Origin: Ophelia neglecta
Lineage: Eukaryota
Length of the DNA stretch: 64,000 nucleotides
Direction: 5' to 3'
Assembly (NCBI GenBank): GCA_965285935.1
Contig: OZ260665.1
Coordinates: 74,462,001-74,526,000 of the forward strand
The number at the start of each line of letters is the position of its first letter. Position 1 is the stretch's first letter. A program made the position numbers and the translations under genes. This document shows, one piece after another, positions 1 through 64,000 of the stretch. The notes beneath the pieces were generated by a model, which saw only the letters and a program-made list of their open reading frames with translations, ran no database searches and was not told the origin of the DNA.

Positions 1-1312
1 GTTCACTGGCTTTGTTAAATATACAAGGAACAAACTGCTGCCCCCTTCACACCGACGCAATGAACGGCATGCAAACAGCAGATAAACTACATCTAAACAT
101 CGTTGGAAATCGCACCATGCTTGTGTAATCCAATCAGTGAGCTCGGTTTTGTTTTTTGAATGCAAAGTGCCTTAAAAGGAATTTTTCCTCCGTGTTCTAT
201 TGTTCGTCTGATTGGCAAGTGGCGAAGAGGATACACTTTGTAACCAAAACAGCTAAATGGGCAAACCTGATCTGCTTTAGTTTCCAATAAAAATGTACTT
301 GGTAACCAAAGACAGACTGAATGTGTTAGGAGTACCTTCATATATATCAGTGTAGCAAAGTTTTGGCAAGGTGCGCACAAAGTACTTAAGATTTAGAAGG
401 TCAAACTTGTAAACAATGTAACAACGTCCATTGAGAGGTTTACAGTCACAAGTCTATGTGTAATTCAGCAGCTAGTTGAATTAAGGAAAGCAATGCTGTC
501 ATGAAATGTCAAAATGCATTATCAAGATAGGACCTAGAAAAACCAATGAAACTTCACCACTACTTTTGGCATAGTGTCAAATACTACTTTCCCTGGCATT
601 AATAATAAAGTAGTACATTAGGGCACAACCTAGAAATATAAACACTACTAACCTGGCCTGGGAAAGGCTGTGAAGGGCAGTTCTGCTGTGGAGAAATACC
701 ACTATCTCTATCAGAATCTGAAAAATTCATGAATGACAATCATTAGAAACACATAGAGGTTCTGAAAACTAGATTCAGGTTCACAAGACACTGAACATTG
801 ATACAACCAATAAGGAAAATACTGAAACCATACACCAACTTTAAACAAAATTATGGTTTTGAGAAAATTAACCCATGTTAATATTATGCAAACAGTTCTA
901 TGTTAATAAATCAGGCACTAGATGATAGTTACATCAGGAGTTTGAGGGTGATTATAAAGTGTGGTCCATGAAGGTGGCTGCCTTGTAACAAAATAGTCAT
1001 GTCAGTTTACAATGAAAGAAAGAAGAACACAATAAAAATCTGAGGGTTCCGCACTTGTATTGAGGTATTAATGATAAAAGGGGGTGGTATAAGTAGTGTG
1101 AAAACAGACAGTTCTGCCCTATGATAGTAGTTATAAATTTGGCCATTTTTTAAGAAGTGCGAAAAACTCAATTTTTAATTGCATTAAGTGGGTCTGAAAA
1201 AAACCTTGATCCAGCAGTTTAAGAACATGTTGACATGACTTAAGAGATGGCAGTATTTTGTTGACGACGAGACAGCCACCTTTAGGTATGAGAAATGATG
1301 AGGCCTGCCTAC

Positions 1313-1537
1313 CCCCAGAGGACGAAGATCCATTCTTTGGTTTAATCAGTGGCGAGGGCGGGGGAGGGAAGCTTTCGTCTGACCCGACCGTTCCTCCGAT
1401 GTGGGCCATGTCGATGTGAGGCCCGTTAACCACTCCATTACAGCCCTGTGGCGCCATCTGGCGCCCATTGAGGAGATCAGGAACGGAGGGGGTCAGTGTT
1501 TTACGAGAACCATATTGAGACAACATACGGTTGGACC
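1313..1537 (-). CDS. CASKIN: Caskin post-SH3 low-complexity exon (G-SNRMLSQYGSRKTLTPSVPDLLNGRQMAPQGCNGVVNGPHIDMAHIGGTVGSDESFPPPPSPLIKPKNGSSSSG)
   Basis: Strong TTTTTTCTTTGCCCAG| acceptor in the correct phase (G+GG). The frame is open and CpG/GC-richer than the flanks. Likely donor is G|GTAGGC at 1312; an alternative AAG|GTGGCT near 1280 makes the 3' boundary less certain. Confidence 0.75.
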
Positions 1538-1779
1538 CTGGGCAAAGAAAAAACAAGCCATTTTAGGGCTATGCTCAAATATATATTTTCATTTTTGACT
1601 AAAAAGTGAATTATCTGCCCCAGTATTTGATCAAGAGAGTAAAGCAAGGTATGACAGGTTTTCTAGAATCTCAACGATGGCATCCGAATCCCTCTCAATG
1701 GCCCATTCTGAACCCTACCCCCTACCCCTGGATCCTAACTGATGGTGAAGGAAACATGCTGTTTAAACCTGGTCTAGTC

Positions 1780-1962
1780 TCCTTGGGAGGATGGGTCCCA
1801 GGACCTGGGAGAATGGGTCCCTACTCCTGGGAGGATGGGTCCCTACTCTCCCTGGGAGGATGGGTTACTGCTCTCCCTGGGAGGATGGGTTACTACTCTC
1901 CCTGGACGGATGGGTTACTACTCTCCATGGGAGGTTGTGTTACTACTCTCCCTTGGAGGATG
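1780..1962. repeat. Minisatellite, ~25-bp unit, ~7 copies
   Basis: CCCTGGGAGGATGGGTTACTACTCT is repeated; it produces ORFs 1606..1971 and 1791..2081. Confidence 0.85.
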
Positions 1963-2924
1963 CGTCTCTAGCATGCCTAGATCCTACAGTACACAGCTAT
2001 GTTACGAGTAAAGCCGAAACTCTATCAGTTTATCTAGTAACAAATATTCTTTTGAATACCCTAAAAAAAATATTCATATAATCTGTTCTGTGAACTGACC
2101 AGTGAGCAGTTCAGGTATGTGTTGAGGTCAATCAGCAACCCCTACTTGACCTCCGTTAAGTAAGAATTAAGGTCATGAACATAGACAGATCAAACAACTT
2201 TGTTTACCCAAGTCTGTCAGCTCTTAACTCAAAACTTAGGCAACATTTTCTTCAACCTAAGTTGCTATGATAACGGTAAACCAACTAGCTAGATCCTACA
2301 ATATGCCTAATGCTGCTTTGTATACCAGTGTGGTGAAGCAGAAGCTGCTGTGAAGTAGTGTACCATCACTACAAGACCGACGTGTACTGGTACTACTACA
2401 TCTGTTATCTGAACCATCCAATATGGGACCTCAGCCAAAGCAATTTTATTCCCATTGTATTTTTATCCCATTAATTCATTCTCATAAATAACACTGGGTT
2501 CCACTGTGTTACTGTTTTTCCTGCAATACTAACTGCACAAAAATCCTTGCTGGCTGTAATGAAAAGCAGCTGGAATCATTGGCTGTTAAAGGGCTTGTTT
2601 GTTCATAATAAGATTTGTGGAGCCTTTCAAAAGAATTTTATTTGAATTTTCCTGTGATAAATAAGAGCGTTGGCACGAGTCTGCTGGCATGTCTTTATTA
2701 ATAGCTAGCCCGTGACTTGTGTTAGGGAAGCAGTTAGTAGTACAGTAATAACACTACATGGTAGTTCTAGAGTCCCAAATCTTAGGGGTTCTTGGACCTA
2801 ATGTAAGGTACCTTTATCATAATTTGTCTCAAACTGAATATGATCCTAATTAGGTGTTGAGGCTTTTGGTAGCTTGCGTGTTTTCCATTTATTGACAGTG
2901 CCTTAAAATCCAATCATCAGATCC

Positions 2925-3145
2925 CAACCTTGAAACGTTGCCTCTAAAGCCTTACTTCTAACCACAGACCTCAAAGCCCTGCCCTCATAGCCTTCAAAGC
3001 CCTGCACCTCAAAAACCCAATCCTTATCCCAGCCCTCATAGCCTTCATAGCCCTATGACCCAGAACCCAACCCTCAAATCCCAGCCCTCAAAGCTCTGCT
3101 TTAAAGCGCTTAAACCCAGTCTTAAAGCCCTGCCTTCAAAGCCCT
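2925..3145. repeat. Low-complexity degenerate (AAAGCCCT/CCCTCA) repeat
   Basis: Many short-period AAAGCCCT, ATAGCC and CCCTCA units. Confidence 0.65.
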
Positions 3146-3698
3146 ATCAGCCTCCCCGGCCTCAGATGTTATGTGAGTGGCCAGTTAGATAGAGACAGCA
3201 CAGACCTCTGACCTCACTGACCAGAGCCGTTAGTCAGTATCAAAATAAAATTGATTTACATGTATACAAAACAAACAAACATGCTGGTCTTGAAGGCACT
3301 GACTTGTCTTATCATTAACTACCATTGTCACATGTATCTCAGGCAAACATAGAACCATTCTCAGCAGCCAGGCCCACTCTTACTGATGTGATCTACAATT
3401 AATAAAGAACTCAGTGGCCAATGAGAGCAACCCTTAGAGAGCACGGTCCATTCCCAAGGGAGCTAATACATGACCTGTGATCTCCTCTTACGTGATTACT
3501 GAATATGGTAAATAGGGCAGCACCACAGAGAATGGCTCTATCACACGAACCTTTGAAAATACACCACATATTAAATATGTCTGAGACGATCAAATACACA
3601 CATACAAACATACTTCATAGACGAAAAATACTGAGATTTGCGTTAATTAATTAGTCATTGTGTTGTTAATGAGGGAGGTAGATGAGCAGGGAGCTGAC

Positions 3699-3816
3699 CT
3701 TGGTGAGAGTCTATGAGCACCACGTGGCTGGAGGGGAAATATCCCGTTCTGGTGAGCTGCTGCCCGTCGTTTGTCATGTAACCCTTCCACATCCCGCTCC
3801 CATGCTGTTCTAGCAC
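3699..3816 (-). CDS. CASKIN: Caskin SH3 C-terminal half (VLEQHGSGMWKGYMTNDGQQLTRTGYFPSSHVVLIDSHQ-G), phase 0 to 1
   Basis: 118 nt with TTCTTTTTTAG| acceptor and AAG|GTCAGC donor. Matches Caskin [31 protein letters not shown]. Confidence 0.93.
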
Positions 3817-5084
3817 CTAAAAAAGAATATGTATCAAATTATTATACAGAATATTAAACCTACAACTGTTTGAAGTCCTATTGGGGGGGGGGGGGTCTGA
3901 GATCTTGTCCCCTTCCTTGTGGAAAATTTTAATTGGGGGAGGGGGGGAGGGGCTTAGGGCTCAGCCCCCTGTTTTCCCTCTGATAGGAGACACCCATCCA
4001 CACCCTAAAGGGGGTTTGGGAGCATAGCCCCCCAGGTTATAATATATAGTAAATTATTTTACAGAATATTTAGTAAACCTACAACTAAAGATTGAAGTCA
4101 TCCACGAGCAGTTTTCTTCAATTCATCTTGACCTGGTTTTCCAGAAATTTAGAATCCCCATAACAGTTCATGACATTTCAATTTGTTGGTTTTCATGCAT
4201 TTCGGTGGCCTTTCAGCCTGATTAATGTTGCCTGACATACCGGTAGTAGATGAGAGATGGGACAATAGGTGCCTTGTTTAAGAAACAGCTCAAGGGGCAA
4301 CTTGAAGGTGTGGAATGGGTGTCTCCTCTCAAGAGGGGAGCCTGGGGGAGGGGGAAGGGGGGAGGTAAGCCCCCAAAGCCTCCCCCCCCCCTAGAACACT
4401 GGATGGGGTGTGTGATGGGTGTCTCCTCTCAGAGGGGACCCTTGGGGCCTGAGCCCCCAAAACCCTCACTAGAATGGGTGCAAGGGACATCTTTAGGGAT
4501 TGGATGGATGACCCCTCTTAGAGGGGAACCTGGGGGCCTGAGCCCCCAGAACCCCCATCCAATTAGAAAAAGGGGCAATTCCCCCTTACTTTCCTATAGG
4601 AAGGAGGAAAAAACGGAGAACCCCCAAAAGGAGGGGTTCTAAACCCTCACCCTCCAACTGAGAGCTGATCTAACAAATTTTAAAAGCTATATTCTACCAC
4701 CAGGCCTTTACTACTGAAACACGCGAGCAAAACCAATTTCTGGATTAAAACAGAACTGTCTGCATTCTGTCCAGTGGACCGCAGGTATAGGCCATTGTTT
4801 TATTCGACTGAAGCTTATTTTCCGTGACCTATTGTTGACCCTACCCCTCTCAGTGCACCTGACAAACAGTGAATGTCCCTTGCAATACAAAGACTTGGAC
4901 AAGCAAAGGGTCAAAGATTAGCAAAAGGAACAATAGATCTGAAGTAATAAGGTCTGATATCATCTGATAGCTAATTAAGAGCTGAACAAATGTCAAAGTT
5001 TGGAGCACGACCAGCATGTCAATACTGGAGGATATCAAGTTACCTAACACCTATTACGTGTACTTTCTGCAGTAATGCAAAATA

Positions 5085-5271
5085 CAGTGAAACCTGTAAG
5101 TTAAGACCACCAAAGATAAAAAAGGGACTGGAATAAGCTGGTCTGATTTCAAAGGTGGTCTGTTTATACATGTTACTAAATATTGAAAGTATACACCATG
5201 GTCCTCATAGTAGTGGTCTGAATTGGAAGGTGGTCTGATTATAGGGGTGGTCTTTATGGCAGGTTTTACTG
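5085..5271. mobile_element. Tc1/mariner-pogo-type MITE, family A
   Basis: TIRs CAGTGAAACCTG / CAGGTTTTACTG, TA on both sides, internal GGTGGTCT repeats. Homologous in reverse orientation to 38040-38374. Confidence 0.8.
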
Positions 5272-8200
5272 TACATGTAGGATTACTTATGATGAAGAAA
5301 GAAATTTACATAAGCAGGGACATTTCACAAATCCCACTTCACACAATATATTTTCAACATTAATTTAGGCTGAGGAGTAAGGCTGGGGATTGACTTCCTA
5401 TGCTAATTAGTAAAATCGCATTAGGAAATTTTCAGAAGCAGAAATTATTTTTTCCCCAATTTTGCAATTGGTGAAACAATATTTCTCCTCCTGAAAATGT
5501 CCTTATTTACAGAATGCTACAACCTGGGCTTCAAAATAACTTATAAAACTTTATTAACACTATTGGCAGCAACAAGCCAAACAAATGCATGTACATACAG
5601 CAAACAGGATGACTAGACACAAGAACAACACATTATGTACCAGCTAGGTTTTCATGTTTTCATAGTCATAAAATGGTCAAAAATAGCTTCAGTGTGCATC
5701 TTAAAATATCAATAAACATACCTGGTCATGTTTTACCTGAAATAAATAACCTATAAAATAACAATTTACCTGTCTATTATGTTAGAACTAATTTGTATAA
5801 TCCATTAGATCTTGTAAATCCCCTGGGACCACCAGATCCACAGTAGCTGGGTACTCTATGTCATTAATATTTAGATCCTGGTAGCCTGATATATAGTTTG
5901 CTGTGAGTTCTCTTTGATCTCTACCCATCATAAAAGTTTCAATCATAAAGGTTTTGACAGCAGGATCCTGGGCACTCACTGGTGCAGAGAAGGGGCATGG
6001 GGTCCAACCTGTTCATGGGTGACACAAATTACCCCAGGTATTGTATTGAGGGTGTGGGCTAAGCGTTCCTTCCCAGAAGGGGACCTGGGACTGAGCCCCC
6101 AAGATCCCCTCCCAGAAGGGAACACACATCCACACCCTTCAAGAGAAACCTAGAGCCCCATTTTTGAACAGCTCTCCACCCTCCCCTGCAGGATTGTATG
6201 GTTAACCTGGGCAATTCACTTCTGATAAGATAGACTTGAGGTCAAACAGGTCCAAATCAATTACTGAGCAAAATCGATTGTAACACCATCGTTCAATGTT
6301 CAGTCTATTTAACATTTTGACCTATAAGAAGAAGCCAGTGAAATATAATCTCTAATATATGGAAAATGGATGACACATGCTCTTATCAGATTCAAAACAC
6401 TCACATAATGCAAGTATTGACAAATAAATATGCATTACAGTTGCCAATCCCTTAATAATTCGGGTCAAGTAAGGTCAAGTTCATAAAACATAGGCAAGAT
6501 GGTTATAAGTGCATACATTAGAATTTTTAAAATTTTAGAGTCTATTTGAGAATTCCATTAGTTTATATATTAATAGGCGTAGCAGACATGGTGTCTTGAC
6601 TTGATCAAATTGTGATTGGTACACATACCAGAAGGTCATTATTGTGCTGTGTAGATTAGTAATCTGATAGAATCCCTACATTTTAGGGAAAAAATTCCAT
6701 TTTGTTGCTCCGAACTTACACCACTCTAATCAGAAATTGACGGAGCATAAAATACAGGGAGTGATTTTAGACTTGTCTCTACGGCGTTGGCCAACCTCCC
6801 CAGCCTGGCTCCCATCAATTACAAAACTACCAAGCAATTCAGGGCAGATCCTATATGGCACCTCCAGGATTTATGAAAAAAAGGGGGAAAGTTTTCACTG
6901 AGAGGGTGTGTGATGGGCTCCTCTCCCAGAGGGCAGGTCTGGGGCTTAGCCCAGCACCCCCTCAGGGAGGGGCACCTATCACAACCCACACCCTAAGTCC
7001 AGATGTAAAAGAAGACAAGCCCCAACCCCCCAAAAAACTTCGCCTAAATCTGTGAGCAATAATCATATAACATTGGAAAAAACGATGTAGCAAATTCCAT
7101 CAGGCCCGTTTAGAACTTCAATATATCATCTGGAATGTCTTCTGAATATAATGTACTTAAATTGGTGGCATGACCATTCCATCAAGAATAAAAACATCTA
7201 TGAAACGAAATTATTTAGGGAAATTGATATATTAAGATATTTTCAGACAAATAGTGAATATGATGGAGTATGGGCTAAACTTCAACTAATCTGAGACAAA
7301 ATTGGACAAATTTAGTCTGAAGAGCTAGCTTTAATTGATTGGCAAATCAATTACTTGGTTTTGACAAAAGAAAAACAGATGACGTATCGTTTGAGTTGCA
7401 ATTCTGAAAATGTTGAATTAATTCTGGGTAGTGATTAACAGAGGATCAGTGAGGTCGTCTTCTCCATGTATTATTATAAAGAGAATTTAGCACCAGGATT
7501 TTGTAGATAGTTTCGGCAGAAATGACAAATTTGCCACCGTGAGAGCATTGCTTTAGTAATAATTCTGTCAACCACACTTTAGTATCAAGGGTGCTTGATA
7601 TAATTATTTAAATTATAATTTTCCTTTGTAATTAGTTATAACAATTTATCCCATAATTTGAAGGCTGTTTGAGGTATTAATTCATAATTTTATTGAAAGT
7701 TCGACAGTTAATGCAAGCCCGCTGGCTGGAGAGGTACATGAAAGAGAAATTAACCCATAGAGACTTGGAAAATTAACAAACAGAGCTTTAAAATGGGGGT
7801 TTTCACTTAGAGTGGTCACCAGGCTTTCACTGTTGTTTGTTCAATTTCGTCTCAATGGGTTTTGTAGTGGCCCCAATGGAAATTGTAATCAGCCTGAATA
7901 AATGGATGGTTAACATAAAGCATCTGGTGACACGGAATTAAACGACTTCATGGACAATGAACGAATACACAAACAATCTGGTGGCTATGTTTTTGTGGCT
8001 TTTTATACAATTTATTTTCGACTCCATTATTAACAATGCTGTAAAAACCTAACTCGGAGTGATCAACCATCATTTATCAAGAATTGTCACCGAGTTTTGT
8101 CCTGACACAATCTGTGACACAAGTCACAAAAAGTAACAAAAATAACTAAAAGTGTCATCTTGTTAATAAGATTTCACAACAGCTTGGAATTGAGTAAAAA

Positions 8201-11200
8201 CAGACCAGACGGACGATAAATCCTGAAAAAACTGGGAATTGTTTGGTACCATCACCTGTCACATTTGTTTTATTTTGTATTCAAAATGATATTAACTTTG
8301 TGAACAGGGTAATCGGCAGCTAAAAACATACTTGGCCTCCAGGTGTCACCCCGTATTTACATATTCGAGGCAGATGCAGGGCACTCAAGGGGTCAGGGGC
8401 AGGATGGAACTGGTGGCAGGTACACATGGGGGAGGGGTGGGTGTGTCTGCCCTCATGGTAAGGGTGTGGGATGGGTGGACCCTCCCAGGAGAGGGTGGGG
8501 GCTAAGCCCCAGACCCCTCTCTGCGAGGAGTCACCCATCTCTCAACCTCAAGGACCTCTCTTCATCGAGTTGCTAAGAGAAAAAGTAGAACACAAAGCAG
8601 GTTTAAAGCCCCCTACCTGACTCCCTAAATCACACAGTGGTTATAACATACACTTCAAAGTTAAATGGTGATTCATAATTTCTGCCACATTTTTTTCTTT
8701 CTAAGCATTGAGAAAGTTTTGTAGGCACAAAGCACTTGGAGTTCTTTATGGCGAACCAGCAGTTTGTGAAATATCATTCACGATCTGCCGTATAATTAAG
8801 TAAAAATTGTTCAGGTACAGCAGACCTCTCACTGATGCGTCATTTCCCAGTAAAACACTCAGTTAAACTGCATAGAAAATAGTCATCATGCAAAAACTAG
8901 AAATGGCCGGCTTCTCTGTAGAACTGAAGTGTAGTCAAGAATAAATGTGAATAGTAAGCGCATGCCTTTGAATACTCATGACTCTGTTTTTCTATTTTAT
9001 ACTAATGGTTTTTGGCAAAAAACTCTTTATTTTATGATAGGAATTGTATGTTTTGACATGGCACAAGGTAACTTATGTAGTGCTGTCACATGATCAACCT
9101 TTCAATTTGAAAGGCTTGGCTGAAGTTTTTCTTCTCTTACGTCAATTAATGATGTGGCATGGCAGCTGGTAAGAGAAATTAGCGTTGCCGGGCAACAGTT
9201 GCTAGGACGATAGATCAAGGATGCCTGTGAAAAGTGGCAATGTCAATGATGTTTTGTTGATAAAATAATGGCAAGGGGGTAAAATATAACCCAGAATATA
9301 ATGAATGTGTGTGTATTTGTAACTCAGTATGGATACAGGTGTCTGAACATATATAAAACGCTGAACTAATATATGTGTATTCATGGACCACAAACTGTTG
9401 GAGAAGTTCCCAATTGTGGTTATACGCTGCATAGATTTGAACGAAAAATAAAATCATCTGTTGTAGAGTAAAAACTATTATTTTCTATTCATATAAGCTC
9501 TATGAAAGCTGACCGACTTCAGTGACTTGGACTTTTACCAATGTTATTATCTGTAAATAACATTACCACAGGAATCCGAGGGATGAGGCAAAAACTCAAA
9601 TATAATACCTGGCACCTAAATCTACTTAGTGCAGTGGGCCAGCGGCAGGGGTACATCCATCAGGAGACGGACAGATAGGATCTCGGAGGGATATACAGGG
9701 TAACAGGATCAGACATAACAGGCTACACGGATTTACAGGGACAAGGGGGCTCGGACATCCAATTAGGTTCATACAATGTTCTGGGCTTGAGGGTGTGGAA
9801 TGGGGGTCTCCTTCCTGAGGGGGGTCTGGGGGCTAAGGGGCTGTGAGATAGGTGTCCTTCCCAGAGTGGGGTCTGGGAGCTGAGACCACCAGACCCCCTT
9901 CAGGGAAGAGACAACCGTCCCATACCCTCCAACTGAGAACTGACCCCCTTTTGTAACCCTAAATCTGGCTGGGTAAGCACGAATACTGGGCATAGATCCC
10001 TTAGGTTACCGTAGTTACTGGATTGAGATCTCAGGTAGAGGTTGCCAACAGGCTAATAACCCATGTACATGTATTCAAGTAACCTTTTAAAGTCACAAGC
10101 CTAGTCAGTATGAAGACAAAAGTAGGCTGTAAAACCTCCAAGCATATTGTTTAGGTCTGATGTTTGAATGTCTATGGTAAAGTTTTGCTACTGTTTTCCA
10201 GCCTTAAGTTTTCAAGATTAATCAGGCAAGTGGCTTGGTAAAACAATGCAAAGCATTAATAGCCTGCATTGATTTATGGTAAACAATTAGAGAAAATAAA
10301 CTACAAAGACACTTATCAGATGTTTTACACAACAAAAATACAGAAATAAAAGTACAAGTGCATTCATCAATGTGAATAGGAGCTGCAGACTTTATGACAG
10401 GAGTCGAGTAAGGACAAGGCCTGAGGTCTGACCGGGCTATGGGCTTACTACAGGATTATCAACAGTTGGGGTTGGGGGGAGTGAAGAGGGAGGCTTTAGA
10501 ATAGGTGGCTTAGGTTATATTAAGCTCCAAGCCTCCCCACCCCCTCATCCAAACTACCTCAATAACCCAATGGAGTAAAATTAGCAGGGGTGGGCCGGTG
10601 GGGTAAGGTACTGGGTACAGGGCTTGAACCCCTCTCCTCCCCTCCCGCCACCGCTCCATGGGAAACACCTTTCACACATACATGGACCCTCAAAAACCCA
10701 GTGGAATAACTGGAAACAGAAAATGGATGGGGAGGGGACAGGGGATGAGGCCTGATCCCCCCCCCCCACCCTTATTCTCCCCATTAAGCCAAGCTCACAC
10801 ACAAGTGAATTTCAGTAACAAAGACAGAAGCTGATCCTGCCTGTCTCCTTGTACAGTCTAGTGCCATAACCAAGTTTGAGACTTTCACCCGATGTCTTTT
10901 TCTTCCCGCGATGCAATTCATCTGGCAGTTATCTGAATAAAACTGCCCCAGGCGAGGCTGACAAAGATTTTATTTTTACTACAATCAGCTCAAATTACCA
11001 TTGTTATTACAATTAGATATTGCTTTCCTCAGACAAATTAGCAAAAAAAGCAGATTTTTGCCTTTTCCGGTTGTTTTATCAAATCTGTATTTAAAACAAG
11101 CAAAACTGTTAAAGCTTGGGCGTCGGCATATAATTGATATCCATATGTTTTAAGTCAATCATATAGAACAATTTTCTGCTTATATCCTGCAAAATGGGAA

Positions 11201-11807
11201 ATTGACTTGGAAATGTGAAGGCCGCAAACTACGCAGTTACGAGGCGAAAGGACCAACGCAAGGCAACAGTTGTGTCCTGCAGATCTAGGATGACTTAAAG
11301 TAGGGCCAGAGGGTTGGAGATGGGAGATTCATTCTAGCGGGGTTCTGAGAGCCAAGACGCCCTACCGGGAGTAAACACCCATCTCAAACCCTTGAGATGA
11401 TGCCCTGTAAGGCAACTCCTGTAAGGAAAAGGCAGAACTCCTGAATGTAAAAGAGGGGTTTGGGGGCTTCGCCTCCCCCCCCCCCCTCCCCCGAGTACAC
11501 CCTCTAGATCAACCAGTGTTTCTGCAAAATATATAAATCTTCCCTGACAGAAAAAAAACAACAAAAAAGGCAGAAAAAATAGAAAAAGCTGGGTTTTGTA
11601 TAGAAATGCTATCTCTAAGCTACCCATCAGTATAACTAACAAACAAGCTAAAACACTCTGATCAAACCTGTGTGTTAAAGTCAATGCCTCAAAGATATAT
11701 ATTAAAGCCACAATCCACAGGGTGGTCCAGAAAAAGCATTAAGGTTTTTAGACAAGTGTTAGCAGGGTGATTGTTTGTTTGAGAATGTAAAGTAAATGGA
11801 GACTCAC

Positions 11808-11902
11808 CGTGATCAAGTCTCCCTCCTTGAAGGATATGTGGTTGGGCTCATGCATGTTACTGTACTCCTTCACAACCCTGGCCGTCACCGCATAGCTGGC
11901 TT
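11808..11902 (-). CDS. CASKIN: Caskin SH3 N-terminal half (E-ASYAVTARVVKEYSNMHEPNHISFKEGDLIT), phase 1 to 0
   Basis: 95 nt with TTTTTGATTACAG| acceptor and |GTGAGT donor. The split codon G+AA gives Glu. Matches Caskin [32 protein letters not shown]. Confidence 0.93.
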
Positions 11903-14900
11903 CTGTAATCAAAAACCACAGCATTACATCCACAATCAACCCGCACACATTGGTGGTAAACCAAGAAAAGTTCTCCAGCAGTCAAATTATGTTTAACGTA
12001 ATATCGCAACATGAAATTTAAATTTTGCAAAAATTTGAAGTCATTTACAAAAGATTATCACAGATTATCATGGCAATGGTGAATATTTGGACAACTTTCT
12101 GCGCGCAAAATCCTGATAATAATAGTCGAAAGTCTAGGGGCTATATTTTTATTTTTTCACAATTCAGAGCAAAATCTTAAAATAATACCATATTTAGTGT
12201 CACTAACAGCTAGGTTGCCTTGCCAAAATACATAAGATAAAGTTTGTCCAAAAATCAAGCTTTGTGGGATTTTTACAGAAAATGCTGAAAATTCATAACG
12301 AAAATGTGTACAGAAACAACTACAATTAATTATCGACCCCTTCACACTGAATTCATGCACTTAGTGCCAGGCAGTGTTTGGTATTTCTCATGTTCCTGTC
12401 ATAACCAGACATTTTGGTAATACAGTTAAGTTGACATTGGGTTTAGTACACAGAGAGCAGCGTGACAGTGGTGTGAGCTTCTATCTGACATGTCCATCTC
12501 ATATTTACTGAAGGATTTGTAAGAAATCAATACCAGCCCAGAATCATTGTCTGGTACTGCCATCGGAAAACTATATCAACTAAAAATAGCGGTCTGCACC
12601 CGATCACACCGTATCTATCATTAAATCAATTCAAATTGCCGTAGAAAAACAAGCCTGCTTTAGTTTATATACTTTGTTTTTGTTGGTAATCTCTGGCCAA
12701 ATAATCTGGGGTATTTGCCCGTTGCTGTATCTGAAATGACCTTCCATGGCTTTTGGCATAAATATACATTTTCTGACAATCAGATCAGATACAGGCATCC
12801 TTAACAAACCATTAGGAGACTAAGCTTACAATCCTGTGCCAAATTTACTTTATATTGTGTCACTGGGTACTAAACACCCTGTAAGTTTTAGGAGTAGGGT
12901 TGGGCCCTAGGTGGGGTGGGGCGGGGGGGGGGGGGGAGAGCACTGACCAAGATTTATGGTAGGGCCATGCAGCCAGAAACTCATAGTTGAAGGTCATTCA
13001 TGCAGCAATACCACAAAAAAATCAACCCTATTGTACAGCATAATATTAAAATTGAGAGTCTTTATTATAGCATTAAAATGGACAAACTGCCTATATCTAA
13101 AAGTGTGCTGGGAAATAGATTTATTTTTTCCAAATGTTACTGCAAGAGGCCCCTCAATGGAGGTTGCATGAGAACAAGTATATCTCACAAGCCAACAATC
13201 TCTTTTATGGCAAAGCCCAATATTGTGGGCTTGCTTATAGCATCCCCATCAAAAGGGGGGCTATCCTATAGATGGTAAGGGCTGAAAATGATAGCCTTTC
13301 CATTGGAGCATACATACATACTGGTTCCAGATGGGAGGAGACACCCATCTCCCATCCCAAGTCCCATTTAGCCCCAGCCCCCCTCTAGGAGGAGACACCA
13401 ATCCCAAGGCCCCCTCTAACCCCAGCCCCTCTCTGGGAGGAGACACCAATCCCTAATAGTCCCTGACCACCCTCTGGAAGAAACCTATCTCATTCCTTTC
13501 AAAGCTAACAGACCCAATTTTTGGGAAATCCTAACTCTGCTTCCCAACCAGTCTGAGAAGTCCAACGGTAGGTAGCCTGGGGAGATCTGTAGTGCCCCCT
13601 GTTCCCAATCAACACCCTCAACTGAGGGATAACAACAGTTAATTGATTACTCCACCTGTCCAACAATTTTGGTATATTTTTGTTAGTATAGGGGAATAAA
13701 ATTGGTCTCAAAGGGGGCAGCATGTAAATATTTTGGTTATTTCTTGGTAGGGGAGGATGAAATGTCCTGTGCCTTACTTCTTGGCTAACAAACCATGTTC
13801 TTCTCCATAGACACCAGACAAGGTCCGAAGTAATATAGACAGAGCTACTGTATAAATCAACTGGATAGCCAATATGACCCATGCTCCTACTCTTACAAAT
13901 GTCTGGGTTAAAAGTCAAGGACAGTTGAGGAATATCCACAGAAAACAAGACTTCATAACACACCTCTGTCCAAAACAACAACAGGCTTATTCCAAGACTA
14001 CATATTTTCCAGCCCCATAAATAAACTGACATCAATCTCCTCCAGGCAGCAGAATGAGACAAGTATATGATAGCATAGAAAAATCTGGATCTGTTTGTGA
14101 GTTCCATGAGCATTATTTCTGGTAGTAGTATGTTAAAAGGTATGGTCTGATATGATGGATTCGGGTGTCGTCTCCCAGAGTGGGACACATCCCTTGCCCC
14201 CTACCCATGTGTTTACATGAATGTAGACCCCCCTGTAAACCTACCCCTGGTTTTTACGTGTAAGTAGAGCCCCCCCCCTCTCTCCCGGTTTTACATGTAT
14301 GTAGATTATACTTGTAGACTCCCCTCCCCCCCTATAAACCTGTCCCAAGGTTTTACATGTACAGAAGACTGCTTCTCCCTTGCCTCACTTTACTGTCATC
14401 ACAATATCAATGATGACAAGTGTAATTACTTTCCTACATTTTGACTAATTACTTCCCAGCCCATTTATAAAGTTTATCTTCAGACTGTAAATTGCATTTT
14501 TTTTATTTGTGGCAATATCTTTCTTCTCATTGACAATGAAAAATATTTACTGAAATGATCTGGAGTAAACAAAAAAGTGCGAACAATTTTGTATTAATGT
14601 TTTTCACAAGATCGGCTGAGAGTTTCTACAAATTTTAATATCTTTAGTTGCAATATATTTCTTTCTATTTTTAGGATATAAGAGTTTTTATGAACAATCT
14701 ATACAATAAATAAAATGCTAGAATATATATAAGTTTTTGGCAGAGCTCACAATCAAGACTATTTAATAAGACAAAACACACGTCTCTCCTGAACACTGAC
14801 AGGCACAAAACATCAATTCGTATTTTGAGGACCCTAAAATAATGACAAGGCATACATTTTGCTGCATCACTATCACCACCAAAATCACGAATCAATTGAC

Positions 14901-15531
14901 ACTAATCGTGAGAACAGAGCATAACGTGCTTCGTTTTCCCAGCTTTTTATCCCATTTTGCAGGGAGGAGCTATATCAGCTGACACTTCACCCGAGAGTTG
15001 GTGGCTCATTAGAAAAAGATCAGCCATGGAATATCAATCATCTCCTAAAATAACAGTCATTACTCAAATCACTGTCACAACAAGCATGTGGAGATTGACA
15101 TGGAATAGGGGAGAGGCCATTCAGTGTTTGGGGGGGGGGGGGGGGGGGGTTGTGTGGGTGTGTGCTCCTGGGAGCAGGTGTGAGTTGGGCCTTCTATCTA
15201 CCTGACCCTCCACCCACTCCTCAACCTCTCAGCCCCCAAACCCCTCTGGGGAGACACACCCATCCCACACCCCTCTCCCAGAATCCCATCCCACACCCTT
15301 TATGTGAAAGCTGACCATGTTTTCAACAACCCTAGCCTCCCCCCCCCCTTTCCCCCTCACTGGGGGTGACCCCAGTCATAATTGAGGCTGACATGGATAT
15401 TTTACAAAGTCTTTTATCAGACCTACCTCAGATACATGTTTGACAAGTGATCTTTTCTCAAACACCTCTTTATCTAGCCCACCTTTGGCCAATTTATACC
15501 TACCCCTTATAATGATATGTAATTTAGACTG

Positions 15532-15545
15532 GTTGCTATGGTAAC
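15532..15545. promoter_or_regulatory. RFX X-box-like palindrome GTTGCTATGGTAAC
   Basis: Fits the 14-bp GTTRCYATGGYAAC consensus. Related sites occur at 2261-2274 and 9184-9196. Motif match only. Confidence 0.4.
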
Positions 15546-17157
15546 CAGGTCATATAGTTTCAGAGCGCTTGCTCTATGAAGGGACATCTGTAGCGTGGTA
15601 TTAAGTTCATCAAGGTATCGAAAGGATATATATATATATCTTAAATATACCAAAATATATACAGAAATATTCAATAATCACGATTATAAGGCCCATGTAA
15701 TGTTCAGTAACTATCAGATAGAATCAGTTGATCTTCCAGTGAAATTTTTTTAAATAAACAAGCAATTAAATCTAGGAGTTAAACAAGTTAAGATGAATAT
15801 TTCTGGTCTGCCTGAGATCAGCTAGCCATGTTCAAGTCTCCAGTTTCCTCGACAGCTCTGGATACAGGGTCTGTGCTGTGCTGGACGCGTGCCATGGATT
15901 GGCCGATGATCTAAATACCATGGATGGCCCCAGGATCTGCCAGGATTGGCATAGAATGAAAGTCATTATTGGCTGCCAGTACATTATCAAAAAGACAACA
16001 CAAACCTCTAATAAACACAGAAACCCTGGATGTTAATTCTCAGATCATGCATTCTTACTAAATTAATAAATATTTCACTGGCAGATTTAGTGGTGTACAA
16101 GGGTTTCAGACCTTTTTTTGTCCCACAGATAGTTCTAGGGATCGTATTGGATGGGTATGCTCTAGAGAAAAACTGCCCTGTTCAATACCCTAGAGCCACC
16201 TCTGTATCTAATATCCTCTATATAAATTGCCAGACTCAGCAGTTTTCTGCTTACACCAACAGAGTATTGTATATTAAGAAATGGCTAAAAATCTCTGAAT
16301 TTTTCCGAGATAAAAACAATCAAATTAGTGGCATAAAATAAATTGTAGTTTGGATTCACGGCTGAGACTATCTATCTCAATCCATTAGGCATTGAATGTT
16401 TGTGATAAAACAGAAAAACAGTGGCTATGTGCCATGGAACACAATCCAACTAAAATATGTTTCTCATTTAGTTTTTAATACTAGTGTTTGAATGATTTGA
16501 TGCTGGAATGATATGACAGAGAGACTGGGGGAAGGGAGGCCAGGGTAGTTCAGGTCCTCACTTACAGAGACAAACAAAGCAGGAATGCTTTACAGAGACA
16601 CTGAGGGGAGGCCAGGTCCTAGCAGGGACATAGCCACTGTCAGACTGGGGAAAAAACACAGGGTAGAGATATCAGAATTAGAGGGTGCAGGCTACTCACA
16701 GAGTCAGAATACAACCATCTTAGATGGTGCTGCCCACTTAGACTGAAATGATGTGATCTATCCGTTGAAAAGAACACACTAAACCCACAAACCATAATCT
16801 GACTCATAGCCCCTTGAAGTGGACCCTCCTCTCCATGGGTTTCTCCCTCTGGCCAGTGGCTTAAGGGGGGAACCCATGGAGTGGGTCCATTACATATGGC
16901 TTAAAGTCAAATAACGTTATGACAAGGTAAGAACAGTGAAGTGGACAGCTCCACTTACAATGATTCTACTAGGTACTGCAAGATACTGGTGAATTAAAAC
17001 GGCGGGTAAAGCTAACATAGAGAAGTGTTATGGAGGTGTTGACACTCAGACAGGTGGTGGTGAGTCTTAGCTATATACATGAAAACCACCTGATCTATCT
17101 CCTGACCTCACCCTGATAGACTGTAAATAAACACAGAATACAGGTAATATGTGTCTA

Positions 17158-17759
17158 GGCTACGTCAACACTAGACCATAACCTACAGGTGGTACAGAGG
17201 TGTGTCACCACTAGACCATAACCTACAGGTGGTACATAGGTATGTCACCACTAGACCATAACCTACAGGTGGTACAGAGGTATGTCACCACTAGACCATA
17301 ACCTACAGGTGATACACAGGTGTGCCACCACTAGACCATGACCTACAGATGGTCCACAGGTATGTCACCACTAGACCATAGCCTACAGGTGGTACACAGG
17401 TATGTCACCACTAGACCATAACCTACAGGTGGTACCCAGGTATGTCACCACTAGACCATAACCTACAGGTGGTACCCAGGTATGTCACCACTAGACCATA
17501 ACCTACAGGTGATACACAGATATGTCATCACTAGACCATAACCTACAGGTGGTACATAGGTATGTCACCACTAGACCATAACCTACAGGTGGTACACAGG
17601 TATGTCACCACTAGACCATAACCTAAAGGTGGTACACAGGTATGACACCACTAGACCATGACCTACAGGTGGTACACAGTGATGTCACCACTAGACCATA
17701 ACCTACAGGTGGTACACAGGTATGTCACCACTAGACCATAACCTACAGGAGGTCTACAG
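17158..17759. repeat. Minisatellite, 40-bp unit, ~15 copies
   Basis: Unit CTAGACCATAACCTACAGGTGGTACACAGGTATGTCACCA recurs exactly every 40 nt from 17171 to 17731. Confidence 0.97.
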
Positions 17760-18011
17760 ATAAACTTTACACTGCCAACTGATGCCAAGAAGTCTTACTG
17801 ACATATACCCTACCGGCACATGTTGTGTAGCTTATATATTATGCCCCATGCGTAGATATATACCATATGCTGATCTATGCCCTACATTATCACATGTGTC
17901 TATTTAATCTGTGCGCTACAAAATAACCGGTGTCTATCTGATATGTACATCCACATTGTGATAAGTGTCCATCTTATACATGTCCACCCACTGTATAAAA
18001 TGCCAATCCAC

Positions 18012-18140
18012 TGTATGACAACTGTCTACCTAATCCATACTCGCCCACCATGTGACAACTGTCTCCCTAATCCATACTCGCCCACCATGTGACAACTGTC
18101 TCCCTAATCCATACTCGCCCACCATGTGACAACTGTCTAT
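18012..18140. repeat. 37-bp tandem repeat, ~3.4 copies
   Basis: Unit TGTGACAACTGTCTCCCTAATCCATACTCGCCCACCA. Confidence 0.9.
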
Positions 18141-18421
18141 CTGATTCTTGCCACGTTTGTTGACAAGAGTTCTTTCCCTTTCATCCAGATGGCCAGAGCT
18201 CTACCAGAACTACAGTTACTACCAGCCTAACCTTGGCTTCAGATGTCAATCTCCCAGGGTCTGTCTGATATGTGGCCACACTACATAACAGATTGTGGTA
18301 TATCTACTCTTGATCTACCAGCCCCCCCCCCCCCCCCCCCCAACTCCATACGCATTAACTACAAAACTCTATTACTTCTATAATAAACTACCAGATGATC
18401 TTTTTTTTTTAATTACCACTA

Positions 18422-18624
18422 CAGTGCTCCCTGCCAAGAAGGGACCCCCTCTGATGAAGGGACCCTCCGATGAAGGGACCCTCCGATGAAGGGACTCCCT
18501 CTGACCACATTTTTCAATGCCCATTACTTATCTTACCTATGTTAATGCCCTGATGAAGGAACACCTGCTTTGTAGGGACACTTTTGCTTGGATGAAGAGG
18601 TTTCCCTACATCACAGGGACTACG
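18422..18624. mobile_element. MITE, family B-related, with internal CTCCGATGAAGGGAC expansion
   Basis: TA-CAGTGCTCCCTG...CAGGGACTACG. The body is collinear with 39387-39547 (CCTATGTTAATGCCC...GATGAAGG...GTAGGGACACTT). Confidence 0.7.
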
Positions 18625-18802
18625 GTTTATATCACTATATGACAGAAATAATCCATGCTTAACTATTTGCTCTTTACCATCAACAAGCTACTAGTAATAA
18701 AGCTCCCGAGTTTAGTATGAGAAGGCCGGGCCACCCAGGAGACATGAGAAGACACTACAGGACAGACATCCTGTAAAGGTGGCCTGGACCCAGCCAACTT
18801 AC

Positions 18803-18860
18803 CTCTCTTTTTGAGCTGCACTTTGCGAGCCCTATCCTGTGTACAACAAAGTAGATCCAT
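18803..18860 (-). CDS. CASKIN: Putative alternative first coding exon of Caskin (MDLLCCTQDRARKVQLKKR-E), in frame with the SH3 exon at 11902
   Basis: Start context ACAAG-ATG-G, in-frame TAA 9 codons upstream, consensus AG|GTAAGT donor in phase 1 matching the phase-1 acceptor at 11902. No transcript evidence available. Confidence 0.55.
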
Positions 18861-21800
18861 CTTGTCAAACTTATCCAACAGATATTATTTAAAATAACGC
18901 ACAACACAGAAGTCATCAATTGTGAATCTTCTTCATTAGTGATCGCCTGAAATCTCCTTGAGAATTGTCCTTGCTACTCTGCACAGAGCCACTGTTATAA
19001 TAATGCATTGTCACCAGTCACGGCAGAAGGTATCCGGACTTGTGCAGAAACAGGCTTAATTTGCCCAGCTAGAGCGGCAGGCATTTCTCACATGCCCTGT
19101 GCACTTGTGACAATCGCCCGCGGACTTCACTGCTCCTAATCCTATCGCACACAAAAAAATGGAGAATTACGCTGTCAATCTCAAGTAAGTTTTTGTCTCC
19201 TGTTTAGTGTCCGAGGGGGCCACTAGGTGCTCCGTAAAATGTGGCAGCTTCTTTGCACTAAAGATTAAAAACTCTGCGAGTGGATAACCCTTGGCTTGAC
19301 CTTGGTGATTCCTGTCGACTTGCCACCTCTCGGTGACCTCTCCCATCAATGTGTTAGTTTTTTAATGTCACCTCTGCCCGTCTTACCGACTCTCTCCGAC
19401 AGTCTTGGCTGGGAGAGAATCAGGATTACAAACAGTCTCAGCCTTCATGATCCAGATCATCAGCTCAAGGCTCCACATCTGATTAGGTTACAATCGGCAG
19501 GTATCTATATCCCACTAACAGTCCATGCCTACACCTAACCATTAATTTCTCCTACACTGCCTGATCTCAGCCCGTTCTCAGGTCCCTTCTCGGCCCGTTC
19601 TCAGCCCGTTCTCAGAGGAGGACCACCTCAGGAGTCCCAGAGGCCAGGTAGATTCTAATACATCCACAAATTGGAATCACTCCCACAAACAATTTACGAA
19701 CATCAAACTATTCCCTGTGCTATCTTTCATCTGACTCTGCTAAAGAGATTAGCTACAAGCTGTCAGCCAATGAACTCACCTCACCTGTTTAAACACATAA
19801 CCAGGATTTGTTGATGCGTTATACGTTTGATACAACTTAATGTAGATCAACCTGCCTTGTATTACAGCCTAGATAGCTTAGCCTAGCAGTTATCAGCCTA
19901 AAGACACTGTTTAATGGGTTATATAGCACAAAAGAGTGGTATCAAGTATATAGGATGGGTTTATAACTGGTGATCAGCTGGCATCTCTATCAGATTATCT
20001 GGGATGTGGAGGCAGCCCATCTACCAATACATGGTAGAATGGCACCCAATCTCTTTGGAATCACAATGTCCAGCACAATGTCCTCTGATATGAATGGATC
20101 TGCTCTCAATGACCACTGCTCTCATAGTCCCAGGGAAGCATGGATCCTGAAGCTGGAGGTCACAGAGTGCAATGAATCTACCTTATCAGCATGAGTCAAT
20201 TTTAAATATGCCTCGTCAGTCATAAACTGGTCCTAAAGGTGCTCCAAGAGGCATATACCAGTACTTCAGTTACCTTGTTGACACCCAAGTCACATAGTTT
20301 CCCAGTACAGTAGATTTACATCCTAGAATGCACCTTCAAGGCTTTCTGTGAGGTCAATCAGAGGTGATATCCTCACCAAAACTCAGCTATAGAGTCAATC
20401 CACAGATATCCAGAATTAGGCTGTTTTTGTTGTTGTTATTTCTGTATGCAGATCTATTTACAGTTAAGGCCAGTCTCCAGAACTATACCTTTTCCCTGTT
20501 AATCATTTGTCTATAGATCGGTTGCATGTTGTATTGTAGCCTCCTGACCCTCCTAGCTCCAGCTGTAGCTAGTTATGCTAACACCTGTGTTTTATATTCA
20601 TTGATACTTAGAACAAAGCCTTAGGCAGGCTTCAGGTATGTGGTGCACATACAAGCCACTGGTACACGATACATACAATGTCTCCATCAGAAAGGAAGTC
20701 ATCTATCACAGTACCCTACACCACCAGTTCCTTACAGTATCTAATATCCCTGGAAACAAAGCAGTTATGGTTTAGTATGGTTGCAGAGCCATGCTCCAGG
20801 TACAGTGCATGCACACAGAGGAGTTCTGCTGGTGTCTGCCACAGACGAGTGAGGAGCGCACTATTTGAAAACAGAAAATTCCCCGCGATACTGTTCCAGC
20901 ACACGCTGTGCTGAGATCCTGTTGTATAGCTGTGCTGTGAATCACAAATTGGCCCAGTAGGGGCAGCTTGCCCAGGTAGGGGCTAGTGATAGGGTGTGTG
21001 GGGCGTCAGCACCAGGATACAATAGGGAATACGTAGCACAGTAGACTAACGCCCAAATGACTTCAAATCCCAAAGACACCTAAATACTCCAATCACAGGG
21101 TTCTGATGCCAGACTTTAGAAGTAACCACTGATAAATGAAGTCCTAACAGACTTGGCCATACTGTTTCTGATGATGAAAGAGAAAAGCACCCTGACACTT
21201 ATAATTATATAAAACTAGTTATAATGAACTGCACAGAAACAAGGTCAACACCTTTATATATGTACTGTCTGGAGCACTCAAATCTCACAGAAAAAATCAA
21301 TGAAATTTGATATAAGATGCTCTAATTCTGAATGAAAACTTCAGATGGCTGGAAAACAGGAATCCTACATCAAAAGATGTCTGTTTGAAAAACAGGAATC
21401 ACAGTTTCAAAGGACAATAAAAAGTTCTGGACAATAAAAACAAGGTCCTCTATTATCTTATTAAACTCAAAAACTGTCAAAAACTGTCATAACTGCTGAA
21501 GCAGGTTGAGTGTATCAATCAAGACACTGCACTGTCTGACCAGACAGGCTGAGAGAGGTTTGATGTGATGGGGGTCTCTTCAATAGCAGATCCTGGTTGG
21601 TGATGAGTGCATTACAGCATCTTTTATAATGGTCCTAGCATGCATAATCCATGAGGGTTGTACTCTGTTGAATGAATATGTGGTAGATTAGATGGATGTC
21701 AAGTGTATGTGATCACAGATGTGATGTAAAGCTCTCAAACCATCATGTGATGTCACACTAAACAGTCTGCTTTGATTGATACTCAGTTAAGGGATGACAT

Positions 21801-23736
21801 GAGAACTTCAGTGTAGACAGACCCTGTATAGAAAAGGTCCTTTTAAGATAAACCAGGTTCTTATATAATATCCATTAGGCTAAAAACCGCTGGTATAATT
21901 ATCCTATTGTCATTATTAATAAGCATCAGGCAGGTCTAGATGGGTTGTGGTGGCACAGCATGACATCTATTCATCTCACCTCGACCTATACTAACAGTCA
22001 ACCTGGACAAAATATGGTGAATACAATCCAAACCTGAAATGTGAAGAGGCTGAATCAAGGTAAACAGCTCTAAACTTGGCTGAATGGCTGGGCTTGGTAA
22101 CCCTTGGATAGCTCTCCATTCAAACCCCTCCTCAATGTATATATATGAAAAAAGACCATCTTGAATTCCCCGCAGTGAATCTATTGATATTTTAAGTAGG
22201 GTGAGGTCCTTTTACGAAATTCATCTGTCACTGTTGACATACAAGCATTGTGTCTGAAAGGGGAATTCAAACTTAAAAATTAACTGCTAGCTGCTCTGGC
22301 AGGATGCAGGACTGCACAAGTAGGACCTTGGCACCAACTCGCTAATTCACTGGTGACAAAATACTGTAAAAACAAATTCCCAAACAGTTAAATATTCACA
22401 ATAACCATCTACTTGTGTTTAAATCCCAGATCTTAAAAATAAATCCTGGCAAAAAAATGAGTGATATGAACAATATTCCCACAAACTTTTCCACTTTTAC
22501 ATTACACACCCAATTCCCTGGTATTCACAACCTGCCTACAATATATTTTGTTTAAAGTAAAAAACCACCTATTCTGCAGCAGAAACTGTAGTTACCTCCT
22601 ACAGTTTATCTCCAGTTTTCATACTACATCTAAAAAAGGAAAGGAGACAAACTTGTTTTCCGCAGTTTGAGCAGCAATTAATCTATAAGAGGGGATTGAT
22701 TTCAAAACACTCCCCATCAAATTTCTTAGGAGATCTGTTTACCAGAAATGTACTTAGCTTTTTTTGGTCCCTTTTGTTCATAATAATTTTTACCTGCCAA
22801 TCAACCAGGAAAGCTGAATCTCTAATGTTAGATTGTCAGATTTTCTTTAAAATGTTCACCAGAGAAAGATGACCTTGTCTTTATGTCTGTTGGTCCTTCT
22901 TTGTATGTTTTGTCAGTCTAACCAGGAGACATTTTGTCCAGTAATTGAGCGAGGGATGGCTAGCAGAGAGGCCTGATGTCAGATGATGTCTTCTACTGTA
23001 CCCCAGCGCAGGTGATAATTACAATCAAATCAATGCCTTTATCAGCAAAATCTCCAGTCCAGCTAATCAAAGATATCAGATATTTTAGTCAGTATTGTCA
23101 GATGGTCACACTAATACTGGCCAAATGCTGCTACCTACAAAACAGGTCTGCAGGCTTGACCAGGTGTTTTTTATCATCACTAACATCAAAATTGAACAAA
23201 ATCTGTCAACAACTTATAATGATAGGGGACTACACTACTAGATGGCCAGGGGCCAAACATTCTCACAAAGTGATGTGGTTAGCCGGAGTCGATGGAAGAG
23301 TTATTAGAAAACGGCCCACAGCCATAAGAACTGAATCATATCGGTTCCACGCCAATGACCGCGTCCTCTGGTGTTCTAGTCCAATCTCAGTGAAATTTGT
23401 AAACAAGGACTGATGAACAATACCTCACTTTACTGTGTCTATCAAAAAGGCATGTTTGCACATTCCACAGGCCTGGGACAAACATGATGAACTCCCATCA
23501 CACTCCCAACATAAATTTGGCACCTTAAGAGCCTTAAAATGTCAAATCATACAAAGGCACTTGTTTGTACCTTGAAAGATGAGACTGGAGCATTGATAAC
23601 AACACTGTGGGACCCAGTGAATCTTCTCTTGTCACTGCAGTCATTAAATCAGCACTTCAGGTAGATAAGTACATTATTGTCTATTCAATGGCTGTCACCA
23701 TCTATTATGTGGTGGTGAACAAGGATCCACAACTGT

Positions 23737-24773
23737 CTAGGCCTGATCTGGGTACTGTCAAATACACTGTCAGGGCACCACAACAACCTAGGTCTGATCT
23801 GGGTACTGTCAAATACACTGTCAGGGCACCACGACAACCTAGGTCTGGTCTGGGTACTGACAGATACACTGGCAGGGCACCACAACAACCTAGGTCTGAT
23901 CTGGGTACTGTCAGATACACTGGCAGGGCACCACAACAACCTAGGTCTGGTCTGGGTACTGACAGATACACTGGCAGGGCACCACAACAACCTAGGTCTG
24001 ATCTGGGTACTGTCAAATACACTGGCAGGGCACCACAACAACCTAGGTCTGGTCTGGGTACTGTCAGATACACTGGCAGGGCACCACAACAACCTAGGTC
24101 TGGTCTGGGTACTGACAGATACACTGGTAGGGCACCACAACAACCTAGGTCTGGTCTGGGTACTGTCAAATACACTGTCAGGGCACCATAACAACCTAGG
24201 TCTGATCTGGGTACTGTCAAATACACTGTCAGGGCACCATAACAACTTAGGTCTGACCTGGGTACTGTCAGATACACTGGCAGGGCACCACAACAACCTA
24301 GGTCTGGTCTGGGTACTGTCAAATACACTGGCGGGGCACCACAACAACCTAGGTCTGATCTGGGTACTGTCAGATACACTGTCAGGGCACCACAACAACC
24401 TAGGTCTGATCTGGGTACTGTCAGATACACTGTCAGGGCACCACGACAACCTAGGTCTGGTCTGGGTACTGTCAGATACACTGGCAGGGCACCATAACAA
24501 CCTAGGTCTGATCTGGGTACTGTCAAATACACTGGCAGGGCACCACAACAACCTAGGTCTGGTCTGGGTACTGTCAAATACACTGGCAGGGCACCACAAC
24601 AACCTAGGTCTGGTCTGGGTACTGTCAGATACACTGTCAGGGCACCACGACAACTTAGGTCTGATCTGGGTACTGTCAAATACACTGTTAGGGCACCACA
24701 ACAACCTAGGTCTGATCTGGGTACTGACAAATACACTGGCAGGGCACCACAATAACCTAGGTCTGATCTGGGT
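23737..24773. repeat. Minisatellite, 51-bp unit, ~20 copies
   Basis: Unit CTAGGTCTGRTCTGGGTACTGTCARATACACTGKCAGGGCACCACAACAAC. It explains the three 17-aa-periodic ORFs. Confidence 0.97.
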
Positions 24774-27043
24774 AGAGTTAAATACAATGATGCCACTTAT
24801 GTCTAGGTCCCTATAAGGGGCCCTTTCTCTCTAGGTCCAACATTGGGCTTTTAAAAACTGTTTTAAAAGTGATCTATGCCCCTCCCTTTGGAGAGGGTAG
24901 TAAAACCTTATCTGGGATGAGGCCCTCAAACATTTATACCCTTGTACACCCATCCACATGGCTGAAAAAGAATCCACCTATTTAATAAAGGTGATTCAAG
25001 GCAGAAATTGAATATCCAAGTGTCCAGTCACTAACTCATGGTCAAATGGTCAGTGAGTATGCGGAGATTCAGCGACTTCCTCCCAAGCCATCCAGATGGC
25101 CGCCTCTTGTATGAATGGTCTCCAAAACTTTATTATGATTATATTCCGCCCAGTATAATTTGAGACTCTCTGCAAACTGTCCGTTGTGTGTATTTCATGC
25201 ATAATTTGAAGGTCGGCTGATATCAAATTTAATGAAATGTTGTTCACTGAAACTTTAAACCTTAATCCATTTGTGTTGTGACCCGGGAGGCCATGATATG
25301 AAAACCACTGCAAAAAAAGGAATTGAGTTCCTACCAAAGGCCTTGGATACTGAGGAGTGAATTCACTAGTGAAAAACTATTGACCTTTGACCCTCTAGGA
25401 TAATAGTGTCATGCACTCGCCGATCAGAATCAAAGATGGAGTTCACAACACGTTTTACCGTTTTACTGGTTTACTGAGAAAAAACACTGACAGGTGACTC
25501 ACAAGTTAGGCTATCAGGTAGAGATTATCTGGCTGAGGACTGAATGATACCACATCTACCAGCTCTAATCCACAGTGATCAGCCAATAATCCACATCTCC
25601 TATGTGATAATCCACAGAATCAGTGTGATAATCTGCAGACCACAACTTCTGAGATTCTGTTAGCATTTAATCGACTTTCAAATTAAATTGATCTTCATTG
25701 ATGGAAGAAGTTTACCCGTGAAACCTGCAGTGGCGTTACGTTCCTGGTTACATTAACAAAATGAGCAGTATCACTTATCCTGGAGTGAGTAATTGACTCA
25801 ATTTCTGAGCAAAGCTCAAATAAGAATACGATGCCGGGGAATTTCCTGGCAAAATCCTTGATGTTAAGTAATCAATGTAATGGTAGCTTTAGCAAATCGC
25901 ATGAAAATCACTAGGTGAAGCGAGCGACGGCTGTTTTTAATCAGGATAATGTTTTTCTCTGCAAACAGATCAGTAGCAGTTTCATGAAATATCTTCACAG
26001 GGGCCAACATGAGGTTTTGCACAAGGAGTGGAGGGGGGGGGGGGGGCTAACATGGAGAGGGTGGTAGGATAGTTGCCCCTGCCAGAGGGGGCCTAGTAGC
26101 TAATTCCCCAGACCCCCCCCCCCCATGTGATGGGACACCAATCACACCTTCAAGGCTCTTGAAAACAATTTGTCAAAAGATAATTGGTGTCCAAACTCCA
26201 ATGTGCCCCATCTAACCTGCCAGTACTCTACCGCTGTGAAAGATGGAGAGTTATGGAGAGATCAAGATGTCAGTTCTGGAAAGCTTAACATGAACGAGCC
26301 CACTTGTAACATTCAAACAACTGACACATAGACCAAGGGGGCATAGGCAAAACTTTGTGAAAGGGTCCCCCGAGATTTACCACTGAGGTAAATAAATAAT
26401 TAATTTTTAGATAATGCACCTTTTCATGTTCGGAAAGCAACGTAAACTTTTTTTATAAGCAAGGTCTTCCAAATACCACAGATAATAAACTGTATGAATC
26501 GTATGCCTCAGTGATTTACTCCTGATGGATTTTGATATAGTCAACACTTGTAGATCTAGACTGAGCATGATGAATCACTGAGTAACAATACTGAGTTAAA
26601 TTCTATTAAACGTCATTTTGCATTAAGTTTTAATCTATTGTGAAGTACTTGGTGAGCTCCCCAGACTGGATGGTCCCCTTGTAATATCAGCCAAACCAAT
26701 TCTCCCCACTCGCACACATCAGCATTCATTGGCCTCTGATCCCAGTCTGAGTCAAGCTCAGAGTCATCAAACTGTCTACTGAGCTCAGCCTCTAAGCTCC
26801 CCAGCCACACAAACCCTCATCAGTCTGCCATCACTTGTCTGTGAAGGTCCAGAAGACTCCAGACACCTGTCTGTTAAGGTCTATAAGTCACCCGACAGAT
26901 GCCATTCTCTACTCAACAGCCATCAAATAAAGCTTGGGTAGACAAATACTCTCAATGGTGAATTGGGAGGTTGTGGGGGGGGGGGGGAGTAAGAGATGGT
27001 CTTGAGGCCTATTCACAGGGGTGGGAGGTGTTTCCCTCCCGAA

Positions 27044-27199
27044 GGGGACCCATCTCCTGGCCCTCCGCCCCTAAATCCAAGGAAAAGTGGCCCTCAGAGG
27101 TACTTTTACATGGAAAAGATAGGACATGGGAATTCAAAAACTGTCCTGCCATCGCAGGTGGCTCTTCATCAGAGGGGCCCTACATTGCAGGGACCACTG
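27044..27199. mobile_element. Family B MITE, inverted relative to 52716, one end degenerate
   Basis: Ends in GGGCCCTACATTGCAGGGACCACTG-TA. The preceding ~90 nt are similar to the reverse complement of 52716-52806. Confidence 0.75.
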
Positions 27200-27804
27200 T
27201 ACTCCTAGTGTAATCCCTGCCAGTGTCAGACAGGTTGACATGTGATTTGCCCCTCATTCATCCCAACTTGGCTTCTGTGACCAGACACTTGATCAAATGA
27301 TGTGACTGTAAACCCAGAAATTTTCTTTGCAGGAAAATTTCACAAAATCATATTTCATCACATTCTTTCAAGACGAAATTAGATTGCTGAAGACAGACTT
27401 TTTCCTAAGCAAAGTAGGGCTAAGTAAGGAAACAGCTCATAGAAAATTTTGGAGAAGGTATTTTGCGATTCTTGCAAATCTTACTGATTTACAGCACCAA
27501 AAAGTTTAGGTGAAAACTGAACCAACACATGAAAACAGGGATTTATAACTCATCAGATCTGTAAGCTTGTTCACCCATTGACAATGTTCTTCATCATAGG
27601 GAACATACCAAATACCTCAATTTATCATTCTCATCCAATGATCAATTGGTAATTTAGCATCCAGCTCCTTGCCTAAATAAAAAGGTCAATCCACTCAACC
27701 ATTGCTCACTGTCGAAAAATCTTGAGCAGGTTCCAACAGATTCAGAGAACTCTTCGGACTACAAGAGACCTATGGTGTAAAACCATTCTCCTTTACATAA
27801 CCAG

Positions 27805-28045
27805 TACCCGCCCTCTGCCCCCAGACCCAAGTCTGGGTGTGGTTACCCATCCCACCCCCTCTCTATGCCCCCAGACCACCCTCTGGGTGAGGTCACCCAT
27901 CCCACATACTCCTTATACCCCCAGAACTCTCTCTGGAAGGGGTCACCCATCCCACACCCTGCCTATGGGGGGGTCACCCATCCCACACCCTGCCTTCCCC
28001 TCCAGACCACCCTCTAGGAAGGGTCACTCATCCCACACCCTCACA
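27805..28045. repeat. Degenerate tandem array of the GGTCACCCATCCCACACCC motif
   Basis: About 5 copies at 30-50-nt spacing. Confidence 0.75.
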
Positions 28046-29214
28046 GGGAAAGCACACCCTACTTTTGCAACCCTTGATCTCGAGATATACCTTTACCTTC
28101 CCCTGATTTGACCCCTAAGGGAGGCCTACTTAGACCTGCTCTGAGTATGTACAGCTTGTGTGTGAGGAAGTTGAGTTTGGCAGAGACAAGGTACATGTAG
28201 ATGATGTCTACAGTGTGATGTCATGCAGGGTCCAGTCCAATACAGGAATTGGGTCAACTCCTACTAGGTAGGGGTGCGATGGTTGGTCCCTCCCTGAGAG
28301 GTGTGGGGAGTAGGTGTGGGGGGGGGGGTAGGGGGCAGGGCTTTCGGGGGGCGGAGGGGAAGGCACCATGGGCCCCTCTGGGAGGGACCTGAACCCAAAT
28401 TCTTAAGATGTTGTCAGCTCCAGCAACATGTGAACACACAAGGTAACCCCTGTCCGTCTCTATCTCCCTCCAGAGTTATGTAGTGTTTGTGGGGGTATTC
28501 AGTAGGTTATAACCAGCCACTGCTTATCTAGGGATATCTGACAGCTTTGTTAGTGAAAAAATGAGAAAGCAGAATGTTTTTGAACACTCATCCTCAAATA
28601 GATATGTATCAGTCATGGCTGGTTGAAGCATATATAGTTCTTTGCAGTCACTAGCGATGGGTCTGTCCCTTCATTACCTTAGGGCTTGCTTTGCTACTCT
28701 CAAAAGTCAATTAAAACTGGTGTAATATCAAGGTAAGCCTACCGGTATATAAATTTAACATAGCAAGTAGAATGAGGTCAAATTAGCATTTCCATTTTAT
28801 AGCATGATTGACAGTTACTGATCCATCCTGACACACCAGCGCTTTGCCCCCTAATAAAGTATTCTGATCATCCACACTCAGATTGGCATAAACTACTGGC
28901 ATGGAATTGACTTATCCTGTTTAACAAAGCTTCAGTATCAGACCAGAAGCACATGGATGTCTCAGGCTTATAAATAATGAGCAGACATGAGTCCCGAGGG
29001 GGAAAGGGGAATGACAAGGGGATGCTTTTGTCAACTGAAAGTAACTAACAGTGACTTAGCTAGTCATCAGACCTGGTCCTAGATACATAACAGTAGACTA
29101 CAAGGATTGATCTAGAATGCTTGTAGGGTGAGGGATGGGTGTTCCTTCCCACAGGCACACACTCTGGGGGTACATCAAACAGAGCAATTTGCAGCTCATG
29201 CATCAAGTACCAAG

Positions 29215-29745
29215 TCCCCCACCACCCCAAAGAGGGGTCTGGCCCCTTGTCCCCCAACATTCAAAGGGGTGGGATGGCCTGCTGTACCCAAGGAGGGATC
29301 TGGTCGTCTATCCCCGACCACCCCAAGGTGAAGTCTGGCTCCCCTGTCCCCCACCGCCCCAAGAAAGGGTCTGGCCCCATTCTCCCACCACCCCAAAAGG
29401 GGGTTTGGCCCTCTTGTCCCCCACCATCCCGAGGAAGGGTATGGCCCCATTCCCCCACCGCCTCAAGGAAGGGTCTGGCCTCATTCCCCCACCGCCTCCA
29501 GGAAGGGTCTGGCCCTCCTGTCCCCCACCATCCCGAGGAAGGGTCTAGCCCAATTCCCCCACCGCCTCAAGGAAGGGTCTGGCACCATGTCTCCCACTGC
29601 CACAAGGAAGGGTCTGGCCCCTTTCCCCACCCCCAAAGAACATGTCTGGGCCCCTGCGCCCTCGCTCCCAACCCTAAGAAGGAGTCTTGGTCCCTGCCCC
29701 CCCCCCTGCCCTAAGAAGGAGTCAGGTCCCCTATACCCCACCTCC
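29215..29745. repeat. C-rich degenerate tandem array, ~31-35-bp unit
   Basis: Recurrent CCCCACC(A/G)CCYCAAGGAAGGGTCTGGCCC. Confidence 0.85.
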
Positions 29746-32700
29746 ACATTCTCCTAGAGCTGCCCCAATCTCCCAGCAGCTTTAGTCCTCATCAGTCCAG
29801 TCTGATGACCAAATAAAATCTGAGGAGGGAAATTTACACCACAGAGACAGAGTAATGAGATTCTCTATAAAATAAAGATGATTTCACAGCAAATTGAGCA
29901 AATCAGGTGTTGAGCAAATCTAGGTCATGCTGCCCCCTGCCCCACTGTGTACTCAACTGAGCCTGAAATCTAATCAGCCCAGGCTCAAAAGTTTGTTGGG
30001 CAAATTTCTCCAGGGGAAAAATAAAGCAGAAATTGAATTAGAGAGCAAAATTGGAATAGAACCTAGTCAGGGGTGGGCGTTATTACCGTTTGTGTGATCA
30101 TACACACAAATTTAGAGGCAATGACGAAGGATGGGCAATGGACTGCAGGACTGAATACTAGGGAGTCCCTTACAGAGGAAATGAGACAGGCAGAGGATTG
30201 GGTGCTAGTAAACTGAGCTCCATTTATATGCTAGGCATACTCCAAGCTTCCTGCCAGCATCACTTTAACACAATAAAACATGTCACAGAAGGCCAGATTT
30301 TGCTAGAATTTTCTAAAACAGAGTCTTGTATCATGACCAGGGGGTGTGGGTGCCTCCTCCCAGAGGGGGAGGGGGGAGGAGGGGGGGGGGCTGAGGGCTT
30401 AGGCCCCAGACCCCCCCCCCCCTTGGTAGCTAGGAGGCATGCTTAAAAACACACTGGGAAACATGTAGAAGAGATGGAAAACAGGAGGGATAGAGGCAGA
30501 AATGCAGAAACCTCATACATAGAGAAGAAGCATGCCACAAAGTAATAACCTCGTGGGGGCCTGACTTGTGTCTTTCACACCAGTAAAATGATGGATCAGG
30601 AGAATATAGAATATTAAATTTCCATACAGCTATCCACAAGTGGCAAATCTTGGATATAAAGGCATCAAAGTAAAAAGGATATGGCTGGAATTCACTTTAT
30701 AATTTACCATTGGGGAACAATGTAAGACTTTTTATGATGGAGTGTATAGGGAAATTTCTATAAAAGCTTCCAAGCAGAGTCCAATTACATGACTGGGATG
30801 TCATTCAACATGTTCAATGGCCATTTTCTAGTCACTTTATGCTGTTGATGGAAAATTCATGCATGTATTGGTCATTGATTCTCCAATATGAACTTGATAC
30901 TTGGGCCGGATGGGACTGAATGGAGTAACGGCCAAATCGTGTAGCGGCTAATACGTGCAGCTAGTTACCAGTAAACCGCATTGTGTTCATGCATGCCTGA
31001 CCATAAACAAAGTGAAATCAGGTAAATCGTGGAGTTTGTTCCACCAATCACGATGTGGTCAGGTTGTCAAAGCTATGGGCACGTGCAGTGACAATAGTGC
31101 CTCAATCAGAAGCTAGAAAAATTATTTAATTATCAAATAAAACAGCCTGTAATTGCACCGACACCGTGCCGATCTGAAGCTGAAATGGGTTGTAATTACC
31201 ACTTGGAGCATCAGCAAGGCCTTCACCTGTAAGTTCAGCCAGCATGACCGAACAACAGGAAATTATTGTGGTCGAAATGGGTGAAAAGGCGAGGGGCTAG
31301 AAAGAGCAGGTAAATGGCAGAGTGCCAGACATGCCGCTGGTTTCTTGACGGGCAGTTTGAATAACCTTCGTACTGACGTAGATGGAACTCCCATGAAAAC
31401 AAGACCCCAGCTCTGCAGGCCGAGCCTCCATGAGAAGGTTATGGGGGGAGTTCTACTATGTAGGGTAGCAGGTAACTCTATATGGATAATAGACTATTTA
31501 TTTTCAATATATACATGCATCCATTGAGAGGCAGTGGATGAAAATAGTTTGTTTGTCAGTTGATCTGCCTTGCCTCATACCTGGCCTAGGTACACTTTGA
31601 CCTCCTGTGACATCTCTAATCAAAACTTACACTGTCCGGGGTATTTTGGGAAAGTCTTTGGGGGGAGGTAGGATGGTCTAAAAGGGTGGTGTAAACCCTA
31701 ACCTGATGGGAGTGGGATGGGAGTCCCCTCCCAGAAGGGTGGGAGGAGGGATGGGCTGAAACCCCAGCCACCCTACTGGTAAAAGACACTCATTCCACTC
31801 CTAAGCTCCCACCCCACACCCACACAGTGTCCTCCGGAGGAGCCACTTGCGGATTCACAAGGGTAGGTCTTTACCGTGCGCCCCCCTCTAGATCCAGCCT
31901 CCAGTCCCAGCCAACCACACAGGCCTAGCTGTTTTCAATCCTATGTTAACTGTCGATGGGTCAGGCGACCCTGAGGTAAGACATCCTTCAGGATGGGCAG
32001 CTGCTTAGACCAATGTTTGCCAGGCAAAATGATCGCTGACAAGCTCGTGTTAAAACCACCCTTGAAAGAGCAGTGTCAAGTTCACCATTCATTTCAAAGT
32101 TTACAAATCCTCACCGACTTTTCTTGTAGGTAGATTCAAACATCTAACTGTTTTTCTTGCCAAAGTGAGAGTTGGGATGAGATTTCCAGAGTAAATAACG
32201 TGACAATTCAGCTCTACACTCACCCGATTGTACAAGGCTACAAACTATTTGGAAAAAGATAGACACAATTGATTTCATTTTAAAGTAGTGAATGATCTGG
32301 TTATCCCAGGTAAACATACCAAGGAAATCACCAGGCATGCTCTTTGTGGGTCGCATCGAGAAATGTTTTGAACTTGAAGAAAGTACAAAAGGAAAGGAAC
32401 TATAGAAAACACTGGGTTAATTCCCAAACAGAGACTGATCTGTCATCGGTGGGTGGCAACACACAATTAACAAGCCTAAAAACCTACATACAACAATCTG
32501 ACACATCATACTATAAGTTTTGATGGCGATGAAGTATTTCCTTCTGAAAGAAAGCTTCGATATCCGACGGCGGATTGTAGATAATAAAACGGGTGTGCTT
32601 TCACAAAGTTTTGTCTTTCACTTATGTTCAAGATAATAAGAAAATGTATGTATATTTTTCTCCCCACTTCACTTACTGCACACTGGAATTCACTGAGGTT

Positions 32701-35700
32701 TACACACAGTACCACTTGTGCAGTGTCACAAAACTACTATGGTGAAGTAGTACATACTACTTCTGAGATCTGGAAAACTGTGTAAACAGTTCAGATCCAC
32801 AAATTCCAGTGTACTTGTCATGTCAAATTATTTTTGAATTCTTTATTATCAACATATACATGATGTGGTAGCTAAACAATGTCTCATTGGAGCTAAAAAT
32901 AGGTGTACCAACTTGAATACACTATAATTATAAACTGTTCAAATGGGAAAAAGGCTCATTTAATTAAAATGTGAAAGAAATCAATCATCTTTACAACATG
33001 AAGGTAAATACTTGAAATATCAATGACACCCCCTTTGAAAATAAACTGCAGATGTAATGAATAGATATACAACAGAGGGTTAAAAAGAGACTCGTGTATA
33101 CCAGTTTGAGGGAACATGAGTGTTAATTATGACTGGTCTATTGTGAGCCTACTTCAGTTCTCAATGGTCATGTCTTAAGACATTATTATTTAGATTTTAA
33201 TATAGGATGTTGTGGCGGCTATGAAGGTGGTAGAGCGTTTAAGGGAGACAAGGGCATCCAGAGCCTCATTTATATACAAGCTGCTTTCAGTTCTAGGCCT
33301 TCAGGTAGTGTGCTGGCTGTCCAGATGAGATGGGGTCTGTGGGCTGAGTGTGTGATGGGGGCCCTCTCCTACAGGGGTTCTGGGGGCTGAGAGGGTGTAT
33401 AATGCATGTCCCCTCCCAGAGGGAGTCTTGGGGCTTTGCTCCCAGCACCCAAGTGAAACCTGACCACTTTTATAACATCCTAGATATGTCCCTAGGGTCC
33501 CACCACTGAAACAGAACATTAAACTAACTTAATGAGTCTATTGAAGTCTACCTCAGCATTACAATGAGCAGCATCGAATAAAAAAACATTCATATAATAG
33601 TCTTTTAATTCAATCAGTGGTATTGAAACTTCTCCCATAATGACTTTTAATGACTTTTAATTACAATGTTATGACTAAGAAGGGCTGGCACTTGTTTTTT
33701 ATTGACTGTCTCAGTGTGACTGTCATTTTAATTTGCTTCATTCCTACCCACTGAACTATCACAGTTCTATATTTTTGTGGGGAACTAGTAGCCATTTATG
33801 ATTTTGAATTTCATATTTAGAAGTCAAATGTGGAAGCCATTTTAAAAAAGCAAAGGTTTATGGAACCTTCTTTTACCTATTGAACCACTAACCTTTTATC
33901 TTCCTTTACTGATACTTTTTAGTCAGAAATCATCTGACCCATCCACCTAGAAGACTTTTATGAAATAGAGTTCAATAATCACACTATTATCCCCATGTTA
34001 ATAAAAATAGACAGTACAATAGATAATATATAAACTATATCCAACTTAAGACACGAAATGGCCCACATGGTGCTTATGTGTCTTTAAGCCCCAAAAATCC
34101 ACATCCTTTTAGAAGTCAAAATATATACAAAATGATGAAACTGGTGTGGTGCCTTAACTATTATAGTTATAGGGGTCATTAGGTTTTCATCGGTGGTACA
34201 TAAATAGTATTACTGACGACAGTTTGATACAATTCACTGACATAAACTGAGTGTCTAACAAGCTCAGGGACCCTGTCTGGTGCTGGACAGCGCCTTCAAA
34301 GGTGATACATGCAGGATGGGACCTGACAGAAGCAGACTCTCCTAGATACTGGACAGACTCACATTATAGTCTACTCCATCCACTGTCAATGGTGATTGAT
34401 GTTCATATCTAGATAATGTTCATAATACTTACCTATGTACAGAAAGCAGTGAGACACTGAGCTGATAGGTTATCCAGGCCAGCTGAGGCCAGCTTTACTT
34501 TAAACTTAATTTCTTGTGACTAATACCTCAAACCTGAGATTAAACTATGTACCCGAGATGTTTTACAAGTGGTGATATATCAAGGACTTGTATGATATGT
34601 TTATGGTACAACAGCCCCTCTGAGGGGCACCTAAAGGCCCTTGAGGGAGGGGAAGGGGGGGGGGTCTGAGGGGCACCTAAAGGCTCTGGAGGGGGGACTC
34701 TTAGAGGGATATAAATGCTCTTGAGATGGGGGGGGGGCAGCTTTTACAGTGACAGATCTCCTCTGGGACGGGTCACCCATCCCACCTCTAAAAAGCTCTG
34801 AAAAGAAACTCGTGGGGAAAAAAAAGGAAAAGGTACCCCCAAGCCACCCCAAAAGCTATGAATCTTTATGAGATCAGAGGCTGACACTTCATTTCACTTT
34901 AATTGAGAATGGTTCTGGAGACAAAATGAATGTGCACTGCAGGGGGAAAAAAACTATATTTTAGTAGGATGAGCCTTTAATGGCTTGATAAACACCAATA
35001 AAAGTAGGCTTGGGAACCTCTTAAAATCAAATCCTGTCTAGAACCGGGAATACCAAGACAAACATGTCAAATCAGATATATAGCCACGACTGATTGAGAG
35101 CAAATAAAAACAACCAGACAAAAATAAGTTATTTTTTAGTCCTGCACTTTGTTCGATAGGTTATTGAAAATTCTAATTACATGCACAAATTCCGTCACAT
35201 CTTACTTCACTTTGTTTATGAAAACATCACGTGATTCTGACACTATAGCAGCACACTAATGTACTTTAACAAAGCCATAATGTCTTCACATGACATCAAG
35301 TTGTCAGGGTATTTGTTAAAATTCAGTACATAATTTTTTTATTTAAATCATGACACTGTGTGGTAAAACTCGTCAAATCCTGTCTGCTCAAACCCGTCAC
35401 AATTCAGCCCACGTTCTGTGAAATTCCCTGGGCACTTTTTCAGGTTTATACAAACAGAGTTTTGACCACATCTATGTACTAGGCCTGTGGCAGCATGAGT
35501 CACAGTTTTGTCAGGACACACAAGACGGCTAATACTAGACATCAAAGCCTAGTCTCCTACACCCACTGGTGAGAACTACAAATACAACACATCTCTGATA
35601 GCCTGTGTCTGTCACAGCTCCAAACCAACACACTGCCTTAGTACATAGCTGTACACCAGGAAATGTTTACAAACAAGAAAATTTTGCAAATCATATTTCA

Positions 35701-36019
35701 CTACAGGGCTTGACATAAGCAGTTGCCCGACTGCCCAGGGCAAGTAATAATGAAAGTCGGTCAAGTGAATTTCAGCTTTATTAAAATGTAACACATGCAG
35801 CAGGGCTGAGATTTTAAGTTTTGGGCAAGTAGTTTTTAACCTGTTGGGTGCCAAACAAATATGCTAATTTGAAGTCTGTAAAGTGCCACAAGAATAAGCA
35901 TATTTTCCAAAGATTTATGTCTGCTTATTACAATGCAGAGTTTATGGACAACTAAATATCCCCAAAATATTTACTTAAAGGGCAGAACTCAGCAATGATA
36001 TAGAAAAAAACTCCAGTGG

Positions 36020-36140
36020 AATAGGAGCTGATATGATGTTAGGGCACTCTTTTTTATACAGAATAGTAGGTATAATATAGAGCCTATTTTAGGGGCCCTT
36101 GGCACTTTACCTACATCAAAAGTACAGCCGATTTTAAAGT
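36020..36140. repeat. Dispersed repeat, copy 1 (copy 2 at 44565-44682)
   Basis: Shares AATAGGAGCTGATATG...CAGAATA..AGGTA..ATATAGAGC...AGGGGCCCTTGGCACTTTACCTA.ATCAAAA with the second copy. Confidence 0.75.
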
Positions 36141-36654
36141 TAGGTTAGGCCCTGCACTATATATTTCACTACAATATTTCCTGCCTGAATACTGTGAGGC
36201 CAGAGAGTGCTTTCCCAAAGAAAGAAAGGCCGCCTGCCGAAATCGCTGGCAGGAAAATGTCGTGATTTTCGCAATGCCTGCAAAAATTACCTGCTTGTGA
36301 AAATTCCTGATTTGCTGAGTGAACAATGACTTATAGTCTAAAAACGTCCTGTTATCATATCATGTTCACCTGTATAATACATTTACACATGTCAAAACCC
36401 AGGTTATTGCTCTGTGTAAGGTAAGGTTATTTCCTTGTTTTTCCTACACAATAAAGGTCAAGATCCGTTGACAAATATTTTAGATAAAATTGCATTATGC
36501 AAGCAATCATGACTTGGTTGTGGTAGAATCAGGTGTTGTATGTATTCATAACAAGCAGGTATTCTTCACCCCACACAAGGAAGTCCTTGAGCACATTCCT
36601 CCAATCAAAATAATTGTTGAGAATTTTACATCAATCTTGTTTGAACAAACTCAC

Positions 36655-36763
36655 CTTTCAACAGAGACTTCAGTTCTTTTGCTGCTCTCGAGGTAGTGAA
36701 TTTATTTACAATATCCAATGCCGTTTGGTCGTAGGAATTTGGTCGGTTCACATCTATTCCACA
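36655..36763 (-). CDS. CASKIN: Caskin last ankyrin/linker exon ([37 protein letters not shown]), phase 0 to 1
   Basis: 109 nt with TTGTTTTCAG| acceptor and G|GTGAGT donor. Matches Caskin [37 protein letters not shown]. Absent from the ORF track. Confidence 0.94.
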
Positions 36764-36874
36764 CTGAAAACAAATAAATAAAATAAATACCTAATATAAT
36801 AATAGCAGCACATTACAATACAGTGGGGATCTGGATTTATACAGTGTTTGTGGGGTCAGGTTAAACAGGGGGGA

Positions 36875-37385
36875 CGGGATGGGTGTGGGGGTCTGGGGGC
36901 TGTGTTGGATGGGTGTGTCCTCCAATAGGGGGGGCTGGGGGTTGCATGGGATGGGCATGCCCTCCAAGAGGGGGTCTGGGACTGTGTGAGATTGGTGTGC
37001 CCTCCAAGAGGGGGGTCTGGGGGTTGCATGGGATGAGTGTGTCCTCCAAGAGGGGGGTTTGGGGGCTGTGTGGGAGGGTGTGTCCTCCAAGAGGGGGTCT
37101 GGGGGCTGTGTGGGATGGGTGTACCCTCCAAGAGGGGGGTCTTGGACTGTGTGGGATGGGTGTGCTTCCAAGAGGGGGGTCTGGGGGCTGTGTGGGAGGG
37201 TGTGTCCTCCAAGAGGGGGTCTGGGACTGTGTGGTATGGGTGTGCCCTTCCAGAGGGGTTCTGGGGATGAATGTGGGATGGGTGTGTCCTCCAAGAAGAA
37301 GTCTGGGGCTGTGTGGAATGGGTGTGCCCTTCCAGGGGGGGGTTTAGAGAGGGTGTGCCTTCCCAGAGGTGGGGTCTGGCGGTGT
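36875..37385. repeat. G-rich tandem array, ~40-bp unit, ~12 copies
   Basis: Unit approximately GTGGGATGGGTGTGTCCTCCAAGAGGGGGTCTGGGGGCTGT. Confidence 0.9.
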
Positions 37386-38039
37386 AGAGAGGGTGGGAGT
37401 TGGGGGTCAGATAGGTATATCCTCCTAGAGGATGGGGATTTGGAGGATAAGCCATCTTGAAGGGAAACTTGTGGAGAGAGGGGGGGTCTTGACCCCTACC
37501 ACCTCCCCTCCCCCACCTCCTCCCCCCACCTCCACCAACCCCCCCCCCCCACACACACACACCATAACCCCCACCATATATCCACTTGTAACTTTCCATA
37601 CTGTTTTCAGCCTGCTGATCCCAGTAACCTTCTGTGTTTGGTATCCGTACATTATATCAACATATTTATTCAGGTAAGAGAGCCAGGGTACAGGTTAATC
37701 CTAAACTAAATGCTTATACTACCACATGCCTGGATTAAACACAAATACATCAGTGGGATTTAAAGTAGAGCTGAATTGGATAGACATACCTAAACATAGA
37801 ATAACTGGCATAACACACAGCATAGACAAGCCAGTATAAGTCACAGAGGTAGTGGGTGGCTACACTAAACATCAGGCTGCTACACAATACATAAGGTGGT
37901 GGCTTTACACCTCTACCTAATACAGCCTTGTTCTGCTTCTGATAAACACTACACTTTAAATTGAGACATTATTCTGCAACTATTGGCCTATAACTAGAGC
38001 TTACTGTATAATTCTCTTCTGATAAACTCATACATAGCC

Positions 38040-38374
38040 TCAAGGCCATCTCTATAATCAGACCACCTGTCAATTCAGACCACCAATATGAGGATTTTGC
38101 TGTATACAGTGAAATCTGGCTCACCTCTATAGTCAGACCATCTGTCAATTCAGACCACTAATATGAGGACCATGCTGTATATTTTCAATGTAAATTAACC
38201 TGTCTAAACAGACCATCCCCAAAATCAGACCAGTATTTTTCAGTCCCTTCGGTGGTCTTAATTCACAGGTTTCACTGTACTTTCAATGCAAAATAACCTG
38301 TCTAAACAGACACCTGAAAAATCAGACCAGTATTCTCCAGTCCCTTTGGTGGTCTTAATTTACAGGTTTCACTG
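38040..38374. mobile_element. Family A MITE with a second family A copy (38107-38277) nested inside it
   Basis: Inner copy runs CAGTGAAATCTG...CAGGTTTCACTG with TA at 38105-06 and 38278-79. Removing it restores GCTGTATACTTTCAATG, matching the inner copy's own GCTGTATATTTTCAATG. The outer 5' TIR is degenerate. Confidence 0.8.
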
Positions 38375-39386
38375 TACATAATGGTATTTACTCTCAGCCT
38401 TGTAAGTCTGATATGTATTCACTTAAGACATGTATGCATAAGAATTACAATTGTATGCCCGAATGATTGACTGAAACCCGAACAAATCCCGAACAATGCC
38501 AACTAACAATCGTAGAAATTACTCTATTGTGAAAGGTTTCAAGGGTGTCACAAATAGTGGTAAACTTTCACTTCAGATATGGCTTCATTGATATAAACTC
38601 TATGGAAGTTTGGGCCGATTACAATTATCATGGCTCCCAACACCCTTCAACGGGAATCCCAACCCAGATTAAAATGAGCCCTCGTCAGAAAGTGACCGAT
38701 CCAAGTACGGTTTTGTTCAGAACCTCATTTCAAATGCCATTTTTACGTGGGTTACTGTAGAAACGTGATTGGTATGGCACAATGTACCTACTTGACCTGT
38801 GTTAGACCATTCTATATGATAATGTCCACCCATTTAAGGAAGAGAAACTTCGAAGAGCCTTTAGAGAAAGTGTCGACATTTCAAGGCCGCACTCTACACC
38901 AACAAAGACGCCCCAGGCTAATTGGTCAATTTGGGCAGACAAACAACGAGAATCTATGTTTTGTCATGGCTCCATTTAGGTCTGTGACATGGAGAGGTGA
39001 TGATTTGACACCCAAAGCATCAATGTCATACAACCACGAAAGAAAAGGTACCTGAACCAGACCGTTAATGATGTCGTCCGGAGAAACCACAAGGGGTTCA
39101 TCATACCTCACGCTGGGGCATTGTTAAACCCCCTAGCCCCTCTAGGCTTCCACCTCTAACCTACCACCCCCAAGGCCCCCAGACCGCCAATGGTAGCTAA
39201 AAAGGCTAGTGGCTTCATAGGTAGTTTGACAGGGTAGCTGAGAGGGGGGCAACTAAGAGATTTGATAGGGGGGTTCAAACCCTTCAGTTCTCTCCTTCCA
39301 AAGAGTGCCCTTGAGGTTTTAGGTTGGGTGTCCTCTCAGAGGCATGTCTCAGGCCACACCATCCCACATCCTCCTGTTTGTCAATA

Positions 39387-39547
39387 CAGTGGTCACTGCG
39401 ATGAAGGGACTCCCGCAGACCATAGCACATTTTTCAGTGCCCATGTCCTATCTTTCCTATGTTAATGCCCTTCTGATGAAGGGACACCTGAATGTAGGGA
39501 CACTTATTCTTGGATTTAGAGGCGTCTCTACATGGCAGGGACCACTG
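39387..39547. mobile_element. MITE, family B-related
   Basis: TA-CAGTGGTCACTGCGATG...CATGGCAGGGACCACTG-TA, with internal GATGAAGGGAC repeats. Confidence 0.8.
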
Positions 39548-42500
39548 TAATTCTGAAATTGCCAGTTAAATGATGTCAGTGGACAGGAGATTGAATGAAG
39601 ACTGTGAGACTGTACTAACCTGCATACAAACTGTCAGGTCTCTCTGTCCAGCTGGTGGATTCTATGCCAATTTATAGTCACAAATAACACCAATACTTCG
39701 ACAAGATATACATTTAACAATGCATGTTTGCATCTAGTTAAACGAGCCTTGTTCTCTTCTCAAACCTGAGTTCCGTCTCTATATAACTAGGTCCAAACAT
39801 GTCTATGAATGTCAATGCCAAAGACTCTCAGCCGTGTGATTCAAGTTTGATAAAAACCTACACGTGTAGGGTCCTGGCCTCTCAACAGGTGGCTGCCAGT
39901 TCAACATAAACATGAAAAATTCCCATCAGAGCCGGCTACGAGTCTTCAGACATAGGAACTGCAGAGAGAGTCCAATGTGACTGTTATCAGTTATGATTTA
40001 GAGTGGCTAGGTAAGGGGGGAGGGTTGGGAGGGGGGGGGGGGGTTGAGGAAGGGCTAGGACCCTACAGGTTGCCCGAGAGGCTGCCAGGAGGGTGTGTGG
40101 TTGGTGTCCCTCTCTGAGGGTGGTCTGGGGGCTCAGCTAACAGAAGCCCTGGGAGGAGACACCCATCCCACACCCTCACCCAATGCTTTGGGTCTCAAAC
40201 CCATTCATATCCCCCTACGTCAGCCTCTGGTTTGAGATCATTCAGGTTTTAACAGAAGTGTGCCATCCTTCAAGTGGACTTTATCAGGGACCCACCTCAC
40301 AGACAGTCTATTTCTTATAACATACACTCTCTAATTATAAAGGATTGGGGTTTAATGCCAAAGCCATTTGTTACAGGCAAACCCCAAAATAAATCTGATC
40401 CCAGGATACACTTCACAACTTGGTACAGAAACAATTGATTATAATAATCTGGGAGTACTGAAATATTTAAGGGGGGCAGGGAGGAGTGTTGGGGCAGGGT
40501 GTGGGTTAATACTGGTTCCTGCCTACAAATTGCTCTATATGCTGTTAAAATTAAGCTCCAAGACCCTCATCTGGGAGGGGACATCATCTCCACACCTCAA
40601 ACAGAAAGCTGACCCCTTGCGATATCTTACATCCACCATGCATGGCTGGACTGTGATTTATTCTGTGCTATGTTTCCTTATCTTGAGGTTGTGGGCATCA
40701 TTCAACATAACCCTTAAATACAGCACCAAGTGATCAATTGCTGAGAGCACCAGCCCGACTGACAATGTCCTAGCTCGGCCTAGGGCTAATTTTGGGACTA
40801 GTACATGTATCTAGTTAGGCCCAATGAAATCTAATCACACAATTTTAACAGAAATTCAACATCTGGAATTATATGAGGTGGTACATTATATTGGGCAATA
40901 TGTTACCTGTATAATTTGATGGTAGTTAGACATGTAATAGTTAGCGAGGTACATATACATGTAAGACAGAAGGTATATCTGTCGGTGGAGAAGCCTGTTT
41001 TAAGCTTGAGGCACCCTACCAGATGTACCGGTAGTCAGTTATTACTTGTCTGGCTCACTGTCCTCACAAACCTCACACACCTCACAGTCCTACAACTGTG
41101 TGAAATACTCACCTAACCTATGACTCATATGACTTCTATCCGGTATACCATAAGTGAAACTTGAAATCACAAACTTCTGAAAAGCCTCGAAATCTGGCTC
41201 AAAATTAGGCTAATTCAGTCGAAAAAGGAAGCTTGTATCCGGTGTAGACCCCAGGTAGAAATGCTGATCAGAATCCTTGCACTAATTACTGGGCTTTCTC
41301 AACGGCAAACACAGTGACAAGTCCATGCATTCCTCGGCAAGTTGGCTAGAGCTGGAAAAAGATCGCCTCGGACACAAAACTCCTAAACTCCAAGCATTTT
41401 GGTGGCATTTTCCCAGGTACTGATCAGACAAACACTCGTACAGCCCAGCTGTTTCCCTCGTCAAGCTATTTTCTGGCGTAAAGCTTGGTATTTTTAACTG
41501 TTTTGTTGGCCTCACTATGCACCATGAGGTAAGGCCTTTGCCATATTTGTAAACTTTCAGTATGTATATGTAGCTTGTTTTATACACACGCTGGACAGTA
41601 TCGGGGTTGACAGCTTGCCAATAGGTATACAGTAAACATGCGTGCTCATGGGCATGGCTCAAAACTGTCAGTCTACACTCCTAGCAAGCCGGAGAGACCT
41701 GAGAAATGACAAGCTGCAGGTTGGACTTATTGTCAGGCCTGACCCCAGTGACCCCAAGTGACCCAGATACCTATACCTCTCAGACTTGTGATTGGTCACA
41801 ATTGACTATGACAACTCTCTTCGAGAGAGGAAAATCCTGTCAGTGCATTTAAATTATACTGAAGAGGCACTCCAATTTTCAACTGTGAAAAACCTTTTCA
41901 AATTTTTCTTTATATATATACACCGGCGCACAGTTCCGACCTTCAATGAGGGCAATTCACTGCAAATTATTCAGAGAAAAAAGGAAATTCTGCACAAACA
42001 AATATTAGTGTTTCAATGACCAAATGATCATCCTTAGTCCATAATAGGCCCTCAATGTGGGTCTCTAAAAACAATTTGATAGTGAAGGGGAACTGTGCTT
42101 TGTTGTATGATTTGAAGGGGGCTGCAATGAGAATGGTACTATTAACAGCTACCTTGGACCACAAGGGTGAACCTGGCCTAACAAAGACCCAAGACATACC
42201 TGAAGCATCACTTGCACGCAACATTCAAAGAATCAGCAGCTAGAGGTGGCAAGTCTATTAACGTTCTCACACAAGTATATATCACCCAGTCAAGACCACG
42301 ACCAGACTTTATTTATGCTCTTTACCCGTTTTTCTGTCTCTAGACTTTACAATTTAACTAGAAATGATGATTATACTGACAATAACATTTACCAGATGAA
42401 CACTGCAGTGTCGGAATTTTGTAAGGGATATGCCAATGAAATGTCCAGGGGGAGGGGGAGGGGGGAGGGGAGGGGGGGGGGGGGTAGGGAGGGGAGATAA

Positions 42501-43840
42501 AGCAACTGTTTTCAATAGGGGGCCTGAGATGGTGATTTGGGCTGTCAAGGGGGGTGGGGGGGGCAGCGTTATTTAGAATTAGATATTGTTGGATTAATTG
42601 TGTGTTTACCTTTCTGTGCATGACACAACACATAATAGTAGTACAATAATAGAAGTAGCAATAATTCCAAAATACTACTTAATCTTTCAATACTACAGCC
42701 CTCTACAGAGGGCAGATACCCATTTAGTTCCAGATATCCAGAGTTGAAAGAGAGAAGGAGAAAAACATTTAGAGTAGTTAACTTGTAATAAAATAGACAG
42801 TAATACTCCTTTGACATGAGGGGACAGGACAGGCCAGGACTGATAGCATCCACATGCTAGAAGCCCCTTTATTTTTGAATATTTCTATAAGCTTTTCGAC
42901 TCCCTTTCACATGGTAGAGCCTTGAATTACTCCATCACCAAGAAGTGTCTAAGTCACAGTCAATGAAGACAAAACAGAACTGCAATAAAACCAAAATAAA
43001 ACTTGCTGAAACAGACACGAGCATGTGTTTTGTCAGACTGGCACTCAAAAAATGCCAAACTAGTAGAATACCTGAGAAACAGGCCCCTATTTTAAGCTGA
43101 CAGGATTTACCAAGCACAATAATTGGCTTAATCAAAGGTATTTTTCTTAACAAGATACAGCTGGGAGAAGGAAGGTGTGATTATCACAAGGGGCCCTAAT
43201 GTTAATGGGTTAGTAAATGAACTGTAATTAACTAAAACCCAAGTTGTAAATCAACACTACAGGACCTGAAATGTGGGATCCACTGGTGTTTATGTTTTAA
43301 TTACTCATTTCAAAGTAAATTCTGCCATGTTTAACTGATGATACCATCATCCCTCCTCTTCACTGGCTCTTCCCTAACACATTTTTCTTCCATAAGTAAT
43401 TAATGGATCAAAGACAGCAAAAGAAAAAGTTTTTGTAGACAGTGAATCACAAGGAAAAATTCAGGTTTGAAAGGAATCTCTTTTACAGTAAGAATATATA
43501 AAATAATGAGATAAATATCAAAGAATGATGCCACAAAATAAACAGAAACAGAAATTCTATTTTTTTCACATTGATAAAGTGCCATTTAGTCTCATGTACA
43601 TGTATGTACTAGAAATGACAGCCAACACATCCAAAATTGAGTGCAACTGAGTGAGAAGGTGCATAGACATGCAGCTACAACGCTCACAAGATGGGAGTGC
43701 AGCTGGCTATGGGCGGTCACACTGCAGCTGGAAAGGTGCTTTTATTGCAGCCCAAAATGTGTGGCAATTGTCCCTATTGATTAAGCAGACCCACAATAAT
43801 ACCTTGCTTGGCCCCAGTACCCTTTAGGCAGGGAGACTCC

Positions 43841-44206
43841 CATGATAACAGACTCCCCTCCAGGGGGAGACACCCATCCCCCACCCTCACCATGATAACA
43901 GACTCCCCTCCAGGGGGAGACACCCATCCCCCACCCTCACCATGATAACAGACTCCCCTCCAGGGGGAGACACCCATCCCCCACCCTCACCATGATAACA
44001 GACTCCCCTCCAGGGGGAGACACCCATCCCCCAACCTCAACATGATAACAGACTCCCCTCCAGGGGGAGACACCCATCCCCCACCCTCACCATGATAACA
44101 GACTCCCCTCCAGGGGGAGACACCCATCCCTCACCCTCACCATGATAACAGACTCCCCTCCAGGGGGAGATACCCATCTCCCACCCTCACCATGACAACA
44201 GACCCC
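43841..44206. repeat. Minisatellite, 50-bp unit, ~7.3 near-identical copies
   Basis: Unit CATGATAACAGACTCCCCTCCAGGGGGAGACACCCATCCCCCACCCTCAC recurs every 50 nt. Confidence 0.97.
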
Positions 44207-44256
44207 AGCCATTCCTCATTCTAGTTCTACCCATGTAATATTTCATTGATACTTAC

Positions 44257-44365
44257 ATCAAGCAGCAGTTTGACAACTTCTATTTTTCCGTACAAGGCGG
44301 CCTCATGGAGACAGGTACCTTGTAAGGTAGACCGGTTAATATCTACACCAGCTTGTAATAACAAC
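44257..44365 (-). CDS. CASKIN: Caskin ankyrin-repeat exon ([37 protein letters not shown]), phase 2 to 0
   Basis: 109 nt with TTGCAG| acceptor and |GTAAGT donor. The split codon AG+G gives Arg with the previous exon. Matches Caskin [36 protein letters not shown]. Lies inside ORF 44227..44553. Confidence 0.95.
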
Positions 44366-44564
44366 CTGCAATCAAACAAGAAATAGTCATTAGTTAACAC
44401 TTTGTGTGCCACACACATATGCAGACCTGAAGTCTGTAAAGTGCTGAAAAGTTCATGTTTTTGACTGGCAAAGGAGAAATCAAAAACAAATATAAACAGC
44501 ACCAAACTATATATTATCTGAAAGGACTGAACCTCAGCAATGCTATAAGTCAAACACCGGGGTA

Positions 44565-44682
44565 ATAGGAGCTGATATGGTTTTGGGGTGAACTTTTAAA
44601 ACAGAATACTAGGTAAAATATAGAGCTGATTATAGGGGCCCTTGGCACTTTACCTAAATCAAAAATAGGGCTGATTTTAGAG
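44565..44682. repeat. Dispersed repeat, copy 2
   Basis: Collinear match to 36020-36140 in the same orientation. Confidence 0.75.
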
Positions 44683-47600
44683 GCCCTTGGCACTCTAAGT
44701 GTTAAAGGGGGAAAATGTCAATGTATCTGTCCTTCTTTACACACAAGTTGACAGCCAGATTAGCTTTGATTAGCTGAGTCTCTGTTAATCTGTATTTCCA
44801 TTGACCAGGATTAAGTTTAAGGCCAAAATTTCTAGGTTTAAGAAATCCAGCTCCCAGAAACCCAGAATAGCAAGTTAGATTACTCCTGATGATTTTAATC
44901 TGAGTTAAGACTTATATTATTAAGACCACTCCCCGAAAATGGGGCTTTCTAAACCTGGGAAATACGTTTAAACATTCATAAATACATTTTACTCCAGCCA
45001 CTTTCTAAATGTGATGTCATTGGTGTTAATTGCCACTGGTATTTGATGGAATGTCTGATTTGTGCTGTGGCCAATAGGATATTCATACGCCAGTGAACCC
45101 CTTCAGATTAATGTTTGTCTCTGATTTAAGATCTATTAGCTCACCTTTATTCACCCTACCTTTTTATTCCCCAAAACATTCTGACCACATTTCTTTTTTT
45201 CTAAGTTCTCTTTTTGATTTTAATCGAATTTGAATAAAATTGTTCAGAAATGCAAATATATGTACTGTAACACAAGGTGAGATCAGTTTAACTTCATAGA
45301 ATTATGCCCGAAAAACATCCCATAAGCAATCATAGCCCCAGGTACCGGCTTCAAATATTAGGAAGAGCATCCGGTGTTATCAGAATAGTAAGTCCTAACA
45401 CTGCATGCAACTTATCCAGGTAATGAAAATGAACAAGCCTATTTTAACCTGTCAGGAGATATCTGCCTGAACTGCACAGTAGTGAGTTCAGATGAGGGGG
45501 GTCTCTGGGGACTGGACAGACCTCTTCTCTCCACAAGGGGCCACAGAGGGTGTCTTGAGGTCTAGCGATGGATGTCCCCCCCCCCTCCTCCATTGGATGT
45601 CTAAAGGTTAAGGCCGGAGATATTCACTGAGAGGTGACACCCATCTCAGGATCCCTCTGGGAAGGAAAACCCACCCAAGAAACACTTACAGAAGCAACCA
45701 CCATTTCAGGAGCACACACCCCTAAGTTGAAAACTGTTAAAACTTTAATCTTCAAAAGCTCTTAATTTTCTTCTGTGAACAATTGTGCTATATCAAATTC
45801 CACCACATTTTTTTTATACAAGTTAATACATGAGTGTGATCTGTACAGTACATTCACACATGACACATGTACATATTGTGATTTAAAACGTATTTCAGTG
45901 TCTATGTACATGTACCTGCCTAGCCATCCTAGGACATCCTTACAGGCTTGTGAGATTAAAGAAGGCATGGATGGGTGTCCCCTGGCAGTCTCCCAGCCCC
46001 AAGACCATGCACAACCCTTGTAATTGAGACCATGCACAACCCCTGCAAGGACCATAGCCACTGGAATTCAGACAACTATTGCTGAATTAAGATAATCCCA
46101 ATCCTAAAAGGTTTCATTTCCATCCACAATTATAAATGGATTCAGTTAAAAGATGGGGCTAATTAAGGGAAATTTATCCTTGAATTGTATGCTTTTTGTG
46201 TGTGGCACTGTGAATCTTAGCAGGTTACAAAAACACATCTTTATTTAACCCAATTTGTTCTGAATATTGCACATTTGAGAAATCAAGTCACAATATATCT
46301 AGGCCACCTGTTGCTTCGGGCAGAGTTTTGACATGTTCATTAGGCACATAGGGTGATAAGTTGGTACTTCCTGTCACAAACGTTAAATCATTTTAGTATA
46401 TCCAACCTATATTTATAATAAAAAAAAAAGGGCAAACTTGTCACTGAACACAGACCATCCCTTCTAAGATTTTTCAAATTCTACTTTATAATTTTATATT
46501 AATATTGATAAGCTTGTTAACTTCAAATATTAATAATGGAGGGGGGACAATATAAGTCCATAATAATGTAGTCTGTTTTCACTATGATCATACACTTGGA
46601 TGATTAGAAATAGACTTTGGAATGTATTGAAATATAAAAATAAAACATTCACTCAGATAGTTTTGCCAATACACCAGATGGCCTATCCAGTAAGTAGTTT
46701 TCAGACAAGTTATTCCTGAAAAAAGCAGGACTGTGTTTTATCAATAGATGATTGAATACACATGAGGTTATATGTGCTATTGTGCATTGTGAAATCCTAA
46801 AAACTGTGACACTGGAGCTCCAAACATATCACATAACTATACTACCAGGTATTGACAATTATTGACAATATAATACTTTATATTCTCATGGCTTATATAA
46901 GATCTCTAGGGCAATTTCAATTAAGTATACTAAATTGATACAAAGATGGATATTGTAAAAGAAACTTTAGTTTTGAGACACGCCGTAGCCCCTATCTCCT
47001 CCTCCTCCCCTCCCCCCCCCCTACCCCAGCCCCGTTTCATTCTCCCACTGTACTACCCTGGTACATCACAGGGGAGTCTCCTTGGGGGATCAAACCCAGA
47101 TGTTGATCGGCTACAAGATATGTGGCAAAACTGTCCTAAACGTCAAAATATAATTTGAAACCAACTTTTGCCAGATTCAACAGCAAGATACGCAAAACTG
47201 CTACAGAATGCGTTACCAAAACTGGCAACCTTAACCATGGTTCACCCGCCGAAAGGCACCATGTTTTACGTTGATTCACAAAACCTGCCTGTTCATCACA
47301 GACTTGAATGTAATCCTTGACAAACTATTTATCCAAAAACAAACTGCTTCTAGCGAATTATTTTTTTTTAGTTCAGTCCGTACATAAAACTGGAATCAGA
47401 AACAAGTTGGAAATTTTGAAATAAACTGTGCAAATAAGATGATTGACGAGGCATCCTGCTCGACTTGATGCCTATTGGACTGTTCTCAGTAAGATGCATG
47501 ATGCACATAATAGGCCCAAACTATGACATCAGATACATTGGGTGTGGGGGGCTGGGGGGTGGGGTGGGGGGGCTGGGGGGGGGGTGCTTAGAACTTAAGT

Positions 47601-48506
47601 CTGGTATTGTCAATGAACACAGTCAGATTTAAAACGGGGAGAGGAAGGAAGAGCCATATTTTTTAACTACCTGCTTAGCCCCCAGATACCCCTTTGGCAG
47701 GGTACAGCCATCCCTGAAAGGGGGTGGGGGGAGAGAGGAAAGGTAGTACATGTACTTCTAATCATGGCCTTCATGGTATACTCCATGGTTTAGAATCCCA
47801 TTCTGCATTCTGGCCAATCTTTATGACCACACATTTCATGAACTGTTCGGCGTTTAGACTAAGAAAACCCCGGCCTCTCGCTAGGGGGCTCAAGTCCCAA
47901 TATGTCCATGCAGCCCTTAGTGCATGTCATTTGGGAACTAAGAATTCTACTACAAGAGCAACCAACTTCCGATCTTTAAAGTTAAAAAATTCCAGTTCTT
48001 TCAGACCCCTGTATTAACAATGCCAGATATTTAAAGCTTCTATTTCTGACTCAAGCAGATCCATTAGGGTCCACATTTGTACCTGCTACCCACCCACCCA
48101 GAAGTCCACTCATTTTAATCAGCACATTGCTCAAACAGCATATTTCAAAAATAAGGGTGTGTATGTCAGTTGTAACACAAGCTTAAACACATTTCAATAC
48201 ATGCGGTCTGGGTATAATTCCTCCCTGGATAAATTTACAAAGTAAATGGGATATTTTAATAGACAATGCTCATAATGTTCACCAAAATGTTGACAGATAC
48301 CTAAATTTCTATTAAATTTTCTCCCACCAGGGAATTATGAATGATATTTATAGAATTTCAATGAGCAAATTTCCCCAAATCTGTGAGATAGAATCCCTGT
48401 GTTTGAATGCTGGTCCTTTTAAAGAGTCCCAAATCCACACTCTACACACATGGAAATTTATACCACCCTTCTAATACCGAGGGGAGGCTACGCCTCTCCT
48501 TACATA

Positions 48507-48693
48507 GAGGGGAGTGTACCTAACTTTCATCACTATTCTCAATCTTAATTCACACTTTTCTCAGTAGAAATTAGCATTCTCAATTTCCCATTATCACTTT
48601 TGTGTCTATCTCCCTTCTGTAAAGCCTCTATTCTTCAATTCTCAGAGCTAAAAGTGTCGTTTTCTCAGTTCTCTAACTATAAACCACCCCCTC
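48507..48693. mobile_element. Small TIR element with 4-bp TSD (Sola2-like termini)
   Basis: CATA|GAGGGGAGTG...CCACCCCCTC|CATA, with internal TTCTC repeats. The superfamily is inferred only from the GAG...CTC ends and the 4-bp TSD. Confidence 0.5.
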
Positions 48694-49239
48694 CATAAAG
48701 CAGTGCGAAAAAGGTGTAGCCTAGTTGAACACTTCATATAAGAAGTTCTGTCTTCCACATACCTAGGCCAGAGTCTTCCACATACTTTGTACCAAGTATA
48801 TTTTAGTTTTTACCTTATTGATGACAAGGCTTACTTTGTTCTACTGGCTCTGGACTAATTTAGTGGGACTCACCTTTTTTGACAGTATTAAGGATACATT
48901 TATTTGACAATTCTCAGTAAGCATAAAGGTACAATTAGTGTATGAAACCACAATATATATGTCCCAAGATACAAATGTGGTTAAAGAAACCTTGGTATTT
49001 GTTTTTTATCCCGGTGAAGTCTTTCGTAAGGTAATTGTAAGTTATGAAAGGGAATGCAGACCAAGGCACAAAGTATGTTTTACCATATCAAACCTTTTTT
49101 ATTCCCATCCATCATTTACACTTCTCTTCAGTTGTTTTTTAACACTGCTGGACCCAGTGAAGGCTCTGTACTCTGCCTACTCTAACGTCTTGTCAGCGAT
49201 CCTATGTCTTTTCTATGTATTTATCTGATGTTTATTCTT

Positions 49240-49375
49240 ATTCTTTTATCAGCTATTTTTGCCGTTTACTGCCAGTGTATTTAACAAATATACAATGATT
49301 GTACAATGTACAGCGCTTGAGAACATGCTGTTTTGAGTATGAAACCAGCACTTTAGAAATAGCAAAAAATGAATA
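49240..49375 (+). mobile_element. Possible degenerate LINE (L2/CR1-group) 3' tail
   Basis: T-rich tract followed by TGTACAGCGCTTGAGA...AGCACTTTAGAAAT, resembling the TGTAAAGCGC..GAG...GCGCTATATAAAT L2 tail. Confidence 0.3.
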
Positions 49376-49462
49376 AGTAAAATTAATATTATAATTTCCA
49401 ATACTGTTTATGTTTTATGTTTTTTTCTATGACAGTTACATATAGTTTTGGGTGTTTCCTAC

Positions 49463-49593
49463 CTGATGATGTCACTGTGTCCGTTCTTGGCCGCTAGGTG
49501 GAGACACGTGCTGCGTTTGTTATCAGACATATCATCCGGAGACCCCAGCAGTAGACGATTACACAGATTACTGTGAATCAACAACTCTACCAC
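49463..49593 (-). CDS. CASKIN: Caskin-family gene, ankyrin-repeat exon (VVELLIHSNLCNRLLLGSPDDMSDNKRSTCLHLAAKNGHSDII-R), phase 0 to 2
   Basis: Manual minus-strand translation, 131 nt, bounded by TTTTTTTGGTTTCAG| and AG|GTAGG. Closely matches human Caskin as I recall it (VVQLLLSSNMC...PLHLAAKNGHIDIIR). Absent from the ORF track. Confidence 0.93.
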
Positions 49594-51384
49594 CTGAAAC
49601 CAAAAAAAAGACAAGTCTCGTTAAAATAAATAACTACAATTATCAGCCAACTCACTACAGCCTTTTGAAATAGATGCAGGATCAATCATCTCTTTCACCT
49701 AAAACTGAAAAGGAGTCTCATCAAAATAAAATAAATCAAAAACACAACAATTAACTGACCCACCACAGCATCCTGTTTGATATTGAGGCAGACTGATTAT
49801 TCGTTTTGTATAGACTAGACTATATGAGACTTGGATCTATAATGAAAATCTAAATCCTAGCCAAGTCTGGCACTTTTTGAAATTCACAAACAACTCAACA
49901 GTTTAATTAACGTTTTGGTGAAGCTGCTGCCGGAGAAAGCCCATCTCTAGTAATTTACAAGTAGTATCACAACTTTAGTTCACACACCACACTGATATTG
50001 TACTACTTAATGACTGCCATAGTTTGCTTTACTTTGACAATTAAATAACTGTTCATTAAACAGTTCCCAAAAAAAATTACCAAAAAGTAACTATCTGCTG
50101 TAAGGATAGCCTAGCCACTAACAGGATTGTGTTTCACACAAATCCACTCACTGATTCACACAGACTTTTAAATGTAAGGAATTTTACAATTTATACAAAA
50201 TTTTACAGTGTAAAAGTACAGAATTCTTCCAAACTAACATTACAAAGAGGTTATAAGGCCAAGCCATCATCTCACAATGATGTCACATGACCTAGCGGTG
50301 AAGTCAACATGCAATCACATGACCAACCAGTCCAATCACTATAAGATCACATGACTAAGCCGTTCAATCACAGTGAGCTCACTTGACCAAGCGGTCAACT
50401 CACCATGAAGTCACATGACCAAACACTTAGCTTACGATTTTTATAAACAGTCATACACAATTTTGAACAATTTGGGCACCGGGAACAGCTCCCTCTAAGA
50501 GAAGGTATCCATACAAGTGTACCTTTTATTAAAAAAGAATGCTATATATAGTGGTTTTTATTGTGAGAACACATACTCTGATGAAGGCACCAAGGGCAAA
50601 TGTGTCAGTCAAACCTTCTATTGGGTTTCAACCTATAGTCTCAGTACTCCACAGTGAACATGTACCTTACACCCTCAAAACCCTGTACACTGGGCTGGAG
50701 CAACAAAAAAGGACAGCTTCTTTAAATTAGTCAATTCTATATTTTATGTATTAATATAATGTATAAACATAACTTTCAAGTGCATAACTGATATCCAGGA
50801 TGACTTTAAAACGATTTCTCTTACAACCTGACAATAAACTAGGTCCTCAAATTACTGAAAAAATATGTAAAAATTGCTATTTGTAAAAATACAGACTTGT
50901 AATCCAGCAGAATATCACACAAGTTCTCATGTATTTTATTACTATTCATTATTGTTTTTAATATCATTATAAGTTTAATTATTTTATGTTAGTAGTTTTG
51001 AATATTTGCTTTCATAAATTCCTGACCAATAAGATATGACTCCTTAAGCATCAGGAATTATAAGTGGCTTGACATATGATTCTTTATATTCATAAATTCC
51101 TCACAATCAGCTTATAGCTGAAAAATCTGATTTGTCACAGTTCATTTGGTATGAAATTGTTTACAGCTCCTTATAAGGCAATAAATACACAATCAAAACA
51201 GTTTCTGACACAGTAGACTATATTAAGCTCCCTGTGAGTGGTTTAACTGAAGCAGATTACCAAGTACAATCTCATAACTTAGATCCTACAAGTACCAGCT
51301 TTCCTGGAAAATAGTCAACTCTTAAAACATACACTGAAATATGTCATACTTACAAACTTGCACGATTATAGAATTAACTGCCTG

Positions 51385-51595
51385 ATAAAAGTCAGGTACA
51401 ACTTGCAGCGTGTGGGACCAAAGCCAGGTGGCCATTGAAAGGTGTGTGCCAAACGTCAGGCACATTTAAACACAGTTAGTATGCCAAAAGTCAGGTACAT
51501 TTGAACACAGTTGGTGAGCCAGAAGTCATGTATATTTGAACACAGTTGATATGCCAAAAGTCAGGTACAATTGAACAAAGTTGGTATGCCAAAAT
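51385..51595. repeat. ~35-bp degenerate tandem repeat
   Basis: Variants of AAAAGTCAGGTACATTTGAACACAGTTGGTATGCC. Confidence 0.75.
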
Positions 51596-52715
51596 TCATT
51601 TAAATCTATACTAATAAAATAACAAGGTACAAAACCTCTGTTATTGTATAGAAAAATCAGGCTTGGTGTCTGATGGCCTGCAATTTTGCTGTATGATAGG
51701 TAACATCTTATGCTTGTGCAATTTTGTGTTTGGAAATCAATAGGTTTCGATAAAAAGCATAAATAAAAGAAAAGGAATTCAGTTTCAGACCATAAATATA
51801 TCACAGCGTTTTACCTCTGGATTTGTGTGACATGATGTTAGAAATTTCAAGGAAATGCATTCTTCAAATTATATTCTGCAGTCATGAAGTTAAGGAACCT
51901 ATTGGTTTCAAACTCAAATGTTGACTTTCACAGAAAATGATTTTAAAAAACAAATTGAGATTTTCACACATGCCGTACATATTGGAGACTGTGTTAGTAT
52001 GGTTCTCATCACAAGGCTGCCAGCACACGAGCCCTCAGGAACAGAGCCCTCAGGGGGGTGGATCGTTGTTTCAACAAATAAGAACAGCTGTCTGGGAGCT
52101 GTCTTGGTGAATACAGCGATGCTCCCTGATAAACAAAACATGCCACCCATGTGTGGACAACGGTAAGGTCTCACACTTATTATAGGTCACCCATATGACG
52201 GGTGGTGACCCAGACAGGTCATAGGTCACAGACACTGGTCAGAGGTCACTGACACATGTCACAGAGACCCTTAACACCATAGACACTCAGAATTCTCAAG
52301 GGCAAGCGACCACACTGGGAAAGATGTTTATAAAAGGAAACATCATTAAATCTGCTAGGGCAGTTAGTACAAATAAGTCTAAATTGTAAGCCTTCTCAAT
52401 AAGGCAGGTTTGATGAGTTTTAGAGACCTCCTCACTACCGAGTGTGTGTTTACATGTCAACTGGTGCCCTGGGCATGCGCTTTTAAAGTTCACTGCTCAA
52501 GAGATGCTACTCAAAGTGATGCACAGGGAAGGCCAAGGAGAACTTTCAGGCTTTTTTTATATTAAAACTAGTGTAATTGGGAGACATTGAGGGCACTGCT
52601 TGCACAAGATATTATACACTGTCTCAAATTATAGTCAATAAGTTCAGATGCAAGCAGGATCTCCTCCATTTCAGAGAGACGTGTATTAGAGGTGTTACAG
52701 GCTAGATTGGTGGAA

Positions 52716-52886
52716 CAGTGGTCCCTGCGATGTAGGGCCCCTCCAATGAAGGGCCACCTGTGATGGCAAGACAGTTTTTGAAAATTTGCCTTTTCCTATC
52801 TTTTCCATGTTAAATGAAGAGCCACCTGTAATGTAGGGCCACTATTTCTTGGGTTGAGGGGTGGCCCTACATTGCAGGGACCACTG
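52716..52886. mobile_element. Tc1/mariner-pogo-type MITE, family B
   Basis: 24-bp TIR CAGTGGTCCCTGCGATGTAGGGCC / GGCCCTACATTGCAGGGACCACTG with 1 mismatch. TA is present on the right; the left flank reads AA. Confidence 0.85.
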
Positions 52887-54884
52887 TATAGCTATTGAGG
52901 GGAGATGGAGAGCGTATCAGCTAGGATTGTAAAGCTATTAAAGTGTAGTTGCTGCACATTAGCAAGGGGCATGGGAACACAAACATACACGATGGCTATG
53001 AAGGCCTGAGGTGACTGGGGAGGTCAGGTGGATCAAAGGTCCTCCAGGGAGTCAGCTTCTACCTGGGGATTGGTGACCCTTCCTGAGAGGGCAGAATGTG
53101 TGTCTCCTCCAAGAGACAGGTGTTTATCCCTTACAGAAATATATGTCTCCTCCCAGAGACAGGGATGAGAATGGGAAACTTTGAAAAACCCTAAAAATGC
53201 CAGGGGTATGTCTGGGGGTTTTAAAGGGGGGCAAAATACTCCACGGAAAATTCTCATGCCTGCAGAGACGGATGTGTGTCTTCTTCCTGGGGTATTTCCC
53301 CTCCCAGAGAGTGACATGTCCCCCCAGAGAGAAGGGTGTCCACTCCCGGAGAGGTATGTGTGTCCCCTACTAGGGGGACCTAGTGTTTACATGTCACAAG
53401 GGGCAACTAGTGGAAAGAGGAGGGCATGTCATTCCCCTCTCTCCCCCGCCCCCCTTCCCTATTCCAACCGGGTAAGGTCTGTCCTGACAAGGTGTAGGCA
53501 GATTATACAGGGGGCTGCTTGTGTTAAGTGTTTAAGTCCATTACATGACATTTATGATCTTAAAGGATGTTAAATATGGATGTAAATCTTTGTCAAGTCC
53601 AAGAATTTTCAAACATAAGTTTGTAATTCTGAAAAGTGACATCTTAGAAAGATAACTTAAAAGTTATAAAGTTATTGGTATTTCAATAATCTCTTTGAGG
53701 TCTTCACTTCTGGCACGGATTATGGGCCTGCCACATGTAAAACAACACTTTTATGGACAAGCACTTTGCAGCCATCACTCTGAATAAGACAAGAGCTCAA
53801 CTCCAAGACAACACTTGTCACAGAAAAATATTCAGATGTTGAGAAACCTCAATGAGTAAATTTTTCTAGCAGTTCTAGATGTGCCTTGACACACTGGCAC
53901 ATATACCAAGTCCACAGACAACACTATTATAAATACTCTGATATATTCCAGGCATTGGTGTGAATTTTTACATTGGTTTTTGTTAGTGTAAGATCTTTGT
54001 TAGCATGTCTATTTGCTGCTTTTGTTTGGGGGCTCTTAAAGTTCTGTTGAATAACAAATTGGATTTCATTTGATTATAAATGGATTAGGGACTTGATGAA
54101 ACCAGAAGTCTCAATCTGGATTGCAGGTGAAGGATCTCTATTATAAAAGGTTATCAAGAGACATACAGACCCCTGCCTGGAGTGCCGAGGACCAGAGTCT
54201 GGCAATAAGTGCCAACCAGATATCATGACCTGGTGTGTTGGTGTTAAGGAGGAGGTTGGGGTTATTCTGGAGGGTCAGGCAGGGAAGGGGCAGATTCAGG
54301 CATGGGAACGGAGCAGGAGCTCCTTTTTAGGGTGGGCTTGGGTGGGCGAGTGCTAGGGGGAGGGGGGGGGGGGATGGAGAGCTCCTCTTCCAATAAAGGT
54401 CAACTCAACACATAATGGGAGCAGGTTAATGGGGCTATAACCCATAGTAACCCAAAAATATATTGTGAGCCATAACCTGTAAGTTTATTCAATATTCCAA
54501 AACCCATTTTTAGGTTATTGTATGTACAGTGATCACTCCCATTCTGTGCTCAATGAGAGAGGACTGTCCTGCCTCCCACACCTCATGGAGATCTCGAGAG
54601 TGTTCTAGGGGCAGTGCTCCCTTTCCACTCCCTGATCCCCAGGACAAGACCCCCTTCCCTATAACTCAGGATCAGTGTCTACAGACCCCAGCCAGTCAGG
54701 TTTGTATGTGTAAAAACAGCAGGCAGCAGTGGCCAACGGTGGCATCATCTCGAAAACATAAACTTAAATCCTTGAAATTAACCCCCGTAATAAATGTCAG
54801 ATGTCTGGGCAGCACTGAGAGCAGCATGATCAGGCCTCTAAACATGTCCCTAAACACACTACACCCAGAGGTCTGCTAACCACT

Positions 54885-55530
54885 GGAAGCTGTGTGATGG
54901 GTGTCTGTTCCCAAAGGGGTTCTATGTCTTAGGACCCCACATGGGTCTGCTAGCCCTTGGAAGAAGTGGGATAGGTGTCTGTTCCCAAGGGGTTCTGGGT
55001 TTTAGGACCCCCCATGGGCCTGCTAGCCCTTGGAAGATGTGTGATGGGTGCCTGTTCCCAAAAGGGTTCTATGTCTTAGGACCCCCCATGGGTCTGCTAG
55101 CCCTTGGAAGAAGTGGGATGGGTGTCTGTTCCCAAGGGGTTCTGGGTTTTAGGACCCCCCATGGGCCTGCTAGCCCTTGGAAGATGTGTGATGGGTGCCT
55201 GTTCCCAAAAGGGTTCTATGTCTTAGGACCCCCCATGGGTCTGCTAGCCCTTGGAAGAAGTGGGATGGGTGTCTGTTCCCAAGGGGTTCTGGGTTTTAGG
55301 ACCCCCCATGGGTCTGCTAGCCCTTGGAAGATGTGTGATGGGTGTCTGTTCCCAAGGGGTTCTGGGTTTTAGGACCCCCCATGGGCCTGCTAGCCCTTGG
55401 AAGATGTGTGATGGGTGCCTGTTCCCAAAAGGGTTCTATGTCTTAGGACCCCCCATGGGTCTGCTAGCCCGTGGAAGATGTGGGATGGGTGTCTGCACCC
55501 AAAGGGTTATGGGTCTTAGGATCCCCCAGA
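54885..55530. repeat. Tandem array of alternating 74/73-bp monomers (147-bp higher-order dimer), ~8.7 monomers
   Basis: GGAAG unit starts at 54885, 54959, 55032, 55106, 55179, 55253, 55326, 55399 and 55473. Confidence 0.93.
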
Positions 55531-57094
55531 GGGGATGGCTGTGTCCTCCTAAAGGGGGCTCTGGAGGCTAAGCTTCCCCCCCCCTTCCCCCCTCCCCAAG
55601 TAGATGCGGCCATCCCACACCCTCTACCTGCACCCGGACCACCCAGAGAGCACCCTAGCACCCATAGTTCACAATCATGTCATTCACTTTATCTCAAATG
55701 CATACATTGAAAAATAATTAAGGCCACCGTACATGTACGCTAAAATGATGGGAAACTGACTCTGTTTAAAGCAACATAAAAATTACTGAGAAACACACAT
55801 TCTAGTTTAGATTCTTAGTACAAACATTTTTTAATGTAGCAGACACAACATTCACTTTGCTGTCATGTTTCATTCAGCTACTTAAACAGTTCATCGGCAG
55901 AGAGCGAGGGTTTAATTTGCACGTCAGACGCGGAACATGACAACCACCAATATCAACATCCTTCCTGTTTTTTGTTAGCAAAGCAAAACCAAGAAAAATG
56001 CTTAAATTCTCACTGGATCATAGTTTTCCACAAGGTCACCCACAACTGGCTGCCATCTTGAACAAACACTTACTCAGTTCAGGCCCTGGCTGCCCCGGTA
56101 ACAGGCAAAAAATCAAACGATTCTATAAATATTGACCTTTCAGCAGTAAATCATGGACACCACAGTTTACAATACATGCTAACGTCCTAATGACTGAGAG
56201 GCTCTGGTCAGTGTCCCCCCTGGTGGATTTAGAGGGGAAACACAGGGGTACAGGCCCCCCTTCTTTATACCTGTCAAAATCAGTAGGCACTGTTGGAATT
56301 CAACAGGCCCTCAAAATTTACCACAAAAATGTGCTGCCAAAAAATATACAGGCCCACCAGGCATGGAGGGTTGTATTATAATAGGCCCGCAGCTAAAGTG
56401 AGTGGCCCTGGCCTACAGGCCTATGCTTATTTTTTTCCCTGAGATAGTAAACACCCATCTCCCACCCTCATTTATCCCGCAGAGCACCCTCTGGGAGCAG
56501 ACACCCATATCCAACCCTCACTCAGGCCTCAGACCATCCTCTGAGAGAGGAGACCCTACATCTGACAATGGTGCCCCTCTGTGCTTTGAGGGAGTAAAAC
56601 AGAGGTCAGTTTATTTACCTCAGAGGTCAGTTTATTTGCCGAGGACATTAGACAAGCAGGGGTTCTTCTGTGTATACCTCAAGACACATACAGACCCTCT
56701 AGTATGTACATTACCATAACTCATCATGGAGATACCACAAACATTGGGCAAAACCTCAAAGCCTGTTCGTATCCCGATGGTAAGGGGGAGCTGGAAAGGG
56801 GGAGCCAGAAAGGGGGAGCCAGAAAGGGGGAGCCAGAAAGGGGGATGACGGGTCTTATACCCTTTACTTCCTGGATAACAAAGTAACAGTTCAAATTTAT
56901 CAAGCTACAGAATACCAGTATGAAAAGGGTTAAATTAATAGGGCCTAAGGCAAACTTATCCAAACTGGATATTAATATTGAACTCAAAATAGCATAAACT
57001 TAGTTATCAAACTTACTGGCCAGTTCTGATAATTCTTCACCTTTGGTAGTTAGGTGACCCCAAAAGGTTCTTCAAATGTCAACACAATGTCCAC

Positions 57095-57262
57095 TATTCA
57101 CAGATCCTACAGCCCAGCAGTGGTGTCCAAGTGTCTGATTAAAACTTATCTTCACCTTCTACACATCCTACAGCCCAGCAGTGGTGTCCAAATGTCTGAT
57201 AAAAACTGATCATCACCTTCCACAGGTCCTACAGCCCAGCCGTGGGATCAGAATGTCTGAAA
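57095..57262. repeat. 61-bp tandem repeat, ~3 copies
   Basis: CCTACAGCCCAGC at 57106, 57167 and 57228, each followed by TGTCTGA. Confidence 0.85.
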
Positions 57263-57671
57263 CTGACTGTCCTTCTTTCCTGAGGCCTGATTGAGCATGT
57301 TGAACAACCCCCACTCACACAGTATTTGTTATAGGTCAGTTAAATCCTAATGCTGCTGAGATGAGCAGTGGCCAGTTTAAACAAGACCAGGCCAAGCCTC
57401 TGGCCTCAGGTGGAGAAAACAGAAAGAACAAACTTGGGAAATGCTACACCCCGGCACCACCCAAATCGTGACCAGGGAGCCAGGTAACGTGAACCCCTCT
57501 GTAGAGTCAGCACAACAATCGTCTCTGGGTGCAGCAGGTACGTGTCTGAGACATCGGCCCCTGACATCACAGGGTTCTGCACACACTGCACACACAGGCC
57601 GCTGGGATCTCCAGGGAGCAGAACTAGACTTACAATAGTTAGGAAGAGTGTCCACTCTGTTTTTGTGATTG

Positions 57672-58046
57672 AAGGGGGGGAGGTGTAGCAGGTTGTCTTC
57701 TCCGTGCTTTCCGACCCCCTCTGGGAGTAGGCACCCATCACCCACCCTCAAGACTAGCCCTTTAGTAAGGAAGGGTCCGGACACCCATGCTGAAGGGGGG
57801 GGGAGGTTGAAGAAGGTTGTCTCCTCCCAGTCCTCTGACCCCCTCTGGGGGGAGACACCCATCACCCACCCTCAAGACTAGCCCTTTAGTAAGGAAGTGT
57901 CCTGACACCCATGCTGAATGGGGGAGGGGGGGGGGGGTTGTAGAAGGTTGTCTCCTCCCAGTCCTCTGACCCCCTCTGGGGGGAGACGCGCATCACACAC
58001 CCTCTAGACTAGCTCTATAGTAGGAAGGGTCCGGACACCCATGCTG
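57672..58046. repeat. Tandem triplication, ~125-129-bp unit
   Basis: Three copies of poly-G/AGGTTGTCT...ACCCCCTCTGGG...CATCACCCACCCTCAAGACTAGC...AGGAAGGGTCCGGACACCCATGCTG. Confidence 0.9.
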
Positions 58047-61000
58047 TGCTCTAAATCAGCTGCTCTCTTTCACTTTGCACCTCAAGGAAGATCTAGATTT
58101 CTCACACCAAACAGTTGTATGCTATCAAGTGGTTGTTTTAAGTTTGAGGCTAGACCCCTATTTCATCCTCGGGGAGATACCCGGTAGTTGCTTTTTAATT
58201 TAACTAAAAACTAGATAAACTGACCCTGATATTTCAGCATGGGACTGAACTAAGAATTGGGAGGGGTCAGGGTTCCCTCAGGGTTCAGTTGGAGGGGGTA
58301 TGCCCCAAGAAAGGGGGGGGGGTCTGAGTGATGAGACCCCAGAACCCCCCTTATGGGAGGGGATACCAATCACACACATTAAGTTCCATCCCCAGAGCAA
58401 TTTGTAGAAAAAATATACATGTGCCTCCCCCCCTCCCCTGTTCACTTTCACTCCCCTATATCTCATCACAAGAGATAGAACATTTGTCAAAAAGTAAGCC
58501 AGCTGTCGGAAAAATTGGGAATATTACTAACCACTTTGAACACTGAGCTTTTAGACTATCAGACTCCCGAGTCTTTGGCTGGTAAAGCTACAGGTTTCTC
58601 CTTAGCTTCATCTCAAAACTCATTAGGCACACATACCTCTCAAAATTATCAATTTAACACAATACCCAGAGCTAGGTGGGTGTTATACTGGTGTGGGGCC
58701 CTGCTAACTTTGGGCTCTGCCAGGCCTCTGGATGTGAATCACCTTGGTGATGTGATGGTCAATTTACTGTACAGTTCAAGTGAGACGGAAAATAACAACT
58801 CTACACAAAGACTTTAGTATAACAGTATGGAAAACTACCTACTGGAATCCATGTTTTAGCAAGTATCACATACAAAAAAACTAATAAAACAGGGTTTTTG
58901 CAGCTTAAATATCTTCTAAACTTTTTGTGCATAAACTTCAACTTATTGCCGAGATTCTTTTCTAAATGGAATGTCTATATTAATTTTTTATTAAGTATCC
59001 TTTTCTTCATATGTAATCTAACTTCTTTTTTTTTAATTACAAAACTATAACATTGGCAAATTAGTTCCATGTTCAGAATCAACAAATTTCTGAAAAACTA
59101 ACAGTTTGGATGAAAAGTAGGCCAGAAAAAAGCCAGTAAAAACGAAGGCAGACGGTTCGCATTATCTGAGGTGTCCTGTTGCTTTCTGCTCACCTGAGGC
59201 CAAGAGAGGGTAATGCTGTCAAGATAAAGTAATAAGAGAAAATAAAGTACAGCACCTAGAGAGTGCTCCTGGCAGTTGTAGAAGTGGGGAGGGGGCTTTA
59301 ATGTGGAGGTATAGGACCATCTTCTACTGTCCGTTACAGGGGGGGGGGGGGGGCATTAAGGTGGATGTATAGGATCATCTTCTACTTTCTGATGGGGGGA
59401 GGGGGGGGGGAGATCAAGATGGAATTCAGGGACAGAACTGTCTTATACTATCAGATGGAGGGGTAGAAGGAGAATCTGGGGAAGGACCATGATCCACTTT
59501 CCACAAACTGCTCAAGAGACAAGAGCCCATCTGGATGTTGGAAGAGGGGGTACCCTTTCCATCAGGGGGTCCAGGGACACCCATCCAGGGTCACACATCT
59601 GGGACATCCATCCCACACCCACCCATGATAACAGACCCCTTTCCAATACTCTAGCTGTGCTCCTGGTACTGTAGCCAAACACCTGTCTACTTGTAGGTCA
59701 CTAAGACCCTTGTGGCTAAAAAAAAACAGGTGCAAAAAAGTTATAAACACCACACAACTTTGTCTCTGATAGTTCAGCTCTGGCTATACCTGACATATAC
59801 CTGTGTACTAACATGGCTAACAATCAATTTTTACACACTACTTATCCAATTATACAATTAATTAGTTTATTCCAAGCACTTTTTAAAAAAGGAATTAACT
59901 GGTTCATATTTGGCTTGGAAATTAGAACAAAATGCAAAATCAATTATAATGTGCTATATACACCAGCTCTGTTTGTTCTTGTTATAACAACAGAGATGCT
60001 AGCCTCTGGTGGAGCCTAGAAGGAGGGGGGGGGGGGGAGGTTCAGGGCCTCAATGGATTCAACTTGAGGCTTCACACATTCTGTTGTGAGTTTGCGAGGA
60101 TCATCCTAAGATAGGGGGATATACTCTCATTGAATTTCCTAAAATCCTTTTCGTTATTTCGAAGTGGAAGAAAATTTCATAAAATTTAAGCATTGCTGGG
60201 TGAAGGGGTCCAAGTTTTCAGTATTTTGTGAAATTTCAAGTTTGAGAATGCAAGATTTTGACACTCAGTCCTCTTGACCCCACAGACCCCCTTTGGGAGG
60301 GGACAGCCACACAAAACAAACAAAAAACCTTTTCAGAAGTCCCAAATCTTTTCGTTCTATCTAGTCTGGGTGTACAATATGCATACATCCCTGCTTTTTG
60401 ATCCCAGTCGCCCCTGGTTGGCCAGGTCTGTTAGTCTCTCTCTGGCTGCCGGCCAGGCCAGCGGGCCTATCTATAGCATACCCCTGGAGAGATGTCAATC
60501 CCTCATCTGACCAATAACCTGCCAGTTTTTAATCTTCTTGGCATAAACCTAAGATCACCTGACAGAGCTGGTATTTAAATTATGTTCACTTCCCTCCAGG
60601 AGATCCATAAACCAGTCAAATCAAGAAAAAGGCTTAAGTATATTGCATCTTGAATAGGAAAAAATTGTTAAAAAACACAGTCTTAGTACTTAGATGGAAA
60701 GGATTATTTTGTCCATTCTACTTGAAATAGTTTAAGCCAAGGATGTCTTGGATGTCTGACAGATCCATATTCAGTTCAATGTTCTCTATACTGCAGGTTT
60801 ATAAGACCATAGTAGTATCAGACAGTATTACTGCTCCTTGTGCAGACACCAGTGATTTGGTTCTTGGTTGCCAGACATAGTTACGACCAATGTTATTCTC
60901 ACCAACTAAAGATTCCATTGGCAGGGCATAAAATATCTCTTGACTCTGTCTACTGGCGTCTAGCACTACCAGATGTAGGCCAGAGGCAAGGGGGTCAGAA

Positions 61001-61085
61001 AAAACTTGTTATCCAATAATTTGCTCCCTGTGACTTGAGCCTAAAGATGTAAATACTTGAGGGTGTGCCATGGGTGACCTCTCCC

Positions 61086-61411
61086 TCACTAAAGCGTGGC
61101 CAAGTGGTTAGGGCATCCCCCTCGCAAGTGGGAGATTGGGGTTTGAAGCTCGATCGCGTCAAACCTAAGACGTAAAAATAGGTACTGATAGCTCCCCTGC
61201 CAGGCGCCCGGTATTTCGGGGGTAATATCAGGACTGGTCAACCAACTGGTCAGTATAATGTGACTGGGTGGGGTTCCCTGTCTGGTGTCTACGGTAGGTA
61301 CTCCAGTGAGGCAGCACTCTAAAGAGGGCATTGAGCCCACTGTCACAAGTAGGCACAGTGGCGATATGACCAGATAAGTGTTGAAAGCCACGTAAAACCC
61401 CAAACAACAAC
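61086..61411 (+). mobile_element. tRNA-derived SINE, apparently full length, with Meta/MESC-like core and (CAA)n tail
   Basis: A-box TGGCCAAGTGG (61097-61107) and B-box-like GGTTTGAAGCTC (~61140). Core is GTCAAACCTAAGACGTAAAAATAGGTACTGATAGCTCCCCTGCCAGGCG; tail is TGTTGAAAGCCACGTAAAACCCCAAACAACAAC. A 10-bp direct repeat GACCTCTCCC sits at 61076-61085 and 61412-61421. The core family name is from recall. Confidence 0.85.
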
Positions 61412-62404
61412 GACCTCTCCCAGGGGGGGAGGGAGGGGGGAGGATGTTTTTCACCAATCTTCTCCAAGCAGGGGGGCTGGGAGCTAGGCCCCTACACCTC
61501 CCTATTCACAGAAGTAACTGTTTCTATCCAGTGAGCAGCTAAGGGGACTGTGTCCCCTCCCAGAGGCAGGTCTGTGGACTGAATTTCCAGACCCTCTGCT
61601 TGGAAGTGATGGGTCCCAAGTCTCCCCTCTGGGAGGGGACACACAGTTCTAGCTGCTCTCTGAATAGTTCAGTTTTCCCAGTTTGAGCATGAGATAGGTG
61701 TCTCCTCTGAGAATGGGGTCTGGGAGCTAAAAGGAGGGTCTGTAGGCTTAGCTGCCTCCCTTTCACGGGGGGTATGGATCCCCGCCCGTCTAGGAGCAGG
61801 CACCAACCTCACACCTCACTGTGAAGTCGTCCAAGCTAGATCTGTCTCCAGCTCTGCCGTTCCTTCTCGCCACCACAAAGTGAATCTCACATCCTCTTCA
61901 CAGCAATAAAAATAAAAGCATGTAAGGTCATTCCTCTCCAGTGTGCATCACTGAACGAGAAAAATGGTGAGTATTTTAGTTGTCCATAGGGACATGCTTA
62001 AATTCAATTGAGAGAGTAAGCTATAAAACAAGAGCTTAAGACAAGTGCTAAGGAAGGCCACGTGGTGTCCCTTAGGAGTGCTGGCAGGCGTCATTTGCTA
62101 TTATCTAAATGTTTTTCTTCTCAAACTCACTTTTTTAACACCACCAAGAGAAAGTGTCTTGAGTGGATGTAATTGGGATAAAAAACAAGTTCCATTTCAG
62201 ACAAAGAAAGTTCAATAGATGTCTCTCTGTTTAGGGGCAGTCAGAAGGGATTGAGTTGCTTTCAGAAAGGGAGGGGAAAACGCTGAGGAGGGGGCATGAG
62301 GGAGGGAGACCCACTTTGGCCATTCATAAGTTAGCCCCGTGCGGAGACTAGAAGATGTGGTATGAGTGTCAGAGAAGGACCAGCAGTGGTTACATCCATT
62401 CTAT

Positions 62405-62562
62405 CTGAACTGTTAACTCGTCCCCCTACTGGAAACATTCGGAACTCTTTAACTCGTCCCCTTACTCGAAGCAATCTGAACTGTTAACTAGTCCCCTTAT
62501 TGGGAACAAGCTGAAATCTTAACTAGTCCCCTTATTGGGAACAATCTGAACTCTTAACTCGT
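62405..62562. repeat. ~35-bp tandem repeat, ~4.5 copies
   Basis: Variants of CTGAACTGTTAACTCGTCCCCTTATTGGGAACAAT. Confidence 0.8.
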
Positions 62563-62610
62563 CTTAATATCAAGATTAAAGAGCATGATCTGTTTTGACC
62601 TAATAATCAG

Positions 62611-62984
62611 GCCCCGGTTTCTGGGAGCGGTCTTAACTCTAAACTCGGATTAAAATCAGGATTAAAGTGCTTAATCGGTCTTAACTCACTAATCGAGGTT
62701 TCTGGAAGCTGGATTAGGTCTTAAACCAAGCCATTTTGGTCTTAAACTTCATCCTGGTCAGTGGAAACATTGCTTAACATGGCCTCAGCTAATCGGTCTT
62801 AGGCTAATCTAATCCCAAAACGTAAGACCCCTTCCAGAAACGGCCCCAGGGTTTCTGGACGCTGGTCTTGGTGTTAAACCCAGACTTTTTGGTGTTACCC
62901 GTAATCTTAATCCTGGTCAATGAAAACACTGATTAGCTTGGTCTCAGCGATCTCTTAACTTAAGAGCACTTCTAGAAACAGGCC
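62611..62984. mobile_element. Composite palindromic MITE (PIF/Harbinger-like, CAG flanks) with duplicated internal and right-end module
   Basis: CAG|GCCCCGGTTTCTGGGAGCGGTCTTA ... TAAGACCCCTTCCAGAAACGGCCC|CAG (~62846), then a second right end TAAGAGCACTTCTAGAAACAGGCC|CAG. Segments 62698-62805 and 62851-62960 are similar to each other. Confidence 0.6.
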
Positions 62985-64000
62985 CAGCCTGTCAAAAGAG
63001 CCTTCATTTATCAACAAAACACTAAAATGCCAATGTTTAGGATGAAGTATTTAGGCCTTTCTATCAGAGAATAAAGCTGTAAGTCATATAACACAGCGTA
63101 TGCAAGACGACTCGATTGAAAATATAGCACTTTCTAAAACTATGTGCTATTTCCATATTTTTGCAGTCAAGGCTTTGAATATAAGACAGATACCCGTTTC
63201 CAAAGCAGAGGTTTAACTTGAGGCCTGTAATTAGCCGTCTTTCAATGCTACTTTCCCTCTTGTCAAACCTGATAGGGAAGCATAATGCAGAACCTCAAAA
63301 AATATACTTCATATCTTCACCTGCCATCTAATGACAGAATAATTATGAGGTTATATTTTTATGTAGAACATACATATTTTGTCAATAGGTGTGGACAAGT
63401 TGAGTTGATCAAGCTATTGCTGTAGTTTCCAATTACAATATTACATTAAAATATTTTTCACATTCAGACAATACAATTCTGTGTGTTGCCAAAAGAACAT
63501 GTCTAATGATTTCAGTTTGGAAACTTGATAAGGGATTAAATGTGTTGTATTAGAAAGACAACTTTACCTCCCAAGAAGGCCTTTCAGGCAGAACAATGTC
63601 CATTTGACTGGGAGTCTACAAAGGATATCACAAAAACAGCCAAATCTTGACATCAAAACTGTCTACATAGACAGAGAGCACACCACAAACTATCAATCTG
63701 TCTTTAAACTACAATCTTAATTATCATATTCGGCTTGTATAGTATCAGAACAAGTATTCTAGAGCTCACTTGTAGATAAAAATGTGGACATGGGGGAGGG
63801 AAGGGGGGTATGGGCCCCCTCCCCTAGGAGGGAGTATTATAGGAGGGGTCCCTAGGCCCACCCTAGGGGGTGGGGTTGTGGACCCATCTTAAGGGGGTCA
63901 GGGGTCCCCCTGGGGCTGGCATCTGGGCCCACCCATGGGAGGGTCTTGGCTCCCCATGGGGGCAGGGGGGCTTTGAAGCCACCCTAAGGTGGCAGGAACA

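What the first reader, a model, noticed from the sequence alone, without database searches (positions are those of the whole stretch)
18797..18887. Hidden internal first exon predicting an ankyrin-less, membrane-anchored Caskin isoform
Seen: inside the 24.75-kb intron between the last ankyrin exon and the SH3 exons, the minus strand reads TAA-(8 codons)-ATG GAT CTA CTT TGT TGT ACA CAG GAT AGG GCT CGC AAA GTG CAG CTC AAA AAG AGA G|GTAAGT. The ATG has A at -3 and G at +4, and the donor is a full consensus. Its phase 1 joins G+AA at 11902, giving MDLLCCTQDRARKVQLKKR-EASYAVTAR...SH3. Established: an N-terminal Cys-Cys pair followed by a basic cluster is an S-palmitoylation/plasma-membrane signal, as in GAP-43 (MLCCMRRTK). 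Inference: an internal promoter swaps the ankyrin module for a lipid anchor, like the alternative palmitoylated N-termini of PSD-95/SAP97 alpha and GRIP1b. I do not know of this being described for Caskins. Caveat: an upstream out-of-frame ATG near 18915 overlaps it.
Basis: partly seen in the sequence, partly recalled or inferred. Interest (0 to 1): 0.85.

Follow-up and report, generated by a model that had tools for sequence, protein, structure and literature searches.

The report
Alternative lipid-anchor first exon of Caskin
A 58-base start-codon-to-splice-site stretch inside the big intron of this invertebrate's only Caskin gene is very probably a real alternative first exon; it would give a short Caskin with no ankyrin repeats and a Cys-Cys plus basic membrane-anchor-like start, a form that other worms and molluscs also have but nobody seems to have studied.

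Summary
The letters are exactly as described. On the minus strand there is an in-frame TAA, 8 codons, then an ATG at 18860 with A at -3 and G at +4. Nineteen codons follow (MDLLCC, then five Lys/Arg), then G|GTAAGT. The phase and split-codon base match those of the last ankyrin exon, so both donors give Glu in front of the SH3 exon at 11902.

By simulation, chance gives a strong donor plus a Kozak ATG in 2.7% of such introns, and the full pattern in 0.1%.

The organism has no RNA data: the only three runs that hold the stretch are DNA. The support is therefore comparative. An mRNA-like contig of another lophotrochozoan (P0114) starts MNLLCC plus a basic run and joins at the same Glu-Ala-Ser junction. 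Cephalopod transcripts from four runs, and RefSeq isoforms of Biomphalaria, Lymnaea and Patella, also carry short Cys and/or polybasic starts joined there. The 400 bases upstream of the exon are in the top 1% of the intron for CpG content, which looks like a promoter.

Verdict: a real alternative first exon, probability about 0.8. Palmitoylation is plausible but untested. Such isoforms already exist in public annotation, though I found none described in papers. It is a new member of a known kind, of moderate interest.

The parts
18803..18860 (-). Coding part of the proposed alternative first exon: ATG, 19 codons, plus the first base (G) of a split Glu codon
   Evidence: Read directly. It is the only strong-donor candidate in the intron. 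It ties for rank 1 of 1570 ATG-started peptides of the window for likeness to the P0114 N-terminus.
18797..18802 (-). Splice donor GTAAGT, phase 1
   Evidence: Donor score 7.56 bits, joint best of 1661 GT sites in the intron.
18885..18887 (-). In-frame TAA, 8 codons upstream of the ATG
   Evidence: As a cassette exon entered in phase 1 from the AG at 18871-18870 it would hit a TGA at once, so it can only be a first coding exon (read).
19000..19399 (.). CpG-rich patch directly upstream of the exon; possible unmethylated internal promoter
   Evidence: CpG observed/expected is 0.69 with 16 CpGs, against an intron median of 0.18. Only 0.8% of 400-base windows of the intron reach this value.
11808..11902 (-). 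First SH3 exon of Caskin, the shared acceptor exon (starts AA|GCC AGC...)
   Evidence: blastx to Owenia Caskin residues 278-313.
36655..36763 (-). Last ankyrin exon; its donor AAAG|GTGAGT has the same phase and split base as the proposed exon
18914..18916 (-). Upstream out-of-frame ATG in weak context, which would matter only if transcription starts above it
   Evidence: The transcript contigs of the related short forms also carry upstream ATGs.

Best explanation
This is a real alternative first coding exon of the genome's single Caskin gene. It is probably driven by an internal promoter in the 24.75-kb intron between the ankyrin and SH3 exons. Its transcript would splice from 18803 to 11902 and encode a Caskin that lacks all ankyrin repeats. 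That protein would start with Met-Asp-Leu-Leu-Cys-Cys and a cluster of five Lys/Arg, followed by SH3, the tandem SAM domains and the proline-rich tail. By analogy with GAP-43, PSD-95 alpha, LIMK1 and GRIP1b, the Cys pair is probably S-acylated, and together with the basic cluster it would hold the scaffold on a membrane. What is shown: the sequence signals, their rarity by chance, the same exon junction in relatives, and a near-identical start in another lophotrochozoan. What is inferred: use of the exon in this animal, promoter activity, acylation and membrane targeting.
For: (1) The signals are complete and the phase matches. (2) Chance is low: 2.7% for donor plus Kozak ATG and 0.1% with the CC/basic pattern, and this is the only strong candidate in the intron. 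(3) P0114 starts M-N-L-L-C-C plus a basic run and joins at Glu-Ala-Ser before the SH3 domain. Its 5.6-kb intron-free contig L008 has an in-frame stop upstream of the ATG. A genomic relative, L013, shows that the likeness begins exactly at the SH3 exon border, so the start is a separate spliced exon. (4) Other short starts join at the same junction. The cephalopod form P0026 occurs in four runs. Biomphalaria X6 and a second annotation of it, Lymnaea, Patella X3 and X4, Biomphalaria X5, Mercenaria, Nucella and Tubulanus X5 all carry one. (5) The candidate ties for rank 1 of 1570 ATG peptides in the window for likeness to the P0114 start. (6) A CpG-rich patch lies directly upstream, in the top 1% of the intron. 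(7) N-terminal Cys pairs or single Cys in alternative starts of synaptic scaffolds are known palmitoylation sites (PMC7802216).
Against: There is no RNA run for this organism; the three runs that hold the stretch are DNA at a flat 10-25x depth. No orthologous intron of a close relative could be read: the one related contig (ENA, L015-L017) ends about 1.9 kb upstream of the second SH3 exon. The nearest named relatives, Owenia and Lingula, show no such isoform among the models seen; Lingula X2 and X3 start before the last ankyrin exon instead. The organism behind P0114 is unknown and sits on a long branch, so its likeness could be convergence. Two upstream ATGs lie within 80 bases. The cephalopod and Patella X3 starts have no cysteine, so acylation is not a constant feature. 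The CC/basic pattern was picked after seeing it.
Confidence: 0.62

Rival explanations
1. The exon is real and makes an ankyrin-less Caskin, but the start works without S-acylation. It might bind acidic lipids through its basic cluster alone, or serve only as a short leader whose effect is simply the loss of the ankyrin module.
For: The cephalopod start (P0026) and Patella X3 (P0207) are polybasic with no cysteine. Pecten X4 and Tubulanus X5 have neither a Cys pair nor a clear anchor motif. The vertebrate Caskin1 SH3 domain is itself reported as lipid-binding (title of PMC7830187).
Against: The Cys pair at positions 5-6 is shared with P0114. A Cys at position 3 is shared by Biomphalaria and Lymnaea. 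A second, Cys-rich class of start (M-K-F-C-L-P-x-C) is conserved between gastropods and bivalves. Conserved cysteines in a short disordered leader point to a modification.
Confidence: 0.2
2. It is a chance open frame next to a chance GTAAGT in a long intron, is never spliced, and its likeness to P0114 is coincidence.
For: 13% of simulated introns carry a strong donor with some in-frame ATG in the right phase. There is no RNA evidence. A plus-strand peptide elsewhere in the window scores as high against P0114 over 8 residues.
Against: The full pattern occurs in 0.1% of simulations. About 1 in 1500 random ATG peptides match the P0114 start this well, and P0114 was found through its Caskin body, not through its start. 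The junction is the one used by all known short forms. A CpG-rich patch lies just upstream.
Confidence: 0.15
3. The stretch belongs to a repeat element or to another, nested transcript, not to Caskin.
For: Very high-copy repeats lie close by, at 18337-18670 and 16667-17000.
Against: The 501 bases around the exon match only themselves in the 762-Mb genome. Read depth over 18671-19338 is at single-copy level. No long open frame or other gene signal is present on either strand.
Confidence: 0.03

Closest known systems
Unnamed lophotrochozoan Caskin short form P0114 (Logan contig of run SRR14039593, locus L008)
   Same: The start is M-N-L-L-C-C followed by Lys-rich residues. There are 20 residues before the same Glu-Ala-Ser junction in front of the SH3 domain, and no ankyrin repeats. 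An upstream in-frame stop and short upstream ORFs are present.
   Different: Only 6 of 20 columns are identical, and P0114 has a third Cys. The organism is unknown and lies in a long-branch clade apart from this genome's nearest kin. Its exon could not be seen in genomic DNA.
RefSeq isoforms: caskin-2-like X6 and X5 of Biomphalaria glabrata (XP_055874762.1, XP_055874761.1) and caskin-2 X3 and X4 of Patella vulgata (XP_055955085.1, XP_055955086.1); Lymnaea stagnalis CAL1530621.1
   Same: They are ankyrin-less Caskins whose short alternative first exon joins directly to the first SH3 exon at the same codon. Their starts carry an early Cys plus Lys/Arg (M-L-C-L-L-K-R), a polybasic run, or a Cys-rich motif.
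   Different: These are molluscs, not this lineage. None has the adjacent Cys pair. They are computer-predicted models whose RNA support I could not inspect. No counterpart of the M-K-F-C-L-P-x-C class was found in this intron.
PSD-95 alpha / SAP97 alpha, GRIP1b and pABP-L: synaptic scaffolds with alternative palmitoylated N-termini
   Same: Same logic: an alternative 5' exon gives a scaffold protein a short Cys-containing start that is S-acylated and sets its membrane or synaptic targeting (PMC7802216; the alpha/beta naming is from my own knowledge).
   Different: These are unrelated proteins with no sequence homology. In them the alternative start replaces an L27 domain or a short leader, not an ankyrin-repeat module. 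Acylation is shown there by experiment, not here.
GAP-43 and LIMK1 N-terminal Cys-Cys motifs
   Same: An adjacent Cys pair within the first 8 residues is flanked by hydrophobic and basic residues. For LIMK1, Cys7/Cys8 palmitoylation targets the protein to spines (PMC7802216). The GAP-43 Cys3/Cys4 motif is from my own knowledge.
   Different: In those proteins the start is constitutive, not an alternative exon. The resemblance is of motif only.

Membership tests
Caskin (CASK-interacting protein) gene | N-terminal ankyrin repeats, one SH3 domain, tandem SAM domains, and a long Pro-rich tail with a conserved C-terminal end | tested here: met
   Exon-by-exon blastx of the window and of downstream loci to Owenia, Lingula and other Caskins gives 47-86% identity in the order ankyrin, SH3, SAM, tail. 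It is the only such locus in the genome.
Alternative first coding exon (alternative promoter isoform) | ATG preceded by an in-frame stop, and a donor whose phase fits the shared downstream exon | tested here: met
   The phase and split base match those of the canonical upstream exon.
Alternative first coding exon (alternative promoter isoform) | Spliced transcripts and 5' ends in this organism | not testable with these tools
   No RNA run of the organism is available; the three holders are DNA.
Alternative first coding exon (alternative promoter isoform) | Conservation of the exon in other species | tested here: inconclusive
   One near-identical start (P0114) and several same-junction short starts were found in other phyla and classes. 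The orthologous intron of a close relative could not be reached.
Alternative first coding exon (alternative promoter isoform) | Promoter-like signature upstream | tested here: met
   CpG observed/expected is 0.69 against an intron median of 0.18, in the top 0.8% of windows. No clear TATA or Inr was found, so this support is weak.
N-terminal S-palmitoylation / polybasic membrane anchor (GAP-43, PSD-95 alpha, LIMK1 type) | Cys or a Cys pair within about the first 10 residues, next to hydrophobic and basic residues | tested here: met
   Leu3-Leu4-Cys5-Cys6, with five Lys/Arg at positions 10-19.
N-terminal S-palmitoylation / polybasic membrane anchor (GAP-43, PSD-95 alpha, LIMK1 type) | Cysteines kept in orthologous starts | tested here: inconclusive
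   They are kept in P0114. Biomphalaria and Lymnaea have one Cys. The cephalopod form and Patella X3 have none.
N-terminal S-palmitoylation / polybasic membrane anchor (GAP-43, PSD-95 alpha, LIMK1 type) | Thioester-linked fatty acid on the cysteines and Cys-dependent membrane binding | not testable with these tools
   This needs acyl-biotin exchange or metabolic labelling, and imaging.

The most novel reading that the evidence does not exclude
Caskin of lophotrochozoans has an old two- or three-promoter design. Besides the ankyrin-bearing form, internal first exons of at least two classes give ankyrin-less scaffolds that are pinned to membranes by lipid and charge. One class is Cys plus polybasic, as here and in P0114. 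The other is the Cys-rich M-K-F-C-L-P-x-C class of gastropods and bivalves. This would be an invertebrate parallel to the alpha/beta switch of PSD-95-type scaffolds, and it has gone unnoticed in the Caskin literature.
Probability: 0.45. Interest if true: 0.6.

Novelty: new member of a known kind. Interest (0 to 1): 0.5.

Why it matters
Caskins are synaptic and LAR/PTP-sigma-linked scaffolds, and their ankyrin module and odd SH3 domain are poorly understood. A conserved isoform that drops the ankyrin repeats and gains a membrane anchor would mean that the SH3-SAM-tail part works on its own at membranes. It would also give a natural 'domain deletion' for dissecting what the ankyrin repeats do. 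Genome annotation of this unannotated species should carry the exon. More generally, the case shows that short first exons hidden in long introns can be recovered from sequence signals plus cross-phylum isoform comparison when no RNA exists.

Tried and rejected
- RNA evidence: the one run search found only three runs of one sample, all DNA. Laying them gave flat 10-25x depth, repeats and heterozygous differences, but no joints at the exon.
- Heterozygosity: one haplotype contig has no difference between 18795 and 18975, but fewer than one was expected, so this says nothing.
- Protein searches for more M-x-L-L-C-C starts: P0114 residues 1-90 found only itself. The first 190 residues with the region restricted found only three genomic SH3-exon reading frames.
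- Metagenome scans: both scans, one with the N-terminal alignment and one with the P0114 5' part, found nothing.
- Related genomes: the genomic relative of P0114 (L013) ends 2.47 kb upstream of its SH3 exon without the exon. Walking the ENA contig of a closer relative reached only the second SH3 exon before the contig ended.
- Paralogue test: the genome has a single Caskin locus.
- Class-B exon (K-F-C-x-P-x-C): none in this intron.
- Run accessions of the transcript contigs were not found in any paper.
- Earlier notes of the scan for this place: none.
All searches were exon by exon or with database proteins.
- Repeat-element and nested-gene readings were rejected because the stretch is single copy.

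Full report
**Observation**

Every letter of the finding is in place on the minus strand.
- TAA lies at 18887-18885, followed by eight sense codons.
- The ATG is at 18860-18858, with A at -3 and G at +4.
- Nineteen codons follow, reading M-D-L-L-C-C-T-Q-D-R-A-R-K-V-Q-L-K-K-R, then a single G at 18803, then GTAAGT at 18802-18797.
- The first SH3 exon begins at 11902 behind ...gattacag and runs to 11808.
- The last ankyrin exon (36763-36655) ends AAAG|GTGAGT, so the intron is 36654-11903, 24,752 bases.

Both donors leave one G, so both joins give Glu in front of Ala-Ser-Tyr-Ala-Val.

If the stretch were entered as an internal exon from the only nearby AG (18871-18870) in phase 1, a TGA would follow at once. 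It can therefore only be a first coding exon.

The 501 bases around it occur once in the 762-Mb genome.

**Chance**

I scored all 1661 GT sites of the intron with a simple donor matrix. This donor is the joint best, and it is the only strong donor preceded by an in-frame ATG in the needed phase.

In 2000 third-order Markov copies of the intron:
- a strong donor with any such ATG appeared in 13%;
- with a Kozak-type ATG, in 2.7%;
- with CC in the first ten residues and four or more Lys/Arg, in 0.1%.

The last figure is for a pattern chosen after it was seen, and the scan looked at many introns. On its own this is suggestive, not decisive.

**RNA**

The single run search returned three runs of one sample, none on record as RNA. 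Laid on 16500-21500 they behave as genomic DNA. Depth is an even 10-25x, with two very high-copy repeats at 16667-17000 and 18337-18670, and there are no joints at the exon. One haplotype contig shows no difference between 18795 and 18975, but fewer than one was expected. Use of the exon in this animal could therefore not be tested.

**Gene identity**

Exon-by-exon comparison of the window and of 60 kb downstream, fetched, shows ankyrin, SH3, SAM and tail exons in Caskin order. They are 47-86% identical to Owenia fusiformis Caskin-1-like, and the summed scores are highest for the Lingula, Owenia and Lineus proteins. The genome has one Caskin locus. Earlier notes call the genome probably annelid, which fits but was not tested further.

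**Comparative evidence**

I used the large tail exon to fetch Caskin representatives. I then used the Owenia protein to list 120 relatives with names, and opened ten clusters to see their isoforms. I looked at which proteins have the SH3 domain within 60 residues of their start. A set of short alternative starts appears, all joined at the very codon used here (Glu/Asp-Ala/Val-Ser):
- P0114 has M-N-L-L-C-C, then a Lys-rich run with a third Cys, 20 residues in all.
- Biomphalaria glabrata isoform X6, a second independent annotation of it, and Lymnaea all have M-L-C-L-[LA]-K-R...
- A cephalopod form, P0026, has M-F-R-R-K-S-K-K-K-N-K.
- Patella vulgata X3 has a 23-residue polybasic start.
- A second, Cys-rich class (M-K-F-C-L-P-x-C...) is shared by Patella X4, Biomphalaria X5, Mercenaria and Nucella.
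- Tubulanus X5 and Pecten X4 have other starts.

Ankyrin-less Caskins made from first exons inside this intron are thus common in lophotrochozoan gene models.

**Transcript support for two of the short forms**

P0026 sits on intron-free contigs of 3.4-3.8 kb in four separate runs. Each contig has a stop four codons above the ATG. By tree and identity it belongs with the cephalopods.

P0114 sits on a 5.6-kb intron-free contig (L008) with a 117-base leader and an in-frame stop at base 49. Two upstream ATGs form a short ORF that ends overlapping the main ATG.

A genomic contig of a relative of that organism (L013, from a JGI metagenome) has the same gene split by introns. Its likeness to L008 starts exactly at base 178, the first base after the proposed junction, and the 2.47 kb upstream hold no match. 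The M-N-L-L-C-C start is therefore a separate, spliced exon and not intron read-through.

**How telling is the likeness?**

The two starts share M1, L3, L4, C5, C6 and one Lys, with Asp against Asn at position 2. Against the P0114 start, the 18860 peptide ties for first place among all 1570 ATG-started peptides of both strands of the window. The other top scorer lies on the wrong strand and stops after eight codons.

P0114 was reached through its SH3-SAM body, not its start. The chance that one of about a dozen real short starts would match a spurious frame this well is therefore of the order of 1%.

In a tree, P0114 lies with two other unnamed proteins on a long branch inside Lophotrochozoa. 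This is apart from the Owenia-Lingula-nemertean group, which scores best against this gene. Either the exon is old or the same motif was reached twice. Both readings speak for function.

**Promoter hint**

The intron is strongly CpG-depleted: median observed/expected is 0.18 in 400-base windows. The 400 bases just upstream of the exon (19000-19399) reach 0.69 with 16 CpGs. That is the highest CpG count among the top-ranked windows, and only 0.8% of windows reach the same ratio. About six such patches exist in the intron, so this is modest but independent support for an unmethylated start region. No clear TATA or Inr was seen.

Two upstream ATGs lie within 80 bases: one at 18936 opens a 6-codon ORF, and one at 18916 is in weak context and overlaps the main frame. 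The verified leaders of the related short forms also carry upstream ATGs, so this caveat is weak.

**Function**

A Cys pair at positions 5-6 behind two leucines, followed by five basic residues, fits what is known of N-terminal S-acylation signals. The review PMC7802216 lists PSD-95 Cys3/Cys5, LIMK1 Cys7/Cys8, and GRIP1b and ABP-L Cys11, the last two in alternative N-termini. The GAP-43 motif I know from memory.

Across the related Caskin starts, the constant theme is a polybasic run, with early cysteines in three lineages and a separate Cys-rich class. Membrane targeting is therefore the likely common function. Acylation is likely here but not universal. None of this can be tested with these tools.

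**Literature**

The library held 409 papers that mention Caskin. Among the 30 listed, none had a title or abstract opening about isoforms or lipidation, and two papers searched in full had no mention of isoforms or palmitoylation. The isoforms exist only as database models.

**Verdict**

The exon is very probably real, about 0.8. The reading of a lipid or charge anchor is plausible. The idea is not categorically new, because it repeats a known scaffold-protein logic and the short forms are already in public annotation of other species. I did not build or search a joined spliced model; everything was done exon by exon or with database proteins.

Noticed in passing
window 32223-32356, minus strand: This is the second-best candidate of the same kind in the intron. 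In-frame ATGs at 32356, 32338, 32317 and 32278 are followed by a CGG|GTGAGT donor in phase 1 (44-residue frame from the first ATG). It lies on another CpG-rich patch (32200-32700). It could be a further alternative first exon. No likeness to known short starts was seen.
   Followed up: partly
window 19779-19784, minus strand: Two overlapping strong donors (GAG|GTGAGT and CAG|GTGAGG) lie about 0.9 kb upstream of the exon on the gene strand. They might end a non-coding leader exon, or they might be chance.
   Followed up: no
window 16667-17000 and 18337-18670: These are very high-copy repeats: summed contig depth is in the tens of thousands against 10-25 for the flanks. The second one starts only about 130 bases into the intron behind the proposed donor.
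   Followed up: partly
window 23688-24830; also 43780-44190 and 54925-55680: Long tandem arrays give open frames of hundreds of codons in several frames on both strands. They are minisatellites inside Caskin introns, not genes.
   Followed up: no
L006:3601-3786 (G000:C8:74435601-74435786), minus strand: This Caskin exon is absent from my open-frame list. It is 76% identical in DNA to the ENA relative (L016:15564-15755) and matches Owenia Caskin residues 484-523.
   Followed up: partly
window 651-723: A 73-base stretch is 79% identical to the ENA relative (L016:830-902), just downstream of the exon at 1306-1511. It is either a small exon or a conserved non-coding element.
   Followed up: no
L015-L017 (ENA ERZ25069296, contig ctg21268_4x_l): An unnamed relative has 70-86% exon DNA identity but much shorter introns: about 100-130 bases where this genome has 500-900, and 15 kb against 27.5 kb for the large intron.
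   Followed up: partly
G000:C9 12.5-23.6 Mb and C12 62.6-64.3 Mb: Dozens of long intron-free open frames (up to 2241 codons) are full of ankyrin repeats and clustered on two chromosomes. They form a large expanded ankyrin-repeat gene family unrelated to Caskin.
   Followed up: no
P0082 and P0194 (Lingula), P0066 (Patella X2), P0084 (Biomphalaria X4): A further kind of short Caskin form starts with a small alternative exon joined to the last ankyrin exon. For example, the Lingula X2 start has an early Cys and a Lys run. No matching ATG exon was looked for upstream of 36763 here.
   Followed up: no
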